Position numbers and translations under genes: made by a program. 64,000 nucleotides of DNA from a virus (Duplodnaviria; Caudoviricetes). The stretch covers positions 67,452 through 131,451 of IMG/VR virus record IMGVR_UViG_3300005577_000027. One strand, given 5' to 3'. Shown one piece after another: positions 1-64,000 of this stretch. The notes under the pieces are model-generated. The model saw only the letters and a program-made list of their open reading frames with translations, ran no database searches and had not been told where the DNA came from. How positions within the stretch are numbered: the first letter of the stretch is position 1; every line of letters begins with the position of its first letter.

Positions 1-152
1 AATTTTTTCAAAATACGCTTTTAAACATTCTCCAGCATATTCAGCTTGAGAAAATCCTAATGATGAAAGAGAGATTTCATGATCAGGTATAATTTTATGT
101 AAAGTAGAATCACAATTACTTTGAGATTCACCATGTCTTACTAATAATATTC

Positions 153-788
153 TCATTTTATCCAATCTATTCTATGTGCAGAACAAGTTCCATATTTTTT
201 AATGGCTTCTCTATGTTTATCAGTAGAATATCCATTATGAGAACTAAATTTATAGTCAGGAAATTTGCTATCTAATTCCCTCATTGCTGAAACTTGTACA
301 TTTTTAGCAATAATTGAAGCTGCAGCTACATTATAACTCAGTGCGTCAAATTTAGCTCTATATTCAATATTATAGAGATCATTATCATATGTGTCAAGAC
401 CGTCCAAAAATACTACTAAATCTTTTTTATTAATTTTCATTGAATTAGTTAATATATTCAATCCATTAATAAATTGAATTCGAAATAATTCATTCAAATT
501 TCTACCAGAATTTATTTGATTTACAGAGACTTGCATAACTAGATGTCTACTATTATTTCTAATAAAACTATCTAATTTAAATCGCTTTTCGTCATCTTTA
601 AAAATTTTAGATAATTTTTTACTATCATCTATTCCTGGATAAGATGATAAAGGATTAAATGAAACAAATCCTATATACATATTGCCAGCGATACAACCTC
701 TACCGACATCATCTACGCCGATAATTGTTTTACCTCTGGCAATATATTCTTCATCTATTTTACCAATTTCCGAATTATTTTTGGACAT
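153..788 (-). CDS. rnhB: Ribonuclease HII
   Basis: IIGVDDVGRG, DSKKL, LDG, AAASIIAK and HNGY motifs of RNase HII. Confidence 0.9.
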   Translation of the reverse strand: MSKNNSEIGKIDEEYIARGKTIIGVDDVGRGCIAGNMYIGFVSFNPLSSYPGIDDSKKLSKIFKDDEKRFKLDSFIRNNSRHLVMQVSVNQINSGRNLNELFRIQFINGLNILTNSMKINKKDLVVFLDGLDTYDNDLYNIEYRAKFDALSYNVAAASIIAKNVQVSAMRELDSKFPDYKFSSHNGYSTDKHREAIKKYGTCSAHRIDWIK

Positions 789-1093
789 TATAATTTAATA
801 GGATCTTTTGATATTAATTCTACTTCTATAGCATTTTTATTAGACATAGCGTACCAAAAAATATCTAAATCTTCCATTAGACGATTATAATTTGATTCAT
901 CTTCATTTAGAGGACTTTCTTTTTCTGCAGCCTCTAATAAAACTAGATAAAAGGATTTAATATCTTGCTGCGATAAATTTTCTCTGATATAATCCGACTT
1001 TTCATACCAAATATTACAATTTTTATCTTTTAAAAGAGTTGGAAGAATATTAAGAGGTTCACCTATTAATAATGAAGAATATTGTGAATTCAT
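788..1093 (-). CDS. Hypothetical protein
   Basis: 101-aa ORF abutting its neighbours in an operon. Confidence 0.6.
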   Translation of the reverse strand: MNSQYSSLLIGEPLNILPTLLKDKNCNIWYEKSDYIRENLSQQDIKSFYLVLLEAAEKESPLNEDESNYNRLMEDLDIFWYAMSNKNAIEVELISKDPIKL

Positions 1094-1546
1094 TTATTCT
1101 TCAAATCCCTGTCTTTTTAATTCACCAAGAATATCAGGACCTACCCAACCTGGAGGCTTTAATCGTTTTCCATCTTCAGGGCGAATTGGACCACCTATTT
1201 TTCTCATATTTGCGGCTTGAATTTCGGCTGCAATTCCCTCTCCATTAATACCAAATTCTAATCTAGCTCCTTCATTGACATAATCAATATCACCCAATGA
1301 ATCAGCAAATTTTTCCATATTTACATCTATTTCACATGAATCAACTATAAGATTCAAAATAAATTTAATAGAAAGTAATAAAAGACTAGGTATATTGTAT
1401 GTTGCTTCTAATAATTCAACAAATTCTTCAGCAATAAGTCTTAATCGTAACCTAACTCTGTTTTCCGATGGAACTTGAGGTTTATTTAAAATTGGTATGT
1501 CCATCGCCTCATGAAACGCTTTAACATTATTTCTTATATTCGTCAT
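1094..1546 (-). CDS. MazG/PRA-PH-like NTP pyrophosphohydrolase
   Basis: IAEEFVELLEA ... DSLGDIDYV all-alpha pyrophosphatase acidic motifs; ANMRK ... KPPGW. Confidence 0.8.
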   Translation of the reverse strand: MTNIRNNVKAFHEAMDIPILNKPQVPSENRVRLRLRLIAEEFVELLEATYNIPSLLLLSIKFILNLIVDSCEIDVNMEKFADSLGDIDYVNEGARLEFGINGEGIAAEIQAANMRKIGGPIRPEDGKRLKPPGWVGPDILGELKRQGFEE

Positions 1547-1555
1547 CTATCTCCT

Positions 1556-3082
1556 TTAGCTTGCCATTCGCTTTTTACCATGCAATTTAAAATACACACC
1601 ATCGACAATTCGTTTTCTAATTCTTTGTAAATAAACTAAACTACCAATTTCATAATGTGATTTAATTCTAAAATGTTTTACTGTGACAGGCGTATTATAT
1701 AATACTTCATCTGTCATATTTATTTGTGAAAAAGTATAATTTTTAACTTTGTCTTTTATGGAAAATCCAGTATTTTTGTCAACTACATCAATTAAAGATC
1801 CGATAAAGCATGGTCCATAATCTTTAAATGATGTTCCGCCTACATATGTTTCTATGGTTTTATTAGGTATAGAGTGATCGTACTGTACCTCTGTTTCAAA
1901 TTCAGATTTCCCTGAGAATAATTGTAATTGTGGATCTAATAAATCATAAACAGTATATTCTCCAAAATCTCTTTCAATAGTAAAAGGCAAAGATTCCTGC
2001 ATTAATTTCGCATATTCTTGAAATATACGGGATTGAATTGGAAATTCTGCTGCTTGTTTTCTATGAACTAAATAAGAGATCATTTCTTCAGGAAACTGCT
2101 CTAACATATTTTGATATGCTTGATACATAAGCAATTTTTGCATCATTGTACTAGAAGAATTTATTCTTTTTATTGATTTAACTTGTTCATCAATAACTGA
2201 AGTTAGCTGTTCAAATTCAATTTCTATAGTTTCATTAATTTCTAAATTAATATCTGCATCAATATTATCTGCTTTTATATTTAAACTATTTAAAAATACT
2301 GTGTTTGGTCTACGTATACTATTTGCGCTATTATTATCTTTATCTTCAAAATGCATCATAAGTCTTGTTGACATAGATACAGGATGAGCCATTATCTCTA
2401 ATTTCTCAATCTTAGAGAAGAAATCACAATCATCATATGGACAAGATATTCCGTGATTTGTCGCCAAAGATTCAGGAATAAATCTTTGACAATCGGTACA
2501 ACGATATCCTTTTTTAGAATGGATAGCAAATGTTTTATGAATTCTTAATCTAGATTCGAATAATGAAATATTTTGTTTATCTTGTATAGATAAATTTATT
2601 TTGTTTTTTAACAACAAAATTTCATTAGGAAGTCTATCTGATTCTTTATTACAATAATCACATTTTAATAATTTGCCTTCAGCAAATAAAAATGTTTTAA
2701 TACCAAGATGTTTACATCCAGGGCAAATAGGACAATTATATTTTTTTACGTTATCAACATCAGCTAAAATTCTATCAGACAATCTATTTAAACATGTATG
2801 TAAGTAACTATTTATATCTCTACCTGTTCTCCAATGTTCTGACTTGAATAAAAATGTATTTAAAGCTGATTTTAATTCAATTTTAGCTTGTTCCTTAAAA
2901 GCTAAAGAAGCTACTCCAGTTGCCCTAGCCGTTTCACCATATGATTTAATCGCTAAACTATGAATTTTATTATGATAATAAGAAAATAAAATGTCGGTCC
3001 AATCATCTAGCTCTTCAACAGTAATAGTTGAAGCTATTTTATTAAATTTTTCAATAACGCTTATGGAACTTTCGTCACTCAT
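1556..3082 (-). CDS. Cys-rich hypothetical protein, possibly sigma-factor-like N-terminus
   Basis: 508 aa with several CxxC pairs; N-terminal helices loosely resemble sigma70 region 2. Confidence 0.4.
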   Translation of the reverse strand: MSDESSISVIEKFNKIASTITVEELDDWTDILFSYYHNKIHSLAIKSYGETARATGVASLAFKEQAKIELKSALNTFLFKSEHWRTGRDINSYLHTCLNRLSDRILADVDNVKKYNCPICPGCKHLGIKTFLFAEGKLLKCDYCNKESDRLPNEILLLKNKINLSIQDKQNISLFESRLRIHKTFAIHSKKGYRCTDCQRFIPESLATNHGISCPYDDCDFFSKIEKLEIMAHPVSMSTRLMMHFEDKDNNSANSIRRPNTVFLNSLNIKADNIDADINLEINETIEIEFEQLTSVIDEQVKSIKRINSSSTMMQKLLMYQAYQNMLEQFPEEMISYLVHRKQAAEFPIQSRIFQEYAKLMQESLPFTIERDFGEYTVYDLLDPQLQLFSGKSEFETEVQYDHSIPNKTIETYVGGTSFKDYGPCFIGSLIDVVDKNTGFSIKDKVKNYTFSQINMTDEVLYNTPVTVKHFRIKSHYEIGSLVYLQRIRKRIVDGVYFKLHGKKRMAS

Positions 3083-3615
3083 TCGGCACCATCATTTTTG
3101 CAAAAGTATATCATACCAACTATTTAAAATTGGATAATATGTCTTGCTAAAGTTTTTAAACGTTTATTTTTGTGGAATTTTAAAGTGTTTCCACAATTAT
3201 TCACTTATTTAAGTCTAATGTTAGTTAGACTAACGAGAATTTTAAATTCTCGTTGCCACAGTCTCTCGAAAATTTTAAATTTTATGTTTTAAAACTTATA
3301 TGAACATATCTGTGGCTGATTGATCATCATCCTACTGACTTTTTGGCCACAGTCAAGTCTAAATCGAAGAAAGGTTGAGGCGAAATATGACTACATTTGC
3401 ATACTTGGCCCACCTTCATTATTAAATGATTTAACAAATAAATTGTCGAAAATTTAAAAAAAAATATTAAATTATCTAACTCTGACCACATAAACCGTTC
3501 CATAAAAACTTTTTCATAGAGAGCTCTAAAATTTTTCTAAAAATAGCAATATCTTTAGCCAAATCAGCATTTAAACGCAATGGAGAAACTCTTACTAATT
3601 TTTCTACTTCTGGAT

Positions 3616-3900
3616 TCATTTTATGATGACTTTCGCTTGTGTTTTCTTTAAATCATTGCCAAAATATATATCGTCTACATCTTTAACAACTATTTCAATA
3701 GATTGTTTTAGTTCTTTTGAAATTTCTCTGACGATATCTGGATATTGATCTTTGTAAAATTTAAACAATTCTACTTTATACATTCCTGTAAAGTCTTCTC
3801 TTTTTAGAAGAACATTTTGAATATTTCTTTTTAAATTTTCACATTTTGCTCCATTGCCGGAAGCAACTAATGCAGAATAACATTTTGGTATAGTTAACAT
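3616..3900 (-). CDS. Hypothetical protein
   Basis: 94-aa ORF directly downstream of a TTGACA-18-TAGAAT promoter. Confidence 0.55.
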   Translation of the reverse strand: MLTIPKCYSALVASGNGAKCENLKRNIQNVLLKREDFTGMYKVELFKFYKDQYPDIVREISKELKQSIEIVVKDVDDIYFGNDLKKTQAKVIIK

Positions 3901-3906
3901 ACTTAT

Positions 3907-3936
3907 ATTCTAACCACAAATATTATAAATTGTCAA
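3907..3936 (-). promoter_or_regulatory. sigma70-type promoter
   Basis: Minus strand TTGACA-N18-TAGAAT. Confidence 0.6.
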
Positions 3937-4328
3937 GAGGTAAAATTTAGTTTCTTTATAATTTTTTTACTTAAAGTTGGCACAGAATATTTAATTGAAA
4001 CTTCTGATCCTATAGTTATATTAAATTTATCCGCTGTACCTTCTGGTAATTCTATAACTAAATCCGTTGGTTCATCTGGTCCAATAAGATCAATAGAATA
4101 TGGTTTACCTTTTTGTATATCTATTACTTGACCACATCTACAAAATAATATATCTAATGGAACAATAGTATTTTGCATCCAGAACTTATGTATATCTAAT
4201 TTATCATATGGAAAACTCATAATAGGCGTTGGAGGTTTCTTCCACATTAATCCATTTGAATGTTCTTCTTCAGTTATTGCAATAAGAGTATCAAATACAT
4301 AATTTCCAATTTTTACTTTATCATTCAT
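3933..4328 (-). CDS. DUF192 family protein
   Basis: GLM ... FWMQNTIVPLDILF ... VIELPEG pattern. Confidence 0.85.
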   Translation of the reverse strand: MNDKVKIGNYVFDTLIAITEEEHSNGLMWKKPPTPIMSFPYDKLDIHKFWMQNTIVPLDILFCRCGQVIDIQKGKPYSIDLIGPDEPTDLVIELPEGTADKFNITIGSEVSIKYSVPTLSKKIIKKLNFTS

Positions 4329-5809
4329 TTTAATTTAGTTTTTAATAATTCAACTTCATTTTTGAAGTTTTTTAATCTATGTATCATTTCAGTTTTAATT
4401 AAATTAGTAGAAGGTTTACCATTTAATCTATTTTGTTCATAATTATCATTGTGAGTTTTAGCCAAATAATATAAATCATCAGCTGTTTCTGAAATTGCAT
4501 CAATAATATTATTAACTTTAGATATTAAAACATCTAAATTTTGTTCATTTTTTTCTAATAAATTTTGAAAATCATCTATTAAGTTAATTAAATTTGTTAT
4601 TTTTTTAGAACAATCTAATTTAATTCTATCCATCGAATCTGGTAAAATTTTTAGTTTCTGTCTATCAAGAAACCGTTTAAACGATTTTTTTGCTAATTTT
4701 TCAAAATCTAAAGAAATTGCAGAAGTTTTAGCAAGTAAAATATCATTTGCTTGACTTAATTGCTTTAAAAAAGAATCATTATTAACTTTTAATAATTTCG
4801 CCGATAATAATTTTAAATCATTATAAGAATTAATTGCATTATCGAAAGAACCTTCATTAGAAATAGAGATACTATCTAATAATTTTCTTAGAGCTTTTAC
4901 ACTAGATTCGAAAAATATTACATCTTTTTGATCTATTTTAAGTAGATTCATAATCTCAACTAATCGTCCACAATAAACAATATCTGATAAAATCTGCTTT
5001 ATATCTATTTTTTCTGAATTTTTACTCTCTGATTCTTCACGTATGTTAGGAAACTTTTCTGCGGAGTCAAATTCTCCTGATAATACAGATTCATCTTCAC
5101 GTCCTGATTCATTAACAGTTTCTTTGAAATTGTTTTTCGAACTGTTTTCGGCATGTTGAGTTTCATTTATTTTCTCTATTTCAATTATTTTTTTCAAATT
5201 TGAAATTAATAATTTATTAAATGACGATACAAATTTATCAAAATCATATACTGCATTTGGTGTTGCATTTATATCATTAGATACAATATCACCATCAATA
5301 ATTTTTAATTTTTTGATTAAATCAGTAGATATTTTTAATACTATCATTCTGATTTTAGTGGATTCATTTTTAGAAAGCCAATATTTAGGATTTAAATATT
5401 GATTTTTAGTATAAGTTAAAGCTCTACTTCCCCACCAAGAAGCTATTTTCATTATTTCTGGATCAAAATTTGCAGTTTGTTCTTTTAATCCTTTTTTTCT
5501 GTTTTCTGAATAATGATTCTGTTCTTCAATAATTTTATGAGCATCTGAAATGAGTCTATTATAACGATCTGCTAATTGATCTAAATAAGAACCAATTTCA
5601 TTTGGTACAGGATCTTTTATAGATCCTGGAGGTAATCCTACCTTAGGCTCACCTCTACCATTTAATCCACGTTTGAATGCTATTAGTTGAGCAATAAGTA
5701 AAGAAGCTTCATGATTCCATGTGTCTTTATGCTGTCTTAAAGCTTCTTGAACAGGATCATCAGACCTTTTCCTAGCTGTTATAATAAACTCATTCATACA
5801 ATCATGCAA
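4325..5809 (-). CDS. Hypothetical helical protein
   Basis: 494-aa ORF with no recognised catalytic motif. Confidence 0.6.
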   Translation of the reverse strand: MHDCMNEFIITARKRSDDPVQEALRQHKDTWNHEASLLIAQLIAFKRGLNGRGEPKVGLPPGSIKDPVPNEIGSYLDQLADRYNRLISDAHKIIEEQNHYSENRKKGLKEQTANFDPEIMKIASWWGSRALTYTKNQYLNPKYWLSKNESTKIRMIVLKISTDLIKKLKIIDGDIVSNDINATPNAVYDFDKFVSSFNKLLISNLKKIIEIEKINETQHAENSSKNNFKETVNESGREDESVLSGEFDSAEKFPNIREESESKNSEKIDIKQILSDIVYCGRLVEIMNLLKIDQKDVIFFESSVKALRKLLDSISISNEGSFDNAINSYNDLKLLSAKLLKVNNDSFLKQLSQANDILLAKTSAISLDFEKLAKKSFKRFLDRQKLKILPDSMDRIKLDCSKKITNLINLIDDFQNLLEKNEQNLDVLISKVNNIIDAISETADDLYYLAKTHNDNYEQNRLNGKPSTNLIKTEMIHRLKNFKNEVELLKTKLK

Positions 5810-5811
5810 AA

Positions 5812-6186
5812 TTATTGATTATTTAAATAAATTTTAGTTCCATCAAATTTAGACATGTTATATTCTTTATATATGGTTTTATAGCAAAATTTGCATGTAA
5901 TACAAATTCTATAAGAATTTCCATGTAATCTTGGTTTAATTAATGAATATACCTGTCTTGAAGATTTTGGAATAAAATAATTTACATTTTTTTTAATTGC
6001 ATTTATATTTCTTGAAACTGAACAATCAAGTTTATAGAATATTTTATCTGCAAAATAAAATGCAAGATCGTCAATTTCAATATATGTACTATCAGAATAT
6101 GGTTTAAAACACTCTGTACATTGATGACTAGAGAGATAAATTATTAGATTTTTTCTAATATTTTCCTCAATATCACTATACATCAA
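5812..6186 (-). CDS. Hypothetical Zn-binding protein
   Basis: CTEC and CKFC motifs. Confidence 0.5.
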   Translation of the reverse strand: MMYSDIEENIRKNLIIYLSSHQCTECFKPYSDSTYIEIDDLAFYFADKIFYKLDCSVSRNINAIKKNVNYFIPKSSRQVYSLIKPRLHGNSYRICITCKFCYKTIYKEYNMSKFDGTKIYLNNQ

Positions 6187-6851
6187 CTTTTACGTCTTCT
6201 ACCCATAACTTTCTTTGGAGTTGAAACAGTTTTTGTTTTTTTAATTAAACCATCAATCAAACCGTACTCTAATGCTTCTTGAGCTGTCATATAAAAATCA
6301 TCAGTTACATCGTTTTTAACTTTTTCGAAAGATTGGCCACTATGATCAGCAATAGTTTTTAAAATTTTATCATTTAATCGTTTAATCCTAGCAGATTCCT
6401 TGATAACTTCAGATGCTGGTTTATATTGTTCACCACCACCAATTTGAAGTTGGTGGATCATTATTTCAGCATTTTCAAAAGCATATCTCATGCCTTTTGT
6501 ACCAGCTCCTAAAATAACAGCAGCAGCAGAACAAGCTTGCCCCATACATACCGTCTTAATTGGTGCTTGTATTGACTGCATTGTATCATAAATGGTATAC
6601 AAACCATCTGTTACAGTACCACCAGGAGAATTTATATATATAGAAATTGGTTTTGTTTTACTTTGATGATCAAGAAATAATAAAGTTGCAGAAGTAGTGA
6701 CAGCTGTTTCACAATCAATACCTTCACTTCCAGATAAAAATACAATCCTATCTTTAATTAATCTTGAAAAGACATCATACAGAACCTCACCGTCTCGAGT
6801 TTTTTCATAAATCATGGGATGGATATTCCTAGTTTTACTGATTTTCTGCAT
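6183..6851 (-). CDS. clpP: Clp protease proteolytic subunit
   Basis: YDVFSRLIKDRIVFL, YINSPGG, catalytic Ser in GQACSAA, His in IMIHQ, EALEYGLID. Confidence 0.93.
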   Translation of the reverse strand: MQKISKTRNIHPMIYEKTRDGEVLYDVFSRLIKDRIVFLSGSEGIDCETAVTTSATLLFLDHQSKTKPISIYINSPGGTVTDGLYTIYDTMQSIQAPIKTVCMGQACSAAAVILGAGTKGMRYAFENAEIMIHQLQIGGGEQYKPASEVIKESARIKRLNDKILKTIADHSGQSFEKVKNDVTDDFYMTAQEALEYGLIDGLIKKTKTVSTPKKVMGRRRKS

Positions 6852-6969
6852 TGATTACTACTTTCTCTTGAATAGCAACCTCAATAATATGAGGTTGCAT
6901 GCCTATACATTTATCGTTTAATTAATTATATTAATTAATTTACTGAAAATAGTCAGTAAATTCAACAAC

Positions 6970-7347
6970 TTAAATCTTTTTACCAGAAAACATTTTCGCT
7001 TCTAATTCAGCTTTTTGTGCACAGAAAATACAAAATTGAGTATCTGGACAAGCTTCTAATCTCTTGATTGTAATAAATTCATCGCAATCTTCACAGTTTC
7101 CAAAAGTTCCATTATCAATTTTGGTTAATGCTATATTGATTTTAATCAATTTTTTAGCTTCTCTTTCTAAGATTTTTGAATCAACATTGTGTAAAATGGA
7201 AGCTTGGATTATATCCACTTCATCACCTTCTAAATCAATTTCAGAAGTTTCACAATTTTTTTTACATATATTTTCAATATCTTCTTTTTGTTTTAGAAAA
7301 AGGTTTTTGAAAAATTCAATTTGCTTATTAGTTAATTTTTTACTCAT
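6970..7347 (-). CDS. dksA: DksA/TraR C4 zinc-finger transcription factor
   Basis: Coiled coil with GDEVD tip, GTFGNCEDC ... RLEACP ... CIFC. Confidence 0.85.
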   Translation of the reverse strand: MSKKLTNKQIEFFKNLFLKQKEDIENICKKNCETSEIDLEGDEVDIIQASILHNVDSKILEREAKKLIKINIALTKIDNGTFGNCEDCDEFITIKRLEACPDTQFCIFCAQKAELEAKMFSGKKI

Positions 7348-7439
7348 TTTTATTAATTCCGTATAGTACCGGCCTTATATGCCGGAAATTACGGTAAATC
7401 TCGACAGAAATGTGCAAAAATATTAAATATAAACGAAAA

Positions 7440-7475
7440 AAATGCCTCCAGAATATTAATATTCTGGAGGCATTT
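7440..7475. terminator. Perfect palindromic hairpin, probable terminator
   Basis: AAATGCCTCCAGAATATT/AATATTCTGGAGGCATTT with an A-run on the left (U-tail on the minus strand). Confidence 0.75.
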
Positions 7476-7499
7476 AAATAAAAAATAAATGTATTGTTA

Positions 7500-8048
7500 T
7501 TATTCCGCAGCTATTTCAGAATTATGTTCAGAATTAGGGCTCAATTCCTTAATATTCTTTAATTCTGAAACGGCCTTAAATGCATCATTTGGTCGAGCTC
7601 TTTTCTTTTCACCAGGAAAAAGCTCATAACGAAATGTTACGCGTACATAATCAGTCCGCTCGATTCCATCTTCATCAATAAAATATCGTCCCAAAACTCG
7701 CCAATCTCCAAAATCAGCCTGAATTTTACGATTCGTCCAAGATACATTTTCTTCTGAAAATTTCGGACTTTCTCGTTTAGGTGAGGAAGTTTGAGTTAAA
7801 TTAGCATCAAAACACGGACCTTTAACAAATTTAAGATTTGGTTTAATATTAAATTTGCCTTCGAAAATTGCGCATGCTTCTAACCGCATGTCCTCTTTAG
7901 TGATGTTCTCACCACGAGTTACAGTAATTTTTTCTTGAATCAGCTGTCCGTTTTCATCAATGGCTGAAATAATAAAAAATACCTCACGGATTGCTCCTGG
8001 AGGACGACCACGCTTTTTAATTGCTACTGAATTATTCTCGTCTAACAT
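7500..8048 (-). CDS. AT-hook-containing protein
   Basis: KKRGRPP at the N-terminus. Confidence 0.55.
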   Translation of the reverse strand: MLDENNSVAIKKRGRPPGAIREVFFIISAIDENGQLIQEKITVTRGENITKEDMRLEACAIFEGKFNIKPNLKFVKGPCFDANLTQTSSPKRESPKFSEENVSWTNRKIQADFGDWRVLGRYFIDEDGIERTDYVRVTFRYELFPGEKKRARPNDAFKAVSELKNIKELSPNSEHNSEIAAE

Positions 8049-8145
8049 TTTATTTTACCTCTGATATGCCCGTGTATGGCTTAACGTCTAAATTAGATCA
8101 AGTCACATTATATGTCAAGCATGTTTCGAGTTTAAAAGTAGAATT

Positions 8146-8445
8146 TTAAGATTTTTCAAAATTTTTACGTTTTTTTTCAATTAAATCTAAAAACACACTA
8201 TGTGCCCGAAATACCAATTGCCTTGCTGGCACCGTTAAAACGTATGCTTTTTTAAATTTTGACCATATTTTTCTGGATTTTGATACTTTTTGACTAATCG
8301 TACCAAAATTATCAATGTAAATAGGTTTATTATTTATAATTTCTTCATATAAATATTGATTAATTATATTAAGAATATCATCTAATTGACGTGTTGAGAC
8401 TTTTTTATTTAATTTTTTCGCAATTTTCGGTATGAATTTATGCAT
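8146..8445 (-). CDS. HU/IHF-family DNA-binding protein
   Basis: IYIDNFGTI ... VPARQLVFRA arm, HU-sized. Confidence 0.7.
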   Translation of the reverse strand: MHKFIPKIAKKLNKKVSTRQLDDILNIINQYLYEEIINNKPIYIDNFGTISQKVSKSRKIWSKFKKAYVLTVPARQLVFRAHSVFLDLIEKKRKNFEKS

Positions 8446-8450
8446 TAATT

Positions 8451-8765
8451 TTACAAATATAAATTAGGATATTCATCCACTATATACATTTCTTTTTCAC
8501 AATCATAATCGGTTATCAGTATTCTTTCACCTTTTTTAATTTTTTCACGATAAGAATAACAAACTATATTTTGATTACAATTTTCATTTATTTTAAATGA
8601 AGCTATTCCATATAGTAACGTTATTTCCGTTTCAGCAATTCCAGCTGAACCTACATTTTTAAAACAATTTATTTGTTTTTTCTTTATTTTATTAAAGAAA
8701 AGTATATTATATAATATAGTTATTAACATACTACTTAATAACAACAGTATTAAAACACTAAACAT
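8451..8765 (-). CDS. Membrane-anchored NfeD-like OB-fold protein
   Basis: N-terminal TM helix; G..G.A ... IKKGERILITDY. Confidence 0.5.
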   Translation of the reverse strand: MFSVLILLLLSSMLITILYNILFFNKIKKKQINCFKNVGSAGIAETEITLLYGIASFKINENCNQNIVCYSYREKIKKGERILITDYDCEKEMYIVDEYPNLYL

Positions 8766-8770
8766 TAATA

Positions 8771-9277
8771 TTATGCAGTTTTATTATTTAATAATTGCGG
8801 ACGTTCATTCCATTTAGGACCTTTAATAATTTGACGTTCTTCATTACGAAGAATGATACCATTATCAGCTAATTCTTTAATACACAAAAAAGTATCAGAA
8901 GCATTTTCTATTCCAGAAACATGATTAGCAATTTCCCTAGTAGTAAATGGTGATTCAGAAGAATCAATATAATCACAAATTTTAATCATAACTTCATAAA
9001 AGAATGATTTAGTAATATCGCCGCCTTGGTTTAATATCACAGTATGATCATTTGTACGATTTTTACGAACAGATTCATGATTAAAATTTTTTAAAACCTG
9101 TTTTAAGTTTTTAAATCTAATTCTTAATTTATTGGCTTCTATTAATTTTTTATCTATAGAATCCATTTCTTTTCTAGCTTCATTACATATATCTTTTGTG
9201 GTTTTTATTCCACGATCAATGCATTCGGAAATATATTCGTTTACAAAATCATCATCATTTTTCATGAAAACCCTCAA
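8771..9277 (-). CDS. Coiled-coil plus winged-helix protein
   Basis: FTTREIANHV ... IKELADNGIILR wHTH-like C-terminus. Confidence 0.5.
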   Translation of the reverse strand: MRVFMKNDDDFVNEYISECIDRGIKTTKDICNEARKEMDSIDKKLIEANKLRIRFKNLKQVLKNFNHESVRKNRTNDHTVILNQGGDITKSFFYEVMIKICDYIDSSESPFTTREIANHVSGIENASDTFLCIKELADNGIILRNEERQIIKGPKWNERPQLLNNKTA

Positions 9278-9862
9278 AAATAGTTAAAAACTAACATTTA
9301 TTTAGTCGTTCGCGGCTCTCTATCTCGACTAATTCGAATTCTAGTTTTTCCAATTGTGCGAGTTCATGAATTTTAATTAAATTATCAATTTTAAGTTTTT
9401 TAAGCTTATTAATGTGAGCTTTAATAATTTCTGAATTTTTATACAAAAAAGGTGAAGAGCTCATTTTATTATTTTTTCATCTGTGACTGCAATAAAACTC
9501 TTGATAGTTCTTTTACTGCTAAATAAAGTTCAAATTTATCGGAATTTTCTGACAAATTATAAATTTTATTATTTATTTTAACAGTAACGGAATCCAATTC
9601 AGATCCTAGTTTACTTATTGTAACCATAATTTTTAATTTCCTTTATTTCTATTTCATAAATAAAATTAGCTTTTTTGGTTTTTATTTTATTCAGAGCGAT
9701 TTCCAAATCATTTAATATACATGTAGTATTTAATTCAGAAATTTCTAATAAGTCATCTATTAAAAAATCAGCCGGTGGACCTTGTGAATAATTTTCTCGC
9801 AAAGTAGCAATGGGCATTTTGGATGCAATATAAATTTTCATAAAAAAATCCTAGTTGCATCT

Positions 9863-9891
9863 ATTTTATCTCCGATTTTTTAATTTGTCAA
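9863..9891 (-). promoter_or_regulatory. sigma70-type promoter
   Basis: TTGACA-N17-TAAAAT upstream of ORF 9611..9841. Confidence 0.7.
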
Positions 9892-9894
9892 GCG

Positions 9895-10386
9895 TTACAT
9901 TTCTGCAAGTTCGACTAGATTATTATAATATTCTTCTGGACTATCTTTTTCCCAAAAACCACCAGAATCATTTAATTTTTCAATTCCAGCACAAGCTACA
10001 ATTTTGTCGTACATAGATATTTTATTCCAAGATCCTGGTGATTTGGATATTAAAAATATACTATATCCTAAACCATCTGTCAAATCTAATTTTATTCCAT
10101 AGAGAGGAAAATTATCCATTTTAAATAATGCAATATAGCTTATTTCATCTGCGTAATTCAAAGATGCAGCTGAAACATGTAATTTTGATTCTGAAATTTT
10201 CATTGAAGCAGAATAAATTGGATGTTTTTTAACTATATTTTCTTCATATTCTATTTTTATATTATAATTTGTTTTATATTTTTCTTTATATATTCCTATG
10301 GTATCATATATAATATTTTGTCCAAATCCAAAACTATATAAAATATATTGAACTAATTCTGTTGTTAATTGTTTTTGGATATTCAT
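9895..10386 (-). CDS. Hypothetical protein
   Basis: 163-aa ORF in operon. Confidence 0.55.
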   Translation of the reverse strand: MNIQKQLTTELVQYILYSFGFGQNIIYDTIGIYKEKYKTNYNIKIEYEENIVKKHPIYSASMKISESKLHVSAASLNYADEISYIALFKMDNFPLYGIKLDLTDGLGYSIFLISKSPGSWNKISMYDKIVACAGIEKLNDSGGFWEKDSPEEYYNNLVELAEM

Positions 10387-10673
10387 GCTAATATTCCGTG
10401 CACTTTATTATCATAAACTAAAGCATAAATTTGATAGTCTATTACTAATATATTTTCTTTTTTAAGAAGTTTTAACAAAAAAATAATTCTAGATTTTAAT
10501 GAATTATAATCATTATCTAATCCTTCATAATAATTATCAATTTGATTTAAATTTCTAATAAAACCATATTCTTTACATGTTTTAGTTAAAAAATCATATC
10601 TATTATCATTTTCATCAATGTTTTCTATGCTAATTTTTGATGTAAATTTAATTGGTTTATTCATTTTTATTTA

Positions 10674-11903
10674 TTAATTATTTATTTGTGGTTTTAAATC
10701 TTTTAATGACGGGTCAACTTTTTCACATAAAGATAATATTGTATCTAAAGATCCAGAAGAAATTTTACCATTTTGTTGTCGACCTAAGGCAAATTGATGA
10801 ATATTTTCTATTTTTTTACGTTTTAAAGCATACATAGCTGCTGGCCAAAGTTTAAATTCAGCATACCCAGCAAATTCTTTCATATTTTCTACATCTTTAA
10901 TTTCATTAAAATCAATTTCAGTTTGAGTAAAAACTTTTTGAATTGCAGGTTTTAGTCTAATTAATCTATCAGAAATTATTGGAGGCATCATTCCAATTAA
11001 ATCATCATCTTTACCTAATAAAATAGCTTCAATACAACCTCTAACAGAAGTTGAAAGACTATCTCGCATTTTATTAAATAAAGAATAAGCTATACTTTTA
11101 ATTTTTATTCTATTAAAATTCTTATCTACAACTACAACACCCTCCTTTTCTTCAGGCTTCCAAGAATTTACAGTATTAATAGTTTCATTTATATCTTTAA
11201 ATGAAAATACTTCAGAAGTTTTTAACCCATATAATTCAGTTTTATCATTTAACCAAATTTCAGGATTTTGTTCCTGAAATGATTCGTTATCTCTTACTCC
11301 CAATAATGTTAAATTTAAACCATAGTAATTACATACAATTCTATTTAATGGACTTGTTAATTCAAACATAAATGTATATTTTTTAGCATCTTCACCAAAA
11401 CAACTCATTAAATCTTGAATATTTTTCTTTCCCGAAGGATTAATATTATATGTTTTATAATATTGATTTATATACATTTCAGTTACAGTATGATCAAATA
11501 GCATTGAAAATGTCAACATTCCACCATCAATACCTACATCGGCTTCAGGTTTTGACCTAGTGCCCATGTACCAACAATCTTTATAATTATAAATTATACA
11601 GAGTGTTCCGTCAATTTTATTATAAATTTTTGCCGAATTCCAATCAAAATCTTTAGGAATTAGGGATTCTTCGGCTAGATTAAAAAATCTTTTGAACGGA
11701 AACGCTACAATGTTATAAGTATTTTCTTCTAAAATTAAACCTCTGCATTCACAAGCTAATGGATCTGATGGCCTTGATTCAATTTGATCATAGGATAATC
11801 CAATTTTTCCATTGGTTATATTTGAATATACTCCATGTTCAATGATAAGATCATTTAAAGTTTTACCTGAACGTAGATAATCTTGAACTAGTAAAGTTTT
11901 CAT
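10674..11903 (-). CDS. T4 Rnl1-like RNA ligase
   Basis: ECRGLILE, PFKRFFN, motif I KIDGT, FELTSPLNRIV, EGVVV, RIKIKS. Confidence 0.9.
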   Translation of the reverse strand: MKTLLVQDYLRSGKTLNDLIIEHGVYSNITNGKIGLSYDQIESRPSDPLACECRGLILEENTYNIVAFPFKRFFNLAEESLIPKDFDWNSAKIYNKIDGTLCIIYNYKDCWYMGTRSKPEADVGIDGGMLTFSMLFDHTVTEMYINQYYKTYNINPSGKKNIQDLMSCFGEDAKKYTFMFELTSPLNRIVCNYYGLNLTLLGVRDNESFQEQNPEIWLNDKTELYGLKTSEVFSFKDINETINTVNSWKPEEKEGVVVVDKNFNRIKIKSIAYSLFNKMRDSLSTSVRGCIEAILLGKDDDLIGMMPPIISDRLIRLKPAIQKVFTQTEIDFNEIKDVENMKEFAGYAEFKLWPAAMYALKRKKIENIHQFALGRQQNGKISSGSLDTILSLCEKVDPSLKDLKPQINN

Positions 11904-12153
11904 TTAAATTATACCTTTTCCTAATATTTTAGAAATATTCGTTAGATCGTTTGGTTTTGGGATATCTTTTATTTGTTCTTCAATATAATCTTCAAATTTA
12001 AAATTATCACCTGCGGATCTGCGGTTCATTAATTCTTCCATACACTTAATGCTAAGATCTTTATAAATATTTAATAATTTATAAGTTACAACGTATCCGG
12101 CTAAAATTTTCGATGAAGCTTTTTTAATTTCTTCATCTTGATTATTATTTAAT

Positions 12154-12480
12154 TCATTCTTCTGATTGAACATATTTTAACCAATTTTTCATTTTTTTAA
12201 AAGGTTTTATTAAAGGCATTATTTTTTTCTTGCTTGTTCCGTTTTTTGGACACTGAATATATAATTTACCTATATCTTGAATATATACAATATTTCCATT
12301 TAACATTTCATTTCTTATTAATTGAAAATATTCTTTAACTATAGCCTCACAAGTTGTATAAGATAATCCTGTATGAACAATAATTTTATATACCAGATCT
12401 TCTAAACCTTTTGCGGTTACAGGTTTGTTATCATTGATCTGTTCTAAATATTCGTTTATTCCGGGAAGTAATTTGGGCAT
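12154..12480 (-). CDS. Second HU/IHF-like protein
   Basis: TGLSYTTCEAIV ... GNIVYIQDIGKL ... IKPFKKMK. Confidence 0.55.
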   Translation of the reverse strand: MPKLLPGINEYLEQINDNKPVTAKGLEDLVYKIIVHTGLSYTTCEAIVKEYFQLIRNEMLNGNIVYIQDIGKLYIQCPKNGTSKKKIMPLIKPFKKMKNWLKYVQSEE

Positions 12481-12639
12481 TTATTTTATTTAATCAAAGA
12501 TCGTTTTAAATCAGTTTTAAAACGTTTTCAGATTCAGGATGACTAGTTCTTCATTTGAGTTCTATTATTTACATAAACTTTAATTATGAGTCTGGATATT
12601 AATAATCTAATAGAATTTGATCAACTGTGTTTTGTATTT

Positions 12640-12920
12640 TCAAAATTCTGCTAGATCTTGGATTCGCAAAACTCATCCAAGATCTGGATTTTAGATTATA
12701 ATTATTTAATATAACTTGATTTTATTAATTTTAATATTAGTGTTTTAAAATTTAATTTAAATATTCAAAAACTGCTATATATTAGTATTCGTAAACTCAT
12801 ACTAATATATGGTTTTATTTTACATATTAGATCTTTAATATATTAATATACTAGATCTAGTATATAAGATCTTACGCGCGCGGGAGCGTACACAGGAGCG
12901 CAGGCGGGAGCGCGCGCGAA
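12640..12920. other. Structured non-coding region, candidate replication origin
   Basis: Two related hairpins, palindrome ATATACTAGATCTAGTATAT, repeated AGATCT and a GC island CGCGCGCG..GGAGCG x3..CGCGCGCG within AT-rich DNA between divergent genes. Confidence 0.4.
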
Positions 12921-13163
12921 TAATTGTAATTTTTTTCTTTCTCGATTTTTTGATTTTTACATTTAAATATTAAAATTTATATATAATAAAATATTATTTA
13001 TCATCAATTCGAGATCTAAGTTTAGCATTTTATATGATAAATGTCAAGCCGCTTTTACTATTTAATTGATTCTGGGCCTACTCAGATATATTATTAAAGC
13101 AGCAATGGCAATTAAAAATTAAGCCGTTCCTGCTTTTTGTTTTAAAAGGAACTGGTACTTACA

Positions 13164-14036
13164 ATGAATATTATAATTGAACGTGGACGAGTTTGGGAAT
13201 TAAATGAGCTACCGAGTTATTCTATTGCAATTGATGGAGCAGTTTCTGGACCACAAATTGATGCTGAAAATAATAAATTTTCCTTTGATCATCATGCCGG
13301 ATGTTTACGATATTGCACACTTGCTGCATGTGAGCAAGCGCGCGTAGCAGTTTTACTTGGTTTAGATCCTAGTAAATTTACATTTTATTTAAATGATTGT
13401 GATATCGATGTAGCTATGACTGTTTGGATTCTTCAAAATCCAGATAGAGTAAAGGAACCATTAGTAATTAAATTAATTAATGCTATAGGCGTTGCTGATG
13501 CTCATGCAGGAGCTATATGCATAAACGGTATGACAAAAACGGTAGAATGGGTTAGTGCGGTAGAAATTGACTTTAAATCCGATAAGTCTAATTATGAAAA
13601 AATATCTAATGGTAATTTAAAATACATTCTTGAAGCTACCTTGCGAAGAATTGATCAATATGTTGACGGAGAAGCTGGTTTAGAAATAGCTAAACAAGAA
13701 ATTAATTCAGAATATAAAATATTAAGAAATCAAAATGATTATGTTGTAGTTCAATCAGATAATCCGCACATTTATTCTACACTTTATGCTGCTGGATTCA
13801 ATAAAATTGTACTAGTTAGACCGTTAGAAAATGATAGTTTAGCAGTTTCTTTGGCAAAAAAGAGCGATTTTGTTAGTAATTTTAACTTAATTAAAATGTA
13901 TGAAAAATTAAATGAATTAGAAGAAGGTTGGGGTGGTTCTAGTAGTATTGGCGGTAGTCCAAGGCATTTAGATGGTACAAGAAGTAAATTATCCTTAGAA
14001 AAAATAATAGAAGTAATAGATTCGGTTATAGAATAG
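13164..14036 (+). CDS. DHH-superfamily phosphoesterase-like protein
   Basis: AIDG, FDHH, DCDID, WGGS ... GGSPR motifs. Confidence 0.55.
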   Translation: MNIIIERGRVWELNELPSYSIAIDGAVSGPQIDAENNKFSFDHHAGCLRYCTLAACEQARVAVLLGLDPSKFTFYLNDCDIDVAMTVWILQNPDRVKEPLVIKLINAIGVADAHAGAICINGMTKTVEWVSAVEIDFKSDKSNYEKISNGNLKYILEATLRRIDQYVDGEAGLEIAKQEINSEYKILRNQNDYVVVQSDNPHIYSTLYAAGFNKIVLVRPLENDSLAVSLAKKSDFVSNFNLIKMYEKLNELEEGWGGSSSIGGSPRHLDGTRSKLSLEKIIEVIDSVIE

Positions 14037-15374
14037 GAATATTATTAATTTGATTATGACATTTTTTCGAACAAATCCATCTTCGAATATCAAATTCAAA
14101 ATCATGACCCACGGTATTTATTGTATTACGATGTTTATTACATACTAAACAGCGCATGTGAGCTGGCTCTGCGTCATATTTAGGTGAAGGCCAAGAGAGT
14201 TTTTGATTACATCGATCGCAAAAAAGTGCAATATTTCCAAAACCCATAGACCATTTATGGCATCCAAGAAAACATAAAAATCGTCCAATCATTTTAAATC
14301 ACTTTCATTAGAATTTTTCTTTAAATTTAAATTATTACGCCTAAGTCGTTCAGGTCTAACGAATATAAAATATCCTAAAACTCCTACAATTATCCAGGTG
14401 CCGATTATCCAGGTGCCAATAAATATTTTATAAAAACGTATTATTGATATTATATTATTTATAAACATTTTATTTTTATTTCATTTTTTTACATTTATTT
14501 TTTCGAGTATTGTGAGTATGACGAATAGGAAATTTTCCATTATTACTTTTATAATAAATAAACGGAGCTTCACACACTAAAATATTTTCAACTTCAGTAC
14601 ATTTATATAATCCATTCGGTGGAGCTATATAATGACCGTGAATCCAGCAAACATGTTTTTGCCCACAATCATCTCTATAAACATATTTATATGGTTGTAA
14701 ATCTGTATAAGATATAATCAGTGGTGGAGAACCAAGTCATGGTGATAAATCCAAACGACGATTCATGATAACCACATCATTTCACGTAAATCAATTAATT
14801 TTTTCATCATTTCATTATCTGTTCGCCTAATTTTGTTTGTAAAATCGAAATCATAAATAGGATCACTATAAGATAATTTTATTATTTTAGGACGTTCAAC
14901 ATTCCACCAATATTGGATATTTAATAATTCCTGGCAAATTTTGATACTTTCGTTCCAATTGTAATTTTTACAATCGGGATCTAAAGTTAATTCCTTTTGT
15001 AAATAAATTATTCTATTAGCTGTATCTTGAGCTTGAATAAATTCATTTAAAATAGCCATTAAGCTATATAATATTTTATAATCAGCATCAATATACCCGT
15101 ATTCATATTCGTTATCTTTATTTCTTAAATCTAATATATGATATAATATTTTAATCTTGATAATCGATTAATAATTTTATGATCAATTTTTCTCTTTAAA
15201 AAATGAAAAATAAAATACCTTATAGGATATTTTATTTTTAATTCTTCATAATAATCTTCCCACGTATACATATTATTATGATTAAAATTTCTCATTGGTA
15301 ATGCGTTATAGTCACTTCTTCCTAATTCTTTGGGTGAAGGTAATTTAAATTTATTTATTATCTTTTTAAACATT

Positions 15375-15740
15375 TTATTCAACTATAGTTTTAATAATAT
15401 ATTGTTCACAAGTTAATAAATCGGATTCTTTATCAAATTGTTGAATTGATTTCAATCTATCATTTTCACTGTATCTACTACATATTATAAATTTAATATC
15501 ATTAATATTTATTAAATTATGTTTACAATGAATATTAATTATATCTTCAAATTGAATTAAATCTATATCTAGAGCAATATTAACTACACATATAAATATA
15601 GTATAATTACATTTTTTACAAATACAATCAAATTTAGGATACCAATAAGATTCACTAATTGAACGCTCTGATTTATTTTCCATACGAAAAGAATGATGAA
15701 ATTTATCTTCTAGATAATTTTTAATTATATTTTCTATCAT
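15375..15740 (-). CDS. CxxC family protein with LTCEQYIIKTIVE tail
   Basis: Paralog of 15741..16121; H..CxxC..C. Confidence 0.7.
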   Translation of the reverse strand: MIENIIKNYLEDKFHHSFRMENKSERSISESYWYPKFDCICKKCNYTIFICVVNIALDIDLIQFEDIINIHCKHNLININDIKFIICSRYSENDRLKSIQQFDKESDLLTCEQYIIKTIVE

Positions 15741-16121
15741 TTATTCAATAATTTTTTGAATTACATATTGATTACAGGTTAATAATGCAGATTCATTATC
15801 GTATTCTCTAACTGTTTTAGAGGTAATTTTACCATCATGATTTATGATCCTTATAATAAATTTAATTTCATTGATTTTTATAAAAATATTTTTGCAATAA
15901 TTATCAATGAATGATTCCTCACTACCTAGTTTTTTAGTATTAATATTCTTCACACATATAAATAAATTATAATTACATTTTTTACAAAAACAATAAAATT
16001 TAGGATACCAATAAGTATTGATATTCCAGTCATTGTCTTTTTTTATTTTAAATGAATGACTAAATTTATTTTCTAAATAATTTAAAATTATTTCAATTAT
16101 TTTATCACTTTCCTTATTCAT
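15741..16121 (-). CDS. CxxC family protein with LTCNQYVIQKIIE tail
   Basis: Tandem paralog; shares YWYPKF.C.CKKCNY. Confidence 0.7.
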   Translation of the reverse strand: MNKESDKIIEIILNYLENKFSHSFKIKKDNDWNINTYWYPKFYCFCKKCNYNLFICVKNINTKKLGSEESFIDNYCKNIFIKINEIKFIIRIINHDGKITSKTVREYDNESALLTCNQYVIQKIIE

Positions 16122-16340
16122 AATTAATTTATATTATTGTTATTGTCTTTTAGTTTATTTTTCATACCGCCAATAGAACGACCATTAATAAATCCTTCTA
16201 ATATACAATTATTATGTTTGATTAAAAAATTAACTATATGTTCTGGAGGATTTTCTTTCATTAATTCTTGCTCTTTTACATCAATAAGAGAATCACAATT
16301 ACAACAATATAATGAAAGTGATATTGGTTTTTCAGACATA

Positions 16341-17087
16341 TTATTCCTTAACGTTTAATTTTGGCTTAAACGGTGTACCAGTTACAGTAATTTGTTCACC
16401 TAATTTACCTTCAGAAGTAAACATTTGAGCTGTTAAAATTCCAGTATCAAAAACAGCTGAATCTAAATTGCATGAATAATTATAGTATTTAGCAATTCCA
16501 TCTTTTTGAGCATTGTGGCCAGATGCAATATAACCAAATCTACCATCATAATACGAATGCCAACTTTTCCCATCAGGTTTTGCAGGAATTAATGTTTTTA
16601 CACCGTTAATTACTTGCCAAACTAACGGAATCATTCGTAAATTTGAATCAATATCTCTAATATATACAACTTCAGTATTATTTTGAATACTTTCCCAAGA
16701 CATTGAAGGTAAAACACCGGCATGTAAACAAGTTAATAATGCACCTGATGCAAATTCAAATGTAATACTTAAAGGTTGTTTTTTCCACCATTGAAGTTGA
16801 CAGGATAAATCATTTTTATTGCGTTTAATCATTTTAATTTCATGATTTCCACGGCAAGCGTATCCTATATTTAGATATGATAATTCCATTAATTTATCAG
16901 TAATAGAATTAAATTCTTTCTCACCAAAACCTTTTTCACCCACATCGCCTAATGATACAATCCAAGTATTTTTGGAAGGTTTTATTTGATCTAAAATTTT
17001 AAAAAATTGCTCAGAATGTTCATGAATATCACCAATTACTGCAATTTGTACATCATTTGGTACTAAAATTTTTTTCATTTTACCCAA
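16341..17087 (-). CDS. Calcineurin-like metallophosphoesterase
   Basis: GDIH, LGD, GNHE, HAG, SGH motifs. Confidence 0.88.
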   Translation of the reverse strand: MGKMKKILVPNDVQIAVIGDIHEHSEQFFKILDQIKPSKNTWIVSLGDVGEKGFGEKEFNSITDKLMELSYLNIGYACRGNHEIKMIKRNKNDLSCQLQWWKKQPLSITFEFASGALLTCLHAGVLPSMSWESIQNNTEVVYIRDIDSNLRMIPLVWQVINGVKTLIPAKPDGKSWHSYYDGRFGYIASGHNAQKDGIAKYYNYSCNLDSAVFDTGILTAQMFTSEGKLGEQITVTGTPFKPKLNVKE

Positions 17088-17126
17088 TTTAATTAAATAC
17101 TGATATCTATAATATCGTATAGAGAT

Positions 17127-17576
17127 ATGAAAAAATACGCTAATGATCCTGTTTTAAAATTAATGAATACTTATATTGCCCATCTTAGAGCTTTATATTT
17201 TATACATCAATCAGGGCATTGGCAAACAAAAGGCTCATCTTTCTATGGAGATCATTTACTCTTAGAAAGATTATATGAATCAGCTCAAGATTCATCTGAT
17301 AAAGCGGCTGAAAAAACTATAGGATTATTTGGGCCTGCATCTTTAAATATAGTGATGCACGCCGAAATTGTCAATGAAATTATTAATAAAGTTAATAATT
17401 TAGGTATTTTAGAACGTTCTTTAGCAGTAGAAAAAGAATTTTTAAATATATCTAAAATCACATATGAAAATCTTAAAAAATTAGATGAAATGACTCTTGG
17501 ATTAGATGATATGATAATGGGTATTCATTCAAAATCCGAAGAAGCATGTTATTTATTACAACAAGCTTTAAATTAA
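17127..17576 (+). CDS. Dps/ferritin-like protein
   Basis: HWQTKGSSFYGDHLLLERLYE ... DKAAEK ferroxidase-type motif. Confidence 0.8.
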   Translation: MKKYANDPVLKLMNTYIAHLRALYFIHQSGHWQTKGSSFYGDHLLLERLYESAQDSSDKAAEKTIGLFGPASLNIVMHAEIVNEIINKVNNLGILERSLAVEKEFLNISKITYENLKKLDEMTLGLDDMIMGIHSKSEEACYLLQQALN

Positions 17577-17834
17577 ATTTTTAGGATACTTTTTATAATA
17601 TATAATAATTGAAAATATTAATAATTGAATTGTATAACTTAATATTAATTGTATATTAAATGTTGTAAATAAAACATAAATTAACATTAAACTCATTCCA
17701 ACTAAAACTAAAATGAGATAATACCAATGTAATCCTATAGCATTTTTAGCTTTAACTACTTGATATAATTGTGGAAAACAAGCAACAGATAATAAAATTG
17801 TTCCAATCCATCCGAATAATTGAATTATATTCAT
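17568..17834 (-). CDS. PQ-loop/SemiSWEET-like membrane protein
   Basis: FGWIG ... FPQLYQVVKAKNA.GL; three hydrophobic helices. Confidence 0.8.
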   Translation of the reverse strand: MNIIQLFGWIGTILLSVACFPQLYQVVKAKNAIGLHWYYLILVLVGMSLMLIYVLFTTFNIQLILSYTIQLLIFSIIIYYKKYPKNLI

Positions 17835-17862
17835 TATATTATAATTTCTAATTAATCATAAT

Positions 17863-18731
17863 TTAATTTATTATTTGAAATATAATCCATTCTTCATCAG
17901 TTTTAATATCTGAAAACCATTGTCCATTTAACCAATATTCTTTGTGTCCATCCGGCCATTCTATTGCGGGACCATCAACTCTATGAAGATGACCATGTTG
18001 ATGCCAACACTTAAATCCATCACCCATCTCTACAGCTGGACCGTCATCTCTATGAAGAATATCCGTATTTTCTTTATACCAAAAAAAAGTTCCATATTCA
18101 TCTATTTTTGAATAAACTTTTAGCATTTTAATTTATTATTTGAAATATAATAAATTCTTCATCCGTTTTTATATCTGGATATCATCGTCCATTTAAATAA
18201 TATTCGTTATCCATAAAATTATTAGCATATTCTACTGCTGAACCATCTAGTCTATAGAGATATCCGTTTTGATACCATTCTTTATCTCCATTCCAATATT
18301 CTATGGCGGGTCCATCTTCTCTATGAAGAAAATTTGTCCCTTCTCTATACCAAGATATATTGCCACTAGAATCAATTTTTGAATATACTTTACTCATATT
18401 AATTAATTATCTGAAATATAATCCATTCTTCATTAGTTCGAATATATTCGTAATATATTCCATATAACCAATATTGGTTTTCTCCATTACTATATTCTAC
18501 AGCCGGTCCATCTGTCCTATGACGCATGTCATTTTGACACCAAACTTTAATTCTATTGGCATATTCTATAGCCGGTCCATCTACTCTATGAGTTTTTCCG
18601 TTTAAATACCAAAATTTATCCCCGGTATACCATTCAACCGCAGGCCCATCTTCTCTATGAAGTATGAAAGTGCCCTCTATATACCAATAAATAGTTCCTA
18701 GTTTATCTGTTTCTGAAAAAATTTTAAACAT
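17863..18731 (-). repeat. Cluster 1 of HREDGPA-repeat paralogs (17863..18126, 18128..18397, 18399..18731)
   Basis: Repeats HR(E/V/T)DGPA(V/I)E and tail EEWIIFQIIN. Confidence 0.9.
18128..18397 (-). pseudogene. HREDGPA paralog interrupted by in-frame TGA
   Basis: NGR-TGA(18182-18184)-YPDIKTDEEFIIFQIIN continues in frame to TAA at 18128. Confidence 0.8.
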
Positions 18732-19221
18732 TTATAATTTGTTTACAGAATAAATATTTTCCTACAGGATGTTTACCTAATTTATCGGAATGAAGTACGA
18801 TATAATCTCCATAATAACCTGTTACTCTAAAAATATTATCTGAACTGTCTTCTAAAGCAGTTCCTATTTTTAATTTAGGATTATTATCTAATATTTTTGT
18901 AAATGTAGCATCAATTAACTGTAATTTAACATGAGTTAATTTACTTTTTGTAATATTTTCAACTATATTATAAAATAAAATTTTCATATAAATATACTAT
19001 AATAGTTATTCATTTTAGGTAATTTTTAATTTTCCAATTTATTTTAGATGAATCACATAACGATGATGGTATTTCCTTATCTATATTAGGTTTTATTTTC
19101 TTTTCTAATGTTTCATTAACCTTATCATTTGCAAAAGATAAATTAACAAAACTAAAGCATATTAAAAATGCTAAAATCTTAATCATTACAGTAATATAGG
19201 TAATTTAAATTAAAATGTCAA

Positions 19222-19485
19222 TCATTCCGGATCGAATAATTCAATTTTTAATTCTTCAATTTCTTTTTTTAATGCTGAATAAACATCAATATTTAATTTT
19301 TGGGAAATAAATGAAATATCTAATAATATTTTTCCAATTATTTCTATTTTTTTATTTTGGTCATTACAATTAATTAAACTATCTAATTGTATTTTTACTT
19401 TTTCAATAACTAAATTGACAGGATCATTATAATATAATTTAGTATATTCTTCTGATTCAACCCACAAATCTTCAAAATGTTTCAT
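19222..19485 (-). CDS. MazG-like small protein
   Basis: EIIGKILLDISFISQKLNIDVYSALK resembles the MazG C-terminal helices. Confidence 0.45.
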   Translation of the reverse strand: MKHFEDLWVESEEYTKLYYNDPVNLVIEKVKIQLDSLINCNDQNKKIEIIGKILLDISFISQKLNIDVYSALKKEIEELKIELFDPE

Positions 19486-19500
19486 TTAATTCCTTAAAAT

Positions 19501-19541
19501 AAAAAAAGGCTAGATGAGCTTATATCATCTAGCCTTTTTTC
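19501..19541. terminator. Bidirectional intrinsic terminator
   Basis: AAAAAAGGCTAGATGA-loop-TCATCTAGCCTTTTTT. Confidence 0.85.
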
Positions 19542-19566
19542 AGATATACTTTTGTAGTATATAAAA

Positions 19567-20139
19567 TCACGCTACAACATATTTAGTATTCGGCCGCTCA
19601 CCAATCATATTAACCACACCATCATTTTTCATACCATTTAGTGTAGTATAGAGAGTAGCCTTAGTTGGCGGAGTATAGCGCTTATGCTTTGCCGCCGTAA
19701 TAGCTTCAAGAATTTGTCCAGCTGAAAGCCCATCAGCAGATGTAGTTAGAGCGGCCAAAATGGCAGCTTTATGCGTTACATCTCCATTTTCACGAGCACT
19801 TGCTGGTTCTTGCCCTTCAGGTTTCTTTTCCTTCTTAGGCTTTGCTGGAGCCTTATTCTTGGAACCAGCCGGACGACCACGCTTCTTTGTAGGAGCTTCT
19901 GGCGCTTCTTGTTTTTCAACGCCATCAAATGACAACTTATTCAAGAAATCCTTAGCCTTAGCAATTTCAGTCTTTACCAGCTTATCGAATTGATTTCGAA
20001 AATCCGGAGAAATTGTATAAAGACTTTGAACAGTTCGCAAATTTTGATTATTTAGAATTTCAGACATTTTAATTTTTTCCTTTACTTGGGTTTTTGCCCT
20101 GTTACTACTCATAATGGATTTAAACTGCTTTATTGTCAA
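19567..20139 (-). CDS. AT-hook plus winged-helix nucleoid-like protein
   Basis: KKRGRPAGSKNK, K/P-rich linker, C-terminal wHTH-like ATLYTTLNGM. Confidence 0.6.
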   Translation of the reverse strand: MTIKQFKSIMSSNRAKTQVKEKIKMSEILNNQNLRTVQSLYTISPDFRNQFDKLVKTEIAKAKDFLNKLSFDGVEKQEAPEAPTKKRGRPAGSKNKAPAKPKKEKKPEGQEPASARENGDVTHKAAILAALTTSADGLSAGQILEAITAAKHKRYTPPTKATLYTTLNGMKNDGVVNMIGERPNTKYVVA

Positions 20140-20707
20140 GACCGTTAAGTTGTTTTTTTAACTTATTTCGTGATTCTCGCGTAAAAACAACAGGACTTGG
20201 CGCATCAATAGAAGTCACCATAACCGGGTCTAACCCATATGCGATAAATGAAGATCGCTCAACCCAACTAGGAACATTACGGTTGTGCATAGCTAAATTT
20301 AAAGCTTGAACGAAAACATCCTTCAAGTTCAATTTCTTCTCTGTCTGAATATCATAATCCACGTAATTGAACTCTAAACGCGGATTTGTTTCACATTGTT
20401 TTCCAGTTACATCTTTTCGATCAGTTCGCCAACAAAGTAATCGACCAATAGCAGCATTTCGGGCATTTACTTTAGAAAAAGATTTGTTATCTAACGGAGA
20501 ATACGAAGAAAAAGCCGCCCGATAAGAATTACTAGTAGAGCCTTTTTCTGGTCTTAATAAAGCAACACAAACATATCCAATACCTTTATTCGTATGAACT
20601 GTAAAATACGAAATACGAATATTTGAATTCACTTCAGTTTCTTTACCAGATCTCTGATTAGTTAATTTCATTTTAGAATTCTCATTTTTTATTTTATTTA
20701 ATGACAT
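20120..20707 (-). CDS. Hypothetical protein
   Basis: 195-aa ORF in operon. Confidence 0.55.
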   Translation of the reverse strand: MSLNKIKNENSKMKLTNQRSGKETEVNSNIRISYFTVHTNKGIGYVCVALLRPEKGSTSNSYRAAFSSYSPLDNKSFSKVNARNAAIGRLLCWRTDRKDVTGKQCETNPRLEFNYVDYDIQTEKKLNLKDVFVQALNLAMHNRNVPSWVERSSFIAYGLDPVMVTSIDAPSPVVFTRESRNKLKKQLNGLDNKAV

Positions 20708-20708
20708 T

Positions 20709-21173
20709 TTATTTTCTTTCTACCCGTTGTGCTTTTTTAACGTAATTTTTTTCTGGATCTACTACGGCTATTTGTAATTCTTCTTCACCTTCATCAGAAA
20801 TGAAAGCTAAAAATACAACGCCATTAGAACAGTCCAAGTATCCATCAAATTGAATTCTGCCAATATAAAATCTTTTTGGTTTATTTCCAGGCTTAGGATC
20901 TTTTTCATACCTAAGACTTAGTTCTATAGGTAAATTTCCATGTTTAGTTCTATTTGGATTAGACCTGCGAACACCATAATATTGAAAAACATCTGAAATA
21001 TCGGGGTGATCAATTGGACAAAAATGAAGTTCTGGAAATTCATCATCAGGATATAACATAAAAGCCACACCATTTTTGAAATTTATGGTAATTGGACTTT
21101 TTAATTTTCCTAAATAATAAATTTCTTTATCATCATCTTCTTTCGGATACATATTAATTCGTGCACGTTGCAT
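20709..21173 (-). CDS. Hypothetical protein with internal duplication
   Basis: YYLGKL..NGVAFM..PELHF repeated as FYIGRI..NGVVFL..EELQI. Confidence 0.6.
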   Translation of the reverse strand: MQRARINMYPKEDDDKEIYYLGKLKSPITINFKNGVAFMLYPDDEFPELHFCPIDHPDISDVFQYYGVRRSNPNRTKHGNLPIELSLRYEKDPKPGNKPKRFYIGRIQFDGYLDCSNGVVFLAFISDEGEEELQIAVVDPEKNYVKKAQRVERK

Positions 21174-21243
21174 TTTTATTTATACCTGTTTATATTCGTA
21201 AACTATAAGTTATACTATTTAACTTATTCATACAGTAATAAAT

Positions 21244-22014
21244 TTAAGCACATGCAGGCATATTGTCAAGATCAATTATGCGGTATGTAGTAGCAGCGTT
21301 AGAAATGAACATACTTTCAGTTGTTCGATCTAAACCATTTAAATAAGTGAATTTACCACCATCTTCATGATTATGACCGCACAAATACAATTTTGGAAGC
21401 CTTGGTAATTTATATGATACCAGAGAATTCATTACTGAATTTCCAATATTTTCATTAGAAGCTTTATCTAAAATTCCATGCAAAGGACAATGAGCAGCAA
21501 TAATATCTAAAGAATCTAATTTATTAGAATCTTTTAATCTATTAATCATCATAGATCCTTCATATTGCATTTGTTCTAAATTTTTTTCATAATTCCAATT
21601 ATATTCCATAACAGGAATATAAGGAAATCCATACCAGGTAAAACCCATAAAATCTACAACTTTATCAGTTAAATCAATCGCATTTATTCCACATTCTTGA
21701 AGAATACGGCAAGGATTAATAAAGTCATGATTACCGCCACAAAATAGAAAAGGTTTATTTTTAATACATTCTTGTAATGATTTAGCTTGTTTACGAAGCC
21801 AATCAGCTTGAAAATGTTTTTCTTTTTCAAGTTTATGTTTATTTCGATTGGCTCCCCAAATTTTATTAGGAAGAAAATCTCCAGTCATTACAAAAACATC
21901 AAAATCTTTATCTATTTTTGGAAATAGAGTAACAACTTCATAGTTTTTACCTGATATATCTAACGGAATTTTATATTGACAACCATGCCAATCAGAACCA
22001 TGACAAATAATCAT
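21244..22014 (-). CDS. Metallophosphoesterase
   Basis: SDWH, TGD, GNHD, HCP, GHNH. Confidence 0.88.
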   Translation of the reverse strand: MIICHGSDWHGCQYKIPLDISGKNYEVVTLFPKIDKDFDVFVMTGDFLPNKIWGANRNKHKLEKEKHFQADWLRKQAKSLQECIKNKPFLFCGGNHDFINPCRILQECGINAIDLTDKVVDFMGFTWYGFPYIPVMEYNWNYEKNLEQMQYEGSMMINRLKDSNKLDSLDIIAAHCPLHGILDKASNENIGNSVMNSLVSYKLPRLPKLYLCGHNHEDGGKFTYLNGLDRTTESMFISNAATTYRIIDLDNMPACA

Positions 22015-22025
22015 ATGAAATTCAA

Positions 22026-23480
22026 TTAAGTATTAATTGACCTTAATGGTGCAACTCTTCCAAATGGAACTTCTGGCATATGTTGGTTAGTAATTACAAA
22101 TACTGTATCTACAGGTGGAGTTTTACAATTTAAATGAAAACCTCCATCAGTAATTACAATAATTAAATCAATTCGTTCTTTGATTCGTTTTTGATAGGTG
22201 TCGAAAAATTCATCAAATACTGTTCCACCCCGGCCAGCCAAATTGATTTTGGGAAGATCAAACATTGATTTAATCTTAACCATTTTATTCCAATGGGGTT
22301 CGGCATCTACTGGTACAACAATACCCTCAGATCTACTATCTAATACTTTTAGTTGAGAAACTCCATAAGTCATATCATCCAAAGACATGCTACCAGAAGT
22401 ATCCAGTAAACATAACCATCGAATAAATTGATCTTTTTTCTTAGGAATATATAAACCTAAAGGTATAGACTTCCTTCTAAATCGACACCAATCGTTTCTA
22501 CCCCCAAACTCTTGACGGGTATATTGTAAACTTTGTCTACAAATATCTTCCCACTTAAGTTTAGGATTTTCTAATTCATTTAAAGTATCCTCAAGACAAC
22601 CAGGAATAGTACCATACATTTTCCTAGAGGCGGTAGCTGCACTTAACAACTCTTCAAAAATTGCCTTTTTATCTAAATCAGAATCTAAATGAGAATCATT
22701 TGTTAGATATGAATCCATTAAATCATTTAAATCACCATCAGATAAACCTGATGATTTATATGCATTCATTATTTCTTCATAAATAGATTCTGGAGAACGT
22801 TTATAAAGAGTAAAATCAACAAAAGTACATTTATTATTACTCTTCTTTTCCGCTTCTAGTTTTTTATTTTTTTCTTCTTCTGATAAACCTTTATAAGATA
22901 AAATATCAGCAATTAAATCAGCTAATACATATGGTTTATGAAGATTACCATTCCAAATAGGATGTTCTGTTTTATTTTTGTAAGCAGCTTCACAATTAGC
23001 TGTGAAATTATTTCTGTCTCCATTATTGCATCTGAAATCATGTTCAATAGATGCATTAACTACATAATCAACAGCTAAATTCCAAATTCCATGATTCTTT
23101 CCAAAAGATCTCAATGGATTACAATGCTGCATCATAATGTGATACGTTTCATGACAAAAAATTATCTTTAATTCATTAATTGATAATTTTTCTAAAAACG
23201 CAGGATACCAGAAATATTTCTTACCATTAGTTGCAGCAGTACCTTCAACTTTTTCTAAACCAGCTCCATCGGTTTTACCATCTTCTGATTGAGATTTTTT
23301 ACCTCTACCAATTTTAGTAAAATCGTCTAGATAATGCTTTTTAGTAGCAATAAAGGAGTAAACAAATGGCATACCTCCGTGATCAACACTTCGGGCCATT
23401 ATGCTTTTAGCTGCAGAGATTTTTTCGTTTAAACGATCAAAATCACTTTGACTTACTAAGTTCTGCGGATCGTTCAGCAT
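22026..23480 (-). CDS. DUF2201-type metallopeptidase plus VWA domain protein
   Basis: TAATNG, HETYH, WNLAVD, MIDAS DTSGSM, GRGGT, ITDG. Confidence 0.88.
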   Translation of the reverse strand: MLNDPQNLVSQSDFDRLNEKISAAKSIMARSVDHGGMPFVYSFIATKKHYLDDFTKIGRGKKSQSEDGKTDGAGLEKVEGTAATNGKKYFWYPAFLEKLSINELKIIFCHETYHIMMQHCNPLRSFGKNHGIWNLAVDYVVNASIEHDFRCNNGDRNNFTANCEAAYKNKTEHPIWNGNLHKPYVLADLIADILSYKGLSEEEKNKKLEAEKKSNNKCTFVDFTLYKRSPESIYEEIMNAYKSSGLSDGDLNDLMDSYLTNDSHLDSDLDKKAIFEELLSAATASRKMYGTIPGCLEDTLNELENPKLKWEDICRQSLQYTRQEFGGRNDWCRFRRKSIPLGLYIPKKKDQFIRWLCLLDTSGSMSLDDMTYGVSQLKVLDSRSEGIVVPVDAEPHWNKMVKIKSMFDLPKINLAGRGGTVFDEFFDTYQKRIKERIDLIIVITDGGFHLNCKTPPVDTVFVITNQHMPEVPFGRVAPLRSINT

Positions 23481-24858
23481 TTAATTTCTCCCATTTCCTA
23501 AAATTCTTATCAATATCAATAAACACATTGGTAAATTCAGGTATTTCAGATAACTTATACTTTTGAATTACACCTTCAAGACCTTTAGAAGCATTAAAAT
23601 TACCACCAAAAACCATACGAATAGATCCAACTTGAACATCAGGCGGTAACGTAGCTAACCAATTAAAAGCATTTTTTACATATTTTTCAATTTGTGGACG
23701 ATTATCAGGCTTAAGTACAGATTCAACTTTAGAACAAGCAGACAAAGCGCAGATAAAAATATCTTCAGTAGCCATATCTGGTTTGGTTTTAGTTGGATAA
23801 ACACCCTTTTCCATTAAATCATTAATAAATGGATCAAGTTGATGATAATGCTTATACCAATTATTAAAATGAATTGCAGCAGTAGAACCAACAGCCCCTG
23901 AAACTAATTTCAAACGCAATTCTTCATTAATATTTTCTTCTTTTTCCTTTTCGAAGAATTTAATAACTTTATTAGCAATTTCCCAAGTTCTAGGAGATGG
24001 TAAAGCATAAGCTGTATCATCACCATTAGCCGTCTTGTATAGATAAGAATTATTTTGACGTAAGAAGCCGGTAATCAATGGACTAATACCATTATTGACA
24101 GCCCAAGAAACCCATTGTTCAAAATTTAACTTTAGTTGAAAAGTTAACCCGCGCTTAGTAATAGCATGAGAAATTTGATTTGAATGCGCAAATTCGTCAG
24201 GCATGTTAGCTGTCATAATGCAAGTACGAATATTTAATTTACGACCATTAATTGATCCAAATTGCAAAAATTCTAACAGGGTATTTAAAACTTCAGTCAT
24301 ACCCTTATCAACTTCATCAAACATAATGACAATAGGAGTTTCCTCATTAACTGATTGATCTAATCCGTTAATTCTACCCTTTAATTCATTAAAAGTTTCG
24401 TTATTAGGTAATGAATTAGCAGATTGCTTTAGAAGCTTGATTTCTTCTTCCGCATCAATTTTAGAAATTTCACCTTCAAGAAATTTAATTGCATCAAATT
24501 TATCTAAAGAATCAATATTTTTATTTGGCTGTTTATTTAGCCAAGAAATCATTGTATTTATGGCTTCTTTTTGCTTTCGAACTTTAACATCAACGAAAGG
24601 TAAAAAGTCAGGACAGGCATAATTTACAGTTTTATTATCATCAGAAATAACAGGTAAACCTTGAAAATCAACACGCTCTAGTACTGACATATTGATGTAA
24701 ATCGGCCGGCATTTTTTCTTAGCGATAACGGAAAAACACATTTGAGTTTTTCCACCACCAGAAGGGCCTAAAATTAAGACGTTGGTGCCACTATCAATGG
24801 CATAGCTATAAATATTTTGAAGGTCTGCTTGATCAATTTCAGGTACATCAGTTAGCAT
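23443..24858 (-). CDS. MoxR-type AAA+ ATPase
   Basis: Walker A GPSGGGKT, Walker B IMFDE, PSPRTW; adjacent to the VWA partner. Confidence 0.88.
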   Translation of the reverse strand: MLTDVPEIDQADLQNIYSYAIDSGTNVLILGPSGGGKTQMCFSVIAKKKCRPIYINMSVLERVDFQGLPVISDDNKTVNYACPDFLPFVDVKVRKQKEAINTMISWLNKQPNKNIDSLDKFDAIKFLEGEISKIDAEEEIKLLKQSANSLPNNETFNELKGRINGLDQSVNEETPIVIMFDEVDKGMTEVLNTLLEFLQFGSINGRKLNIRTCIMTANMPDEFAHSNQISHAITKRGLTFQLKLNFEQWVSWAVNNGISPLITGFLRQNNSYLYKTANGDDTAYALPSPRTWEIANKVIKFFEKEKEENINEELRLKLVSGAVGSTAAIHFNNWYKHYHQLDPFINDLMEKGVYPTKTKPDMATEDIFICALSACSKVESVLKPDNRPQIEKYVKNAFNWLATLPPDVQVGSIRMVFGGNFNASKGLEGVIQKYKLSEIPEFTNVFIDIDKNFRKWEKLNAERSAELSKSK

Positions 24859-24959
24859 TTTCTTTTCTTTCTTGGGTTTTTATAAACGTATCGTCGTAAT
24901 TAACAATTAAGTCTTAAAGTTTAAATTGTCTAGGGTCTGAAACGTATTTTAAAAAAAAG

Positions 24960-25184
24960 TTATTCTATTATATTTTTAATGATCAACTGCTCGCAACTTA
25001 AATATGCATCATGATCTTCGTTCTCGGCAACAAAGTATCCTAAACTACCTTTGTCCTGCATTGCAATTAAACCACAATCAGCACATTTTGCTTTATTATA
25101 ACCGTTACTAGAGAGATAATCAATCCATGTGTGACGATTTCGAATAAAATATACTGGAAGTCTTGCCGCAGATGAATGCCGCAT
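24960..25184 (-). CDS. CxxC family protein with LSCEQLIIKNIIE tail
   Basis: H..CADC..C plus the shared tail. Confidence 0.65.
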   Translation of the reverse strand: MRHSSAARLPVYFIRNRHTWIDYLSSNGYNKAKCADCGLIAMQDKGSLGYFVAENEDHDAYLSCEQLIIKNIIE

Positions 25185-25671
25185 ATACTAATGCCATTTT
25201 ATTCATTTTTATTTTAAAGTGAAAATATAAAAATAATTAAAAATTAATTATTTTAAGACCATCTGCAAAATGCAACATTTTTCTGCCAATTAAATTTTCT
25301 ATAAGATCAGTAAATCATCCGGCTAATAATGGTTTGTTAGCTGGTTTATTTAATAAATGAAATTTTATAGGTTTAATCAAATTAGAATTATAATTAAACA
25401 TTTCTGCAATTTTTAATACAAATTTATATTTAGAAATGTAACCGCTGCCAACTATATTGACAAGGGCATTTTTGTCATTTCTTAAGGGTGCCAGAATACC
25501 ACTCAGGAACAGAAGAATATTGATTCACTTTAGCTAAAGCGTTTCTAGCTTGATTTTATTATTTATCAGAATATGGTTTTTATTATTTGAATTTTTTGAA
25601 AATTCTGCAGGGTATACACAATATCCACGATTTTTGGCTAATTTTTCAAATTTATCAGCCAAAATGGAAAT

Positions 25672-26487
25672 TCAATCGTCTATTTTAATATCTCTATTAG
25701 CACGAATAATGTCAACTCCAGAATATATTATATTACTTAAAAAACTTTTATCTAAAATAAAACTAGGAAGATTTGAGTCTATTATCCATTTATTTTTTTG
25801 AATTTCACCATCTATAGTTTTTATTATTTTAGGAACTTTATAAGCTCCAATTCCAAATCTATATGCTTTAGGATAATTTTCATAATCAATATTACACTCA
25901 GATTGTAATAATTCTATTTGTTCATCTAAATTTTTGCCAAATAATCTTTTATTCGCTTCAGTTTTTCCATATATTTTAGTAAATTCTGCATTTGCCGCTC
26001 TAAATACAGCGTCACCATAGCATAATTGCTGTTTTAATATTATATGATGAACTGCCTCATTAATAGAGGGCATAGCAAATACTTTTGTTTTAAAAATAGC
26101 ATCGCCATCAAGTTCATTTAAATCATCTTCTAAAACCAAATTTTTAAAAAAATTAATTGATATCATACTAGATATTACACTAGCGATATCTTGTACTTTA
26201 TTTTGACACCAAGGTTGATATTCGTATGATCTATCATTTCTTAAGACAAAAGTAAATTCATCACTATATTGAAAACCAAATATAGCATCATCTATTACTT
26301 GAATAGTTTGTAATAATGTATTTTTAAATACATTGATTAATTTAATACAATATGGACGATCTAATCTTCGTGTTAGACGAGAAAAATTTCTTCCATTTAC
26401 TCTTATAATTATAGGAATTCTATCTATAATTTGAAGATCATAGATAGATTCATATTTATCATGTCTATTATTAAAAGGTGAATCCAT
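25672..26487 (-). CDS. Thg1-like (tRNA-His guanylyltransferase family) protein
   Basis: IIRVNGRNFSRLT, FQYSDEFTF, KVQDIASVISS, YRFG. Confidence 0.85.
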   Translation of the reverse strand: MDSPFNNRHDKYESIYDLQIIDRIPIIIRVNGRNFSRLTRRLDRPYCIKLINVFKNTLLQTIQVIDDAIFGFQYSDEFTFVLRNDRSYEYQPWCQNKVQDIASVISSMISINFFKNLVLEDDLNELDGDAIFKTKVFAMPSINEAVHHIILKQQLCYGDAVFRAANAEFTKIYGKTEANKRLFGKNLDEQIELLQSECNIDYENYPKAYRFGIGAYKVPKIIKTIDGEIQKNKWIIDSNLPSFILDKSFLSNIIYSGVDIIRANRDIKIDD

Positions 26488-26996
26488 TCATCATTTATAT
26501 ATCCAATCATATTTTAGATATATTATCCTATTTTTTTATAAGAAGCTGGTAAAAATGAATCCTTATTCCACGTTCCACTAGGAGTTTTACTCGATTGCGG
26601 AGGAGAAAAAGGTCTATTACTTCTAGAATACTGAACGTCTACAGCTTTTCTTGGATTTTTCGGATTTCTAGTAAAATTTGAATAAATTGTATTATTTATT
26701 TGACGAATTTCTGGACGACCAATATGGCCACAATTTGTGCACTTGGTATGAAGTCCACCATTTACTATCTGTAATATTTCTAAATCACCTTGACAAAGCA
26801 GGCAATGTACTCCGAACATTTTCATTTGAAATCAATTCTCCTATTGAGGACGATCCCAACTTTAGCATATTCTGTGCCAAAAGTGAACTATTCAAAATCA
26901 TTACGGTTTTTCTGAGGTGAGGTAAGGTGTGTGGAAAAAATGCATGTAGCGAAATGGCTTATATATGTCAGTTAGTCACGTAACGAATTTGCAGTA

Positions 26997-28307
26997 CTAT
27001 ACATCTGCTACGCACTCTAACGGCTTTTTATCGCCATGGATTCTTATAAAAACCGGAAAACGAAATTTATTAGTATCCTCTTGACGTTCAGAAAATTTCA
27101 CTTCAACAACAATATCATGAGATGTGTCTTGAAGATCAATTTTTAATGCGTCCTTATCCTTTTCAAAAATTGGGATACCCCTATCCTTACACATTTTTGT
27201 CATCTCGTCAATATCATTTTCCGTAAAACCTGACCCCACCTTGCCGCAATTAAAAAATTCCCCAGTTTCTGGATGAATTTGCTTTACAAATACGGCTCCA
27301 ACCTGCCCCATCCTCTTACCAGATCCTGAAGCTGCCGCAAATACAACACAATCTGTATTCGATTCTGGTTTTAATTTATGATGTCCTTTTGGTCTTTGTG
27401 CAGTACCATCAAAAGAAAAGAATTTATCTCCTGGTTTACTATCCCCATCAGTAATAACAAATCCTTCCCAACGATTTTCTTTAGCAATTTCCATCCAATT
27501 ATTAGGATTTATATCGTGATAAGTAACCGGATTAATTAGATTACCTTTAAATTCTCTCCAAATTTTAGCACGATCGTCATAAGTAACATCTGATAACTCT
27601 TTTCCATCATAAAAAAGCATATCAAAAATTAAATATAATGGTTCTGGAACTTCTTTATCCTCAACTAATTTTCTAGCTACCTCAGCATCCGATCTACAAA
27701 CTCTAGAAGTAGCTTTAAAATTATCAGTTCCATCTTCTCGTTGACAAACCATCTCGCCTACAAGAATAGTACCTACAGGAATATCAAAATTATCTAATTC
27801 AATAATATGATTAGGAAACTTTTCAGTATTTAAATCCATACGGCGAGAATAAATTTCCCAACCCCAAGGATGTTTTACTAATGCATGTTGTTGTCCATCA
27901 AACTTCCTTGTATATCTAGCTTTACCTGCCTTATGAATTTTTTCTAAAGTAGATTCAGAAATATCCGTTTGCGGCTTATATCCTGTAAAATTTTTAGGTA
28001 AAACTTTATTAAAATCTATAGATGTAGCAACTTCAGTTACATATTTACCATCAATAAATTCTGAATATCCTGCTTCTTCCTTTTTTCGAATTTCTCTTAA
28101 AACATGGAAGGAACAATTATCTACAGGTGATAAATAAGCTTTAGTACCAGCCTTTCCTTTATCTCCCGGCTTATCTGAAAATGTTTGCATGGCCCCATCT
28201 AATTGACCATGTTCAGTAACTAAAGTACCGCCTTCTTGTTTAATTTTCCAAACAAGCGTGGCATTTTTACCTCTACCTTCTCTACGAAATTCTCGCCAAT
28301 TATTCAT
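26997..28307 (-). CDS. ATP-dependent DNA ligase
   Basis: KFDG, VGEMV, IFDML, WEGFV, KVGSGFT, RFPVFIR..DK. Confidence 0.9.
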   Translation of the reverse strand: MNNWREFRREGRGKNATLVWKIKQEGGTLVTEHGQLDGAMQTFSDKPGDKGKAGTKAYLSPVDNCSFHVLREIRKKEEAGYSEFIDGKYVTEVATSIDFNKVLPKNFTGYKPQTDISESTLEKIHKAGKARYTRKFDGQQHALVKHPWGWEIYSRRMDLNTEKFPNHIIELDNFDIPVGTILVGEMVCQREDGTDNFKATSRVCRSDAEVARKLVEDKEVPEPLYLIFDMLFYDGKELSDVTYDDRAKIWREFKGNLINPVTYHDINPNNWMEIAKENRWEGFVITDGDSKPGDKFFSFDGTAQRPKGHHKLKPESNTDCVVFAAASGSGKRMGQVGAVFVKQIHPETGEFFNCGKVGSGFTENDIDEMTKMCKDRGIPIFEKDKDALKIDLQDTSHDIVVEVKFSERQEDTNKFRFPVFIRIHGDKKPLECVADV

Positions 28308-29245
28308 TTAAAAGAATCCTTAAAACAACATTCTTCATCATCAGAGTTACAATTGCAATTTTCATGATGTGAATTATATTCATCACAGCTATAATTGAAA
28401 CAATCGCATTCTTCTGTAATATTATTTTCGGAATTATAACAACCACAAATATCACAACCACAATTATGACATTCATCATCATTATCGTCATCTGTATCAG
28501 AATTGTCAACTGAAGGTTTATAAAATTTACCCTTCATTTCTTCAACAACTTTAGATAACACTTTATATCTGCAAACTCTCATTTTTGTAAAATCATATGC
28601 GTTAGGCATAGAAACTACATCTTCAGGATTAACAGATACCATAATCATATGGCCACCACTTCCATATGACCAACTGAAACCCCAGTTAGCAACGTGGAAA
28701 CCTCGACTGCACGCCACTTCTGGATCATCATTGACTTCATTTCTTGGCATAGAAATTGTTTCGCCAATAGTATTTAATATTTTACCGGTATAACAATCAG
28801 TCCAATCCTTATTTATTCCCTTATAAGCAATAATATCTCCATCTTCAGTGATTGGATAATTATTTTTATCTAAAAATTCAAATAAAGAATTTACTACATG
28901 ATAACTTGGATTGTTTTGTAATTTATTCCAAAAATTCAATAAAGGCTTATACGGCAAACCTTCTTTAGCGAAATCAATAATTTTTTTGCTTAAAGCTTCA
29001 GGTACCGGCTTTCCTTGTAAATGCACAATATTATCAACAACTTCAAATACACCATCTGAAAAATTATATATCGTTGATTTAATATCTAATAAATCAGGAA
29101 TTATATCGAAATTTCTGTCTTTTATTGCTTGTAAAACCGTATCATAATTTGCATGACCTTTTACAATAGTTTTTGGTTGGCCATTTGGTAATATAACTGT
29201 AATTTTGTCATCAGTTTTAATCCAAGTTAAATTCGTGATTGTCAT
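28304..29245 (-). CDS. rIIB: rIIB-like protein
   Basis: ITEDG.IIAYK, MPRNEVNDDP..ACSRGFHV, VNPEDVVS.P, KMRVCRY. Confidence 0.85.
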   Translation of the reverse strand: MTITNLTWIKTDDKITVILPNGQPKTIVKGHANYDTVLQAIKDRNFDIIPDLLDIKSTIYNFSDGVFEVVDNIVHLQGKPVPEALSKKIIDFAKEGLPYKPLLNFWNKLQNNPSYHVVNSLFEFLDKNNYPITEDGDIIAYKGINKDWTDCYTGKILNTIGETISMPRNEVNDDPEVACSRGFHVANWGFSWSYGSGGHMIMVSVNPEDVVSMPNAYDFTKMRVCRYKVLSKVVEEMKGKFYKPSVDNSDTDDDNDDECHNCGCDICGCYNSENNITEECDCFNYSCDEYNSHHENCNCNSDDEECCFKDSFK

Positions 29246-29249
29246 TATT

Positions 29250-31469
29250 TTAAGCTCCTACAGCTATATTTATTGGTTTTGTTTCTTTATGAACTAGCTT
29301 TTTATCACAAGCATTTATATAATCAATAATATCAAAACAAGATGCTTCATTCGATATAAAATTTAAAAGCTTATATCGACTTTCCATTTCTTCAATTAAT
29401 AATTCATTTTTCTTTTGGAAAATATTTAATTTCTTATTATCATTAATTAAATTTTCAAATTTAATCAAAAAATTATTAATATTAATATCTTTAGAATACG
29501 TTAAAATTTTACTATATTTTAAAAATAAACTATTATTATTTAATATTTTATTATTAAATGTTTTTAATTTATTTAAATCACTTAAAAAGCTGTTATGACG
29601 TTTATATGAATCATTATTTATTAACATTATAGATAAGAAATTATAATAATCATCAGATATTAATTCATTAAATTTCTTTTCTATTAATTCTGATAATGGT
29701 TTTAATTTTGTAAATTTGGAAATGAATTTTTCATTTACAAAATAAATTGATTCATCTTTAAGTAATTTGCAAATACAATTTATATCATTTATAGAAAATT
29801 TCCAATTTTTTGATTTATATTTACAAATAAAATTATTATGTTTATTATTGGAAAGCGAAATTTGAACGTAATATCCCTCAGTATCTTTTTCAATAAAATC
29901 TTCAGAGAAATTATCTCTTAACCGATAAGAAACATAATTATTTATATTATTATATTTATATACTTTAATTTTATTTTTAATTAATGGTTTTATTACTTTA
30001 ATAGTAGATTTAACTTTTATTTGTTTATCTTCAATAATAGAAGAAAGTAATTTTGGTTTAATTATATCAAGAATAAATGAATTATCTACTTCGTTAGATT
30101 GAATGAATTTAGCTGATTCTGATTTATAATCATTAACAAAATCATCATAAGTTTTATTAGGTAAATAATTTATTATTTGAATATAATTATTATTTTCTAA
30201 CGCTTTAATATTTTTATTTCTATAAGTATGATTTGGGTCTAAATCGTTATAATAAATTTCAGTTTTTTTATTTATATGTAATTTAGATACAAAATCTCTT
30301 TTAATTGATGTTCTATAATTAGATGTATGTTTTCTAAAGCCATAAATGTTACTTTTGATATTTTTTAAAACATTATATCTAAGATCAACATCTTCACCAA
30401 TTACTTTATTTCCCCGCCAAAGAAAATCTTTATTTTTTAAAATTCTATAAAAATATTTCTCCATAAATTCATAAAATTCAACAGCCTCTACATAAGTTTC
30501 TTTTTTATCAATAAGTTCAGATATCTGTTCACTTAGTTCTTTTTTAATTAATTTAATTTTATTATTAATTAATTTAATTGTATTATCGTCATATTGAATA
30601 GCTTCTCTAGAGGCGGATAAAGAAAGTTCACCGATATTAAAAATCATATGAACATTAGATTGTAATATCCAACGATCATCTGAAGCGATAAAAGATTCAT
30701 CTATTTTATATTGAATTCCATCAATTATAGCTAAAGATTCAGCTTTAGTTGAATTATAGAATCCTGAATTATTCTTAACGTTATAAATATTCCAATTTTC
30801 ACCAGAAGCTAATAAATCACCAATAGTTTGTGGATATTCTGGAACTGGATTAATACCTTTTAATATAGGTTTAATTGGCCAATATTGAGTTGATTTCAAT
30901 GTTGAAGTAATAAAACTTTCAAAATCTTTTTCTTCAACCGGTATTATAATTTCAGTACCAGATGACAAATTTAAATTTTCTTCAGATACTAATGCTAATA
31001 TACCTTCATTAGATTCGTCAATATAATAAATATAAGTTCTGGTTGTAAAAATATTATTTTCTTCAGTTGTAGTTTTAATTGTAAACTGATTAGAATAAGC
31101 TAAAGGCGTTTTACTTCCTAAACCAAAAGCACCAGTAAATTCATTACTGTCTCGTTTTGTAGAGTTTCCATAATTCATATAAACCTCATCCATCCTTTGA
31201 GGAGAGATTCCGGGTCCATTATCACAAATTCTATAATTATTATCAAACGCATTAGGAAAATGAATTTCAATTGGAATATTTCCTTTTGAAACTTCCCTAT
31301 TTGCATCCCTGGCATTACATGAAATTTCTCTTGTAATAGATTCAATTACATTAGAATATAATTTATTTCTTAAAATATTTAAAACAATAGATAAATTTCC
31401 AATTTTAGATCTACGTTCCATAAATTGAGAAGATTTTTCAATGATTATTTTATTTTCAGGTAATTTCAT
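29250..31469 (-). CDS. rIIA: rIIA-like protein (GHKL ATPase N-terminus)
   Basis: LYSN..REISCNARDA, DNGPG, STKR, GAFGLGSK, ASREAI; upstream of rIIB. Confidence 0.88.
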   Translation of the reverse strand: MKLPENKIIIEKSSQFMERRSKIGNLSIVLNILRNKLYSNVIESITREISCNARDANREVSKGNIPIEIHFPNAFDNNYRICDNGPGISPQRMDEVYMNYGNSTKRDSNEFTGAFGLGSKTPLAYSNQFTIKTTTEENNIFTTRTYIYYIDESNEGILALVSEENLNLSSGTEIIIPVEEKDFESFITSTLKSTQYWPIKPILKGINPVPEYPQTIGDLLASGENWNIYNVKNNSGFYNSTKAESLAIIDGIQYKIDESFIASDDRWILQSNVHMIFNIGELSLSASREAIQYDDNTIKLINNKIKLIKKELSEQISELIDKKETYVEAVEFYEFMEKYFYRILKNKDFLWRGNKVIGEDVDLRYNVLKNIKSNIYGFRKHTSNYRTSIKRDFVSKLHINKKTEIYYNDLDPNHTYRNKNIKALENNNYIQIINYLPNKTYDDFVNDYKSESAKFIQSNEVDNSFILDIIKPKLLSSIIEDKQIKVKSTIKVIKPLIKNKIKVYKYNNINNYVSYRLRDNFSEDFIEKDTEGYYVQISLSNNKHNNFICKYKSKNWKFSINDINCICKLLKDESIYFVNEKFISKFTKLKPLSELIEKKFNELISDDYYNFLSIMLINNDSYKRHNSFLSDLNKLKTFNNKILNNNSLFLKYSKILTYSKDININNFLIKFENLINDNKKLNIFQKKNELLIEEMESRYKLLNFISNEASCFDIIDYINACDKKLVHKETKPINIAVGA

Positions 31470-31521
31470 ATTTAATGATCTTTATATAGTAAAAGAAGGT
31501 AGAAAATTCTAAAAAAGAAAT

Positions 31522-31800
31522 TCACTCATTGAACCGTTCCTCGGCAAGTGAAATTTGAAATTTAATCCATTCTTCATCCGATTTAATATCTGGATAATAA
31601 ATATCACTTAAATAATAATATTTTTCACCATTAGGCCATATTATAGCGGGACCATCTACCCTATGACGCCTTGAGTTATAGTACTATTCTTCCCCACCAA
31701 AATCCCATTCTTTAGCTGGACCATCTTCTCTATGAAAAGATTCATTTTTATAATAAATAGTACATCCATAGTTAGTTTTTACAGAATATATTTTATCCAT
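31522..31800 (-). pseudogene. HREDGPA paralog interrupted by in-frame TAG
   Basis: MDKIYSVK..HREDGPA..GEE-TAG(31684-31686)-YYNSRRHRVDGPA..DEEWIKFQI; absent from the ORF track. Confidence 0.8.
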
Positions 31801-31801
31801 T

Positions 31802-32062
31802 TTAATTAATTATTTGAAATATAATCCACTCTTCATCATTTTTAATATCTGGATAATATTTATTATTTAAATAATATTTTTTAATTTCATCTAAATATTC
31901 TATTGCAGGACCGTCTTTTCTGTGAAGTTCACCATTTTGGTACCAACATTTAGTTCCATCATTCCATTCTACAGCTGGGCCATCTTCTCTATGTAAAAGA
32001 TTATTATCTTTTCTTCGCCATCTAATCCAATTAGGCTTTATCTTTTTATATATTTTAATCAT
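31802..32062 (-). CDS. HREDGPA-repeat paralog (cluster 2)
   Basis: Two repeats plus EEWIIFQIIN. Confidence 0.85.
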   Translation of the reverse strand: MIKIYKKIKPNWIRWRRKDNNLLHREDGPAVEWNDGTKCWYQNGELHRKDGPAIEYLDEIKKYYLNNKYYPDIKNDEEWIIFQIIN

Positions 32063-32064
32063 TA

Positions 32065-33045
32065 TTATTTAATAATAATATTCATATTTTCAACAGCTTT
32101 AACTATTTTTTCAAAACGAACTGCTAAATTTATCCTAATAAAATTATCAACACCAAATGGAATTCCACCCATAATATTTACATTAACATTATTAAAATTC
32201 TGTATTTTTGAAGGGACCCAAGCGAACATTCCGTAATTTATAATATTATTTTTATTTAAACTTAAATTATCATATAAATAATTTCTATTTATCGATATCA
32301 TATCATATACATAATTTTCATATTTTATTCTAATTTCAGGATTATTTATTTCTTGGTCTAAAATATGCATCAATATTCTTTGAGAAGGAGTTGATACACC
32401 TGCCGTAGTTGCTTCCACAAATTTCATTAAATATGAATAATATTCTTCATTATGACATACAGCAAATCCTAACCTCGCTCCCGATATTCCGTACATTTTT
32501 GCCACAGAAAATATTTGAATATCTCCAAATGGTTTTAATTCTATATTTTTAGGCAAATAAGAATGTGTATAATATGCTGCATCATGAATAATCGGTCCAG
32601 AAATTGAACTATTTAAATTCATATACCCATCAGGATTATTTGGACTTACAATTAATGAACAATCACATTCATCTTCTATAAAAGAATAACCTAAATTTTC
32701 TCTGGTTATTAGCGAAGGAATACTCGGCCAATATGGTTTTCGAAAATGTATTTTATTTTTACCTGTAGCTTTCATAGCATAGAAAGCTCCCGATAAAGCA
32801 GATTTAGCTCCAGAAAAAACTACTACTTTAGCTTTATATATACTTTCTAATTTTTCTACTAATGGCCCATATCCTTGCGGCGGAGCGTACTCAAAAATAT
32901 TAGGGAAATTTTCAAAAGAAATAGTTTTTAACTTGTAAGCTTCAATTACAAGTTCACGTAATATATGATTTTCACCAATACCCAAATCTATTGTTGATTT
33001 AGATAATTGTGATTTAGCAAATAAATAATCAAAATCTTCAGGCAT
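32065..33045 (-). CDS. PLP-dependent aminotransferase class I/II
   Basis: SPNNPDG, HDAAY, SVAKMYGISGARLG, IRIN. Confidence 0.85.
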   Translation of the reverse strand: MPEDFDYLFAKSQLSKSTIDLGIGENHILRELVIEAYKLKTISFENFPNIFEYAPPQGYGPLVEKLESIYKAKVVVFSGAKSALSGAFYAMKATGKNKIHFRKPYWPSIPSLITRENLGYSFIEDECDCSLIVSPNNPDGYMNLNSSISGPIIHDAAYYTHSYLPKNIELKPFGDIQIFSVAKMYGISGARLGFAVCHNEEYYSYLMKFVEATTAGVSTPSQRILMHILDQEINNPEIRIKYENYVYDMISINRNYLYDNLSLNKNNIINYGMFAWVPSKIQNFNNVNVNIMGGIPFGVDNFIRINLAVRFEKIVKAVENMNIIIK

Positions 33046-33063
33046 ATTTTATTTCCAACAAAT

Positions 33064-34203
33064 TTAATCAATTATATTTTTAATAATCCACTCATCACAA
33101 TTATATTTTAAATCTATTAATAGTTCTTTACGATTCATAAATGTTCTAATATTATCGTTTATATTAAAATATTGTGAATGACATTTAAGATATTTTATAT
33201 TACAAATTCGACAATAATAAATTATTAGTAATTTATTACTAGTTATTACAAAAAAATCATTCCACATATGTGCATAATTAAATTGTTTATCTGCTATATT
33301 TACAATATGATTAATATCATTATTATTAATTAATCGTTTTTTAAACTTATGCATAATTTATTCTATGATATTTTTTATTATAAACTCTTCACAAGTTAAT
33401 TCATTTAATTTTTTAATTAAATTTTTCTTCGTTACATATGAATCTATTTCATTATTTAAATCATAATAAATATCTCGATTTACTAAATATTTAATATTAC
33501 ATGTTTCACAAAAATAAATTTTAACAGAATTACGTTCAATACAATATATTAAAAAATCATTCCAAGAATGATTCATAAATTGACTATCGGCAATTTTTAA
33601 TATTTTATCACAATCATCTTTATTAAGTAGTCTACTTTTAAATTTATGCATTATTCAATAATATTTTTAATAATAAATTCTGCACATGTTAATTTATTTA
33701 ACTCTCTTATTAAGAGAGATTCATAATTAAAAGAGTTAATTGTATTATTTATATCCCAAAAATAACTAACAGATTTATTAGATAAATAACTTATATTACA
33801 AGTTTGACAAAAATGAATATTTAGATTAAATCTATTTTGTAATAAATAGATATACCAAGTATTATTTTTGAATAAAGAGTTAGCTATTTTTAATATTTTA
33901 TCACAATCATTATCATTAATGTTTCTTATTATAAATAGATGCATAATTTTATTCGATAATATTTCTTATTATAAATTCTTCACAAGAAGAATATTCAAAA
34001 CTTCCTAAAGAAATATTATCTAAACAATAAGTTCTATTAATTACTTGGTTATTAAAAATATGACACATACTGAAAATTTTTTCGTAGTTAGTACGACGAA
34101 TTAATAAACATAATTTGCAATTATTACATTCTAAATATTCAATATTACCACGATTTGCATATTCTTCAGGTATTGATTTTTTGACGTATAAATGTTCTTT
34201 CAT
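33064..34203 (-). repeat. Tandem cluster of four CxxC paralogs (33064..33354, 33358..33651, 33651..33944, 33949..34203)
   Basis: MH(K/L)F..R starts in three, CxxC in all; tails CDEWIIKNIID / TCEEFIIKNIIE / TCAEFIIKNIIE / SCEEFIIRNIIE. Confidence 0.85.
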
Positions 34204-34667
34204 AAAAAATCAACAAATGAAAAATTCATATCGTATAAAATATTATACCAATTTAATTGTGCCTTTAAATCAAATTCTAAACCAGTTCCAGCAGGTAAAT
34301 AAAATATTTCTCTAGGTAATAATTTATTAACTGTACCAATTTTTACAAATTTAATAGGCGTTTTTAACCATTTTTCTTTGGTTATTTTAGAATCACATAC
34401 ATCAACTGCATTATAGGCTTTTACTTTAACAGATGTTCTATAAACAAAAATAGATTTATTCTGCCATAAACAAGAACCTAAAGCAATTAAACATCCTTCA
34501 ATAGTACTTGAAACACAAATTCTTGATATTTTAGGTTCTAAAATAGATCTATGTTGACCTTGTATTTTAGGATACAATGTAATTTTTTGAGGCCATTTTT
34601 TCTGAGTAATGTGATAAAAATATTCACGATCAGTCATAAATATACTTATGCTTCTCGAAACATTCAC
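34200..34667 (-). CDS. Hypothetical phage protein
   Basis: FYHIT ... RICVSSTIEGCL ... DSKITKEKW. Confidence 0.55.
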   Translation of the reverse strand: MNVSRSISIFMTDREYFYHITQKKWPQKITLYPKIQGQHRSILEPKISRICVSSTIEGCLIALGSCLWQNKSIFVYRTSVKVKAYNAVDVCDSKITKEKWLKTPIKFVKIGTVNKLLPREIFYLPAGTGLEFDLKAQLNWYNILYDMNFSFVDFL

Positions 34668-34701
34668 TCGGTTTTTAAAATTTATAAAATAAAAAATTAA
34701 A

Positions 34702-34854
34702 TCATTCGTTGAAAATTAATTCAACTTCACGCCAATTCTTTTTCCTGGGACGGGCTTTTCTTCCTTTACCTTTTTCTGTCTGCACTGTTCTCGATCTGTA
34801 TCGCTTATAATCTTCTTTTTGCACTATAGCCATAATTACATTTTTATTTTTCAT
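34702..34854 (-). CDS. Small basic ArfA-like protein (50 aa, not in the ORF track)
   Basis: GGAG RBS; MKNKNVIMAIVQKEDYKRYRSRTVQTEKGKGRKARPRKKNWREVELIFNE. Confidence 0.55.
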   Translation of the reverse strand: MKNKNVIMAIVQKEDYKRYRSRTVQTEKGKGRKARPRKKNWREVELIFNE

Positions 34855-34903
34855 AATTAATTTCTCCATTAATAATATAAAATTATAGCTATAAATAATA
34901 TAT

Positions 34904-35452
34904 TTATTTTTTTATAACTAAAGAAAATCTTGGGTCAGCATAACCTGTACCATATATCCAAATCCAATCTTTTAAGCTTCTAATCCCATAACTACCAACT
35001 TCTATGCCATCTATTTCTAAATCGATGCCTTCTTTTGTAGAAACTATTTTTATTTTTTTATCAGGCGCTAAAATATTAAAAAATTTTTTTGCTGCATCAA
35101 CAATATCAATTAAATTATAATTTAATATTAAAATTTCTTTTTTATTAAAAATAGAAATTAATTCAACCTTAAAAAAGGATAATGAGTGTAATTCATCAAT
35201 AATATCATCTCTATAACAAGGTGACGCTGCAACATATTTGCCAGCTTCAATTTTATTATCTAACATTAGTTGGACAAATGATTGTTCCGCAGATCCAACC
35301 ATAGTCCCCACATCACAAGTAAATTTTATATTATTTTGAGAATATGTAGCTTCAATAGCAGGTTTTGAAACAAACCAAGGAACTTCTATATATTTATATC
35401 CTAATGATTGGTAATAATCAATAGCTTTAGCAACATTGTGCCAATTAATCAT
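34904..35452 (-). CDS. Truncated class II aminoacyl-tRNA synthetase-like domain
   Basis: GYKYIEVPW (motif 1), CYRDD..H...FFKVEL (motif 2), EVGSYG..GTG...PR (motif 3). Confidence 0.7.
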   Translation of the reverse strand: MINWHNVAKAIDYYQSLGYKYIEVPWFVSKPAIEATYSQNNIKFTCDVGTMVGSAEQSFVQLMLDNKIEAGKYVAASPCYRDDIIDELHSLSFFKVELISIFNKKEILILNYNLIDIVDAAKKFFNILAPDKKIKIVSTKEGIDLEIDGIEVGSYGIRSLKDWIWIYGTGYADPRFSLVIKK

Positions 35453-35694
35453 TTTCTTTCGCCAGATTTAAATGATCTTTTGGTTGCATCAGACATTTTG
35501 GCAATTTCTATAATATTTGTTCCAAGAGTTTCTGCCAAAGCTTCAATAGCTCCGTAAAGGTCAGATAATTCTACTAAAGCTAAAATTCTATTATTTTGCT
35601 CTAAAGATTCAGCTAATTCATCAAGCTCTTCATAGACTTTAGATAAATCTCCGTATTTACCTTTTATTATAATTGGTCTTAAATGATAACTCAT
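35449..35694 (-). CDS. MazG-like small protein
   Basis: KVYEELDEL ... ELSDLYGAI; start placed at MSYH because the longer ORF overlaps the tRNA. Confidence 0.6.
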   Translation of the reverse strand: MSYHLRPIIIKGKYGDLSKVYEELDELAESLEQNNRILALVELSDLYGAIEALAETLGTNIIEIAKMSDATKRSFKSGERK

Positions 35695-35709
35695 AATTTT
35701 TATTAAAAG

Positions 35710-35778
35710 CGCCCCCACCAGGTTACGATCCTGGCTACGGAGTTTAGAAGACTCTGTTGATCATCCAGATCTAGGGGC
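35710..35778 (-). tRNA. tRNA-Arg(TCT), non-canonical
   Basis: GCCCCTA/TGGGGGC acceptor, GAGT-CTTCTAA-ACTC anticodon arm, CCAGG-ATCGTAA-CCTGG T arm, short D arm. Confidence 0.6.
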
Positions 35779-35858
35779 TTTAAATTTTACAACTATTAAC
35801 CGTTAATGTCTTATACTTTATAATCGTTTTTTTCTAAAATGTCAAGTGCTTTAAATAA

Positions 35859-36461
35859 TTAAATTTTCCAATCAGGATTATTTATCCCTAATTGTTGAGA
35901 TAATCCAATATTGAATAATCTTGGACTAATTTCATTTTCTATACATAATTTTACCATTTTATCTTCAACAACAGGCAAATTATGTTCTTTTAAAAAACGT
36001 TTCACATGACGATCTATCGGAAAACAATTTTTAATTTTTAAACTATCTCTACAAAATAATGATAAAACCTTAGCGCCTTTTGGACAATCACAAAGATTAT
36101 ATAATATCAATCTGTTATTTGAAATAATTAATTCTTTCTTAATTAAATCACAATATTTTTCCATAGTTTTATTTTGTAATTTTAAATTCTTTATAACAGA
36201 AGTTAAAAAGGAATTCTGCCAACTTAATGGAAAAAATAAAATTTCTTCATTTATTTTAGATAAATCTCGTCCGGCAACAAAATTTATTGCTTGAGTTTGA
36301 ATAGTTAATCTTCTATTAATTCTCCATGGTCCACTAGAAATACATAATAAAAAAGCTTCAGAATAAGACCGTCCATCCAACCAAGTGTTTTCTTTTATTT
36401 CTCCAAATGAATTAAATAGTTCAATTAAAGATTTATTCATCAAATTTAACATCCTCAGCAA
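35859..36461 (-). CDS. HhH-GPD DNA glycosylase-like protein
   Basis: KVLSLF ... FPIDRHVKR motif. Confidence 0.55.
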   Translation of the reverse strand: MLRMLNLMNKSLIELFNSFGEIKENTWLDGRSYSEAFLLCISSGPWRINRRLTIQTQAINFVAGRDLSKINEEILFFPLSWQNSFLTSVIKNLKLQNKTMEKYCDLIKKELIISNNRLILYNLCDCPKGAKVLSLFCRDSLKIKNCFPIDRHVKRFLKEHNLPVVEDKMVKLCIENEISPRLFNIGLSQQLGINNPDWKI

Positions 36462-36890
36462 GATATTTATATTGTATTACTTTATAATTATTTATAGCGT
36501 TTTGTAATTTATTTACTTTTTCATGATCTAGCATCACACAATCATATTCCCATTTCACATCAATTTTAAATAAATATTTTATAGCAATTAATAATCTTTT
36601 ATACCAAGGCTGAAAAGAATTTAATTTTACATTAATATTTAATGTTGGGATTTCATATCCATCATTCCAAGTAGAAATAACAAATTGATGTGAAATATCA
36701 TTACAATTACATACAAATAATTCATAATTATTTTCTATAGACATTATATTTATCCTTTAAAATTCATCTTCTTCATCAAAATTATATAATATTTTACAAA
36801 AAGCTTGCACAATTCTTACAACCGCCCAACAAAAAATCATAATTGTTAATAGAGTAACAATTCGATTTCGTTCAAAAAATTGTAAAAATA

Positions 36891-37277
36891 TTACAAACAT
36901 ATATTTTTATTATTTAAATAATCGACTGTTTCTTTAGAACAATTACTTGAACAACATGGTGCAAAATTATCTAGATAATATAACTCTGCGCAATTTATGC
37001 ATTTTCCAACAGGTAACGGTCCATGATTAATTAAATTATATTTTTGATATTCAATTAAATTATTAAATTGACTTGCTGTTGGATCGATAATTTCTCCAGC
37101 TAATTCTAGCCACCAATGCATTCGTTTTCCCTGAGATAAATCTATAATATAACCTTTTTGAAGTTCTAATTCGGGAAAAACTTCTTGCATAGCCAAACAA
37201 GCAGGATAGCATCTACCTGCAATAATTTTATTTTCCAGTAAATAATTATCTATCCAAATTTTATATTTAGAATTCAT
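36891..37277 (-). CDS. Small transglutaminase/papain-like fold protein
   Basis: GRC ... HWWL ... IDPTASQF Cys-His-Asp pattern. Confidence 0.4.
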   Translation of the reverse strand: MNSKYKIWIDNYLLENKIIAGRCYPACLAMQEVFPELELQKGYIIDLSQGKRMHWWLELAGEIIDPTASQFNNLIEYQKYNLINHGPLPVGKCINCAELYYLDNFAPCCSSNCSKETVDYLNNKNICL

Positions 37278-37661
37278 TTTAAATGTATTTAATTAAATAA
37301 TATATAAAAACAACAAGATATAGAAAAGCCATAGTGCACATTATAGATGAATTATAATATTCACCTACTCCAAGTATAATTGATGAACATCCAATTCCCA
37401 ATAAATTTATAAGAATTTTATTTATAAAGTAATTATCTTTAGCCATGGTGTTTATCTAGTATTTAATCAATATAGGTAGCTAATATTGCTATAGATGGTA
37501 TCAATAATAACGGAATTATTGAAATTAAATAATTATAGTTATGATTTAAATATGCTATTAAAAATAATTTTAATGAAATTATTATTCCTATAAAACCTAT
37601 AATTAGTACAAATTTTGAATTATTTTTAAACATATAAACTTTGTATATAAATTATATAATT

Positions 37662-38486
37662 TTATAAATATTTAAATTCAGTTTTAATTTCGGCTACAAA
37701 ATCTGCAAATTCCCGCGTTATACTGATATTTTCACGCCAAGCTAATCCTCGCTCAATTAAATTATATTGCTTTTTAATATAGGCACCAGGAATAATTTGA
37801 TCTTTATCATCTCTATCTCGTCCTAATAACCAAAGACGATCAGAAATACTTACCAAAGCATTAATATCATGAGCTACAACAAAAATTGTATTTTCTTCAT
37901 GAAGATTAGCAATAGTATTAATCACTGCACAAACTTTATCCTTAGCTAACGGATCTAGTCCAGACCAAGGTTCATCCATTACTAAATAATGTTCAGAACA
38001 TAAAAGTTCTTGAATAATACTTATCCGTTGTTTCTGACCACCGGATAATTGATTTGGATAATATTTAGCTTTATCTTGTAAATTAAATTTTGTTAAGTAA
38101 TCAATAGCTTTATCAACAGCTTCTTTTGCAGTTAAATTAGTATGTTCTAAAGCTACTAAAAGATTTCCAATAACTGTTCTATGATTAAACAATGGATAAT
38201 TTTGAGCGACATAGCCAACAACTCCTGCCTCCACAGGTTTCCCAGCCACTGTAACAGATCCAGTTGTTGGTTTATTTAATCCACTTAAAATTCGGCTGAA
38301 ACAAGTCTTACCACAGCCTGAAGGTCCCAAAAGTCCTACTACTTGACCTTGAAGCACATTCGGGCGAACAATATCTTTAACTTCAATTGAAATTGGCTTT
38401 AAAATTTGATTACCGTCAATATTTAAAGATACATTATCAATTTTAATTAATGTATCTTTTTCTTCATATAAATAATTATTATTCAT
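37662..38486 (-). CDS. ABC transporter ATP-binding protein (NitT/TauT-like)
   Basis: GPSGCGKT, LSGGQ, MDEP, VAHD. Confidence 0.92.
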   Translation of the reverse strand: MNNNYLYEEKDTLIKIDNVSLNIDGNQILKPISIEVKDIVRPNVLQGQVVGLLGPSGCGKTCFSRILSGLNKPTTGSVTVAGKPVEAGVVGYVAQNYPLFNHRTVIGNLLVALEHTNLTAKEAVDKAIDYLTKFNLQDKAKYYPNQLSGGQKQRISIIQELLCSEHYLVMDEPWSGLDPLAKDKVCAVINTIANLHEENTIFVVAHDINALVSISDRLWLLGRDRDDKDQIIPGAYIKKQYNLIERGLAWRENISITREFADFVAEIKTEFKYL

Positions 38487-38491
38487 TTTAT

Positions 38492-39271
38492 TTATTTCCG
38501 CTCCAAAGATAGCTCAGAATAAGGGCAAATCACCTTTTTTATCAAGCCAATCATCTTATCTTGAGTAACTCCAATAAATAAAATCGTCAATTGAATTGCA
38601 AAAACAGCATCTAAATGAAAATGTTTACCTTCATTTAACATTAAAGTTCCCACTCCGCCTTCAACTCTAACTAATCCCTCCACCATCGTTAGCATCATCC
38701 ATCCAATAGCCGCATTTTGTCTTAAAACCTCTATTGCTTCATCGGCCCGCCCCAAAATAACCACTTCATATACGCTTCGCCACCCACTCATTCTTAAAGA
38801 TCTAGCATGATCAAACTCTTCTTTTGGAATATTCGCAACAACCGAACTCATACTTGTAATAAAAAATACCGACATTCCAAAAACTAAAAGAGCTAATTTA
38901 AGACCATGCCCTCCACCAAAAATCATAGTAAATACAATTACAAATCCACTAATTCCGAAGAATCTTGACTTGGAACAGAACTCTACAAAAGGTCTCATTA
39001 CTGGCAATACTGTAAGATATGATAACCCAACTGAAATGATACTACTAATAAAAATCGCTTCTAAATTAGTTTTAATACTCACTCCCAACTCATAAAGCAA
39101 TCCCTCTTCTTGAATTAGGAAAAGCCAAGCCCTACCCACTGCAATAGGGCTTGGCATCAAAAATGTCGATCCAAATGACCAAATTATCAATAAAAGAGCA
39201 ATTTGAGCCGTAATAATTATAGTCCAAGTAGTTCCGGTTACTGATTTATTTGGTCGAAATGCATCTAACAT
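38492..39271 (-). CDS. ABC transporter permease
   Basis: Multiple TM helices, EAA-like DHARSLRMS, VEG..GGVG. Confidence 0.88.
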   Translation of the reverse strand: MLDAFRPNKSVTGTTWTIIITAQIALLLIIWSFGSTFLMPSPIAVGRAWLFLIQEEGLLYELGVSIKTNLEAIFISSIISVGLSYLTVLPVMRPFVEFCSKSRFFGISGFVIVFTMIFGGGHGLKLALLVFGMSVFFITSMSSVVANIPKEEFDHARSLRMSGWRSVYEVVILGRADEAIEVLRQNAAIGWMMLTMVEGLVRVEGGVGTLMLNEGKHFHLDAVFAIQLTILFIGVTQDKMIGLIKKVICPYSELSLERK

Positions 39272-39290
39272 CTGATATTCCTAATCTATT

Positions 39291-41087
39291 TCACTGTACG
39301 CCAAGGATAACTGTAACTCGACGATTCTTTGCTCGGCCAGTCTCAGTATCATTGCTAGCTAATGCATCAGCTGAACCATGACCACGCACAACAGCAAATC
39401 TTTCAGCAGAAAAGTTCGAACTACTCTGCGTTTGTAACCAATTCTTTACAGCTTCAGCACGAGCTTGTGACAAAGTTAAATTATTATTTACATCGCCAGT
39501 ATTATCTGTGTAACCATGAATCTCAATTGCAAGATCATCAGCAACTAATAAACCGTTCTTTAATTCATTTAATTGAACTAAAGTTTCAGGTGTAAAAGTA
39601 GCTTTACCCGTCTCGAAATTAATGCTCCAATTACGCTTAGATACAGTTTGTGTGAGCTGTCCGCCAGTAAATTCCGTTTTAGTAACCACTCCAATATTTT
39701 TTGAATGAGAAGCAATATTAGTAACATATGAGGTATTTAAAATAGAATCAACTGAAGGATAACTTGATACAAGCTTAGGGTATTGTTGTCTAACAATATT
39801 ACCAAAGATTGTATAAGTAGCAGCAAAAATGTTAGCAGAACCAGAATTTAAGCCAAATAAAGCCATATTATCAGCTAAATTGTTGACATATGAACCACCA
39901 AGAGATACCTGCAATCCTTGCTTATCCGTTTCTACAACACCGAGATAATACTTTTGCCAGTAACCAGCAGACTCTTCTTTATAAATTGTGGCAGAAGCTT
40001 CAGCTGCACGATGCAATGCGTTAGGATATGCTTTTACTTGGTCTCCACCTTCAAAAATAGCTTCAAGCATACCTTCTACAAGCGATCGATTAGCCAAATT
40101 CCACTTTTTAATACCAATAATAGTATTTGGCATTTGGTTAGAATATTCTTTCGTTGAAACTATAGAAACTAAACCTCCACGTTGGTTAGCAACATTAGCA
40201 TCAACAGGTGACCATGATGATACACCATTTACACAAACATGCTTTGTTTCACCAGTACGCTTACCATTACTTACGACTGGTCGATCTTCACAAACATTTT
40301 GAATATATTTGGTCCCAGCTTCGATAAAGTCATTTGCAGCTACCCAATTAATAGCGTTGGGATCATAAGTTTTTTCATCAGGATTAACTAAAATACCGTT
40401 ATCACCAGCCCATTTCATAACGATATTCCAATCACCATCTCTTAGTACGACTGAAATTAATGAACCTTTAGCTAACTTAGGATTATTTTTCCATTCAGGT
40501 AAACCCATAAATTTATCTTCACCACGAGAATAACCGGCTGATCCTACAACTTCAGCCATGTATTCTGGGCCAAGTTTTTCTAACTCCGGCCGCACACCTT
40601 CAAGAAATGCAGCTGATCCATCACCCATTACGGCAACAAATTGAACTCCATCTGTAGGTTGGGGATTAGATTTCAGAGCTTTAGCAAAACTAATAAGCTC
40701 AGTTTGCATTTTACCACAATCATCTTCACGAATTATATTCATGTTGACTTTATGGGCTTGCATTAGACTACCTTCGGTCGTTTGCGGACCACCAGTTGCA
40801 AAAGCCCAACCCATTTGAGCATTCCAAGCCATTACCTTAGCTCGAACAGTAGGACCAGGAACCGTTACAACTTTAGTACTCGGTAACGGAAAAGCAGGTA
40901 CAGAAGCGTTAGGAACATTATTAGTATTGGTAACTTCTGGCAAATCTGCAGCTAATGGGACTACAGATTTCGATTCAGTTGGACTCAATAATCCTTTAAC
41001 TGAAGCAACTCTTAATCCAATTACAGCTAAGATAATTAGTGCCAAAATAATGAGAGGTGTTTTTTTAATTCTACTTGTGGTTGCCAT
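39291..41087 (-). CDS. ABC substrate-binding protein fused to C-terminal OmpA domain
   Basis: N-terminal membrane anchor; INFETGKA, HGYTDNTG, LSQARA, NRRV OmpA motifs. Confidence 0.85.
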   Translation of the reverse strand: MATTSRIKKTPLIILALIILAVIGLRVASVKGLLSPTESKSVVPLAADLPEVTNTNNVPNASVPAFPLPSTKVVTVPGPTVRAKVMAWNAQMGWAFATGGPQTTEGSLMQAHKVNMNIIREDDCGKMQTELISFAKALKSNPQPTDGVQFVAVMGDGSAAFLEGVRPELEKLGPEYMAEVVGSAGYSRGEDKFMGLPEWKNNPKLAKGSLISVVLRDGDWNIVMKWAGDNGILVNPDEKTYDPNAINWVAANDFIEAGTKYIQNVCEDRPVVSNGKRTGETKHVCVNGVSSWSPVDANVANQRGGLVSIVSTKEYSNQMPNTIIGIKKWNLANRSLVEGMLEAIFEGGDQVKAYPNALHRAAEASATIYKEESAGYWQKYYLGVVETDKQGLQVSLGGSYVNNLADNMALFGLNSGSANIFAATYTIFGNIVRQQYPKLVSSYPSVDSILNTSYVTNIASHSKNIGVVTKTEFTGGQLTQTVSKRNWSINFETGKATFTPETLVQLNELKNGLLVADDLAIEIHGYTDNTGDVNNNLTLSQARAEAVKNWLQTQSSSNFSAERFAVVRGHGSADALASNDTETGRAKNRRVTVILGVQ

Positions 41088-41347
41088 GGTTATTCATTTT
41101 CTTTCTACGGTTAATTTGATACTGTTTTTATTTTCAAAAATATAAATCATTTATGTATTCATGTTTCTTTTTAAGAGAAAAAACAAAGAATGTAAAGCTA
41201 AAAATAGAAAAAATACTACTGAGAATAATAAATATACATAATCTTTTCGAATAAAACCCAAATATCCGGTTAAAATTCCCTGAAGAAAATATAATACACT
41301 TTCTATTAAAAATAAATATTCTTTTAATTTTAAATTTTTCATTTAAA

Positions 41348-42385
41348 TTATTTCTTTAAAGTTTTATTATTTAGTGTAAAATCATTACTATTATCTAATT
41401 CTAGAAGATCATCAAACGATCCGGCTGAAGTAGGCAAACGCAAATTTGGAGAAAGATTCGGACTAATTCTAACATTTCTAGCCGTTCTTTCTGCGCTTTT
41501 CTTTTCCCACTCATCCAACTTGGTTAGAGACTCTGACTCTGATGCAAGCTTTTCTAGAGAATCAGAAAGCATTAAATCTTTAGTTTCATCCCAAAACTGT
41601 TCAATTTCCCCAATTTTCTGAAATTCAAAATTATTTTCAGCTTCTAATCCTAAATTAAACATCTCGAGCTCTTTATCGCTCTGTAATAGGCGCTTAAAGC
41701 CTGACATTGATTTATAAGTGGCTTTTATAGCTTCACGCTCATTACTTTTAATATCAATAGTAGTTTTAAGGTCTTCACGATTATAAGTAGCTTTTTCAAA
41801 CATTTTTTCAGCTACAGATAAAGCTTTTTCTAACATGGCTTGCATGTTTTTATATTTAATATTAGTTTCTTTGAATCTTTCAGCCTTACGAGCTTCAAGA
41901 GCAGCTTTACTTTGTAAAGTTGGGTCTGATCCGATCAATGCTTTTGCTTGACTTGCTAGGGCTAAACAATGCTCTGCTGCTTGTTCATTTTCTCGAATTG
42001 ATTTAAGAATATTTTTTAATTGAGCTCTCATACTAGACATACCTGATGAAACTGCCGCTAGAATTTCATCATACTTTTCAAGTCCAGTTCTCATAATACC
42101 AATTGGATCAAGTTCAACAAATCTACCAGTTAGCCAGCGAATTGCACTTTTCCAACCATACCAAGCCAATTTATGTACATCTGCGCTTGTGAGTACGAAT
42201 CCAATAATAGCTAATGGAATACCTACAGCTGCTAAATACAAAAGATTATCGGCAATATTAATAGCATATGGAAGCAAATTATATAATACATAACCTACTC
42301 CACCAATTAATCCTGCAGTAAAAAACCAAGTAACCCAATTTTCAGGTTTACTAAATGCGCTTTTGGTTGGATTTAATTCTGACAT
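41348..42385 (-). CDS. Membrane coiled-coil protein, PspA-like
   Basis: Two TM helices, DPIGIM, long coiled coil. Confidence 0.55.
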   Translation of the reverse strand: MSELNPTKSAFSKPENWVTWFFTAGLIGGVGYVLYNLLPYAINIADNLLYLAAVGIPLAIIGFVLTSADVHKLAWYGWKSAIRWLTGRFVELDPIGIMRTGLEKYDEILAAVSSGMSSMRAQLKNILKSIRENEQAAEHCLALASQAKALIGSDPTLQSKAALEARKAERFKETNIKYKNMQAMLEKALSVAEKMFEKATYNREDLKTTIDIKSNEREAIKATYKSMSGFKRLLQSDKELEMFNLGLEAENNFEFQKIGEIEQFWDETKDLMLSDSLEKLASESESLTKLDEWEKKSAERTARNVRISPNLSPNLRLPTSAGSFDDLLELDNSNDFTLNNKTLKK

Positions 42386-42397
42386 AATATCTTTCTT

Positions 42398-43054
42398 TTA
42401 TTTAGTGAATTCTGAAATTTTTTGTTTTTGATTATTTAATTGGTTGACTAAATCAGTACATACGATATCAAATCGATTTTTTCTTAAATCAAATTTAGCA
42501 GATTCTTCAGTAATCGAAGAGTTTTCCAAATCATGTTGAGATTTAGCCTTTTCGATATCTGCTTGAAGCATTTGAATTTGTTGATTTTTAGATTGAATCT
42601 CTTGCTCTAAGGAGATAATCTTTTGTTTTCTACCGCCAATTTGTTCTTCAATTTTCTTATTAAGGGCAGTAGAAAATTCTTTATTCTTATCATTAATAGC
42701 AGAAATGCAGATATCTAAATCCGAAATAATAGATGCAGGCGAAGCTCCATCTTTAGCTAGAAGTTTTAAAGCCGTTTTATATCTAGCTTGTTCATTAGGA
42801 ATATCTTCAGCTAATGTAGTCAATAAGTCATTTAATTTAGAAAAAAATTGAGGAGATTTTAATGTAATTGCTTCTTTTAATTTAATTCTAAATGATTTAT
42901 CTAAAGTTACAATTTCATCTTGTGAAGCTTGATATTGTTGATTAAATGTTATCGGAGAAGAAGTTGGTAAAATAATTGGTTTAGGGCTAATTGTAGTTTC
43001 TTTTATTTCAACTTCTTCAATAACAAGGCTTTTAAGATTATCCAAAATTCCCAT
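42398..43054 (-). CDS. Coiled-coil protein of the ABC/OmpA operon
   Basis: MGILDNLKSLV start, C-terminal coiled coil. Confidence 0.55.
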   Translation of the reverse strand: MGILDNLKSLVIEEVEIKETTISPKPIILPTSSPITFNQQYQASQDEIVTLDKSFRIKLKEAITLKSPQFFSKLNDLLTTLAEDIPNEQARYKTALKLLAKDGASPASIISDLDICISAINDKNKEFSTALNKKIEEQIGGRKQKIISLEQEIQSKNQQIQMLQADIEKAKSQHDLENSSITEESAKFDLRKNRFDIVCTDLVNQLNNQKQKISEFTK

Positions 43055-43400
43055 TTTTATTCGCTTTCTCTATAAACTTTTTCTGTAAATATTAAAAATT
43101 AAATTACCAATTTTAGTAAATTCATTAAATCGTTTTTCATTTAAATAATCATAATCTACAGAAAACTCTTCATTACCATTAATTGAATATTTAATAGCTG
43201 ATCCGAAACTTTCATAAAATACAAAAGTGATTGCTGATGTAATTTCAATTAAATTTAATCGTTTATTTATTAATCGATCATGAATTTTAATTGCTTCAGA
43301 TTTATATTCATCTGAAGGCGCACCAATAGAAATTAAAGACTCTGGATCTCGCTCAATCAACACAGCTTCAATTAATTCTACTGAAATCATAATTTAAATT

Positions 43401-43745
43401 TTAATCATCTGATGGCATAAAGTCAACAGCCTTAGAAATAAAAGGCACCCAAATCATAGATAATGTAATTGCTGCAAATGAAATTATTAAAAATTCATAT
43501 GAAATTAATTTGAAGTAAATACTTGTAAATAAAAATGATATCCAGTGACTCAAACAATAAGTGCAAGAAATTAATTTTCCAATAAAATTAAATTTTTGTA
43601 AAAAGAAAAATCTTATTGGTTGAAATAAATTAGATTGACTTATTGTATAAGAAAATGAAGATACTGCTAATGATATTATAATTAAATTAATTAAAATCAA
43701 TGTTTGTTTTCCATAACAGCTGCATTCCAAAATGAAAGTGGGCAA
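43401..43745 (-). CDS. DUF1360-like membrane protein (start probably downstream)
   Basis: LFQPIR ... KLISCTYCLSHWIS. Confidence 0.55.
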   Translation of the reverse strand: MPTFILECSCYGKQTLILINLIIISLAVSSFSYTISQSNLFQPIRFFFLQKFNFIGKLISCTYCLSHWISFLFTSIYFKLISYEFLIISFAAITLSMIWVPFISKAVDFMPSDD

Positions 43746-44158
43746 ATTTCACTTTGTTTATAAGTTTTTTCTACTTTAGAAAGAAATTGATAAGCCCTTT
43801 GTTTACAAGAAAGAATCATTAAAGAATTTAATACTCTAGTAATTCTAAGAAAATTATGATTTCTTAAAGTTAACCAATGAGCGTTAGGGTTATTTAAATC
43901 CAAAAAATTCTCAAAAATATATGAAGAAGTAGTTAAATACGATTGTAATTCATTACTAGCTCGAAAATATTTAATTGTTTCCTCATCAACTAGAGGGGCA
44001 TCTTTATTATATTCTGACACTTTATCTGTAGGAAACATCCATTGAATATAATTATGAGTACGTTCGAAATCTAAATTACTCCAAGTCCACATATCTTTTA
44101 ATGTACGACCAAGATTATCTGTACCAGAATGAGAATAGAATTTAATTATTTGATTCAT
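43697..44158 (-). CDS. OGFr (opioid growth factor receptor) N-terminal-like domain protein
   Basis: HNYIQWMFP, NHNFLRITRVL.SL. Confidence 0.85.
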   Translation of the reverse strand: MNQIIKFYSHSGTDNLGRTLKDMWTWSNLDFERTHNYIQWMFPTDKVSEYNKDAPLVDEETIKYFRASNELQSYLTTSSYIFENFLDLNNPNAHWLTLRNHNFLRITRVLNSLMILSCKQRAYQFLSKVEKTYKQSEICPLSFWNAAVMENKH

Positions 44159-44203
44159 ATATTACGAAATAGTTATAGTGTCTATTAAAACAAAATTTAA
44201 ACA

Positions 44204-44242
44204 TAAAACTCCGGCAGACTATCAAAATCTGCCGGAGTTTAT
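44204..44242. terminator. Intrinsic terminator hairpin
   Basis: AAACTCCGGCAGA-loop-TCTGCCGGAGTTT after ORF 44248..44625. Confidence 0.8.
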
Positions 44243-44247
44243 CTCTA

Positions 44248-44625
44248 TCAAACGGTAGGTTGAGATAGAACCGCTTCTAGCTGAGCCTGCTTCTTTGCTG
44301 CCTTAGTGGCCATAGCCTTTTCTACACGAGCGCGAATCTTTTCTGCACGAGCTTGAAATGCAGCTTCGGCTTTGGCGGTAGCTTCAATATCAAGTTCACG
44401 AACACCACCAAAACGGCCCTTAAAAAGATCCCACGCTTGTTTTGCAGTATTAAAAGTACCATCACTAATAGCTAGACCGATAACTGAAGGGCTTACAGAA
44501 AACCCCTCATACTCTAGCGCCTCGCAAATTTCTTCACGAGTTAGACGCTTTCCATCAGCACAACCAGCAGAAAGAATACTACGAACAGCAGAAACGAATT
44601 TTGAACTAAAGATATGATTTGACAT
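44248..44625 (-). CDS. Ala/Lys-rich hypothetical protein, stand-alone transcription unit
   Basis: Own promoter, AGGA RBS and terminator. Confidence 0.65.
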   Translation of the reverse strand: MSNHIFSSKFVSAVRSILSAGCADGKRLTREEICEALEYEGFSVSPSVIGLAISDGTFNTAKQAWDLFKGRFGGVRELDIEATAKAEAAFQARAEKIRARVEKAMATKAAKKQAQLEAVLSQPTV

Positions 44626-44688
44626 TTTTAATTTTTCCTTTTCTATAAATTCAGAGCGATAATTTTGTTGTTGCCCTGAGATATCTAC

Positions 44689-44717
44689 ATCATAGGTTTT
44701 AAAATTTAAGATGTCAA
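44689..44717 (-). promoter_or_regulatory. sigma70-type promoter
   Basis: TTGACA-N17-TATGAT. Confidence 0.75.
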
Positions 44718-45070
44718 TACTGTCATTATCTTTTTATTTTTAACAGTTTTATTTTTAAATTAGTCTTGTAAAACACCTAATTTTCTAAGGCGTGTAGCAT
44801 CTTTACTCTTAAAAATATGTTCTCGATCATCAATTTTTACGGTAACTGAACCGGTTTCATTTTTAAATTTACCAAAACCTACGTTTTTTCCTTCTTTGAC
44901 CCACGAAACCTTTAATTCTGGACCATTTTTTTCAAAACGTGCTGCGGTCATTAAAAAATAAACTGCTTCTTCAATATCGATCATTTATTTATTCTCTCCT
45001 TAAGAGGTTACACTTTTAAGGAGTGATGAGTTTTACATGACTCGAACAAAAATCTAAAATATAATATAAT

Positions 45071-45547
45071 TCAAAAATCTTCCAATAAAGAATCAGCTTT
45101 TTCTAAGTTACATAAAGCACACATAGTTTTTAAATTATCTAAAATATTTTGCCCACCTTTTGCAGTAGGGATTAAATGATCTTGTGTCATTAAGATAATA
45201 TTTCCATCATTCTTATTAAATTTATCTAAGGCATATAAATTTAAATGAGCAACATTATCTTTAGTCTTTCGATTTAATTTTTTATGTTGTTGTAAATAAA
45301 AGAAAGCACCATTTATTTTGCATTTATAACATTGAATACTTTCTTCAAATACTTTATATCGAAGAACATTCATTTTAACAATATATTTTTTAACATCAAT
45401 TATTCCTTCTTCAGGAAATAATAATTCTTCTACATAAAAAGATCTTTTAGTTGGAGAATGGGTTAATGGTAAAATATCTTCTATTTTGAATTTAGCTAAA
45501 GTATGAAATTGCTTCATAAAATCAATTGCCACAAATATATGTGACAA
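45071..45547 (-). CDS. HNH endonuclease
   Basis: CYKC, TQDHLIPTAKGG.N..DNLKTMCALCNLEK. Confidence 0.85.
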   Translation of the reverse strand: MSHIFVAIDFMKQFHTLAKFKIEDILPLTHSPTKRSFYVEELLFPEEGIIDVKKYIVKMNVLRYKVFEESIQCYKCKINGAFFYLQQHKKLNRKTKDNVAHLNLYALDKFNKNDGNIILMTQDHLIPTAKGGQNILDNLKTMCALCNLEKADSLLEDF

Positions 45548-45554
45548 TATTCAT

Positions 45555-47123
45555 TTAATTTATAATTTGAAATATTAACCATTCTTCATCAGAATTAATA
45601 TCTGGATAATAAATATTATCTAACCAATATTCTTTTTCTCCGTCTTCACCTTCTATCGCAGGACCATCTGTCCTATGACATTTACCATTTTGATACCACC
45701 ACTTTTCTCCATCAGTAAATTCTAATGCAGGACCATCTAGCCTATGATATTTACCATTTTGAAACCAAAATTTATCTCCATTATTATATATTCTAGCAGG
45801 TCCATCTTCTTTATGTAAAAAATTATTATCTTTCCTACGCCATTCTATTTTATCTTCAGATATTTTTTTATAAATTAAATTATTATCTTTTTGAATAAAA
45901 ACTTTCAAATATTTAATTATTTTTTTATACATTTTATTATTTTAATTTATAATTTGAAATATAATCCACTCTTCGTCAGTTTTAATATTTGAATAATATC
46001 TACCATTTAACCAATATTCTTTTCCTCCATTTTCATATTCTACAGCAGGACCATCTGTTCTATGACATAATCCATTTTGATACCACAATTTAGTTCCATC
46101 ATGAAGTTCAACTGCTGAACCACCTATTCTATGATATTTACCATTTTGAAACCAAAATTTATTTCCATTATAGAATTCTATAGCAGGCCCGTCTTCTCTA
46201 TGAAAAGTATGTGTATCTTCTTTATACCAACGGGTAGTTCCACATACATCTTTTTCAGAATATACTTTAGTCATATTAATTTATAATTTGAAATATAATC
46301 CATTCTTCATTAGTTTTTATATTTGAATAATGTTTATTATTTAACCAATATTCTTTATCTCCGTCTTCATATTCTAAAGCCGGACCTTCTGTCCTATGAA
46401 GTTTTCCATTAATAATCCACCATTTACTTCCATTAAAATGATTTATAGCTGGACCATCTATTCTATGTAATTCTCCATTTTGATACCAAACTTTATCACC
46501 ATTTAAGTATTCTACAGCTGGACCATCATCTCTGTGGAGAAGATATGTGCCTTCTTTATACCAACGAATATTTCCATATTCATCCATTTTAGAATATACT
46601 TTTGTCATATTAATTTATAATTTGAAATATTACCCACTCCTCGTTAGTTTTAATATTTGGATAACATTCATCATTTAAATAATAATATTTATTTCCATTT
46701 TCATATTCTATAGCAGGACCATCTTCCCTATGACGTTGACCGTTTTGATACCAAAATTTATTACCAACAATATCTTCTACTGCAGGGCCATCTACTCTAT
46801 GACATAATCCATTTTGATACCATTCTTTAGTTCCAGAATCCCATTCTACTGCAGGTCCATCTTCTTTATGCCAAAGATCAGTATCTTTTCTACACCACAC
46901 TGTTCGTCCGGGAAATCTTGTTTTATATAGCTCAGTCATATTAATTAACTATTTGAAATATTAACCACTCTTCATCAGTTCTAATATCTATATACCATTT
47001 ACCATTTAACCAATATTCCTTATGTCTATCAAAACGTTCTACTGCCGGACCATCCGTTCCGTGAAGTAAGTCATTTTTAAAATAAAATTTATCACCCCAA
47101 GTATTTTTTACCACGTGAATCAT
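45555..47123 (-). repeat. Cluster 3 of HREDGPA paralogs (45555..45932, 45942..46274, 46276..46608, 46610..46939, 46941..47123)
   Basis: Five tandem ORFs, mostly TAA-N-ATG junctions, same tail. Confidence 0.9.
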
Positions 47124-47806
47124 TCACAATAAATTGCAATTATTTTAGGAAATTTTAATTTTACTGCTGTAGCATATCTATGGTACCCATCAATTAATCT
47201 AAATTTATTTCCGATTTTTTGACAAATACATCCTAAATTAACTGAATATTCTTCAAGAGGATCACAAATATTTATTTTCGTTTCATTTAAATATTTTTCT
47301 AAAACTTCATCAGATGTATGTCTCATAATACTGCCAGCAATAATATCTTCAGTATTAATTATATTAAATTTCCATGATTTATTTTTCAATTCATCTAAAA
47401 TAAATTTATATTCTAATTTCAGAATATCTTCTACAATAAATGAATCAGAAACAGAATCGTCATTTAATGTATTAATAAATTCTTTTAATTTAATAAATAC
47501 ATCATTTACCACTTCAACTGCAGGCTCATCTCCATAATAACCAGATTTAGCTCGAAAATTAAATGAATCTTTATTAAATGTTTTTCTAATAAATCTTTCT
47601 AAACAATAATCTCTAACAGATTCAATTTTATCAGAATTATTACATCCCAAATAAATATCCCAATATCTAACTTCTTCAATCCATCCTTTGTCAATATAAG
47701 TAATATTGCCATAATAATTATCATAATTTTGAGTATGTGAAGAATAATCACATGTAGCGCAATAGGACAAATATGATTCTTCGATTTTATATTTTACATT
47801 AGACAT
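47120..47806 (-). CDS. ParB/Srx-like domain protein
   Basis: C-terminal LIDGYHRY.TA. Confidence 0.6.
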   Translation of the reverse strand: MSNVKYKIEESYLSYCATCDYSSHTQNYDNYYGNITYIDKGWIEEVRYWDIYLGCNNSDKIESVRDYCLERFIRKTFNKDSFNFRAKSGYYGDEPAVEVVNDVFIKLKEFINTLNDDSVSDSFIVEDILKLEYKFILDELKNKSWKFNIINTEDIIAGSIMRHTSDEVLEKYLNETKINICDPLEEYSVNLGCICQKIGNKFRLIDGYHRYATAVKLKFPKIIAIYCE

Positions 47807-48418
47807 TTATTCTAACCTTAGCATATCATGTTCTTTTAACGTAATTTTTTGAACAACCATTCGTTCAAACTTTCCCGGCTCAAGTTTAAATTGCCCAAAT
47901 TTTCTCAATGGCAAAAGTTTTCGAAGATCATTTTTAGCCAATGTTTTAAGACTATGATTTACTTTTTTATAAACCGTAGGGCAATGAACGATTTTATTTA
48001 ATCTAAAAACATTAGTTAAATGTAATACATCTTGCTCTCTGTGAATTTTTACACCAGGAATTAATTTCCCATATCGATCTGTTACTGAATCATAAGCGTG
48101 AGCACTAGTAGCTAATGGATTATTTCCTGTACCATGTGTCAAAGTAACAACCAAACTATCAATTAATTCTTCTAATGCTTCTTGAAGATGAAGGATACTA
48201 TATTTCTTTTCAGTTAAATTTTGCTTAGAAATATCAAAATTTTTCAATATTTCTAATGAGCGCTTTACTGCATTTTCATAACTAATTCGCCAACAAAGAG
48301 AATGAGTTGATAATTCTCCATCATTGTTTTTATAATTATGGATAACAATAAATTGAGCATTAGTGTCAATTTGATTAAAAATCTTAGTAGCTTTGCAAAT
48401 AAATTCTTGTTTTGCCAT
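47807..48418 (-). CDS. Hypothetical protein
   Basis: 203-aa ORF. Confidence 0.55.
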   Translation of the reverse strand: MAKQEFICKATKIFNQIDTNAQFIVIHNYKNNDGELSTHSLCWRISYENAVKRSLEILKNFDISKQNLTEKKYSILHLQEALEELIDSLVVTLTHGTGNNPLATSAHAYDSVTDRYGKLIPGVKIHREQDVLHLTNVFRLNKIVHCPTVYKKVNHSLKTLAKNDLRKLLPLRKFGQFKLEPGKFERMVVQKITLKEHDMLRLE

Positions 48419-48427
48419 AGGTGTATT

Positions 48428-48868
48428 TTAAGCACTTATTGCTAATTTGTCAATATTAATTTCTTTAGAGGCAGTAAATTGAAAATCAACGTTTGGATAA
48501 TTTAATTTAATTTTTTGAAATAAATTAAATCCACTTACACTTTCAATGTGGCCAAATATGCATTTTGGTTTTTCTAAAAGAAAAACCCTTTTCCAAAGTT
48601 CAAATGCTAAACCTTGCCCTCTATATTCTGGAATTATATAAGTTCCAGCTTCATATAAATTTCGTTTATCGTTTCCACGATCATAACGAAAAAAACCGAT
48701 AAGATTTTCGTTTTTAGAACAAACGATTATTTTATCGGCGTATTCTACTTTCCAACGAATGAAACACTCAATTATATCTGAAGAAATATAATTTGAATAA
48801 TTTTTAATATTATTCGCTGAAAATGTTAAAATATTATTTGGATGATTATAAATATTATAATGTAGCAT
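48428..48868 (-). CDS. GNAT acetyltransferase
   Basis: YIIPEYRGQGLA acetyl-CoA motif. Confidence 0.8.
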   Translation of the reverse strand: MLHYNIYNHPNNILTFSANNIKNYSNYISSDIIECFIRWKVEYADKIIVCSKNENLIGFFRYDRGNDKRNLYEAGTYIIPEYRGQGLAFELWKRVFLLEKPKCIFGHIESVSGFNLFQKIKLNYPNVDFQFTASKEINIDKLAISA

Positions 48869-48921
48869 AAATATGCTGGGTTATATATTTATATAACCCA
48901 GCCTTAAATATAAGAGAAATA

Positions 48922-49479
48922 TTATTCAAATCGCTCAGATTCTTGAACCGGAGAAATTTTATTGGAGTAAATTAAATCAGACAAGTCAATAAAATTAATT
49001 TTTGTCTGCTGTAAAGGTCGCCACCATCGTCTATCCATAGCATCATTAAAAAATGATAATGTTACTTTGACAAATTCTGTAGCTAATTTAAGTGGTTGAA
49101 GTAACTCAATTGAATCAGATACTACAACAATTTCATCATACTCCGATGTTGCTTCTCCAATATTATAAGCAATTGGTACATCAAATCGATAATCTGTATT
49201 GGGACTCGTAGAATTTGTCCGTCGAATTTCTGATGGTCGCTTGGTAATAACATTCCAACCAAAATTAGCTTCAAGCATTTTTACAAAGTCAACTTGAGAT
49301 TCATTTTCAGGATGGAAAAGTGTATACCAATTTTTACATGCCAAATTTGTCACATTGGAATATTTTTTAATAGCCAGATCAAGTAAATTGTAATTTATAT
49401 TTTTATTAAATGAAGCCCTTGCAGCATAGAGAGCAGTCAAGTCACCATATACAGCTACTTTTTTATTTGTTTTGTGCAT
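48922..49479 (-). CDS. NYN/LabA (PIN-like) domain protein
   Basis: VAVYGD, FDV.IA, IVVVSDS, FIDLSD. Confidence 0.6.
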   Translation of the reverse strand: MHKTNKKVAVYGDLTALYAARASFNKNINYNLLDLAIKKYSNVTNLACKNWYTLFHPENESQVDFVKMLEANFGWNVITKRPSEIRRTNSTSPNTDYRFDVPIAYNIGEATSEYDEIVVVSDSIELLQPLKLATEFVKVTLSFFNDAMDRRWWRPLQQTKINFIDLSDLIYSNKISPVQESERFE

Positions 49480-49511
49480 TTTTGTTTCCTATAATTTCCC
49501 GATACGTTTCG

Positions 49512-49540
49512 ATTATATGTCTAAGTTTATGATCTGTCAA
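49512..49540 (-). promoter_or_regulatory. Consensus sigma70 promoter
   Basis: TTGACA-N17-TATAAT. Confidence 0.85.
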
Positions 49541-49941
49541 GGTTTTATTATTTATTTTTTTTCTGATTTCACAAAAATTAATGGTCCTAAAAATATAAGA
49601 AAAGCTAAGATAAGTATAGCTATATTAAATATAATCATTTTATGTAATAATTATTAGAATCTAAATTGTCAATATTTCCGATATTAAAAATCATTCCATC
49701 GTCAAATTTTGAAATTATTCCGTCTTTATTAATTGAATAATATAAACGAATTCCGATAGTGCTATAATCAGTAATAGAAATACTGTAGCCGTTGATTGCT
49801 GGAATAATATATAAAATATTATTCTTTTTTGTTCGTGAAAAAGCAGTATGTAAGCTATAAATTAATTCATTTGACATTTTATTTTAACTATTGGTAATAA
49901 TTACGTATTATTTTAAACGTTTTTAATTTTAGGAGATTTCC

Positions 49942-50283
49942 ATGCCGAGTGATATGATGAAGGTTCAACCAGATTTAGGTACTGTTTTCGCTAATTTAAA
50001 TGCAGCTGGAGTAGAAGGTGCAATTAAGGATTATTGTTTAGCACGTTTAAATGGAGATACTGTTGCTCCAGAATTAGCCAAGGCAGCTTTTATGCAAGCT
50101 AAAAAATTAGTTGATGCTGGTCTAGCTTCTGGCGATTCTGATATTTCCATTGGTGCTGGAAAAACTGTATCTTTAGATTTACTGCAAGAATTAATTAAAG
50201 ATATAAATCAATATGCTAAATTTGCCGCTTCACGTGAAAAAATGTTAAAGCTTGCTGCTAAATTTGAAAAATTATTAAAGTAA
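49942..50283 (+). CDS. Hypothetical protein
   Basis: AGGAGA RBS, Ala-rich, followed by a hairpin at 50306-50340. Confidence 0.7.
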   Translation: MPSDMMKVQPDLGTVFANLNAAGVEGAIKDYCLARLNGDTVAPELAKAAFMQAKKLVDAGLASGDSDISIGAGKTVSLDLLQELIKDINQYAKFAASREKMLKLAAKFEKLLK

Positions 50284-50341
50284 TATTTTTACTATTAATT
50301 AGATTAAAATACAATTATATTTAAATATAATTGTATTTTTT

Positions 50342-50731
50342 TTATTCATATTTAACTTCATTAAAAATGCAGCATTGTAAAAATACATCTCCAGTAATTG
50401 CGTCAGTATTTTCTTCTAAAATACGAGAAAATTGGCGCGGACTAATTTTTGCCATAATTTCCAATCCATTTTTAATTTTATTTAAATTTAAATAATATGT
50501 TTTATTATCTTCTTTATCACGAATTTTAATTTTTCCACCCTTAAATAAAACTGCATGAATATAATTATAACTGTGACACCATTGGGGTAGTTCTTCAAAA
50601 TTAACTTTAAATGTATTATCAGTTATAGATTCAATATATTCAGCCCAATAATGAGAACCACAACTACTTTCAAAAGCCGAACATAGAAGATTTGCAATAC
50701 TACCCTTATCGATATTTAATTTAATTTTCAT
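50342..50731 (-). CDS. Hypothetical phage protein
   Basis: Downstream of TTGACA-N17-TATATT (50759..50787). Confidence 0.6.
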   Translation of the reverse strand: MKIKLNIDKGSIANLLCSAFESSCGSHYWAEYIESITDNTFKVNFEELPQWCHSYNYIHAVLFKGGKIKIRDKEDNKTYYLNLNKIKNGLEIMAKISPRQFSRILEENTDAITGDVFLQCCIFNEVKYE

Positions 50732-50793
50732 TTAAGTATTCTTTCGTTCTTCAATTTAAATATAAGTCTTAACTAGTATAATGTCAACTATTT

Positions 50794-52178
50794 TTAATTT
50801 ATAATTTGAAATATAATCCACTCTTCATCAGCTTTAATATTCGGGTAACGTTTATCATACAACCAATATTCTTTATCACCATTCCAATACTCTACAGCCG
50901 GACCATCTACTCTATGCAATTCCCCGTTTTGATACCAATGTTTAGTTCCATTATTCCATTCTATTGCAGGACCATCTTCTCTATGACGAACATCAGTTTC
51001 TTCTTTATACCAGGAAATATGACCTCCAGATATTTTTTTATATATATTATCCATATTAATTAATTATCTGAAATATTAACCATTTTTCATCACTATTTAT
51101 ATTTTCATAATATTTATTATTTAACCAATATTCTTTATATTTATCATAATATGCTATAGCTGGCCCATCAGTTCTATGAATTTTACCATTTTGATACCAA
51201 AATTTAGTTCCATCAGTATATTCTACAGCTGGGCCGTCGTCTCTATGAAGAATTTCAGTCTCTTTTTTATACTAATGAATGGTTTCATATTTATCCTTTT
51301 TTGAAAAAACTTTCGTCATTTTAATTAATTATTTGAAATATAATCCATTCTTCATTAGTTTTTATATTTGGATAACGTTTATTATTTAACCAATATTCTT
51401 TTCTTCCGTCTTCATACTCTATAGCTGGACCATCCGTTCGATGAAGCTCACCATTTTGGTGCCATTCTTTAGCTCCACTGTCATGTTCTATAGCAGGACC
51501 ATCTGCTCTATGGCATAATCCATTTTGATACCAACATTTACTTCCATTAGAATATTCTACAGCTGGACCATTTATTCCATGAAGAATATATGTTCCTTCT
51601 TTATACCAACAAATATTTCCATGTTCATCTATTTGAGAATAAACTTTAGTCATTTTAATTTATTATTTGAAATATTAACCATTCTTCATCATTTTTTATA
51701 TTTCTATACGCCTTATTATATAACCAATATTCTTTTTCACCATTCCAATATTCTACAGCTGGACCATCTATTCTATGTAATTTTCCGTTTTGATACCAAT
51801 ATTTGGTTCCATGATTCCACTCTATAGCTGGACCATCTTCTCTATGAAGAATATCTGTACCTTCTTGGTACCAAGCAATATGATTCATACATATTTTTTT
51901 TATATATATTATTCATATTAATTAATTATCTGAAATATTAACCATTCTTTATCAGTTTTAATATCTGGGTATGATTTATCATTTAACCAATATTCTTTTC
52001 CACGCATATATTCTACGGCAGGACCATCAATTCTATGGCGTCTTCCATTTTGAAACCAAAATTTACTTCCATCAATATATTCTACTGCTGGACCATCATC
52101 TTTATGAAGAATATATGTACCTTCTTTGTACCAATAAGTAGTTCCATATTCATCTGTTATAAAATATACTTTAATCAT
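50794..52178 (-). repeat. Cluster 4 of HREDGPA paralogs (50794..51054, 51056..51319, 51321..51653, 51655..51916, 51918..52178)
   Basis: Five tandem members; one has an internal TAG, one a frameshift in an A8 run near 51894-51901. Confidence 0.9.
51056..51319 (-). pseudogene. HREDGPA paralog interrupted by in-frame TAG
   Basis: MTKVFSKKDKYETIH-TAG(51272-51274)[15 protein letters not shown] ... [10 protein letters not shown]. Confidence 0.85.
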
Positions 52179-52205
52179 TAAAAATTAAGAATTAAGAATT
52201 AAGAA

Positions 52206-53192
52206 TTAAGAACTATATGCTATCTGAAATCGTACATTAGAAAATTGATTACAATTCAAAATTGCATCACCTTTACCCATTAAATGTTCAGCTCCACTTT
52301 GATCAATAATTACCTTTGAATCAATAACCGAACTAACTTTACAAGCAACTCTAGCAGGAAAATTAGCTTTAATTAATCCCGTTAAAACATCAACGCTAGG
52401 TCTTTGGGTAGCTAATACCATATGACAACCTACAGCCCTACTCTTCTGAGAGATTTTAATTAAAAGCTCCTCAAACTGTCCGTTATCATCTTGTAACATT
52501 AAATCAGATACTTCATCAATAATTACCATAATTTTAGGCACAACAAAAGGACTTTCATTTAAACTTTTAATACCTAATATTCTAAATAAATTATATCGTT
52601 CTTCAATTTCTTCAGCTAATAATTTCAACATTTTAATAACACCATTATAATTATATACAATGGAATTACAATCTCTTACATATTTTCCAAACTCTACTCC
52701 ATTTTTAGGATCAACCAAATAAAGCATTACATCATTACGCTTTTTAATGTTTGCAATTAATGTATGAAGAAATACACTTTTACCAGAACCTGTAGTACCA
52801 GCAACCAACATATGAGGATTAGTTGCCATATCCAACCATATAGGTTCTCCAGTAGCCTGCTCTCCCAATAAAAATGTTAATAATCCATCAGGTCTACTAT
52901 TAATGCTTCGCTCATATAATTCATCAAAATTTATCATATCAGCAGTTCTGGTAGCTACCTGAAGCCTAACTATTCCACTACCGGAAATAGTAGTAACAAT
53001 GGGAATTGTCAAACTCCGTAAAGCTAAACCAATTTCACGAGCATTAGCTTCAATCTTTTTAATAGATTGCCCAGGATCTAGTTCAATATCATATAATTTA
53101 TAATGACGATGCTCTTTAACATCTTTACAATGTCCGCGAATTTTAAATGATTTTAGAATCGAATCAATCACATTTTTATCATAAGTATTCAT
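52206..53192 (-). CDS. FtsK/SpoIIIE-family ATPase
   Basis: PHMLVAGTTGSGKS, VDPK, IIDEVSDL, LATQRPS, GAEHLMGKGD. Confidence 0.92.
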   Translation of the reverse strand: MNTYDKNVIDSILKSFKIRGHCKDVKEHRHYKLYDIELDPGQSIKKIEANAREIGLALRSLTIPIVTTISGSGIVRLQVATRTADMINFDELYERSINSRPDGLLTFLLGEQATGEPIWLDMATNPHMLVAGTTGSGKSVFLHTLIANIKKRNDVMLYLVDPKNGVEFGKYVRDCNSIVYNYNGVIKMLKLLAEEIEERYNLFRILGIKSLNESPFVVPKIMVIIDEVSDLMLQDDNGQFEELLIKISQKSRAVGCHMVLATQRPSVDVLTGLIKANFPARVACKVSSVIDSKVIIDQSGAEHLMGKGDAILNCNQFSNVRFQIAYSS

Positions 53193-53257
53193 AATTAAAA
53201 TGTCAACTTTGTGAAATAATTAAATATTCTCACATTTAAATTAAAGTAATACTGTAA

Positions 53258-54184
53258 TTATATATTTATATTCATTAATTGTGTTCCTAATTTTTTGAGA
53301 AAATTAGAACCGTATGTATTATTTTCTAAATCATTTTCCATAAATTGCGGTAATATTTCATCTTGATACCTAGAAGAAGCAATTCCCCAAGCTATAGAAG
53401 CTACTGAATCTGTATCTCCTCCCCAATTAATAATTCTTTTCATCATGCCTATTAAGCTATTTTCTTCAATTAATAAAGTATTGACAGCATGAGCAGTATT
53501 TATTCCTATTCCTAAATTTTTTGGATCATTTTTATTTTTATGAACAATTCCATTCCAAGGCAATAAAAAATTATATTTAAATAAATTCCAATCAATAAAT
53601 AATTTATAATCACTTATCCATTCATTTAAATATTTAAAAGAATCATTTTTATATAAAGAAAAGTGGCTCATTAATCCGACTAATATGGATGATTGAATCG
53701 CATTATTTGTATTATGAGTTGTAGCCGCTTGAATTTTAGCTATATTAATTATATCTAATGGATTTTTAATAATCCCTAATGGCACAGATCTCATAGCGGC
53801 TCCATTACTATTTGAATCTGTATTAATTAATTTCTTTAATTCATTTACCGAATTAGCTTTTTCCAGAATGCTTTGAAAATTTCTAGAATACCCATCTCTT
53901 TCGTCTCGTTTAAAACAAGATAAAAATGAATACAAAAAATCATCAGAATTAACGTTTGTTCCTTTATTTATTAAAACTTCAGAAATTGCTATAGATTGCT
54001 GAGTATCATCTGTATAATAACCAGGAAGTAATTTATTATACTTAGGATGTTGTAAATATGACTTAAAATTTAATGCTTCAATAAACAAATCTTGATATTT
54101 TAATTGATCAATATATTCTACACAAATAGCATATGCATCAGCTTGAGCAATTCGTAAAAGAATATTATTGTTTTTATTTATCAT
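53258..54184 (-). CDS. ADP-ribosylglycohydrolase (DraG/ARH family)
   Basis: YTDDTQ, SNGAAMR, TTH, GGDTDS. Confidence 0.9.
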   Translation of the reverse strand: MINKNNNILLRIAQADAYAICVEYIDQLKYQDLFIEALNFKSYLQHPKYNKLLPGYYTDDTQQSIAISEVLINKGTNVNSDDFLYSFLSCFKRDERDGYSRNFQSILEKANSVNELKKLINTDSNSNGAAMRSVPLGIIKNPLDIINIAKIQAATTHNTNNAIQSSILVGLMSHFSLYKNDSFKYLNEWISDYKLFIDWNLFKYNFLLPWNGIVHKNKNDPKNLGIGINTAHAVNTLLIEENSLIGMMKRIINWGGDTDSVASIAWGIASSRYQDEILPQFMENDLENNTYGSNFLKKLGTQLMNINI

Positions 54185-54750
54185 TTAAGAGTATATCCGC
54201 CATTTCTTCCACGAATTCCAATCAATTCATTATGAAGCACGGCGTCATTTAATTGAACTTTAATATATTTTGTAAATTTACTTATTTCATTATAATTAAT
54301 TATTAGATCTTTTAAAGCTATATTTGTAATTTGTGTTACACTTATAATATAACTTTTATTATAATTAAGTTTATTGTGTTTTAAAAATTTAATAATATAG
54401 TCAACTATAGTTACACATTTAGTTGAAATTAGAAAATTATAATTAATATGTTTAAATGATAAATATCTATAATTTTCATTATATGAATCTTCTTCATTAT
54501 ATGAATCTTCTTCATTATATAAATCTTCTTCATTTACATTTTTTGATGAATTTTTTTTATTATTTGAATTTGATTCCTTGGGTTTAAAATCGTTTGAATT
54601 AATAATTGTATTTTTAATAGATGAAAGTAAATTATGATGTTTAATCATTTTTACAAATAAAACTGAAGCGTTTCTTACTTCATTTATATCAGAATTATTT
54701 ATTGCTAAATTAAATAATGCTTCTAATCTTGAAAATTCTTTATCATTCAT
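54181..54750 (-). CDS. Hypothetical protein with NEEDSY tandem repeat
   Basis: 18-nt unit about x3 at ~54475-54534. Confidence 0.55.
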   Translation of the reverse strand: MNDKEFSRLEALFNLAINNSDINEVRNASVLFVKMIKHHNLLSSIKNTIINSNDFKPKESNSNNKKNSSKNVNEEDLYNEEDSYNEEDSYNENYRYLSFKHINYNFLISTKCVTIVDYIIKFLKHNKLNYNKSYIISVTQITNIALKDLIINYNEISKFTKYIKVQLNDAVLHNELIGIRGRNGGYTLK

Positions 54751-54759
54751 AATGAATTT

Positions 54760-54788
54760 ATTATAAATTAATAATATTTAATTGTCAA
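54760..54788 (-). promoter_or_regulatory. Consensus sigma70 promoter
   Basis: TTGACA-N17-TATAAT. Confidence 0.85.
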
Positions 54789-54803
54789 CTCTTAGCGATT
54801 TTT

Positions 54804-55979
54804 TTAATTCACTATTTGAAATATTAACCATTCTTCATCAGTTTGAATATCTGGATAATCTTTTCCATTTAAAAAATAACTTTTATATTCATTTGGGGAT
54901 TCCATTGCTGGACCATCAACTCTATGGCATAATCCATTTTGATACCAACATTTATCACCATTAGAAAATTCTATTGCTGGACCATTTTTTCTATGAAGCA
55001 ATCCATATTGATACCAATATTTATTACCATTAAAATATTCTACAGCAGCGCCATCTTCTCTATGAAGAATAGTTGTACCTTCTTTATACCAAAAAATATT
55101 TCCGTATTTATCTGTTTTTGAATAAACTTTTGTCATATTAATTTAATATTTGAAATATAATCCACTCTTCGTCAGAGTGAATATTTGAATATTCATTTCC
55201 ATACAACCAATATTGCTTATAACTATTCTTCATTTCTAAAGCTGGACCATCTGTCCTATGAAACTGTCCATTAATAACCCACCATCTACTTCCATTAGGA
55301 TATTCTATTGCTGGACCATCTACTCTGTGAATTTTCCCATTTTGGTACCATCGCTTTTCTCCATCAGCATATTCTACAGCCGGACCATCTTCTCTATGTA
55401 AAATATCTGTACCTTCTTTATACCAATAAATATTACAATACTCTATTTTTGAATATATTTTTGTCATTAATTTAATATTTGGAATATAACCCATTCTTCA
55501 TCAGTTTTAATATCTGGATAATGTTTCCCATATAAATAATATGCTTTACGACCATCAATGCATTCTATAGCAGGACCATCTGTTCTGTGGCGTCTTCCAT
55601 TTTGATACCACCATTTTGTTCCATCATACCATTCTATTGCCGGACCATCTTCTCTATGGTAGATCAAATATCCTTCATTATCATTTTCTTTATACCATTC
55701 AATGCGATTTTCAAATTCTTTGCTGTATATTTTAATCATTTTTCAATTAATTATTTGAAATATTAACCACTCTTCATCATTTTTTATATCTGAATAATGA
55801 ATATTGTTTAACCAATATTCGTTTTTATAAAAAAATCTTTCATCATGATATTTTATCGCCGGGCCACTTACATTATGTAAACCACAATATGTAGAATAAT
55901 AAGCAGTAAAAATACCACAATCACTTGTATAATAATTTCTATTATAATTATTCGGTTTCATTTTGATTTTATATTTCAT
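54804..55979 (-). repeat. Cluster 5 of HREDGPA paralogs (54804..55136, 55138..55467, 55467..55739, 55743..55979)
   Basis: Four tandem members with EEW(L/I/V)IFQI(I/L/V)N. Confidence 0.9.
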
Positions 55980-56358
55980 CTAATAAATATATTCTCAAAG
56001 TTTTTTATAATTAAATCTAAAGATTAATTATATTTAATATAATATTTTATTGAATGTTAACAATTGTATTAATTCTGAACAAATAGAAATTTTAGCTTCC
56101 AAAACAGGATTATATTTTGTTTCTAAATTATTATATAATCTAGCCCTATCTTCTATTTTATTAAGAATAGATAATAATTCTTCTTTTGTTATATAATCTT
56201 CGTTTTTCATTTATTTATACCTATTTCACAATACCAACAATAAGCTCGAGTAGTTTTACATCCACAATTTTTACATCTTCCACGTAGCTTAGTTCGTATA
56301 TTTAAATATATAAAAATAAGTAATATTAAAACTATAAGTATAACAATAAATTTTTCCA

Positions 56359-57051
56359 TTATAAATTATTTAATTGATTTCCAATTTGTAATTCTTGTGA
56401 AATTTCTACCAGTCTATTTTTAATTTGAGGATTAATACTTTCTAATAAAGGTAGAATTTCTTTTCTAACTTTAACTCTTAAATAATCCATATTCTCATTT
56501 GACGGATCATTTGCATATAAAATATTCCACCGCTTTAAATGTGCTAAAATTCTGTTTTTAGGTACAGAGAGTAATGGCCTGAAAATTCCAATACCATTAT
56601 TAGACACTTCTGGCAAAACATTTAATGAGCCAATATTTTTACCACGCAAAAGTCTGATCATAACAGTCTCTGCATAATCGTCAAAATGATGTGCAGTTAC
56701 TATTACATTGCCATATTCAAACAATGCATCATATCTTGCTTTCCTTGCATGTGATTGTATTCCTTCCGGACCATCAATCACTTTTACCACCTTGCGATAA
56801 AAAGGAACATTGATTTTTAAAGCAAGATTTTCTGCTAAATCAAGTTCTGAATTAGCTTCATTTCTTAGACCATGATTGATTCCTACTGCAATACAATCAT
56901 GACCCAATTCTCTTGCTACTCGAGGAAAAGATACAAGCAAACATTGTGAATCAGAACCACCAGATACTCCTAAAGTAAATTTAGTAGGAGTTTTATAGTT
57001 TCGATTAATTGATTCAGTTAATGCTTTGTGAATATTTCGTTCGAGTTTCAT
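56359..57051 (-). CDS. tilS: tRNA(Ile)-lysidine synthase
   Basis: GVSGGSDS, NHGLR, ARKARY, TAHHFDD.AET, RPLL, DPSN; adjacent tRNA-CAT. Confidence 0.92.
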   Translation of the reverse strand: MKLERNIHKALTESINRNYKTPTKFTLGVSGGSDSQCLLVSFPRVARELGHDCIAVGINHGLRNEANSELDLAENLALKINVPFYRKVVKVIDGPEGIQSHARKARYDALFEYGNVIVTAHHFDDYAETVMIRLLRGKNIGSLNVLPEVSNNGIGIFRPLLSVPKNRILAHLKRWNILYANDPSNENMDYLRVKVRKEILPLLESINPQIKNRLVEISQELQIGNQLNNL

Positions 57052-57056
57052 TTTTT

Positions 57057-57092
57057 ATCTAACTCTTATATCGGTTAGCTGATATTAATATT
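57057..57092 (-). CRISPR. Orphan CRISPR repeat upstream of tilS
   Basis: atctaactcttatatcggttagctgatatt vs array gtctaactcttatagaggttagcttctatt (25/30), stem CTAAC/GTTAG intact. Confidence 0.7.
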
Positions 57093-57118
57093 TTGCTCCA
57101 ATTTCATTTTATTAAAAA

Positions 57119-57196
57119 TGGTGGGCCGTGTAGGACTTGAACCTACAGCCTCAAAATTATGAGTTTTTTGCTCTAGACCTATTGAGCTAACGGCCC
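57119..57196 (-). tRNA. tRNA-Ile2(CAT), with encoded CCA
   Basis: GGGCCGTTAGCTCA..CTCATAA..GGTTCAAGTCC..CGGCCCACCA; beside tilS. Confidence 0.88.
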
Positions 57197-57216
57197 GTAA
57201 TGTTTGTACTATCTTT

Positions 57217-57245
57217 AGTCTAAGTTCATTAACTTATATTGTCAA
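57217..57245 (-). promoter_or_regulatory. Promoter of the tRNA-Ile2/tilS unit
   Basis: TTGACA-N17-TAGACT. Confidence 0.75.
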
Positions 57246-57314
57246 GCGTTTTTAAAATTCTTTATAAAATCTATTAATAAATCTGAATAAGTTCATAACA
57301 TCGAGAGGAATGGT

Positions 57315-58019
57315 ATGAACTTATGTGTAATATGTAATACTGAAATTGAAAATTGTCAATCAAAATTTTGTTCACAAACTTGTAAAACAAAATATTTTAA
57401 TTCAAAAAATAATAATTATTCTATACAAAAAGACCGCGGAATCAATAGAAAACTATACTTTATAAATAAAAAGGGAGGATGTTGTGAAATTTGCGGGTAT
57501 AAACAAAACATGGCTGGATTAGTTTTTCATCATATAGACCCTAGTAAAAAAAAATTTAATGTTGATGGAAGGTCCCTAGGAAATAGATCTTTAAAAGAAT
57601 TAACACTTGAGGTGGAAAAATGCCAATTATTATGTCATCTATGTCATACTCATCATCATAATCCACATTTAGACATGAGTAATTTCGATGAACATATTAT
57701 TAATATTGAATTAAAAAGTCACATATGTAAAGAATTAATCAATAAAACTGAAGAAGAAATTAATAAAATTATTGAAAGTATAAATAATACTAATTTAAAT
57801 AAAACAGCTTTATGGTTAGAAGTATCTTCTACTGCATTATCTAATTTTTTAGATAGAGAAAATTTACGTGATAGAATCAAATTTTTCCGTCAAACTAAAA
57901 TTCAATGGCCTTCAAATGAAGAATTATTGAAAATGCTTTCAGAATCTAATTACTCAGCAGTTGGACGAAAATTAGGTGTAAGTGATAATGCTATTCGCAA
58001 ACATTTAAAATCCAAGTAA
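57315..58019 (+). CDS. HNH endonuclease with N-terminal Zn finger and C-terminal HTH (homing-type)
   Basis: CEICGY, FHHIDP..K, EVEKCQLLCHLCH, VGRKLGVSDNAIRK. Confidence 0.85.
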   Translation: MNLCVICNTEIENCQSKFCSQTCKTKYFNSKNNNYSIQKDRGINRKLYFINKKGGCCEICGYKQNMAGLVFHHIDPSKKKFNVDGRSLGNRSLKELTLEVEKCQLLCHLCHTHHHNPHLDMSNFDEHIINIELKSHICKELINKTEEEINKIIESINNTNLNKTALWLEVSSTALSNFLDRENLRDRIKFFRQTKIQWPSNEELLKMLSESNYSAVGRKLGVSDNAIRKHLKSK

Positions 58020-58173
58020 ACTTTAATTTTAAGGTATAATTAAGTTATTATTACAATATCTGCTTTAAATATTATTACGGTTACCTGATATTTACAATCC
58101 GTAATCTTCGTACTGTATTTAATTACATTGTCAAGCGGCTTATTATTTAATAAACAGCATAGTGCAGAAACTG

Positions 58174-59509
58174 GTCTAATTCTTTTTAGCGATTAGCTGC
58201 TATTATTTGCTTGATCTTTCAAATATCATCATGATACCGCCGTTGTAGTCTAACATTTATAGTAGTTAGCAACTATTACTTAATATCTTGTTTCAGTGCG
58301 ATTGAACTTCTTACTGTCGTTAATTCTTATATTAGTTAGCTGATATTGTTTGTTGAAGCCAAATTTAATCATGTCGACGAGAAACGTGTCTAACTCTTAT
58401 AGAGGTTAGCTTCTATTGATGCTGTTGAAAGTGGCACTCGATCCCACCATTTAGTCTCGGGCCTAACTCTTATAGAGGTTAGTTTCTATTGCTAATATGG
58501 TGACGATGATGTCTAGTACGTGGACTATTATTTGCCTAACTCTCATAGAGGTTAGCTTCTATTACTGACGGGCCGGTGAGAAAGAATAAGATATTCGGAC
58601 GACTAATCTAACTCTCATAGAGGTTAGCTTCTATTATTGACATCGACCGCTTCGCGCGATTTGCGGTTGGAGGGCCGTCTAACTCTTATAGAGGTTAGTT
58701 TCTATTGATGCCGCTATGTGGTGGAGGATGTCTGCCATCACCATTTCGTCTAACTCTTAGAGAGGTTAGCTTCTATTGCTGACTTCGCACTATTTTTTTG
58801 ATCGGTCAGCAGCTTTACGCATTTAACTCTTATAGATGTTAGTTTCTATTGATGCCAGTCGAGAGTGGCACTCGACACCATCATTTAATCCTCACGTCTA
58901 AACTCTTATAGAGGTTAGTTTCTATTACTGACCGCCCTCAGTGACGCCAGGCCCGCCTAACTCTTATAGAGGTTAGTTTCTATTGTTGATAACGTAAGAA
59001 CCGGAGACTGCGTTGGTGACTGGCCGCAAGCCTAACTCTTATAAAGGTTAGCTTCTATTGCTGACGTTTGTTATTTTGTTAAAATTTCTGTCACAATCTG
59101 TCTAATTCTTATAGAGATTAGCTACTATTGATGATGTAATTAAATTACTGCCTAGTGTGTTTTCGCCTTTGCACTGTTCGTCATAGTCTAACTTTTATAG
59201 AAGTTAGCTTCTATTGACGCAGTCATACCTAACGTGAGCATTTCGATTCAAAGTGTCGTCTAACTCTTATAGAGGTTAGCTTCTATTGCCAACACCAAGG
59301 GGGATAAACTTGGCGCCTACTTGGATGCGGTCTAACGCTTATAGAGGTTAGCTTCTATTGCCAACCGACTTAGATCCCGCTGGAAAGTAATGGCAGAATC
59401 GGTCTAACGCTTATAGAGGTTAGCTTCTATTGCCAACAGTGGGTGCAAAAATGGCTGCCAACATCTATTACAGGTCTAACGCTTATAGAGGTTAGCTTCT
59501 ATTGCCAAC
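58174..59509 (-). CRISPR. CRISPR array: 19 repeats (36 nt) and 18 spacers (22-50 nt)
   Basis: Leader-proximal repeat GTTGGCAATAGAAGCTAACCTCTATAAGCGTTAGAC (minus strand). Repeat left ends at 59474, 59402, 59330, 59258, 59186, 59100, 59030, 58955, 58896, 58821, 58748, 58677, 58606, 58534, 58461, 58388, 58318, 58248, 58174. Confidence 0.97.
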
Positions 59510-59700
59510 GGGCGATCAAAATTACTTATATTTTCAAAGATCTACGAAGCACATTGCGAGAGGTTACGTTTACACCCCATCACGCAATGATTATAGTCAC
59601 GATTCAGGCAAACGTCAACCAAATTTAAGCTAATAATTCTGGTGACTTACGTGTTTTGCGAGCGGTTCCGGGTAATTTCACAGCACCAGACCGCTCGCCA
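59510..59700 (-). promoter_or_regulatory. CRISPR leader with promoter TTGACG-N17-TATAAT (59590..59618)
   Basis: Promoter points into the array; inverted repeats CATTGCG/CGCAATG (59552-59589) and GCGAGCGGT/ACCGCTCGC (59658-59698). Confidence 0.8.
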
Positions 59701-61721
59701 TGTCGATCAAACAAGTGAGCTGCCGCATTGTAATTAACGTTTACAGATTTATTACATTTTTTACAATGTACGTCTGATAATTCTTTTTGATTAATTAATT
59801 CTCCGCCACATTTAAAATGTTCTTTAGAAATATTTTTTGCGTTTTCTTCACAAAAATCTTTTCCAAATTTCTGCTTTAGTGCGTCAGTTAAAACACTTAC
59901 TCCAACAAATTGACGCACCGCATTAGCATTTTCTTCTTGCTTTGTACGATTATCATTTTCAACATCAGGAGTTTCGGCAGTTTTAGATTTATCCCAGTTT
60001 TCAACGATAACCTTTCCATAGGTGCTAGATAACTTCTTTGCAAAACAACGGTAAATTTCTTTTCGATGTTTTCGAAGTTTTGATTCAATACCACGGGCCC
60101 AATTAATTAAATGAATTTCTTTTTCTGCCCAAGTCTTTAAATAAAAAGCCATCTGAACATTGGGATCATCAATCGAATTATCTTTACACCACTGAATAGT
60201 ATTATCTAATGTTGTAAATAAATCATCTTTATCACTACAATTTTTCCAAGGTTTATTTTCTTTACAATGAGTTTTCCATTTTTTCCAAAGATCATACCAA
60301 GTATTATCTGGTAAAAATACTTTAGCTAATTCTTTAGAGACGAATAGAAGTTTTTTATGCGATCTCCACTGTGGCAAATTTGTGAAATATTTCGTAATAC
60401 ATTCATCTAAATTTGAATTCTTTAACCATTTTGATACATCTTTCTTAACAGAATCAAAATGTTTATCAGCATGACTAATCAATGTTTCTTTATAAACTAT
60501 ATTTGCACGCATCTTAGAAGGCAAAATTAATTCATTATAATTTTTACCATCAAAGCTAGTAGCAACGGTAATATCATCTGTTTGATCATTTACTTTCCAT
60601 CCTAAATTAATAGCAACATCATCTGGACGAATAGCTGAAGGCTGAGTAAATGAATTAGACTCAATCGTAAATTGAATATTATAAATACTACGATATCCAA
60701 TTTTAGATACAACTAAAAATACCCATTTAATTGTAGCATCTTCTGGCATTTGGCGATGCATAATAAAAGGAATATCTACAAACTTTCCAGTTTTTTCAGT
60801 GCCAAAAAGTTTAATGCGCGCTGTAGCTAAAACTTTATTTTTCTTTTTATTTTGCCGTAAATAAACTTCTGGATGTAAATCAATCTTAAGAACAGGACTT
60901 GACCCACTTAGGGCATCTTTAATTGACAGACCTTTATTTTGAGTAAGCTGCATGCCAATTTTTCCTGAACCATCAAATGATTTAAATTTTGGCTCAAATT
61001 TAGAATTTGAAAAGGATTGTTTTGCAGCCTCTTCAATACTAACATAAGTTCCACTTGAGCATTTGCAATTACTTCTTGCTCGTTTATTTGATGCTTCAGC
61101 TGATTTAGAAATTTTCGCTTTGATAGCCCAAAACCTATTTCCACCATCAATCATTTCTTTGTAGAGATTATTCACTACATTGTGACGATTAACATCATTT
61201 GGACCAAGAGAATCCTTATTTAATTCTTTAGCTTTTTGTTCTAAGCGTTCTTTCTTTAGAAGAGAAAATTTACTATCAGCTTCTTTGAAATAATCTAAAT
61301 TTAATTGAGTATGAATAGATTTAATCTTAGCACTTAAATCTTTTTTCTTTAATTTTAAATCCTTAATTTCTACAGCTTGCGGAGTTAACTGACGATTTTT
61401 TTTAGGAAATTTAGGATCTAAACTATTTTCCGCACGGCCGCCAAAACTTTTACGTAATTCAATAATTTTCTCTTCAGTGAGAAGTAGATCGTTTTCCAGC
61501 TGACGTAATTCTGGTGACATTAATTTACGAAGGTTACGGAAGCGATTTCGACGCTTTCGTTCAATTTCTACAAGTTTGTTTCGGTATTTATGCGCAAAAT
61601 ATAATTGATCATTAATTAATTTAATTTGCTCTGATTCTTTAGGAAGAAAAGCTCCATAAGAATACACTTTCGTTTCAGAGGTTGAAGTTTTACGAGCGTT
61701 GGATTTTTTAACTGGTTCCAT
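59625..61721 (-). CDS. cas12m: Type V CRISPR effector, Cas12m (V-U1)-like, RuvC predicted inactive
   Basis: VYSYG..AHKYRNKLVEIE, FDGSGKIGMQL, MHRQMPEDA.IK, RuvC-I VAINLGWK, QWRS, RKEIYR, RuvC-II IVENW, Zn finger HFKC/CKKC, RuvC-III NVNYNAA; adjacent array. Confidence 0.85.
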   Translation of the reverse strand: MEPVKKSNARKTSTSETKVYSYGAFLPKESEQIKLINDQLYFAHKYRNKLVEIERKRRNRFRNLRKLMSPELRQLENDLLLTEEKIIELRKSFGGRAENSLDPKFPKKNRQLTPQAVEIKDLKLKKKDLSAKIKSIHTQLNLDYFKEADSKFSLLKKERLEQKAKELNKDSLGPNDVNRHNVVNNLYKEMIDGGNRFWAIKAKISKSAEASNKRARSNCKCSSGTYVSIEEAAKQSFSNSKFEPKFKSFDGSGKIGMQLTQNKGLSIKDALSGSSPVLKIDLHPEVYLRQNKKKNKVLATARIKLFGTEKTGKFVDIPFIMHRQMPEDATIKWVFLVVSKIGYRSIYNIQFTIESNSFTQPSAIRPDDVAINLGWKVNDQTDDITVATSFDGKNYNELILPSKMRANIVYKETLISHADKHFDSVKKDVSKWLKNSNLDECITKYFTNLPQWRSHKKLLFVSKELAKVFLPDNTWYDLWKKWKTHCKENKPWKNCSDKDDLFTTLDNTIQWCKDNSIDDPNVQMAFYLKTWAEKEIHLINWARGIESKLRKHRKEIYRCFAKKLSSTYGKVIVENWDKSKTAETPDVENDNRTKQEENANAVRQFVGVSVLTDALKQKFGKDFCEENAKNISKEHFKCGGELINQKELSDVHCKKCNKSVNVNYNAAAHLFDRHGERSGAVKLPGTARKTRKSPELLA

Positions 61722-61771
61722 AATATTATTTATTGGTTATGTATTATATGTAAATCGTAAATGGGTATATG

Positions 61772-62326
61772 TCAAGAATTAATATTTAAATCTAATTTAG
61801 ACTTATATAAAAAATTCGTCCCTGATTCTTTAATTTTTTGAATTATAGTTTTTATAACGTTTTCATCTAATCTGCGCCATTCAGTTCCGCCATCTAAGTG
61901 ATATTTAGATGTATAGTATTTAATAGCATTTTTTAATTTTAGATTTCCATCTATTGTGTAAATTGTTTGGAAATGCTCAGGATTACCAACTTGAATATTT
62001 TTTACTCGTTTATTTGGAGCAATAGATAATCCAATTTTCCATATAGTTGGATCATTCGAATGTCTAGCAAAATAAACTTGAGTTTTTCTATTTTTAATTT
62101 TACTAATAGATTTTTTATCCAAACCTAATGGATCATATTTAATATGAATATTCAATTTACATTTTTTAATTAATTTAATATATTCTTGAAATATAAGAAA
62201 ATCATCTTCTAATTCTGGTAGATTCTTTATTTGTTTTTTACCAGAATTAGGATTAAAATTATGTTTTCGTTGAATTAATTTCAATCTATTTTCAATATAT
62301 TTAATTACATTTAATTTATCAATCAT
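61772..62326 (-). CDS. GIY-YIG/T5orf172-like domain protein
   Basis: VYFAR..WKIGLS..PNKRVKNIQVGNP..TEW. Confidence 0.75.
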   Translation of the reverse strand: MIDKLNVIKYIENRLKLIQRKHNFNPNSGKKQIKNLPELEDDFLIFQEYIKLIKKCKLNIHIKYDPLGLDKKSISKIKNRKTQVYFARHSNDPTIWKIGLSIAPNKRVKNIQVGNPEHFQTIYTIDGNLKLKNAIKYYTSKYHLDGGTEWRRLDENVIKTIIQKIKESGTNFLYKSKLDLNINS

Positions 62327-62328
62327 AA

Positions 62329-62739
62329 TTATTTCGTAATTGTTGTAATCAATTCTTTTACAGCAAAATAATCTGGAGAATTATATCTTATAATACCATT
62401 AGAGATTAAATCTATACTATCATTTAAAAGAAGCATAGAAAAAATTAAAACAATTGCACCGCAAATGGCTTGCGAAAAAACAAAATAAGAATCAGTTTTA
62501 ATAAGTTTAAGAAACATATTATAAACTAATTTTTTATAAACAAGTAATATTAGCATAATAATTACACTATATCCAATGCCTTTAATGATTTCTTGTATTG
62601 CTAACATCCGCTGATAATGGACCAAAATTTTCCAAGCATCCGGAGTAACTTTAGCAACGGAATTGGCTATATGTTCTACTCCATTGCTAATTTTGTTTAT
62701 TACATTATCAACTAAATCTAATGTTGTTTTATTATCCAT
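62329..62739 (-). CDS. Hypothetical membrane protein
   Basis: Two TM segments, C-terminal PDYFAVKE. Confidence 0.6.
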   Translation of the reverse strand: MDNKTTLDLVDNVINKISNGVEHIANSVAKVTPDAWKILVHYQRMLAIQEIIKGIGYSVIIMLILLVYKKLVYNMFLKLIKTDSYFVFSQAICGAIVLIFSMLLLNDSIDLISNGIIRYNSPDYFAVKELITTITK

Positions 62740-62764
62740 TTTTTATTTCTATTTAAAAAAGTAG

Positions 62765-62837
62765 CTCCAGCTCAAGGACTCGAACCTTGGACCCGGCGGT
62801 TAACAGCCGCCTGCTCTACCAACTGAGCTAAGCTGGA
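62765..62837 (-). tRNA. tRNA-Asn(GTT)
   Basis: TCCAGCTTAGCTCAGTTGGTAGAGC..CTGTTAA..GGTTCGAGTCC..AGCTGGAG; promoter TTGACA-N17-TATTAT at 62853..62881. Confidence 0.93.
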
Positions 62838-62884
62838 ATGTTTATTATCTATATAATAGATCTTACGTATCAATTTGTCAAGGC

Positions 62885-64000
62885 TTAATTTATAATTTGA
62901 AATATAATCCATTCTTCATCAGTTTTAATATTTGGGTATGGTTTATCATTTAACCAATATTCTTTATCACCATTAGGCCATATTACAGCAGGACCATCCG
63001 TTCTATGACATTTTTCACTCTGGTACCATTCTTTATGTCCAGAGTTATTTTCTATAGCTGGTCCATCAGCTCTATGCCACATATCATTTTGATACCAATG
63101 CTTAGTTCCATCAACAAATTCTATAGCTGGACCATCTTCTCTATGAAGAATATTTGTACCTTCTTTACACCAATAAATATTTCCATATTTATCTTTTTTT
63201 GAATATACTTTAGTCATTTTTAATTAATTATCTGAAATATAATCCACTCTTCATCAGTTTTAATATCTGGATAATATTTATTATTCAACCAATATTGTTT
63301 ATCTCCATTTATGTATTCTACAGCGGGACCATCTATTCTATGAATTTCTCCATTAATACACCAATGTTTATCACCATTAATCCATTCTATTGCTGGGCCA
63401 TTCTCTCTATGACATAATCCATTTTTGAACCATTGTTTTTCTCCATCATTCCACTCTAATGCTGGGCCATCTATTCTATGGTATAGATCATTTTGATACC
63501 AAAACTTACCTCCATTAGAACACTCTACAGCTGGTCCGTCTTCCCTATGAAGAATATTAGTACCTTCTTTATACCAATAAAGATTACTAAGTTCATTTGT
63601 TTTACAAACTACTTTAGTCATATTAATTTATAATTTGAAATATTAACCACTCTTCATCAGTGTTAATATCTATATACCATTTACCATTTAACCAATATTC
63701 TTTTCCTCCATTTTCATATTCTACAGCAGGGCCATCAATTCTATGACGCTTTCCATCATAGCACCACCACTTTTCTCCATCATAAAATTCTAATGCGGGC
63801 CCACTTTCTCTATGAAAGATACCATTTTGATACCAATATTTGGTTCCATTGGTACATTCTATAGCTGGACCGTCATCCCTATGACGAATATTTGTACCTT
63901 CTTTATACCAATGAATGTTATTATATTTATCTATACTAGAATAGACTTTAGTCATATTAATTTATAATTTGAAATATTAACCATTCTTCATCAGAATTAA
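62885..64000 (-). repeat. Cluster 6 of HREDGPA paralogs (62885..63217, 63220..63621, 63623..63955, partial 63957..64000)
   Basis: 3-4 repeats each plus the shared tail; runs off the window edge. Confidence 0.9.

Follow-up and report, generated by a model that had tools for sequence, protein, structure and literature searches.

The tRNA-tilS locus and its surroundings

The window analysed here, a stretch of 64,000 nt taken from a 131,451-nt viral record, carries a Cas12m-like CRISPR system next to a tRNA-tilS operon, and a lone CRISPR repeat lies within the latter. The phage itself is a huge soil phage of the tailed-virus class Caudoviricetes. The features of the locus are given below in window coordinates.

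56359-57051, minus strand: tilS, tRNA(Ile)-lysidine synthase, short 230-aa phage form (PP-loop PF01171, E 1.3e-40)
57057-57092, minus strand: orphan CRISPR repeat, 36-nt footprint with a conserved core at 57057-57086 (30 nt), positions -36 to -1 in Cas12m2 numbering (weight matrix 22.6 bits; repeat families D1-D4; helices 5/5)
57119-57196, minus strand: tRNA, anticodon CAU, with encoded CCA end (ARAGORN; Rfam 68.7 bits)
57217-57245, minus strand: promoter-like site upstream of the tRNA, TTGACA, 17 nt, TAGACT (10/12 positions)
57315-58019, plus strand: free-standing HNH endonuclease gene (phrog_3106, E 2.3e-18; no Pfam match at E 0.01)
58063-58353, minus strand: degenerate array trailer, copies 58063, 58175, 58248 and 58318
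58388-59509, minus strand: CRISPR array, 16 repeats each 36 nt long, spacers mostly 34-39 nt (outliers 22 and 50)
59590-59618, minus strand: leader promoter-like site between cas gene and array, TTGACG, 17 nt, TATAAT (11/12 positions)
59625-61721, minus strand: Cas12m-like effector gene, 698 aa, P0001 (PDB 23vw Cas12m, E 3.2e-31; Cas12m2 8hhl, E 1.9e-8)

Apart from the HNH gene, all of these features share the minus strand, from the cas gene and leader promoter through the array and tRNA promoter to the tRNA, the orphan and tilS. For TilS 88 homologues were found, several of them named tRNA(Ile)-lysidine synthase by their source, and the conserved linkage of the tRNA(CAU) to tilS is the ground on which the former is presumed to be tRNA-Ile2, the TilS substrate. 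A box of the form TTGACAAT...GACTTA also stands upstream of the tRNA in the related loci L003 and L004, while a third locus (L001) that shares the 3' part of the tRNA was discarded as a relative, since it belongs to a GC-rich, unrelated phage and the part examined has no tilS downstream. No terminator-like site was detected between the promoter at 57217-57245 and tilS, and the promoter and terminator scan predicts that the orphan is carried, in guide-RNA sense, inside the tRNA-tilS transcription unit. Of the listed sequencing runs none is recorded as RNA, and the possible RNA run X3 yielded a few contigs of 151 nt, none of which covers 57040-57120. The HNH gene, which is probably a homing endonuclease, is flanked by direct repeats of the promoter box at 57228-57248 and 58117-58137 (family D5).

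The Cas12m-like effector and its array

The effector matches no Pfam or PHROG family and is, by its similarity to proteins of known structure, a Cas12m-like member of type V-M, a binding-only family. Cas12m proteins are described, in the portions of the literature consulted, as binding DNA without cutting it and as processing pre-crRNA inside the repeat in a RuvC-independent manner, with guides of roughly 17-20 nt and 5' PAMs that are T- or C-rich. Residues H322-R323 are invariant in 13 of 13 aligned homologues and appear, when matched by eye from the alignment, to be the counterparts of the H-R pair with which Cas12m2 reads C(-1) and G(-23):A(-2) (PMC10442227, in extract). Asparagine occupies both RuvC aspartate positions (N-E-N), a combination that is not among the triads given in the consulted parts of the literature, namely HEK, HQK, HDD, DED, NED, DND and N-D-D.

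The array has a period of mostly 70-76 nt, with 58 and 86 at two units, and its position downstream of the cas gene on the same strand recurs in 5 of 8 related Cas12m loci. Beside the effector, open reading frames encode a T5orf172/MUG113-domain protein and a protein with no assigned function. No Cas1 was found in the 131-kb record, which represents only about 31% of the genome, so this is no evidence of absence. Searches for sources and targets of the system gave no match between the array and GenBank phages, nothing in viral or genome contig collections for a degenerate pattern of the twin spacers, and, when every spacer was compared with the 131-kb record and the loci that had been retrieved, only chance matches of 10-17 nt plus one of 21 nt with two mismatches. 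Within IMG/VR the repeat pattern found nothing, and effector and TilS peptide patterns yielded no close relatives. A looser repeat pattern that covers the orphan-type loop had two single chance matches (L019 and L020), neither in an array, and hence no donor array with an orphan-type repeat was found.

A solitary copy of the phage's own repeat

The first-pass annotation of this DNA had noticed a single repeat copy, in array orientation, away from the array. Its identity was assessed with a weight matrix made from 15 array repeats and run over both strands of the whole 131,451-nt record, where scores are 39.0-59.8 bits for the 16 array repeats, 22.6 for the orphan and 21.0 for trailer copy 58248, while the top score away from array, trailer and orphan is 4.9 bits. 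A 31-nt repeat query allowing up to 3 mismatches returned 14 matches, all within the array, and 0 in 100 shuffles; such a search is blind to the orphan, which carries more than 3 mismatches. The 22.6 bits, set against a background of at most 4.9, mark the element as a real repeat copy in the orientation of the array. It is no assembly artefact, since run X1, which is probably the source sample, has a separate Logan contig of 2916 nt that crosses it with 0 differences.

Most of the local description likewise holds. The CTAAC/GTTAG stem is unbroken, the repeat sits between the tRNA (anticodon CAT) and tilS with all three on the minus strand, and AAAAA alone (57052-57056) separates it from the tilS ATG. 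The 'gctgatatt' variant is common to the orphan and copy 58318 and nearly so to copy 58063 (family D2). The tilS start does lack an obvious Shine-Dalgarno sequence, which is ordinary in this phage: an SD-like 4-mer at -20 to -4 precedes only 31 of the 109 open reading frames of at least 120 aa in the record. The repeat does stand apart from the array, 1331 nt from the last good repeat (58388), with the nearest remnant (58063) about 970-1006 nt off, both measured start to start. With no full or partial repeat within 100 bp it is solitary by the 100-bp criterion, and the record-wide scan for further orphans that had been suggested shows it to be the only one in 131 kb. The orphan is a true repeat of the phage's own type V-M (Cas12m) CRISPR system, standing by itself.

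Guide scaffold structure and covariation

Two helices pair repeat positions 8-12 with 21-25 (helix A) and 15-19 with 30-34, and in the orphan both are paired at 5 of 5 positions. The guide scaffold of Cas12m2, whose published structure was used for position comparison (PMC10442227, in part), has its helices, both formed by the 3' 29 nt of the repeat, at -29 to -25 with -16 to -12 and at -22 to -18 with -7 to -3, and the orphan is paired at both. Together with A13, G14, A35 and C36, the helices map one-to-one to the Cas12m2 stem, pseudoknot, A(-24), G(-23):A(-2) and C(-1). The phage repeat resembles that of Cas12m2, as described in the extract of PMC10442227, in its 36 nt and two coaxial 5-6-bp helices in the same positions, as well as in the unpaired A(-24), the G(-23)/A(-2) pair and the terminal C.

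Four internal changes of the orphan relative to the consensus (G11U, A12C, U21G and C22A) form two compensatory pairs, and helix A stays paired at 5 of 5. Over 21 repeat copies (19 distinct), 92.6% of the cells are paired against 86.2% in shuffles, a value reached in 0 of 500, under a pairing model derived from the same repeat sequences that the covariation test used. Double-change cells number 8 where 1.8 are expected (0 of 500 shuffles), and sliding the partner column lowers pairing to 17.9-43.6%.

The last scaffold base (-1) is U36 in the orphan and C in the consensus, while A13, G14 and A35 are kept. U36 is also found in 2 of the 16 array repeats (58606 and 58821); C(-1) is read specifically in Cas12m2 (PMC10442227, as excerpted). 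By our own reading, two extra pairs that lengthen the main stem of the consensus, U21-A29 and C22-G28, are missing from the orphan; these compete with helix A and are also broken in three leader-proximal repeats. The neighbouring trailer copies 58063 and 58318 have lost pairs and the orphan has not. Its intact pairing could be mere inheritance from a functional donor repeat.

A strain-specific insertion in a conserved operon

Comparison with a related strain, recovered from an independent soil metagenome (run X2), delimits the element and reveals a duplication at its flanks.

57031-57054, minus strand: copy D, authentic tilS 5' end, AAA plus codons 1-7, MKLERNI (repeat family D7)
57087-57110, minus strand: copy U, duplicated tilS 5' end, 20/24 nt identical to copy D (D7)
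57056-57111: 56-nt segment, comprising the orphan and one direct-repeat copy, absent in the X2 strain

The X2 strain lacks exactly 57056-57111 and has the trailer, HNH gene, tRNA and tilS; cas12m is on separate contigs of the run. Its record 12 (2584 nt) aligns in two blocks, 1-1301 with window 58417 to 57112 and 1302-2584 with 57055 to 55760. Right of the insertion (57112-58417) the strains differ at 18 of 1306 nt (1.4%), the identity across this adjoining 1.3 kb being 98.6%, and left of it (55760-57055) at 102 of 1296 nt (7.9%). The X2 TilS (P0104) is 97% identical and starts MKLERNI, as copy D does, and the family consensus likewise begins M-x-x-E-R-N-I. Copy U departs from copy D in 4 of its 24 nt. 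Their flank-match score is 28, a value that 1.3% of 20,000 random sites and 0.04% of 5,000 AT-rich ones equal or exceed. Copy U opens a 10-codon upstream ORF (57107 to 57075, MKLEQNINIS*) whose stop lies inside the repeat.

Between tRNA and ATG there are 67 nt in this phage, 11 in X2 and 0-29 in six related loci (tRNA by ARAGORN). These six are the ones, among the 10 closest, in which tRNA(CAU) adjoins tilS, and they leave no room for a repeat; a scan of 17 tilS loci found no repeat-like sequence (best 7.5 bits). Absence from related genomes, which the first-pass annotation had named among the findings that would speak against a role for the orphan, is what the comparison shows: X2 does not have it, 6 of the 10 closest loci leave it no space, and none of the 17 loci holds anything like it. 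The orphan is for these reasons not a conserved regulatory element, and the 56-nt segment is a derived, strain-specific insertion inside a conserved tRNA(CAU)-tilS operon. Since a sister strain does without it, the orphan is young or dispensable, and its presence and absence between strains gives no support to its being needed.

Two further ideas were tried and rejected. Read as old spacers, the orphan's flanks score against the array region no better than shuffled sequence (148 and 238 of 300 shuffles do as well), and the candidate for a repeat-like stretch in tilS that might have attracted recombination has a score of 18, which 13% of random pieces reach. Every extant repeat of this genome differs from the orphan at no fewer than 3 of 27 nt, and this distance, along with the differences between copies U and D, makes a simple recent copy within the genome unlikely.

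Possible function and alternative explanations

The first-pass annotation had raised the possibility that the effector acts on the tRNA-tilS transcript at the orphan. Its sense orientation in the operon and the retention of both scaffold helices make Cas12m binding or cutting, with a tilS-derived guide as product, mechanistically plausible, and we consider it an even call whether Cas12m binds and cuts the operon transcript at the orphan, so yielding a guide equal to the tilS 5' end and lowering tilS translation. The guide would be as follows.

57037-57056, minus strand: putative 20-nt guide directly 3' of the repeat, made up of AAAAA, the start codon ATG of tilS and 12 nt beyond it, its length borrowed from Cas12m2 (PMC10442227, in extract)

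The phage Cas12m would recognise the orphan scaffold in the tRNA-tilS transcript and cleave the RNA at the scaffold's 5' boundary, in keeping with the way Cas12m enzymes process repeats internally. The protein would then stay on and use as guide the ~20 nt that follow, made up of AAAAA, the AUG and the first four codons of tilS. In cis, mRNA so bound would be lost to translation, such that more free Cas12m would mean less tilS output; ribosomes on the copy U ORF may compete with Cas12m, because this ORF ends inside the repeat. In trans, the loaded Cas12m would carry a guide that matches the uninterrupted tRNA-tilS junction of sister phages, and the phage's own genome would be shielded since the repeat occupies the PAM position. 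Precedent for a lone repeat beside a gene start comes from L025, a locus of another Cas12m phage. Weighing against the guide reading are the U in place of C at -1, the loss of the two pairs that lengthen the main stem, the N-E-N active site, the failure of every spacer to find a protospacer from which a PAM could be read, and the absence of the element from X2.

A strong rival of this guide reading is a neutral recombination scar, in which the 56-nt insertion would be inert and have no selected effect on tilS or Cas12m; we rate this as somewhat unlikely. It would be left over from repair, either illegitimate or of gene-conversion type, at the border of an HNH-tRNA-trailer segment that was exchanged recently, and the repeat would look intact only on account of its youth or of a functional repeat having been its template. 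The occurrence of the element in one strain and not in the other is consistent with a scar, as is its being the single orphan in the 131-kb record. The insertion lies, moreover, exactly where the divergence between X2 and the window jumps from 1.4% on the right to 7.9% on the left, a homing-type HNH gene lies inside the low-divergence segment, and a second pair of direct repeats (57228-57248 and 58117-58137) flanks that gene. Against it, the 4 of 24 differences between copies U and D and the at least 3 of 27 between the orphan and every extant repeat sit poorly with a simple recent copy from within the genome, and all four internal changes keep pairing, which trailer copies 58063 and 58318 have partly lost. 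A scar, too, would still offer Cas12m a substrate, being a competent scaffold in sense orientation within a transcribed operon.

Self-regulation of the kind described for crlRNA and CreR, through a guide that sends Cas12m to the DNA of copy U and blocks RNA polymerase after the tRNA, is improbable. Under such negative feedback tilS would be uncoupled from tRNA expression. TTA stands before copy U, whose sequence agrees with the guide in 13 of the first 17 and 15 of the first 20 positions (mismatches at 2, 12, 14, 17 and 19), solitary-repeat guide-like RNAs are described as repressing neighbouring promoters (bioRxiv 10.1101/2024.12.27.630466, in part), and Cas12m is reported in the consulted part of PMC11013384 to repress from within coding regions as well as promoters. 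However, one mismatch falls at PAM-proximal position 2 and four more within the 17-bp Cas12m2 duplex, TTA is only a candidate PAM for the present effector, the similarity of U to D is accounted for by the duplication itself, and the guide-target pair is not conserved, being missing in X2.

The effect in trans admits a more elaborate version, an 'in-place guide', which we hold to be about as doubtful as self-regulation: a lone repeat would have been dropped between a PAM and its adjoining sequence. Per the contig join, the empty-allele (X2 type) junction reads T5-A followed by AAAAAATGAAACTC..., i.e. TTA plus the exact would-be guide. The filled allele would make the guide and simultaneously replace the PAM, and Cas12m would occupy the tRNA-tilS junction of co-infecting, insertion-free sisters while sparing its own genome. 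If true, this would be an allele-specific exclusion device, formally homing-like and built from one CRISPR repeat. The same trick may have been reused where lone Cas12m repeats stand beside genes, as in another Cas12m phage locus in which a lone repeat adjoins a gene start (L025 142-177); no flanking duplication was detected there (score 14, reached by 33% of random sites).

The first-pass annotation had also offered a trailer remnant, in which the orphan would be an old terminal array repeat cut off by insertion of the HNH gene and tRNA. Its orientation is that of the array, the AUAUC variant is common to it and the decayed trailer copies 58318 and 58063, and the HNH gene is a plausible mobile insert. 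This proposal fails, and we consider it very improbable. X2 has the trailer, HNH gene, tRNA and tilS yet no orphan, and tRNA(CAU)-tilS adjacency is the common state in related loci (6 of the 10 closest), which means that the tRNA was not inserted between repeat and tilS and that the orphan lies within an ancestral module. The duplicated tilS 5' end that flanks the orphan marks insertion into this module. Unlike an array trailer, the orphan is off the array and its period, with the HNH gene, promoter and tRNA in between, and has been inserted in another operon with a flanking duplication; its pairing is also better preserved than that of the trailer copies nearer the array.

Least probable of all is a decoy RNA of the Racr type that soaks up host or phage Cas12m and damps interference. 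Solitary repeat units of viruses do serve as RNA anti-CRISPRs when they lie downstream of promoters (PMC10651486, in extract), but the matching effector and array here are the phage's own and 2.5 kb away, there is no known host system, the unit is part of an mRNA, 5 nt ahead of a start codon, instead of forming a free small RNA, and the sister strain lacks it.

Relation to known systems

A cognate effector related by sequence to that of type V-M (23vw, E 3.2e-31) is encoded near the repeat. Compared with a Cas12m2 repeat, the orphan is alone in an operon, 1.3 kb from the last good array repeat, and its last base is U. Guide-like regulatory RNAs are also known for Cas9 in the form of tracr-L and scaRNA. 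The delocalized crRNA of type V-K transposons targets a tRNA gene for transposon homing and uses a tracrRNA. With this unit the orphan shares a type V protein that binds and does not cut, a diverged-repeat guide unit outside the array and an association with a tRNA gene; unlike in type V-K, no transposition genes occur among the ORFs examined beside the effector.

Racrs, as far as the excerpt of PMC10651486 describes them, are like the orphan in being single viral repeats downstream of a promoter with the sequence and structure of real repeats. They differ in being without cas genes and usually matching the host system, whereas here a cas12m gene and an array are in the same phage, and the orphan lies within a tRNA-mRNA transcript, immediately before a start codon. 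In crlRNA and CreR/CreA, too, a lone repeat-like handle precedes a 'spacer' that was not acquired (bioRxiv 10.1101/2024.12.27.630466, in part). The effector would bind without cutting in both, and a partial match with a T-rich 5' motif lies nearby (copy U here, ~16 bp of partial pairing plus a PAM in the consulted part of that preprint). Unlike in those RNAs, the orphan's 'spacer' is the downstream gene's own 5' end, its partial target is a by-product of duplication, and the pair is not conserved between strains; the crlRNA/CreR cases reported in the same extract are of type I-C and not of the orphan's type V-M.

Solitary repeats are already known as anti-CRISPR decoys in viruses and as sources of guide-like regulatory RNAs in bacteria. 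The new context is a lone repeat of a phage's own binding-only Cas12m system, set 5 nt before the start of a translation-related gene, a position in which message and guide would therefore be the same RNA. The pair of strains with and without the insertion is a natural control for two effects, the tuning of a phage's own gene by its CRISPR effector and the marking of sister genomes. The case shows that repeats of such systems can enter other operons by recombination, and even if the insertion is only a scar it documents how solitary repeats arise. In that event, too, the covariation seen here would back the guide fold of Cas12m, and would do so in a phage lineage that is distant and AT-rich.

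Genomic setting and organisation of the locus

The window is the terminal 64 kb of a 131,451-nt IMG/VR virus record with a completeness of ca. 31% (CheckV), and the runs in which the stretch occurs originate from rhizosphere and soil metagenomes. Proteins of interest were found also on a 390-kb contig, and the genome is therefore that of a huge, AT-rich phage. The locus is composed of the following elements.

Features of the locus (window coordinates, strand)
61721 to 59625, minus: Cas12m-like effector gene, 698 aa, matching solved Cas12m structures
59618-59590, minus: strong promoter-like site between the 698-aa gene and the array
59509 to 58388, minus: CRISPR array, 16 repeats of 36 nt
58318, 58248, 58175 and 58063, minus: four decayed trailer copies of the repeat
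57315-58019, plus (opposite strand): HNH endonuclease gene (phrog_3106, E 2.3e-18)
57245-57217, minus: promoter-like site upstream of the tRNA
57196 to 57119, minus: tRNA, anticodon CAU
57092 to 57057, minus: orphan repeat, followed by AAAAA and then tilS
57051 to 56359, minus: tilS (PF01171, E 1.3e-40)

The orphan as a genuine repeat copy

A weight matrix built from 15 array repeats was used to scan both strands of the whole 131,451-nt record. Scores are 39.0–59.8 bits for the 16 array repeats, 22.6 bits for the orphan and 21.0 bits for the 58248 copy of the trailer; beyond array, trailer and orphan, the maximum is 4.9 bits. This confirms the first-pass annotation in treating the orphan as a real repeat copy, and the genome-wide scan that it had proposed returns this single orphan in the 131-kb record. 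The CTAAC/GTTAG stem, the AAAAA before the ATG and the shared ‘gctgatatt’ variant are all as it described. The lack of a Shine-Dalgarno sequence before tilS, to which it also drew attention, is real but not special: of 109 long ORFs, 78 have none. The orphan is spanned with 0 differences by a separate Logan contig (run X1, probably the source sample), and the element is therefore no assembly artefact.

A derived, strain-specific insertion

The orphan is a derived insertion, present in one strain and absent from another. A sister strain is represented in run X2, a soil metagenome from a study other than that of the likely source run, in which 47% of sampled words are present. A 2584-nt contig from X2 aligns with window 58417 to 57112 and then directly with 57055 to 55760, lacking the 56 nt at 57056-57111. 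The missing segment comprises the orphan together with one unit of a direct repeat of 24 nt, whose two copies, at 57031-57054 (copy D) and 57087-57110 (copy U), share 20 of 24 positions; flanks match as well as this at 1.3% of random sites and 0.04% of AT-rich sites. Copy D is the real start of tilS, as indicated by the start M-x-x-E-R-N-I, shared by the family consensus and by the TilS of the X2 contig (P0104, 97% identical). Copy U begins a 10-codon ORF (MKLEQNINIS) with its stop codon within helix B of the repeat. The X2 strain retains the trailer, HNH gene, tRNA, tilS, cas12m and the array, the latter with at least one spacer absent from the window array.

More distant relatives point the same way. 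Among 17 tilS loci collected from IMG/VR and JGI metagenomes, the 10 closest were examined for a tRNA: tRNA(CAU) ends 0–29 nt before the tilS start in six (ARAGORN), a tRNA-like 3′ end is visible by eye in two more, and no tRNA was found upstream of tilS in the other two, more distant loci. The tRNA–tilS gap measures 67 nt in the window and 11 nt in X2, and none of the 17 loci contains repeat-like sequence (best 7.5 bits). A promoter box, TTGACAAT...GACTTA, heads the tRNA–tilS module in the window and in two related loci (L003 and L004). The short gaps and the lack of a repeat in relatives mark the module as ancestral and the orphan as inserted later. A conserved regulator, as implied by the tilS control first suggested, is contradicted by the absence of the orphan from the sister strain and of anything repeat-like from the 17 loci, and the alternative of a trailer remnant is superseded by the strain-specific insertion. 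The X2 strain may either never have carried the insertion or have lost it through recombination between copies U and D.

Repeat fold and compensatory change

Read on the minus strand, the repeat forms helix A, positions 8–12 with 21–25, and helix B, positions 15–19 with 30–34 (−29 to −25 with −16 to −12 and −22 to −18 with −7 to −3, respectively, in Cas12m2 numbering). The helices are preceded by A13 and G14, with A35 and C36 at the 3′ side. This fold agrees point by point with the solved Cas12m2 scaffold (PMC10442227), in which the 5′ end (−36 to −30) is disordered, A(−24) is flipped out, G(−23) pairs with A(−2) and C(−1) is recognised base-specifically (PMC10442227 section 7). Over 21 copies (19 distinct), paired cells amount to 92.6% versus 86.2% in column shuffles (0/500 shuffles reach the observed value), double-sided changes to 8 cells versus 1.8 expected (0/500), and pairs with double changes to 3 versus 1.3 expected (27/500), while sliding the partner column lowers pairing to 17.9–43.6%. 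These counts support the two-helix fold, which was derived from the same sequences; in the trailer copy at 58175 the 3′ arm is shifted by one base in the alignment, and this arm was scored unpaired.

Relative to the consensus core, the orphan carries five substitutions: G11U, A12C, U21G and C22A constitute two compensatory pairs, leaving helix A perfect, and the fifth, C36U, also occurs in 2 of the 16 array repeats. Trailer copies present further pair types (C-G, U-A, G-C) at these two pairs of helix A (11-22 and 12-21), and pairs are lost in the copies at 58318 and 58063, both nearer to the array than the orphan. The series formed by the trailer (58063-58353) and the orphan resembles a fossil record of how the repeat evolved by compensatory change.

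Written out for trailer and orphan, pairs 11-22/12-21 are U-A/C-G, G-C/C-G, G-C/U-A and G-C/A-U, differing in their bases and mostly paired. In the folded transcript of 57020-57125 (minus), GAGUU of the repeat can alternatively pair with AACUC of tilS codons 2–3, placing the AUG in a loop, with a z-score of only −1.6.

The Cas12m-like effector

The 698-aa protein has no match in Pfam or PHROG and is assigned through solved structures (Cas12m 23vw, E 3.2e-31; Cas12m2 8hhl, E 1.9e-8). Thirteen homologues were found, of which 12 were aligned with it to give 13 sequences. The first RuvC position is Asn (AINLGW), as is common in its clade, while the third motif is N-V-N (NVNYNAA) in this effector alone and D-x-D in the rest of the alignment. 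Asn thus occupies both RuvC aspartate positions of the effector (59625-61721, minus), an N-E-N triad that is not among the triads in those parts of the published lists consulted (HEK, HQK, HDD, DED, NED, DND, N-D-D). In the relevant sections of PMC11013384 and PMC10442227, Cas12m proteins are described as binding DNA without cutting it and silencing by roadblock, as processing pre-crRNA by a RuvC-independent cut inside the repeat, and as using T- or C-rich 5′ PAMs. Huge phages carry type V-U variants, mostly without Cas1, Cas2 and Cas4, according to the part of PMC7162821 that treats them. Of 8 related Cas12m loci (IMG/VR), 5 have their array downstream of the cas gene on the same strand, which supports minus-strand transcription of the window array; in three of these related loci the complete repeat, 36 nt long with AC at its end, was derivable.

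A T5orf172/MUG113-domain protein, encoded directly upstream of cas12m (61772-62326, minus), may be a second homing-type nuclease of the locus.

Origin of the insertion

Divergence between X2 and the window is mosaic over 55760-62067: 1.4% to the right of the insertion (tRNA, HNH gene, trailer), 7.9% to its left (tilS and beyond) and 3.4–4.4% in cas12m. The insertion sits on the boundary, and the low-divergence block includes the homing-type HNH gene. The 21-nt promoter box (TTGACAAT) is duplicated either side of this gene, bracketing the block, at 57228-57248 and 58117-58137 (86% identity); in the copy at 58137 the −10 part is missing and the box runs on into the decayed 58063 repeat. The boundary, the HNH gene and the bracketing boxes together fit a recent exchange of the HNH block between co-infecting relatives, in which the junction at the tilS end would have been imprecise.

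In the reading frame of tilS, three of the 4 differences between the 24-nt copies U and D are synonymous (CTC to TTG, GAA to GAG), and the best match of the orphan among extant repeats of this genome is 24/27. Both hint that copy U and the repeat may have come from another genome, e.g., as one spacer plus repeat, the spacer corresponding to the start of tilS in a relative. Repeat pattern searches in IMG/VR yielded no donor of an orphan-type repeat, and the orphan flanks match no spacer of this array.

Possible function

The orphan is a competent-looking Cas12m scaffold, sense-oriented inside a predicted transcribed tRNA–tilS operon, with the tilS AUG at positions 6–8 of the would-be guide. Cas12m would bind this scaffold, cut at its 5′ edge and keep the tilS 5′ end as a guide, whereby that mRNA would be lost to translation; ribosomes ending the copy U ORF within the repeat could compete with binding. 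The guide of the loaded complex would match the uninterrupted tRNA–tilS junction of sister phages, preceded by TTA as judged from the contig join, and the phage's own genome would be shielded, with the repeat occupying the PAM position. TTA likewise precedes copy U, which agrees with only 13 of the first 17 bases of the guide, one mismatch being at position 2. No protospacer defining the PAM was found for the array against GenBank phages, the twin spacers against viral and genome contigs, or the spacers against the record and fetched loci. Among the runs in which the stretch occurs, no RNA run with coverage of the orphan was found.

That Cas12m binds the orphan with some effect on tilS is put at about an even chance, given that the element is missing from a strain that is otherwise nearly identical. 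That the insertion is an inert scar is possible at a clearly lower probability, and what remains is spread over other readings.

Two spacers six units apart (58424-58456 and 58858-58890) are 82% identical, as though a single target had been sampled in two allelic forms; no match to such a target appeared in any collection searched.

Comparison with known systems

The nearest named class, from the portions of PMC10651486 that describe it, is that of viral solitary repeat units and Racrs, which differ from the orphan in lacking cas association and in usually mimicking host repeats. The nearest mechanism is that of solitary-repeat guide-like RNAs repressing neighbour genes, as outlined in bioRxiv 10.1101/2024.12.27.630466; unlike the pairs outlined there, the orphan has the gene's own 5′ end as its ‘spacer’ and the pair is not conserved. 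In the portions covered of the literature on neighbouring topics, we met no description of a solitary Cas12m repeat joined to a start codon. A GC-rich Cas12m phage (L025) carries a single isolated copy of the 36-nt repeat of its own array (142-177, minus; 3 mismatches), which is separated from that array by 11.6 kb and lies between genes, about 45 nt ahead of a GTG start. The natural pair of strains with and without the orphan makes its function directly testable.

Other genes of the window

An FtsK/SpoIIIE-family ATPase (E 1.1e-34) adjoins an ADP-ribosylglycohydrolase (E 9.4e-24) at 52206-54184 (minus). Tandem families of small genes (110–133 aa) with an internal period of 69 nt lie at 45651-46870, 50792-52134, 54899-55067 and 62885-63955; for the three members tested, Pfam gives no match at E 0.001. 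Contigs related to, yet divergent from, these families are numerous in X1, X2 and two further runs (X3 and X4).

Follow-up and report, generated by a model that had tools for sequence, protein, structure and literature searches.

What could a predicted RNA-guided DNA-binding protein with Asn at two of its three RuvC catalytic positions, encoded next to a long CRISPR array, be doing in a virus genome? This question is raised by a 64,000-nucleotide stretch of DNA (hereafter, the window), positions 67,452 to 131,451 of the IMG/VR virus record IMGVR_UViG_3300005577_000027. The reading that we favor, with a probability of about 0.7, is that of a type V-M CRISPR-Cas12m locus on a huge AT-rich soil phage, acting as a binding-only silencer of non-self replicons, with an array that is kept up to date. 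The locus contains the following elements:

59625..61721, minus strand: cas12m gene, encoding a type V-M effector of 698 aa, long form (ORF; phmmer, PADLOC and clade profile)
59510..59624, minus strand: leader with a promoter-like TTGACG-17-TATAAT (59618->59590), 11/12 and the best site in 56900-62400
58388..59509, minus strand: 16 well-formed repeats of 36 nt, separated by 15 spacers 22-50 nt long (mismatch scan and sequence)
58174..58387, minus strand: trailer end of the array, with three degenerate repeats (58318-58353, 58248-58283 and 58174-58210) and three AT-richer spacers

The 698-aa ORF lies directly upstream of the array on the same strand, and its product is Cas12m (type V-M, formerly V-U1) by sequence, profile and crRNA scaffold, three lines of evidence that agree with the Cas12m-like assignment of an earlier note on this DNA. 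In a phmmer search of the PDB with the 698-aa protein, the best solved match was 23vw_A, a 577-aa 'CRISPR-associated DNA-binding protein Cas12m' (3.2e-31), with three aligned stretches covering most of the window protein, and Cas12m2 was matched at 1.9e-8. Profile comparison put Cas12m far ahead of Cas12k, Cas12j and TnpB: a profile of the clade (33 members) matched 23vw (1.6e-74), 23vu (UnCas12m4a, 9.5e-39), 8pm4 (4.7e-38) and 8hhl (8.8e-35), the next PDB family after the Cas12m chains was 9j09 'Transposase' (1.2e-4), Cas12f scored 0.98, and no chain of Cas12j (CasPhi) or Cas12k was found among the matches at E up to 1. PADLOC returned Cas12u1 (2e-66) and a model named 'Cas12f' (1.5e-67); the latter score is probably a naming matter in that library, since solved Cas12f scores so poorly against the clade profile.

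The motifs listed in the earlier note (FDGSG, HR..P.DA.I, LGW and QWRS) all align to Cas12m2 or 23vw. The ESM Atlas model of the protein has a pTM of 0.60, and its nearest structural cluster (TM 0.69/0.84) is a TNB-domain cluster in which viral labels predominate. A scan of metagenomes for relatives yielded three loci, one of them a duplicate, and the array was directly downstream of the gene in 9/11 related loci. The cas12m gene has a GC content of 0.316, with a GC3 of 0.186. The positions in the protein on which its function would depend are the following:

60753..60758, minus strand: His322-Arg323, the WED pair aligned to Cas12m2 His269/Arg270 (alignment to 8hio)
60606..60608, minus strand: RuvC-I position, Asn372 in place of Asp (AINLGW aligned to 23vw AIDLGW; codon checked)
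60000..60002, minus strand: RuvC-II Glu574, kept (VIVENW aligned to IVLEEF; codon checked)
59754..59819, minus strand: TNB zinc finger H635, C638, C653 and C656, in invariant or nearly invariant columns, with a weak match to the Cas12f1-like Pfam TNB (0.021)
59733..59741, minus strand: RuvC-III NVN, Asn661 and Asn663 in place of both Asp of DxD-x-NAA (alignment; codons checked)

The alignment to 23vw_A pairs AINLGWK with AIDLGWR, VIVENW with IVLEEF and NVNYNAA with DQDYNAA, giving a RuvC triad of N372-E574-N663, and the codons bear out what had been read by the earlier note, that Asn stands at two of the three RuvC carboxylate positions and only the RuvC-II Glu is left. Most of this 'dead' look is a family trait, since RuvC-I Asn is the commonest state in the clade (12/14 relatives). 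Loss of the RuvC-III Asp was rare (2/150 relatives), and the window protein (P0001) was the sole one of the 150 with both Asp replaced. The Cas12m triads listed in the published sections available to us are HEK, HQK, HDD, DED, NED and DND, and NEN is not among them. In the available parts of three sources (PMC11013384, PMC10442227 and preprint 10.64898/2026.03.26.714355), Cas12m proteins with DED, HDD and NDD triads bind double-stranded DNA without cutting it, and pre-crRNA processing is independent of RuvC. In Cas12m2, putting back a DED triad failed to bring cleavage back. Because of these precedents, the window Cas12m most likely binds double-stranded DNA without cleavage and then silences it. 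Some residual metal binding may persist, since E574 is retained.

The His322-Arg323 pair was invariant in both alignments inspected (A1 and A2). According to the accessible part of PMC10442227, its counterpart in Cas12m2 reads the last base of the crRNA scaffold, C(-1), and the scaffold itself has a variable 5' end, a stem, a pseudoknot of about -22..-17 with -8..-3, and the terminal AC read by His-Arg. The window repeat, GTTGGCAATAGAAGCTAACCTCTATAAGCGTTAGAC in transcription orientation (36 nt, ending in AGAC as had been noted before), carries this Cas12m pseudoknot at the published positions. Over 18 repeat copies the two-stem pseudoknot was 93.3% paired, versus 23-40% when slid, with compensatory changes in three pairs and a covariation score that was reached by 0/500 shuffles. 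Repeat columns 1-6 are the variable ones, and in 9/9 loci (the window and eight relatives) the -7..-3 arm can pair perfectly over 5 bp with a segment that begins at -22..-25, with letters that differ from locus to locus. No plus-strand match to the 29-nt repeat core that could represent a tracrRNA-like anti-repeat was found with up to 8 mismatches over the 131 kb, a search that would miss more diverged ones.

The array runs from 59509 down to 58174 on the minus strand, downstream of cas12m, with 19 repeats and 18 spacers. The repeat number is that given by the earlier note, three of the repeats being degenerate; the 19th, which ends at 58174 and has a 1-nt insertion, was missed by the mismatch scan and read by eye. 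The three leader-proximal repeats are identical, while those of the trailer are degenerate. Between cas12m and the array is a leader of 115 nt (59624->59510), and the promoter that had been proposed to drive the array corresponds to the 11/12 site within it, although promoter-like sites over the 5.5-kb region as a whole were not above chance (26 found versus 26.4 in shuffles). The repeat core gave 0 exact matches in IMG/VR, and thus no other phage carrying it came to light in that collection.

The phage origin of the locus, also claimed before, is well founded. The IMG/VR record of 131,451 bp represents ~31% (by CheckV) of the ~390-kb genome of a huge AT-rich phage (GC 0.283, about 28%) from soil/rhizosphere; the 698-aa protein is also encoded on a 390,274-bp contig. 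Beside the locus, the record contains phage genes for RIIA (rIIA, 5e-80), RNA ligase, DNA ligase and HNH, and an Rfam search detected two tRNAs and nothing else. The lack of cas1, cas2 and cas4 reported for the window extends to the whole record, where no Pfam match to Cas1, Cas2 or Cas4 was obtained (~31% of the genome). The rest of the genome could contain adaptation genes, self-targets and further arrays, and V-U1 loci usually have no adaptation genes of their own. Borrowing of host Cas1-Cas2 for acquisition, as put forward in the earlier note, is a conjecture here.

On these grounds a working scheme can be proposed. A minus-strand pre-crRNA would be transcribed from the leader promoter, each 36-nt repeat would form the Cas12m pseudoknot scaffold, and Cas12m would bind the scaffold while a RuvC-independent activity trims the transcript. 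The complex would then locate PAM-flanked double-stranded DNA with ~17-20 nt of spacer; with its N-E-N triad it would not cut, and once bound it would block transcription or replication. The array would be renewed within the phage population.

Regarding the targets, the mean GC of the spacers was 0.489, versus 0.283 for the phage, and comparison with the phage's own 131-kb record gave short matches at chance level, nothing beyond. From these two observations we infer that the spacers are directed at non-self replicons of ~49% GC, of host-like rather than phage-like composition. Self-regulation through spacers matching the phage was considered and is ruled out for the 131-kb record. The whole array had no blastn match in GenBank phages, PLSDB plasmids or complete E. 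coli genomes. Exact scans gave 0 matches in IMG/VR (a degenerate core common to the two related spacers, plus segments of spacers 1, 2, 3 and 4), in 185,579 GTDB species genomes (that core again, plus a segment of spacer 3) and in JGI metagenome contigs (a segment of spacer 2); these collection scans, by exact matching, took in at most 5/18 spacers, so that targets may still be present in those collections. The proposal of the earlier note that host or competitor genes are repressed thus gained no spacer target, either from blastn of the array or from the exact scans. We lean towards co-resident mobile elements (temperate phages and plasmids) as targets, host genes being the principal alternative; the two grounds for this are the turnover of spacers between strains and the presence of two spacers (58857-58896 and 58424-58460) that are 82%-alike variants of one site (family D7).

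That alternative would use the same binder for host takeover, with spacers against the host chromosome, for example gene starts, as a natural CRISPRi on a GC-richer host. It agrees with the host-like rather than phage-like GC of the spacers, and a higher-GC host would fit a phage that itself supplies both tRNA(CAT) and a TilS-like enzyme, with ATA making up 27% of its Ile codons. In addition, arrays with host-targeting spacers have been reported in huge phages (PMC7162821), and a loose ribosome-site-plus-start pattern was found in the reverse complements of 4/15 spacers versus 1/15 in the forward sense, a weak count that was not significant. Against it, the two patterns scanned over the species genomes and the array compared with E. 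coli genomes were without match, and spacers that differ from strain to strain are less expected of a fixed programme. We regard host takeover as unlikely.

An extended form of this idea takes in one further element of the record:

57057..57092, minus strand: solitary repeat-like element, with 4/29 mismatches to the repeat core (alignment A3)

This is the sole match to the repeat core outside the array in the 131 kb, and is flanked by tRNA-Met(CAT) on one side and the start codon (ATG) of the TilS-like gene on the other. Both of its stems are retained through compensatory changes (alignment A3), and one contig of a sequencing run from another study (X2) skips a 56-nt stretch that contains it. 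It is uncertain whether the element belongs to the CRISPR system. In the extended form, the ~390-kb phage would run an adaptive CRISPRi against the 5' ends of the genes of a GC-richer host, with an 18-spacer array, renewed between strains, guiding a Cas12m that has lost its last RuvC aspartates; repeat-like elements outside the array, this one among them, would offer Cas12m additional sites for binding or processing phage transcripts. We consider this combination rather improbable.

The favored reading, of a silencer with a renewed array, draws on the comparison with other strains. In X2, cas12m differed at 75/1777 positions, and among the differences listed (24 of 127 in the cas12m region) 15 were synonymous and 9 mostly conservative. 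Contigs from X2 and from another run, X3, hold repeat-spacer-repeat units with spacers that are absent from the window, and in one X2 contig position 58636 is connected to 59161, showing that spacer content differs from strain to strain. The contigs of these runs are short and break at repeats, and array parts without X2 cover (e.g. 58932-59092) were left out of the evidence. No RNA run appeared among the sequencing runs listed as carrying this DNA; X3 cover is thin and scattered, and its nature as RNA is a guess, so that it has no bearing on expression.

These differences fit an array that is working and updated in the phage population. A decaying relic from a plasmid or bacterium, fallen into disuse and with the loss of the RuvC-III Asp as part of its decay, would instead account for the degenerate trailer repeats, for the spacers finding no target, and for the triads of a 19-member subclade, which have decayed repeatedly (GEK, VKY, VLN, ILD, KND, NNN). 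We hold this to be very improbable: the 698-aa frame is intact with a GC3 that is fully phage-adapted, the His-Arg and zinc-finger residues are invariant, and the array appears alive because the leader-end repeats are identical, the leader has its 11/12 promoter-like site, the listed strain differences are mostly synonymous, and X2 and X3 carry other spacers. Finally, a transposon-type TnpB or TldR-like fixed repressor with unrelated repeats, suggested by the weak TNB and IS607 TnpB matches, is scarcely credible, given an IS607 TnpB score (NF038280) of 15 bits, far under the 350-bit cut-off, a triad of NEN and not DED, an array at the same position in relatives, a repeat scaffold that co-varies with the protein family across loci, and the ~30 orders of magnitude that separate Cas12m from any TnpB in the PDB.

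Compared with known systems, the window protein is homologous over WED, RuvC and TNB to Cas12m2 of Mycolicibacterium mucogenicum (PDB 8HHL/8HIO, type V-M), with which it shares the 36-nt repeat scaffold, the pseudoknot positions, the terminal AC, the His-Arg pair, a non-canonical RuvC triad and the lack of a detected tracrRNA-like anti-repeat. Cas12m2 is a bacterial protein of 596 aa with an H-D-D triad, whereas the window protein has 698 aa, N-E-N, and is carried by a phage. With respect to 23vw, whose triad is D, E, D, it has two extra segments, at about residues 185-239 and 472-524. PmCas12m (NDD) and the N-D-D Cas12m of Bigelyte et al. have a RuvC-I Asn like the window protein and, in the parts of their descriptions available, bind double-stranded DNA without cutting it, but in both the RuvC-III Asp is still present. 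MvCas12m of a myxophage (bioRxiv 10.64898/2026.09.14.751636) is also phage-encoded and array-adjacent, with no cas1/2/4, tracrRNA or protospacers found; it has 610 aa, DED and 8 spacers, versus 698 aa, NEN and 18 spacers on a ~390-kb AT-rich phage. The huge-phage systems built on CasPhi (Cas12j) likewise pair one compact type V effector (~700-750 aa) with an adjacent array and have no adaptation genes, but according to the accessible sections of its description CasPhi is active as a nuclease and uses RuvC for crRNA processing, unlike what is predicted for the window Cas12m.

Several of these features have been described for Cas12m before: binding without cutting, the missing adaptation genes, and occurrence on plasmids, prophages and a phage are already published, as is the notion that phage CRISPR systems may silence without cleaving. 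Table S1 of PMC11013384, with 134 Cas12m variants from a search that, in the part available, took in IMG/VR, or the supplements of PMC7162821, may already list the window protein or close viral relatives. What this locus adds is a huge phage of lytic type as a carrier of Cas12m, an RNA-guided DNA binder that is nuclease-dead by nature. Its 19-repeat array is unusually long for a phage (PMC7162821 gives a median of six), its N-E-N triad is absent from the triad lists in the published sections available, and its clade is a long-form one (521-876 aa) without a solved member among the PDB matches, which are of 577-614 aa. As a tool, it would be another compact natural dCas, possibly with different PAM and temperature or composition preferences. 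If its targets were identified, the locus would tell whether binding-only phage CRISPR serves competitor exclusion or host control, a question dating from 2020.

The Cas12m locus is carried by a linear IMG/VR virus record of 131,451 bp, which CheckV estimates to be ~31% complete and of which the window forms the final 64 kb. An identical 698-aa protein has also been recorded on a 390,274-bp contig, indicating that the carrier belongs to the huge phages. Its phage nature is clear from genes in the record for an FtsK-like ATPase, RIIA (5.3e-80), HNH endonucleases and both an RNA and a DNA ligase; GC content is 28% throughout and stop-codon usage is ordinary. The components described in the earlier note, namely a 698-aa ORF and a promoter-driven 19-repeat array, were both found on the minus strand, with a leader between them:

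61721 to 59625, minus strand: cas12m ORF, 698 aa
Between cas12m and the array, minus strand: leader of 115 nt with TTGACG-17-TATAAT (11/12)
59509 to 58174, minus strand: CRISPR array of 19 repeats and 18 spacers, downstream of the leader

The leader site was the top promoter-like site among the 5.5 kb scanned. Identical copies make up the three leader-proximal repeats and degenerate ones the last three, which is the polarity usual for arrays growing at the leader. Directly upstream of cas12m lies a gene (61772-62326, minus) for a T5orf172/MUG113-domain protein (1.9e-5), of a GIY-YIG-related family, and next comes a PHROG 1486 membrane protein. An HNH endonuclease gene (57315-58019, plus; PHROG 3106, 2.3e-18; region 57255-58156) follows closely on the array's trailer end, between two 21-nt direct repeats that are 86% alike (57228-57248 and 58117-58137). 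In sequencing run X4, a single contig of low depth joins 57254 to 58157 without the HNH gene, which therefore looks like a mobile homing cassette.

Two other groups of genes were noticed in the window. Many small-protein paralogues of 78-133 aa lie in tandem (45555-46939, 50792-52134, 54804-55979 and 62885-63955, minus); they consist of repeats of the unit W-Y-x-N-G-x-x-H-R-x-D-G-P-A, with DEEW-I-FQI-N at the end, and the one copy searched had no match in Pfam or PHROGs. An ADP-ribosylglycohydrolase gene (53258-54184, minus; 9.4e-24) adjoins that of the FtsK/SpoIIIE-like ATPase (52206-53192, minus; PHROG 1358, 9.7e-74).

For the window protein, Pfam and NCBIfam gave only sub-threshold TNB and IS607-TnpB matches. 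A PDB sequence search retrieved the Cas12m entries 23vw_A (3.2e-31), 8hhl/8hio (Cas12m2, 1.9e-8) and 8pm4 (9.7e-6), and PADLOC returned Cas12u1 (2e-66). A HMMER scan of 1.84 billion representatives detected 2510 relatives at E<=1e-3 and 344 at E<=1e-30. When a profile from 33 close relatives was compared with the PDB, the four solved Cas12m sequences scored 1.6e-74 to 8.8e-35, the next family 1.2e-4 and Cas12f 0.98, and no Cas12j or Cas12k chains were listed. Since Cas12m chains are far ahead of other PDB families, the protein can be firmly assigned to Cas12m, the name proposed in the earlier note, with which the crRNA scaffold also agrees. Its ESM Atlas model (pTM 0.60) has its nearest structural cluster at TM 0.69/0.84; the nearest clusters are labelled mostly viral, with few members carrying taxa.

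Alignment to 23vw placed N372 and N663 where Asp is expected and E574 as kept, bearing out the reading of Asn at RuvC-I and RuvC-III with Glu retained; the second conserved Asp, beside N663, is also replaced (N661). Asn occupies RuvC-I in 12 of 14 relatives aligned, and both Asp of DxD-x-NAA are kept in 13 of the 14, being absent only from the window protein. A residue census started from 158 proteins, of which 8 under 520 aa were removed. Among the remaining 150, the four RuvC columns (the triad plus the neighbouring Asp) gave 40 DEDD, 35 NEDD and 13 NDDD proteins, and the window protein alone has NENN; by the triad alone, N-E-N occurs twice. In the FastTree phylogeny of these 150, the window protein is sister to P0002 (NED; 48% identity; support 0.995), within a long-form clade (521-876 aa) that counts 55-59 members, 28-29 of them NED. 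Its 19-member subclade is rich in decayed triads (GEK, VKY, VLN, ILD, KND, NNN). Nine relatives from virus or metagenome contigs carry Asn (5) or Asp (4) at RuvC-I, and eight keep the RuvC-III Asp, the ninth (locus L011) being unclear. These counts and the decayed triads indicate that RuvC-I Asn is a trait of the family and that the added RuvC-III loss is rare, yet fits a clade whose site is drifting.

Cas12m proteins with DED, HDD and NDD triads are reported to bind PAM-flanked dsDNA and not to cut it (PMC11013384, PMC10442227, preprint 10.64898/2026.03.26.714355), so the window protein is expected to be a binder unable to cut. Published Cas12m work also describes that Cas12m2 with DED restored did not regain cutting, and that pre-crRNA processing persists after RuvC mutation.

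Among 18 repeat copies, columns 1-6 are variable and the remainder conserved. The repeat contains a pseudoknot with two stems (positions 8-12 joined to 21-25 and 15-19 to 30-34) that is 93.3% paired, versus 23-40% with partners slid, with compensatory changes at three pairs and a covariation score reached by 0 of 500 shuffles. Counted back from the 3' end, -22..-18 pairs with -7..-3, after which come A(-2) and C(-1). In the Cas12m2 crRNA, as described in PMC10442227, nucleotides -36..-30 are disordered, -22..-17 form a pseudoknot with -8..-3, G(-23) pairs with A(-2), and C(-1) is recognised by His269/Arg270, residues that align with the invariant H322/R323 of the window protein. A perfect 5-bp complement of the -7..-3 arm, beginning at -22..-25, was found in 9/9 loci (the window and eight related), with letters differing from locus to locus and a chance expectation of 3-15% per locus. 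Of 11 related loci, 9 have an array directly following the gene. No anti-repeat was found in the 131-kb record at <=8 mismatches of 29, which fits the tracrRNA-free Cas12m family.

The sole repeat match beyond the array in the 131 kb is a solitary element (57057-57092, minus; 4 mismatches of 29) with both stems preserved via compensatory changes. It lies between a tRNA gene with anticodon CAT (57119-57196, minus) and the start codon of the TilS-like PP-loop gene directly downstream (56359-57051; PF01171, 1.3e-40). A 56-nt stretch with this element is skipped in one contig of sequencing run X2, and a contig of run X1 has another repeat-like stretch (~58249-58281) in different AT-rich surroundings.

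The spacers are host-like in composition: mean GC is 48.9% (15 spacers between well-formed repeats) versus 28.3% for the phage. ATA makes up 27% of phage Ile codons, and the tRNA and TilS-like gene look like a phage tRNA-Ile2 and lysidine synthetase pair reading ATA in a GC-richer host, which agrees with a phage far richer in AT than its host. The spacer GC thus points to the host chromosome, or elements adapted to the host, as targets. Two of the spacers represent variants of one site, at 82% similarity, and their differences, read by eye, fall largely at third positions in one reading frame, suggesting that the target is protein-coding and varies from strain to strain. No spacer matched the 131-kb record beyond chance, and no protospacers were found by whole-array blastn against GenBank phages, PLSDB and complete E. 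coli genomes, or by exact scans with <=5 of the 18 spacers in IMG/VR, GTDB species genomes and JGI metagenome contigs. According to a September 2026 preprint, protospacers were likewise not found for a myxophage Cas12m array (bioRxiv 10.64898/2026.09.14.751636).

The cas12m gene (GC 0.316, GC3 0.186) is fully adapted to phage composition; the readable related loci are all 57-69% GC. In X2, a soil metagenome from another study, the cas12m of a relative shows 75 differences over 1777 positions, and among the 24 differences listed inside the gene (103 more exist) 15 are synonymous and 9 mostly conservative. Contigs from X2 and X3 contain repeat-spacer-repeat units with spacers absent from the window, and in one contig of X2 position 58636 runs directly into 59161, so that seven units are missing. 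In this comparison of short contigs, with X1 possibly the source sample, close strains thus have unlike sets of spacers, as expected of a living array. Because of this turnover and the variant spacer pair, mobile-element targets are weakly favoured.

The locus is real and correctly named, and its kind of system is already known. V-U1 loci are described as typically without adaptation genes (PMC11013384), effectors of landfill viruses group with Cas12m/V-U1 (PMC12607003), and the myxophage preprint calls its Cas12m and array, in a complete genome, the first in a phage (bioRxiv 10.64898/2026.09.14.751636). Huge phages carrying V-U variants were reported in 2020 (PMC7162821), where nuclease-less systems are said possibly to repress transcription and some spacers to target hosts, and where arrays, mostly without adaptation genes, have a median of six repeats, whereas the window array has 19. 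Cas12m loci are rare in the collections scanned, with a homologue in 1 of 50,697 GenBank phage records and in 7 PLSDB plasmids, and nine distinct IMG/VR contigs besides the window record in two pattern-limited scans. A second huge phage, on IMG/VR contig L003 (371,739 bp, 59% GC; 10001-13711), encodes a Cas12m relative of 764 aa whose triad is N-N-D and which is followed downstream by two array blocks, one with 10 repeats and one with 8. What the present Cas12m locus may silence is the question that would make it important. Its particular features are the long-form Cas12m, the N-E-N triad, the 19 repeats of the array, and as carrier a huge phage that is very AT-rich and has spacers of host-like composition.

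What the first reader, a model, noticed from the sequence alone, without database searches (positions are those of the whole stretch)
58174..59221. Degenerate repeats keep their hairpin by compensatory changes
Seen: only the 3-4 leader-proximal repeats are (near) identical; the other 15 drift, mostly at the crRNA 5' end and loop. The stem is preserved with paired changes: CTAAT/ATTAG at 59100 and 58174, and CTAACTT/AAGTTAG at 59186. Spacer lengths there vary from 22 to 50 nt, versus exactly 36 nt for the four newest. Inference: the old part is not decaying but is a long-retained set of regulatory guides under selection, while the leader end still acquires spacers.
Basis: partly seen in the sequence, partly recalled or inferred. 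Interest (0 to 1): 0.75.

Follow-up and report, generated by a model that had tools for sequence, protein, structure and literature searches.

The report
Phage Cas12m array with layered repeats
This is the CRISPR array of a DNA-binding-only Cas12m-type system carried by a very large soil phage; its older repeats differ from the newest ones mostly in ways that keep the guide-RNA fold, but they also show ordinary decay and turnover, so they are not shown to be a protected set of regulatory guides.

Summary
There are 19 units of a 36-nt repeat. The four next to the leader are near-identical with exactly 36-nt spacers. The other 15 drift and have 22-50-nt spacers.

The array lies downstream of a 698-aa Cas12m-like gene (PDB Cas12m, E 3e-31) on a 28% GC virus record. 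Read on the minus strand, the repeat has the Cas12m scaffold: a free 5' tail, a 5-bp pseudoknot helix and a 5-bp hairpin.

Substitutions avoid or compensate both helices:
- 7 broken pairs against 19.7 expected, and 5 double changes against 0.86.
- 96.3% of cells paired, with no shuffle of 500 reaching this.

The inference is only partly supported:
- The double changes sit in trailer-type units, and the trailer ends of 3 of 5 relatives' arrays examined show the same. They read as older repeat generations.
- Variants seen in one unit only are not depleted at paired sites.
- Pairs are broken, one arm has a bulge, and spacers carry insertions and deletions.
- A strain about 4% diverged has a different middle of the array.
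- No target was found.

Verdict: an ordinary but instructive member of type V-M.

The parts
59625..61721 (-). cas12m-like effector gene (698 aa, P0001). The RuvC positions read N372, E574 and N663.
   Evidence: One search gives the translation. One search matches PDB 23vw_A Cas12m (E 3.2e-31) and Cas12m2 8hhl (E 1.9e-8), and the printed alignment shows N, E and N where 23vw has D, E and D. In alignment A1, 9 of 10 proteins have N at RuvC-I, and only this protein has N at RuvC-III.
59510..59624 (-). Leader between the effector's stop codon and the first repeat, with a sigma-70-like promoter site at 59618 to 59590.
   Evidence: In one search this site matches 11 of 12 consensus positions with a 17-nt spacer, the best of the 20 sites found in 56900-61900. 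The number of sites in the region is not above the shuffles, so the site on its own is weak evidence.
59258..59509 (-). The four newest units: repeats at 59474, 59402, 59330 and 59258, with three 36-nt spacers between them.
   Evidence: Three repeats are identical; the fourth differs only at loop position -8.
58388..59257 (-). Twelve middle units (repeats at 59186, 59100, 59030, 58955, 58896, 58821, 58748, 58677, 58606, 58534, 58461 and 58388) with spacers of 22 to 50 nt, including the 36-nt spacer 59222-59257.
   Evidence: The recurrent variants are at unpaired positions -23, -2, -11 and -1. Broken pairs occur in the units at 58821, 58748 and 59100, and the unit at 58896 has a bulge.
58174..58353 (-). 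Three trailer units (58318, 58248, 58174), with 9 to 13 substitutions each and spacers of lower GC.
   Evidence: One search shows double changes at the pseudoknot pairs -25/-16 and -26/-15 and at the hairpin pair -18/-7. In one search the unit at 58318 keeps 3 of 5 hairpin pairs here but 5 of 5 in run X2.
57057..57092 (-). Solitary repeat unit between a tRNA gene and the start of a TilS-like gene. It keeps both helices through two double changes.
   Evidence: In some searches it keeps 5 of 5 hairpin pairs and 5 of 5 pseudoknot pairs. In one search a contig of X2 joins 57055 to 57112, so the 56 nt that hold this unit are absent there. (families D5 and D9) shows flanking 24-nt direct repeats.
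57255..58156 (+). Inserted block carrying an HNH endonuclease gene (57315-58019) and a decayed repeat-like copy (58063-58098).
   Evidence: P0002 matches phrog_3106, HNH endonuclease, E 2.3e-18; one contig of X4 joins 57254 to 58157 (depth 2.7, 48 letters on the shorter side); the repeat-like copy keeps 3 of 5 pairs in each helix.

Best explanation
This is the crRNA array of a type V-M-like CRISPR-Cas12m system carried by a very large phage.

How it works. The array is transcribed on the minus strand from a leader promoter just downstream of the effector gene. Each unit gives a 36-nt repeat-derived scaffold followed by its guide. The scaffold has a free 5' tail of 6-7 nt, a 5-bp pseudoknot helix (-29..-25 with -16..-12) and a 5-bp hairpin (-22..-18 with -7..-3). 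The effector's RuvC positions read N-E-N, so by analogy with its family it acts by binding DNA, not by cutting it.

What the repeat differences are. Shown: the differences along the array avoid or compensate both helices. Inferred: most compensated differences separate generations of the repeat, namely trailer-type units, middle-type units and the newest type. On this reading the array is a layered record of a repeat that changed together with its effector while units were added at the leader end.

Decay and turnover. On top of that record there is ordinary in-place decay (broken pairs, a bulge, insertions and deletions in spacers) and gain or loss of blocks of units between strains. Most old units probably still fold and could load the effector. 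The last three, and the unit at 58821, are compromised. Nothing shows that the old guides form a conserved regulatory set.
For: Identity and orientation:
- The effector is homologous to Cas12m and carries the N-E-N triad.
- 21 fetched relatives' loci have an array on the gene's strand, and in 20 of them it starts within about 500 nt after the gene. The period is about 72 and the repeats end alike.
- A promoter-like site lies in the leader.
- No anti-repeat occurs in 54000-64000.
- Cas1, Cas2 and Cas4 are absent from the 131-kb record.

Fold:
- Passages of PMC10442227 describe a 36-nt scaffold with a disordered 5' end and a helix at -22..-17 with -8..-3.
- In one search, 10 of 12 relatives' repeats have their best 3' stem in the same register (5' arm starting at -23 or -22, 3' arm ending at -3). 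In 6 of 12 the longest upstream-to-loop complement starts at -29 or -28, with different letters in different arrays.
- RNAalifold picks the pseudoknot helix on the window's units.

Non-randomness:.

Generations:
- All five double-changed cells in the array lie in the units at 58174, 58248, 58318 and 59100; the solitary unit at 57057 has two more.
- The unit at 59100 shares variants with 58174 and 58248. It lies within the stretch that an X2 contig skips.
- Trailer units of L013, L021 and L012 are a variant repeat with 1-3 stem double changes.

Decay and turnover:
- Broken pairs and insertions or deletions.
- The unit at 58318 keeps 3 of 5 hairpin pairs here and 5 of 5 in X2.
- Between strains, the spacers 58354-58387, 58570-58605 and 58713-58747 differ by insertions and deletions, some at the guide-proximal end. 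The X2 homologue of the 50-nt spacer is 36 nt (tables 4, 5 and 5c).
- The spacers 58424-58460 and 58857-58895, together with the tail of the following repeat, are about 80% alike along their whole length. Their repeats differ at 5 of 36 positions.
Against: - The test that would separate inherited differences from in-place selection has little power. Across the 15 old units only 11 variants occur in a single unit: 6 at the 20 paired sites and 5 at the 9 unpaired sites (p 0.33). That is compatible with no selection and also with a threefold depletion.
- At least six old spacers are shared with run X2 (58284-58317, 58424-58460, 58570-58605, 58713-58747, the right-hand 36 nt of 59136-59185, and 59222-59257). 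A seventh, 58354-58387, is shared in strongly diverged form.
- The shared array pieces differ by 12 substitutions in 424 nt. That is no more than the 3.4-5.8% seen in the flanking genes, so some constraint on old units cannot be excluded.
- One hairpin pair of the unit at 58318 reads C.A here and U-A in X2. This could be a compensation completed in place in X2.
- The strand, the processing and the expression of the crRNAs are inferred, not observed.
Confidence: 0.6

Rival explanations
1. One reading: the 15 old units are kept by selection as a standing set of repressor guides for a binding-only effector, while only the leader end turns over.
For: - Both helices are kept far better than chance.
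- The effector family silences by binding, and its RuvC positions read N-E-N.
- At least six old spacers are shared with a strain about 4% diverged, and the shared pieces are no more diverged than the flanking genes.
- Old spacers keep about 45% GC in a 28% GC genome.
Against: - There are 7 broken pairs, a bulge, and insertions or deletions, some at the guide-proximal end.
- An X2 contig joins across seven middle units.
- The double changes cluster in trailer-type units, and relatives show the same pattern.
- No guide matches the 131-kb record, and none matches the phage or plasmid collections.
- The GC level is also what neutral decay over this divergence would leave (my estimate, not a call).
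Confidence: 0.2
2. The array is a composite. Blocks with different repeat variants were brought together by recombination between arrays of related phages, so the compensated differences arose in other lineages and not along this array's own history.
For: - Variants are distributed as a mosaic, not in strict order along the array (-23, -2, -11 and -1).
- A trailer-type unit at 59100 sits in the middle, next to an AT-rich spacer, and lies within the stretch skipped in X2.
- Paralogous spacer-plus-repeat units exist.
- The two strains' arrays are not collinear.
- An HNH block nearby has very low divergence over 57112-58319 (4 differences listed), which fits recent exchange.
Against: - The strongest variants do sit at the trailer end, as simple ageing predicts.
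- The same trailer-end position is seen in L013, L021 and L012.
- No donor array was found; no close relative with an array is in the collections searched.
Confidence: 0.12
3. Pure neutral decay. The paired changes are chance products of the genome's drift from G-C to A-T, which turns both partners of a G-C pair into A-U.
For: - Three of the five double changes are G-C to A-U by two transitions. G to A and C to T are the commonest changes (12 and 8 of 42).
- The window's GC is 28%.
Against: - The permutation used the observed spectrum and still gives 0.86 double changes against 5 observed (P 0.0007), and 19.7 broken pairs against 7.
- Two double changes are paired transversions, A-U to U-A and A-U to C-G, the latter against the drift.
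- The solitary unit adds two more.
Confidence: 0.03

Closest known systems
Type V-M CRISPR-Cas12m (Mycolicibacterium mucogenicum Cas12m2, Gordonia otitidis Cas12m; PMC10442227 and PMC11013384, passages read)
   Same: - The effector is homologous.
- The repeat is 36 nt, with a helix at -22..-18 with -7..-3 and a dispensable 5' end.
- The array lies downstream of the gene, with no anti-repeat and no adaptation genes nearby.
- The RuvC triad is non-canonical.
   Different: - The protein has 698 aa against about 600, and about 22-26% identity to the shorter Cas12m-like proteins.
- The triad reads N-E-N. The papers list HDD, DED, NED, DND, NDD, HEK and HQK; the closest relatives read N-E-D.
- It is carried by a very large AT-rich phage, not by an actinobacterial replicon.
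- Binding, PAM and processing are untested here.
CRISPR systems of huge phages (PMC7162821, passages read)
   Same: It is phage-borne, lacks Cas1, Cas2 and Cas4, and has a small type V effector next to an array. That paper proposes repression by effectors that lack catalytic residues, and it mentions degeneration of old-end phage spacers.
   Different: That paper gives a median of six repeats per phage array; this one has 19 units. It highlights Cas12j.
Compensatory base changes in CRISPR repeats between arrays (PMC1896005; only the search listing and the start of the abstract were seen)
   Same: Repeat hairpins are kept by paired substitutions.
   Different: That work compares repeats of different genomes. 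Here the paired changes are seen between units of one array, and also in a pseudoknot helix.
Standalone repeat-like elements and mini-arrays that make cr-like regulatory RNAs (bioRxiv 10.1101/2023.03.03.530964, passages read)
   Same: A solitary, structurally intact repeat lies outside the array (57057-57092), next to a gene start.
   Different: Those elements are reported mostly for type I and subtype V-A. Their spacers are partly complementary to cas or cargo promoters. No such target was found here.

Membership tests
Type V-M CRISPR-Cas (Cas12m) | Effector homologous to Cas12m | tested here: met
   PDB 23vw_A Cas12m at E 3.2e-31, with three aligned stretches covering residues 14-671; Cas12m2 8hhl at E 1.9e-8. 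Pfam gives only a weak Cas12f1-like TNB hit below its cut-off.
Type V-M CRISPR-Cas (Cas12m) | Non-canonical or inactivated RuvC triad | tested here: met
   The positions read N372, E574 and N663, by alignment to 23vw (D, E, D) and in A1. This exact combination is not among those listed in the passages.
Type V-M CRISPR-Cas (Cas12m) | A 36-nt repeat that forms the 5' handle, with a 3'-proximal stem and a pseudoknot; array downstream of the gene | tested here: met
   The register matches the structure described in PMC10442227.
Type V-M CRISPR-Cas (Cas12m) | No tracrRNA | tested here: met
   no 14-mer with at most one mismatch that is complementary to the repeat occurs in 54000-64000 outside the array.
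Type V-M CRISPR-Cas (Cas12m) | No adaptation genes in the locus | tested here: met
   no Cas1, Cas2 or Cas4 in the 131,451-base record. CheckV estimates the record to be 31% complete, so the rest of the genome is unseen.
Type V-M CRISPR-Cas (Cas12m) | PAM-dependent DNA binding without cleavage | not testable with these tools
   Inferred from homology and the N-E-N triad only.
   an X2 contig joins 58636 to 59161 with 16 other letters between. Shared spacers carry insertions and deletions, and the stretch 58320-58386 differs at 12 positions plus 7 gap letters.
   No match in the 131-kb record (the best is 16 of 17 bases for an AT-rich spacer). The host is unknown and host genomes were not searched.
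   No holder of the stretch is on record as RNA.

The most novel reading that the evidence does not exclude
A nuclease-dead (N-E-N) phage Cas12m keeps a standing library of repressor guides. In addition, it has planted a structurally intact solitary scaffold directly in front of its own TilS-like gene. The RNA made there would carry a guide against the TilS start of rival strains that lack the insert, as run X2 does. Its own copy would be shielded because the repeat occupies the PAM side. That would be RNA-guided silencing used in competition between closely related huge phages.
Probability: 0.1. Interest if true: 0.75.

Novelty: new member of a known kind. Interest (0 to 1): 0.4.

Why it matters
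The units of this array amount to a small natural mutational scan of a Cas12m guide scaffold. They show which positions may vary: the first 6-7 bases, -23, -17, -11, -9, -8, -2 and -1. They show that both helices tolerate only paired changes. That is useful for designing compact Cas12m repressors and base editors.

The array also shows, together with three relatives' arrays, that Cas12m arrays can preserve successive versions of their repeat. This gives a way to trace co-evolution of repeat and effector.

It adds a roughly 700-aa phage-borne clade with an N-E-N member to type V-M. It does not show a new mechanism.

Tried and rejected
Searches for close relatives with an array:
- The phage collection gave only a tRNA match.
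- Viral contigs gave nothing, either with the protein or with the repeat pattern.
- The profile search gave only relatives of 20-29% identity, plus L009 (68% identity). L009 is 1.7 kb and ends inside the gene, so it holds no array.
- The closer homologues P0005-P0009 (34-48% identity) could not be fetched, because the look-up tool for encoding contigs is closed.

Searches for targets:
- The 131-kb record gave chance-level matches only.
- The phage and plasmid collections gave a best E of 1.
- An exact 30-nt piece of the newest spacer found 0 matches in viral contigs.
- Host genomes and metagenomes were not searched for protospacers.

Expression: no RNA holder is listed. Run X3 is labelled RNA-Seq only by a guess. 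It covers scattered 151-nt pieces, including two array pieces. I draw nothing from it.

Parts without cover in X2: no X2 contig covers 59286-59481, the three newest spacers. The depth in those bins is fully accounted for by the two flanking contigs (my arithmetic). This is not evidence that they are absent.

GC of guide-proximal against guide-distal halves of old spacers: 0.48 against 0.43, which is not informative.

The pair G(-23) with A(-2), described for Cas12m2, shows no covariation here.

An extended inner stem in the hairpin loop is not kept in the newest repeats, so I rejected it.

In one search, three arrays (L002, L019, L027) gave too short a consensus and were not analysed.

Full report
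**What is at the coordinates.** Between 58174 and 59509 lie 19 units of a 36-nt repeat with a period near 72. The four units at the high-coordinate end (59474, 59402, 59330, 59258) are identical except for one loop base in the fourth. Their spacers are exactly 36 nt. The other 15 units vary, and their spacers run from 22 nt (58933-58954) to 50 nt (59136-59185).

**What system it is.**
- Directly upstream on the minus strand lies a 698-aa ORF (59625-61721). It matches solved Cas12m structures: 23vw_A at E 3.2e-31 and Cas12m2 8hhl at E 1.9e-8.
- In the printed alignment, and in alignment A1, the three RuvC positions read N372, E574 and N663. 23vw has D, E and D there. The closest homologues (P0005-P0009, 34-48% identity) read N-E-D.
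- Passages of PMC10442227 and PMC11013384 state that Cas12m proteins with several non-canonical triads bind DNA in a PAM-dependent way without cutting it, and that they silence by blocking transcription or replication. They also state that such loci typically lack adaptation genes.
- Here Cas1, Cas2 and Cas4 are absent from the 131,451-base record, and no anti-repeat lies within 54000-64000.
- The record is a virus record that CheckV rates as 31% complete. The exact protein is also on record on a 390,274-base contig.
- The window holds RIIA-like, RNA ligase, DNA ligase and HNH genes and has 28% GC. This is a very large phage.

**Strand and fold.**
- A promoter-like site matching 11 of 12 consensus positions lies in the leader on the minus strand.
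- In 21 relatives' loci an array lies on the gene's strand, in 20 of them starting within about 500 nt after the gene, with a period of 71-77. Nearly all of the repeats recovered at full length (36-37 nt) end alike.
- Read on the minus strand, the repeat has the register described for Cas12m2: the 5' end is disordered and a helix spans -22..-17 with -8..-3. Here the hairpin is -22..-18 with -7..-3, and positions -29..-25 pair with -16..-12 in the loop, which makes a pseudoknot.
- In one search, 10 of 12 relatives' repeats have their best stem in that register. In 6 of 12 the longest upstream-to-loop complement starts at -29 or -28, with different letters in different arrays.
- RNAalifold, run on the window's own units, picks the pseudoknot helix.

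**Test of the compensation claim.**
- Over the 15 old units, substitutions per site per unit are 0.31 in the 7-nt tail, 0.17 at the 9 unpaired scaffold sites and 0.063 at the 20 paired sites.
- Placing each unit's substitutions at random within -29..-1, using the observed spectrum, gives 19.7 broken pairs (sd 3.1) against 7 observed; none of 20000 trials was as low. It gives 0.86 double changes against 5 observed (P 0.0007).
- I ran the count of structure pairs on 16 rows. These were 15 array units plus the solitary unit. I left out the two duplicate newest units and the two units with an insertion (58896 and 58174).
- It gives 96.3% of 160 cells paired, against 91.2% in shuffles (0 of 500 as high). 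Five cells have both sides changed, against 0.9 in shuffles (0 of 500). Slid controls give 21-39% paired.

**Where the paired changes are.**

| Pair | Consensus | Changed state | Units |
|---|---|---|---|
| Hairpin -18/-7 | C-G | U-A | 59100, 58174 |
| Pseudoknot -25/-16 | A-U | U-A | 58248 |
| Pseudoknot -25/-16 | A-U | C-G | 58174, solitary 57057 |
| Pseudoknot -26/-15 | G-C | U-A | 58318, solitary 57057 |

All these units are trailer-type units.
- The unit at 59100 shares variants with 58174 and 58248 and sits next to a 24% GC spacer. It lies inside a stretch that a related strain's contig skips. Its paired change is therefore most simply the same event as in 58174.
- In the 12 middle units the common variants (-23 in five units, -2 in four, -11 and -1 in two each) are all unpaired: 15 such cells against 4 at paired sites (p 2.3e-5).
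- Variants found in a single unit number only 11 across the 15 old units: 6 at paired sites and 5 at unpaired sites (p 0.33). The data cannot show that selection still acts on each old unit in place.

**The same pattern in relatives.** I listed ten relatives' arrays unit by unit. I checked five that have variant gene-distal units.

| Locus | Variant units checked | Stem double changes kept | Broken pairs |
|---|---|---|---|
| L013 | 3 | 3, 1 and 2 | 0, 2 and 1 |
| L021 | 5 | 1 in each | 0 |
| L012 | 1 (terminal) | 3 | 1 |
| L001 | 1 (terminal) | 2 (ambiguous) | 1 |
| L041 | 1 (terminal) | 0 | 5 |

Layered repeat versions with compensated stems are thus a recurring feature of these arrays.

**Decay and turnover.**
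- Seven pairs are broken in the old units. The unit at 58896 has a bulge and the unit at 58174 has a longer loop.
- Run X2 comes from another study. Its cas12m differs at 75 of 1777 positions. It shares the old spacers 58284-58317, 58424-58460, 58570-58605, 58713-58747 and 59222-59257, the right-hand 36 nt of 59136-59185, and 58354-58387 in strongly diverged form.
- One X2 contig joins 58636 to 59161 with 16 other letters between. Seven of our middle units are therefore not in that array form. The homologue of our 50-nt spacer comes out at 36 nt, which I infer from tables 5 and 5c.
- X2 and X3 also hold a 36-nt spacer between repeats that is not in the window.
- Shared spacers differ by insertions and deletions. 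These include three letters at the guide-proximal end of 58713-58747 and six letters near that end of 58354-58387.
- The unit at 58318 keeps 3 of 5 hairpin pairs here and 5 of 5 in X2.
- The spacers 58424-58460 and 58857-58895, with the tail of the following repeat, are about 80% alike over their whole length. This looks like a duplicated unit that has since diverged in both spacer and repeat.

**Targets.** None of 20 guides (18 spacers and 2 flanking pseudo-guides) matches the 131-kb record beyond chance. The phage and plasmid collections give a best E of 1. A 30-nt piece of the newest spacer has no exact match in viral contigs. Host genomes were not searched.

**Reading.**
- The fold has plainly constrained which repeat variants arose and spread. 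Most old units probably still fold.
- The compensated differences are best read as older versions of the repeat, not as proof that each old unit is maintained.
- There is clear in-place damage, and units are gained and lost between strains.
- The word 'regulatory' adds nothing that can be tested here: for a binding-only effector, every guide silences.
- Acquisition at the leader end is plausible from the four fresh units, but it was not shown.

**Limits.**
- No close relative with an array could be fetched.
- The strain comparison rests on short contigs that break at repeats.
- The supplementary tables of the Cas12m papers and of the huge-phage paper were closed. I therefore could not check whether this clade or its repeat is already listed there.
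- My statement that within-array repeat generations are not described in print rests only on the search.

Noticed in passing
window 57031-57112: A solitary repeat unit (57057-57092, minus strand) sits between a tRNA gene and the start codon of a TilS-like gene. It keeps all 10 pairs through two double changes. It is flanked by 24-nt direct repeats, 57031-57054 and 57087-57110, and the upstream copy resembles the TilS start. A contig of run X2 joins 57055 to 57112, so the 56-nt insert is a strain polymorphism. Its origin and role are unexplained.
   Followed up: partly
window 56359-57196: A tRNA with anticodon CAT (57119-57196, minus strand) lies just upstream of a TilS-like lysidine synthetase gene (56359-57051; TIGR02432, E 2.4e-41). 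The tRNA may be a tRNA-Ile2 that the phage's own TilS modifies, not a tRNA-Met.
   Followed up: no
window 57255-58156: A block with an HNH endonuclease gene (phrog_3106, E 2.3e-18) is skipped by one X4 contig. It is bounded by copies of a promoter-like 21-mer (57228-57248 and 58117-58137) and carries a decayed repeat-like copy at 58063-58098. Between this genome and X2, the stretch 57112-58319 shows only 4 listed differences, against 3.4-5.8% in the neighbouring genes. This fits recent homing with co-conversion.
   Followed up: partly
window 58320-58386: There is a patch of very high divergence between this genome and X2: 12 substitutions and 7 gap letters in 67 nt. It covers one repeat unit and its spacer. 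On its left, 57112-58319 shows 4 listed differences; on its right, 58389-58492 shows 1 difference in 104 nt. Unexplained.
   Followed up: no
window 58424-58460, 58857-58895, 58713-58747: Two spacers are about 80% alike over their whole length, and the similarity includes the tail of the next repeat. A third spacer is weakly alike. Either units were duplicated inside the array, or one target site was acquired repeatedly from diverged targets.
   Followed up: partly
window 59625-61721 (P0001): The RuvC positions read N-E-N, while the nearest homologues read N-E-D. The protein is about 100 aa longer than characterised Cas12m proteins, and PHROGs has no family for it.
   Followed up: partly
L020:9898-14196: A relative on a 148,729-base metagenome contig has an array of about 60 units. 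It has many repeat variants and irregular spacing in its gene-distal third, so it is a larger case of the same layering.
   Followed up: no
whole record G000: The record is rated 31% complete, and the exact effector protein is on record on a 390,274-base contig. The phage genome is therefore probably near 400 kb.
   Followed up: no
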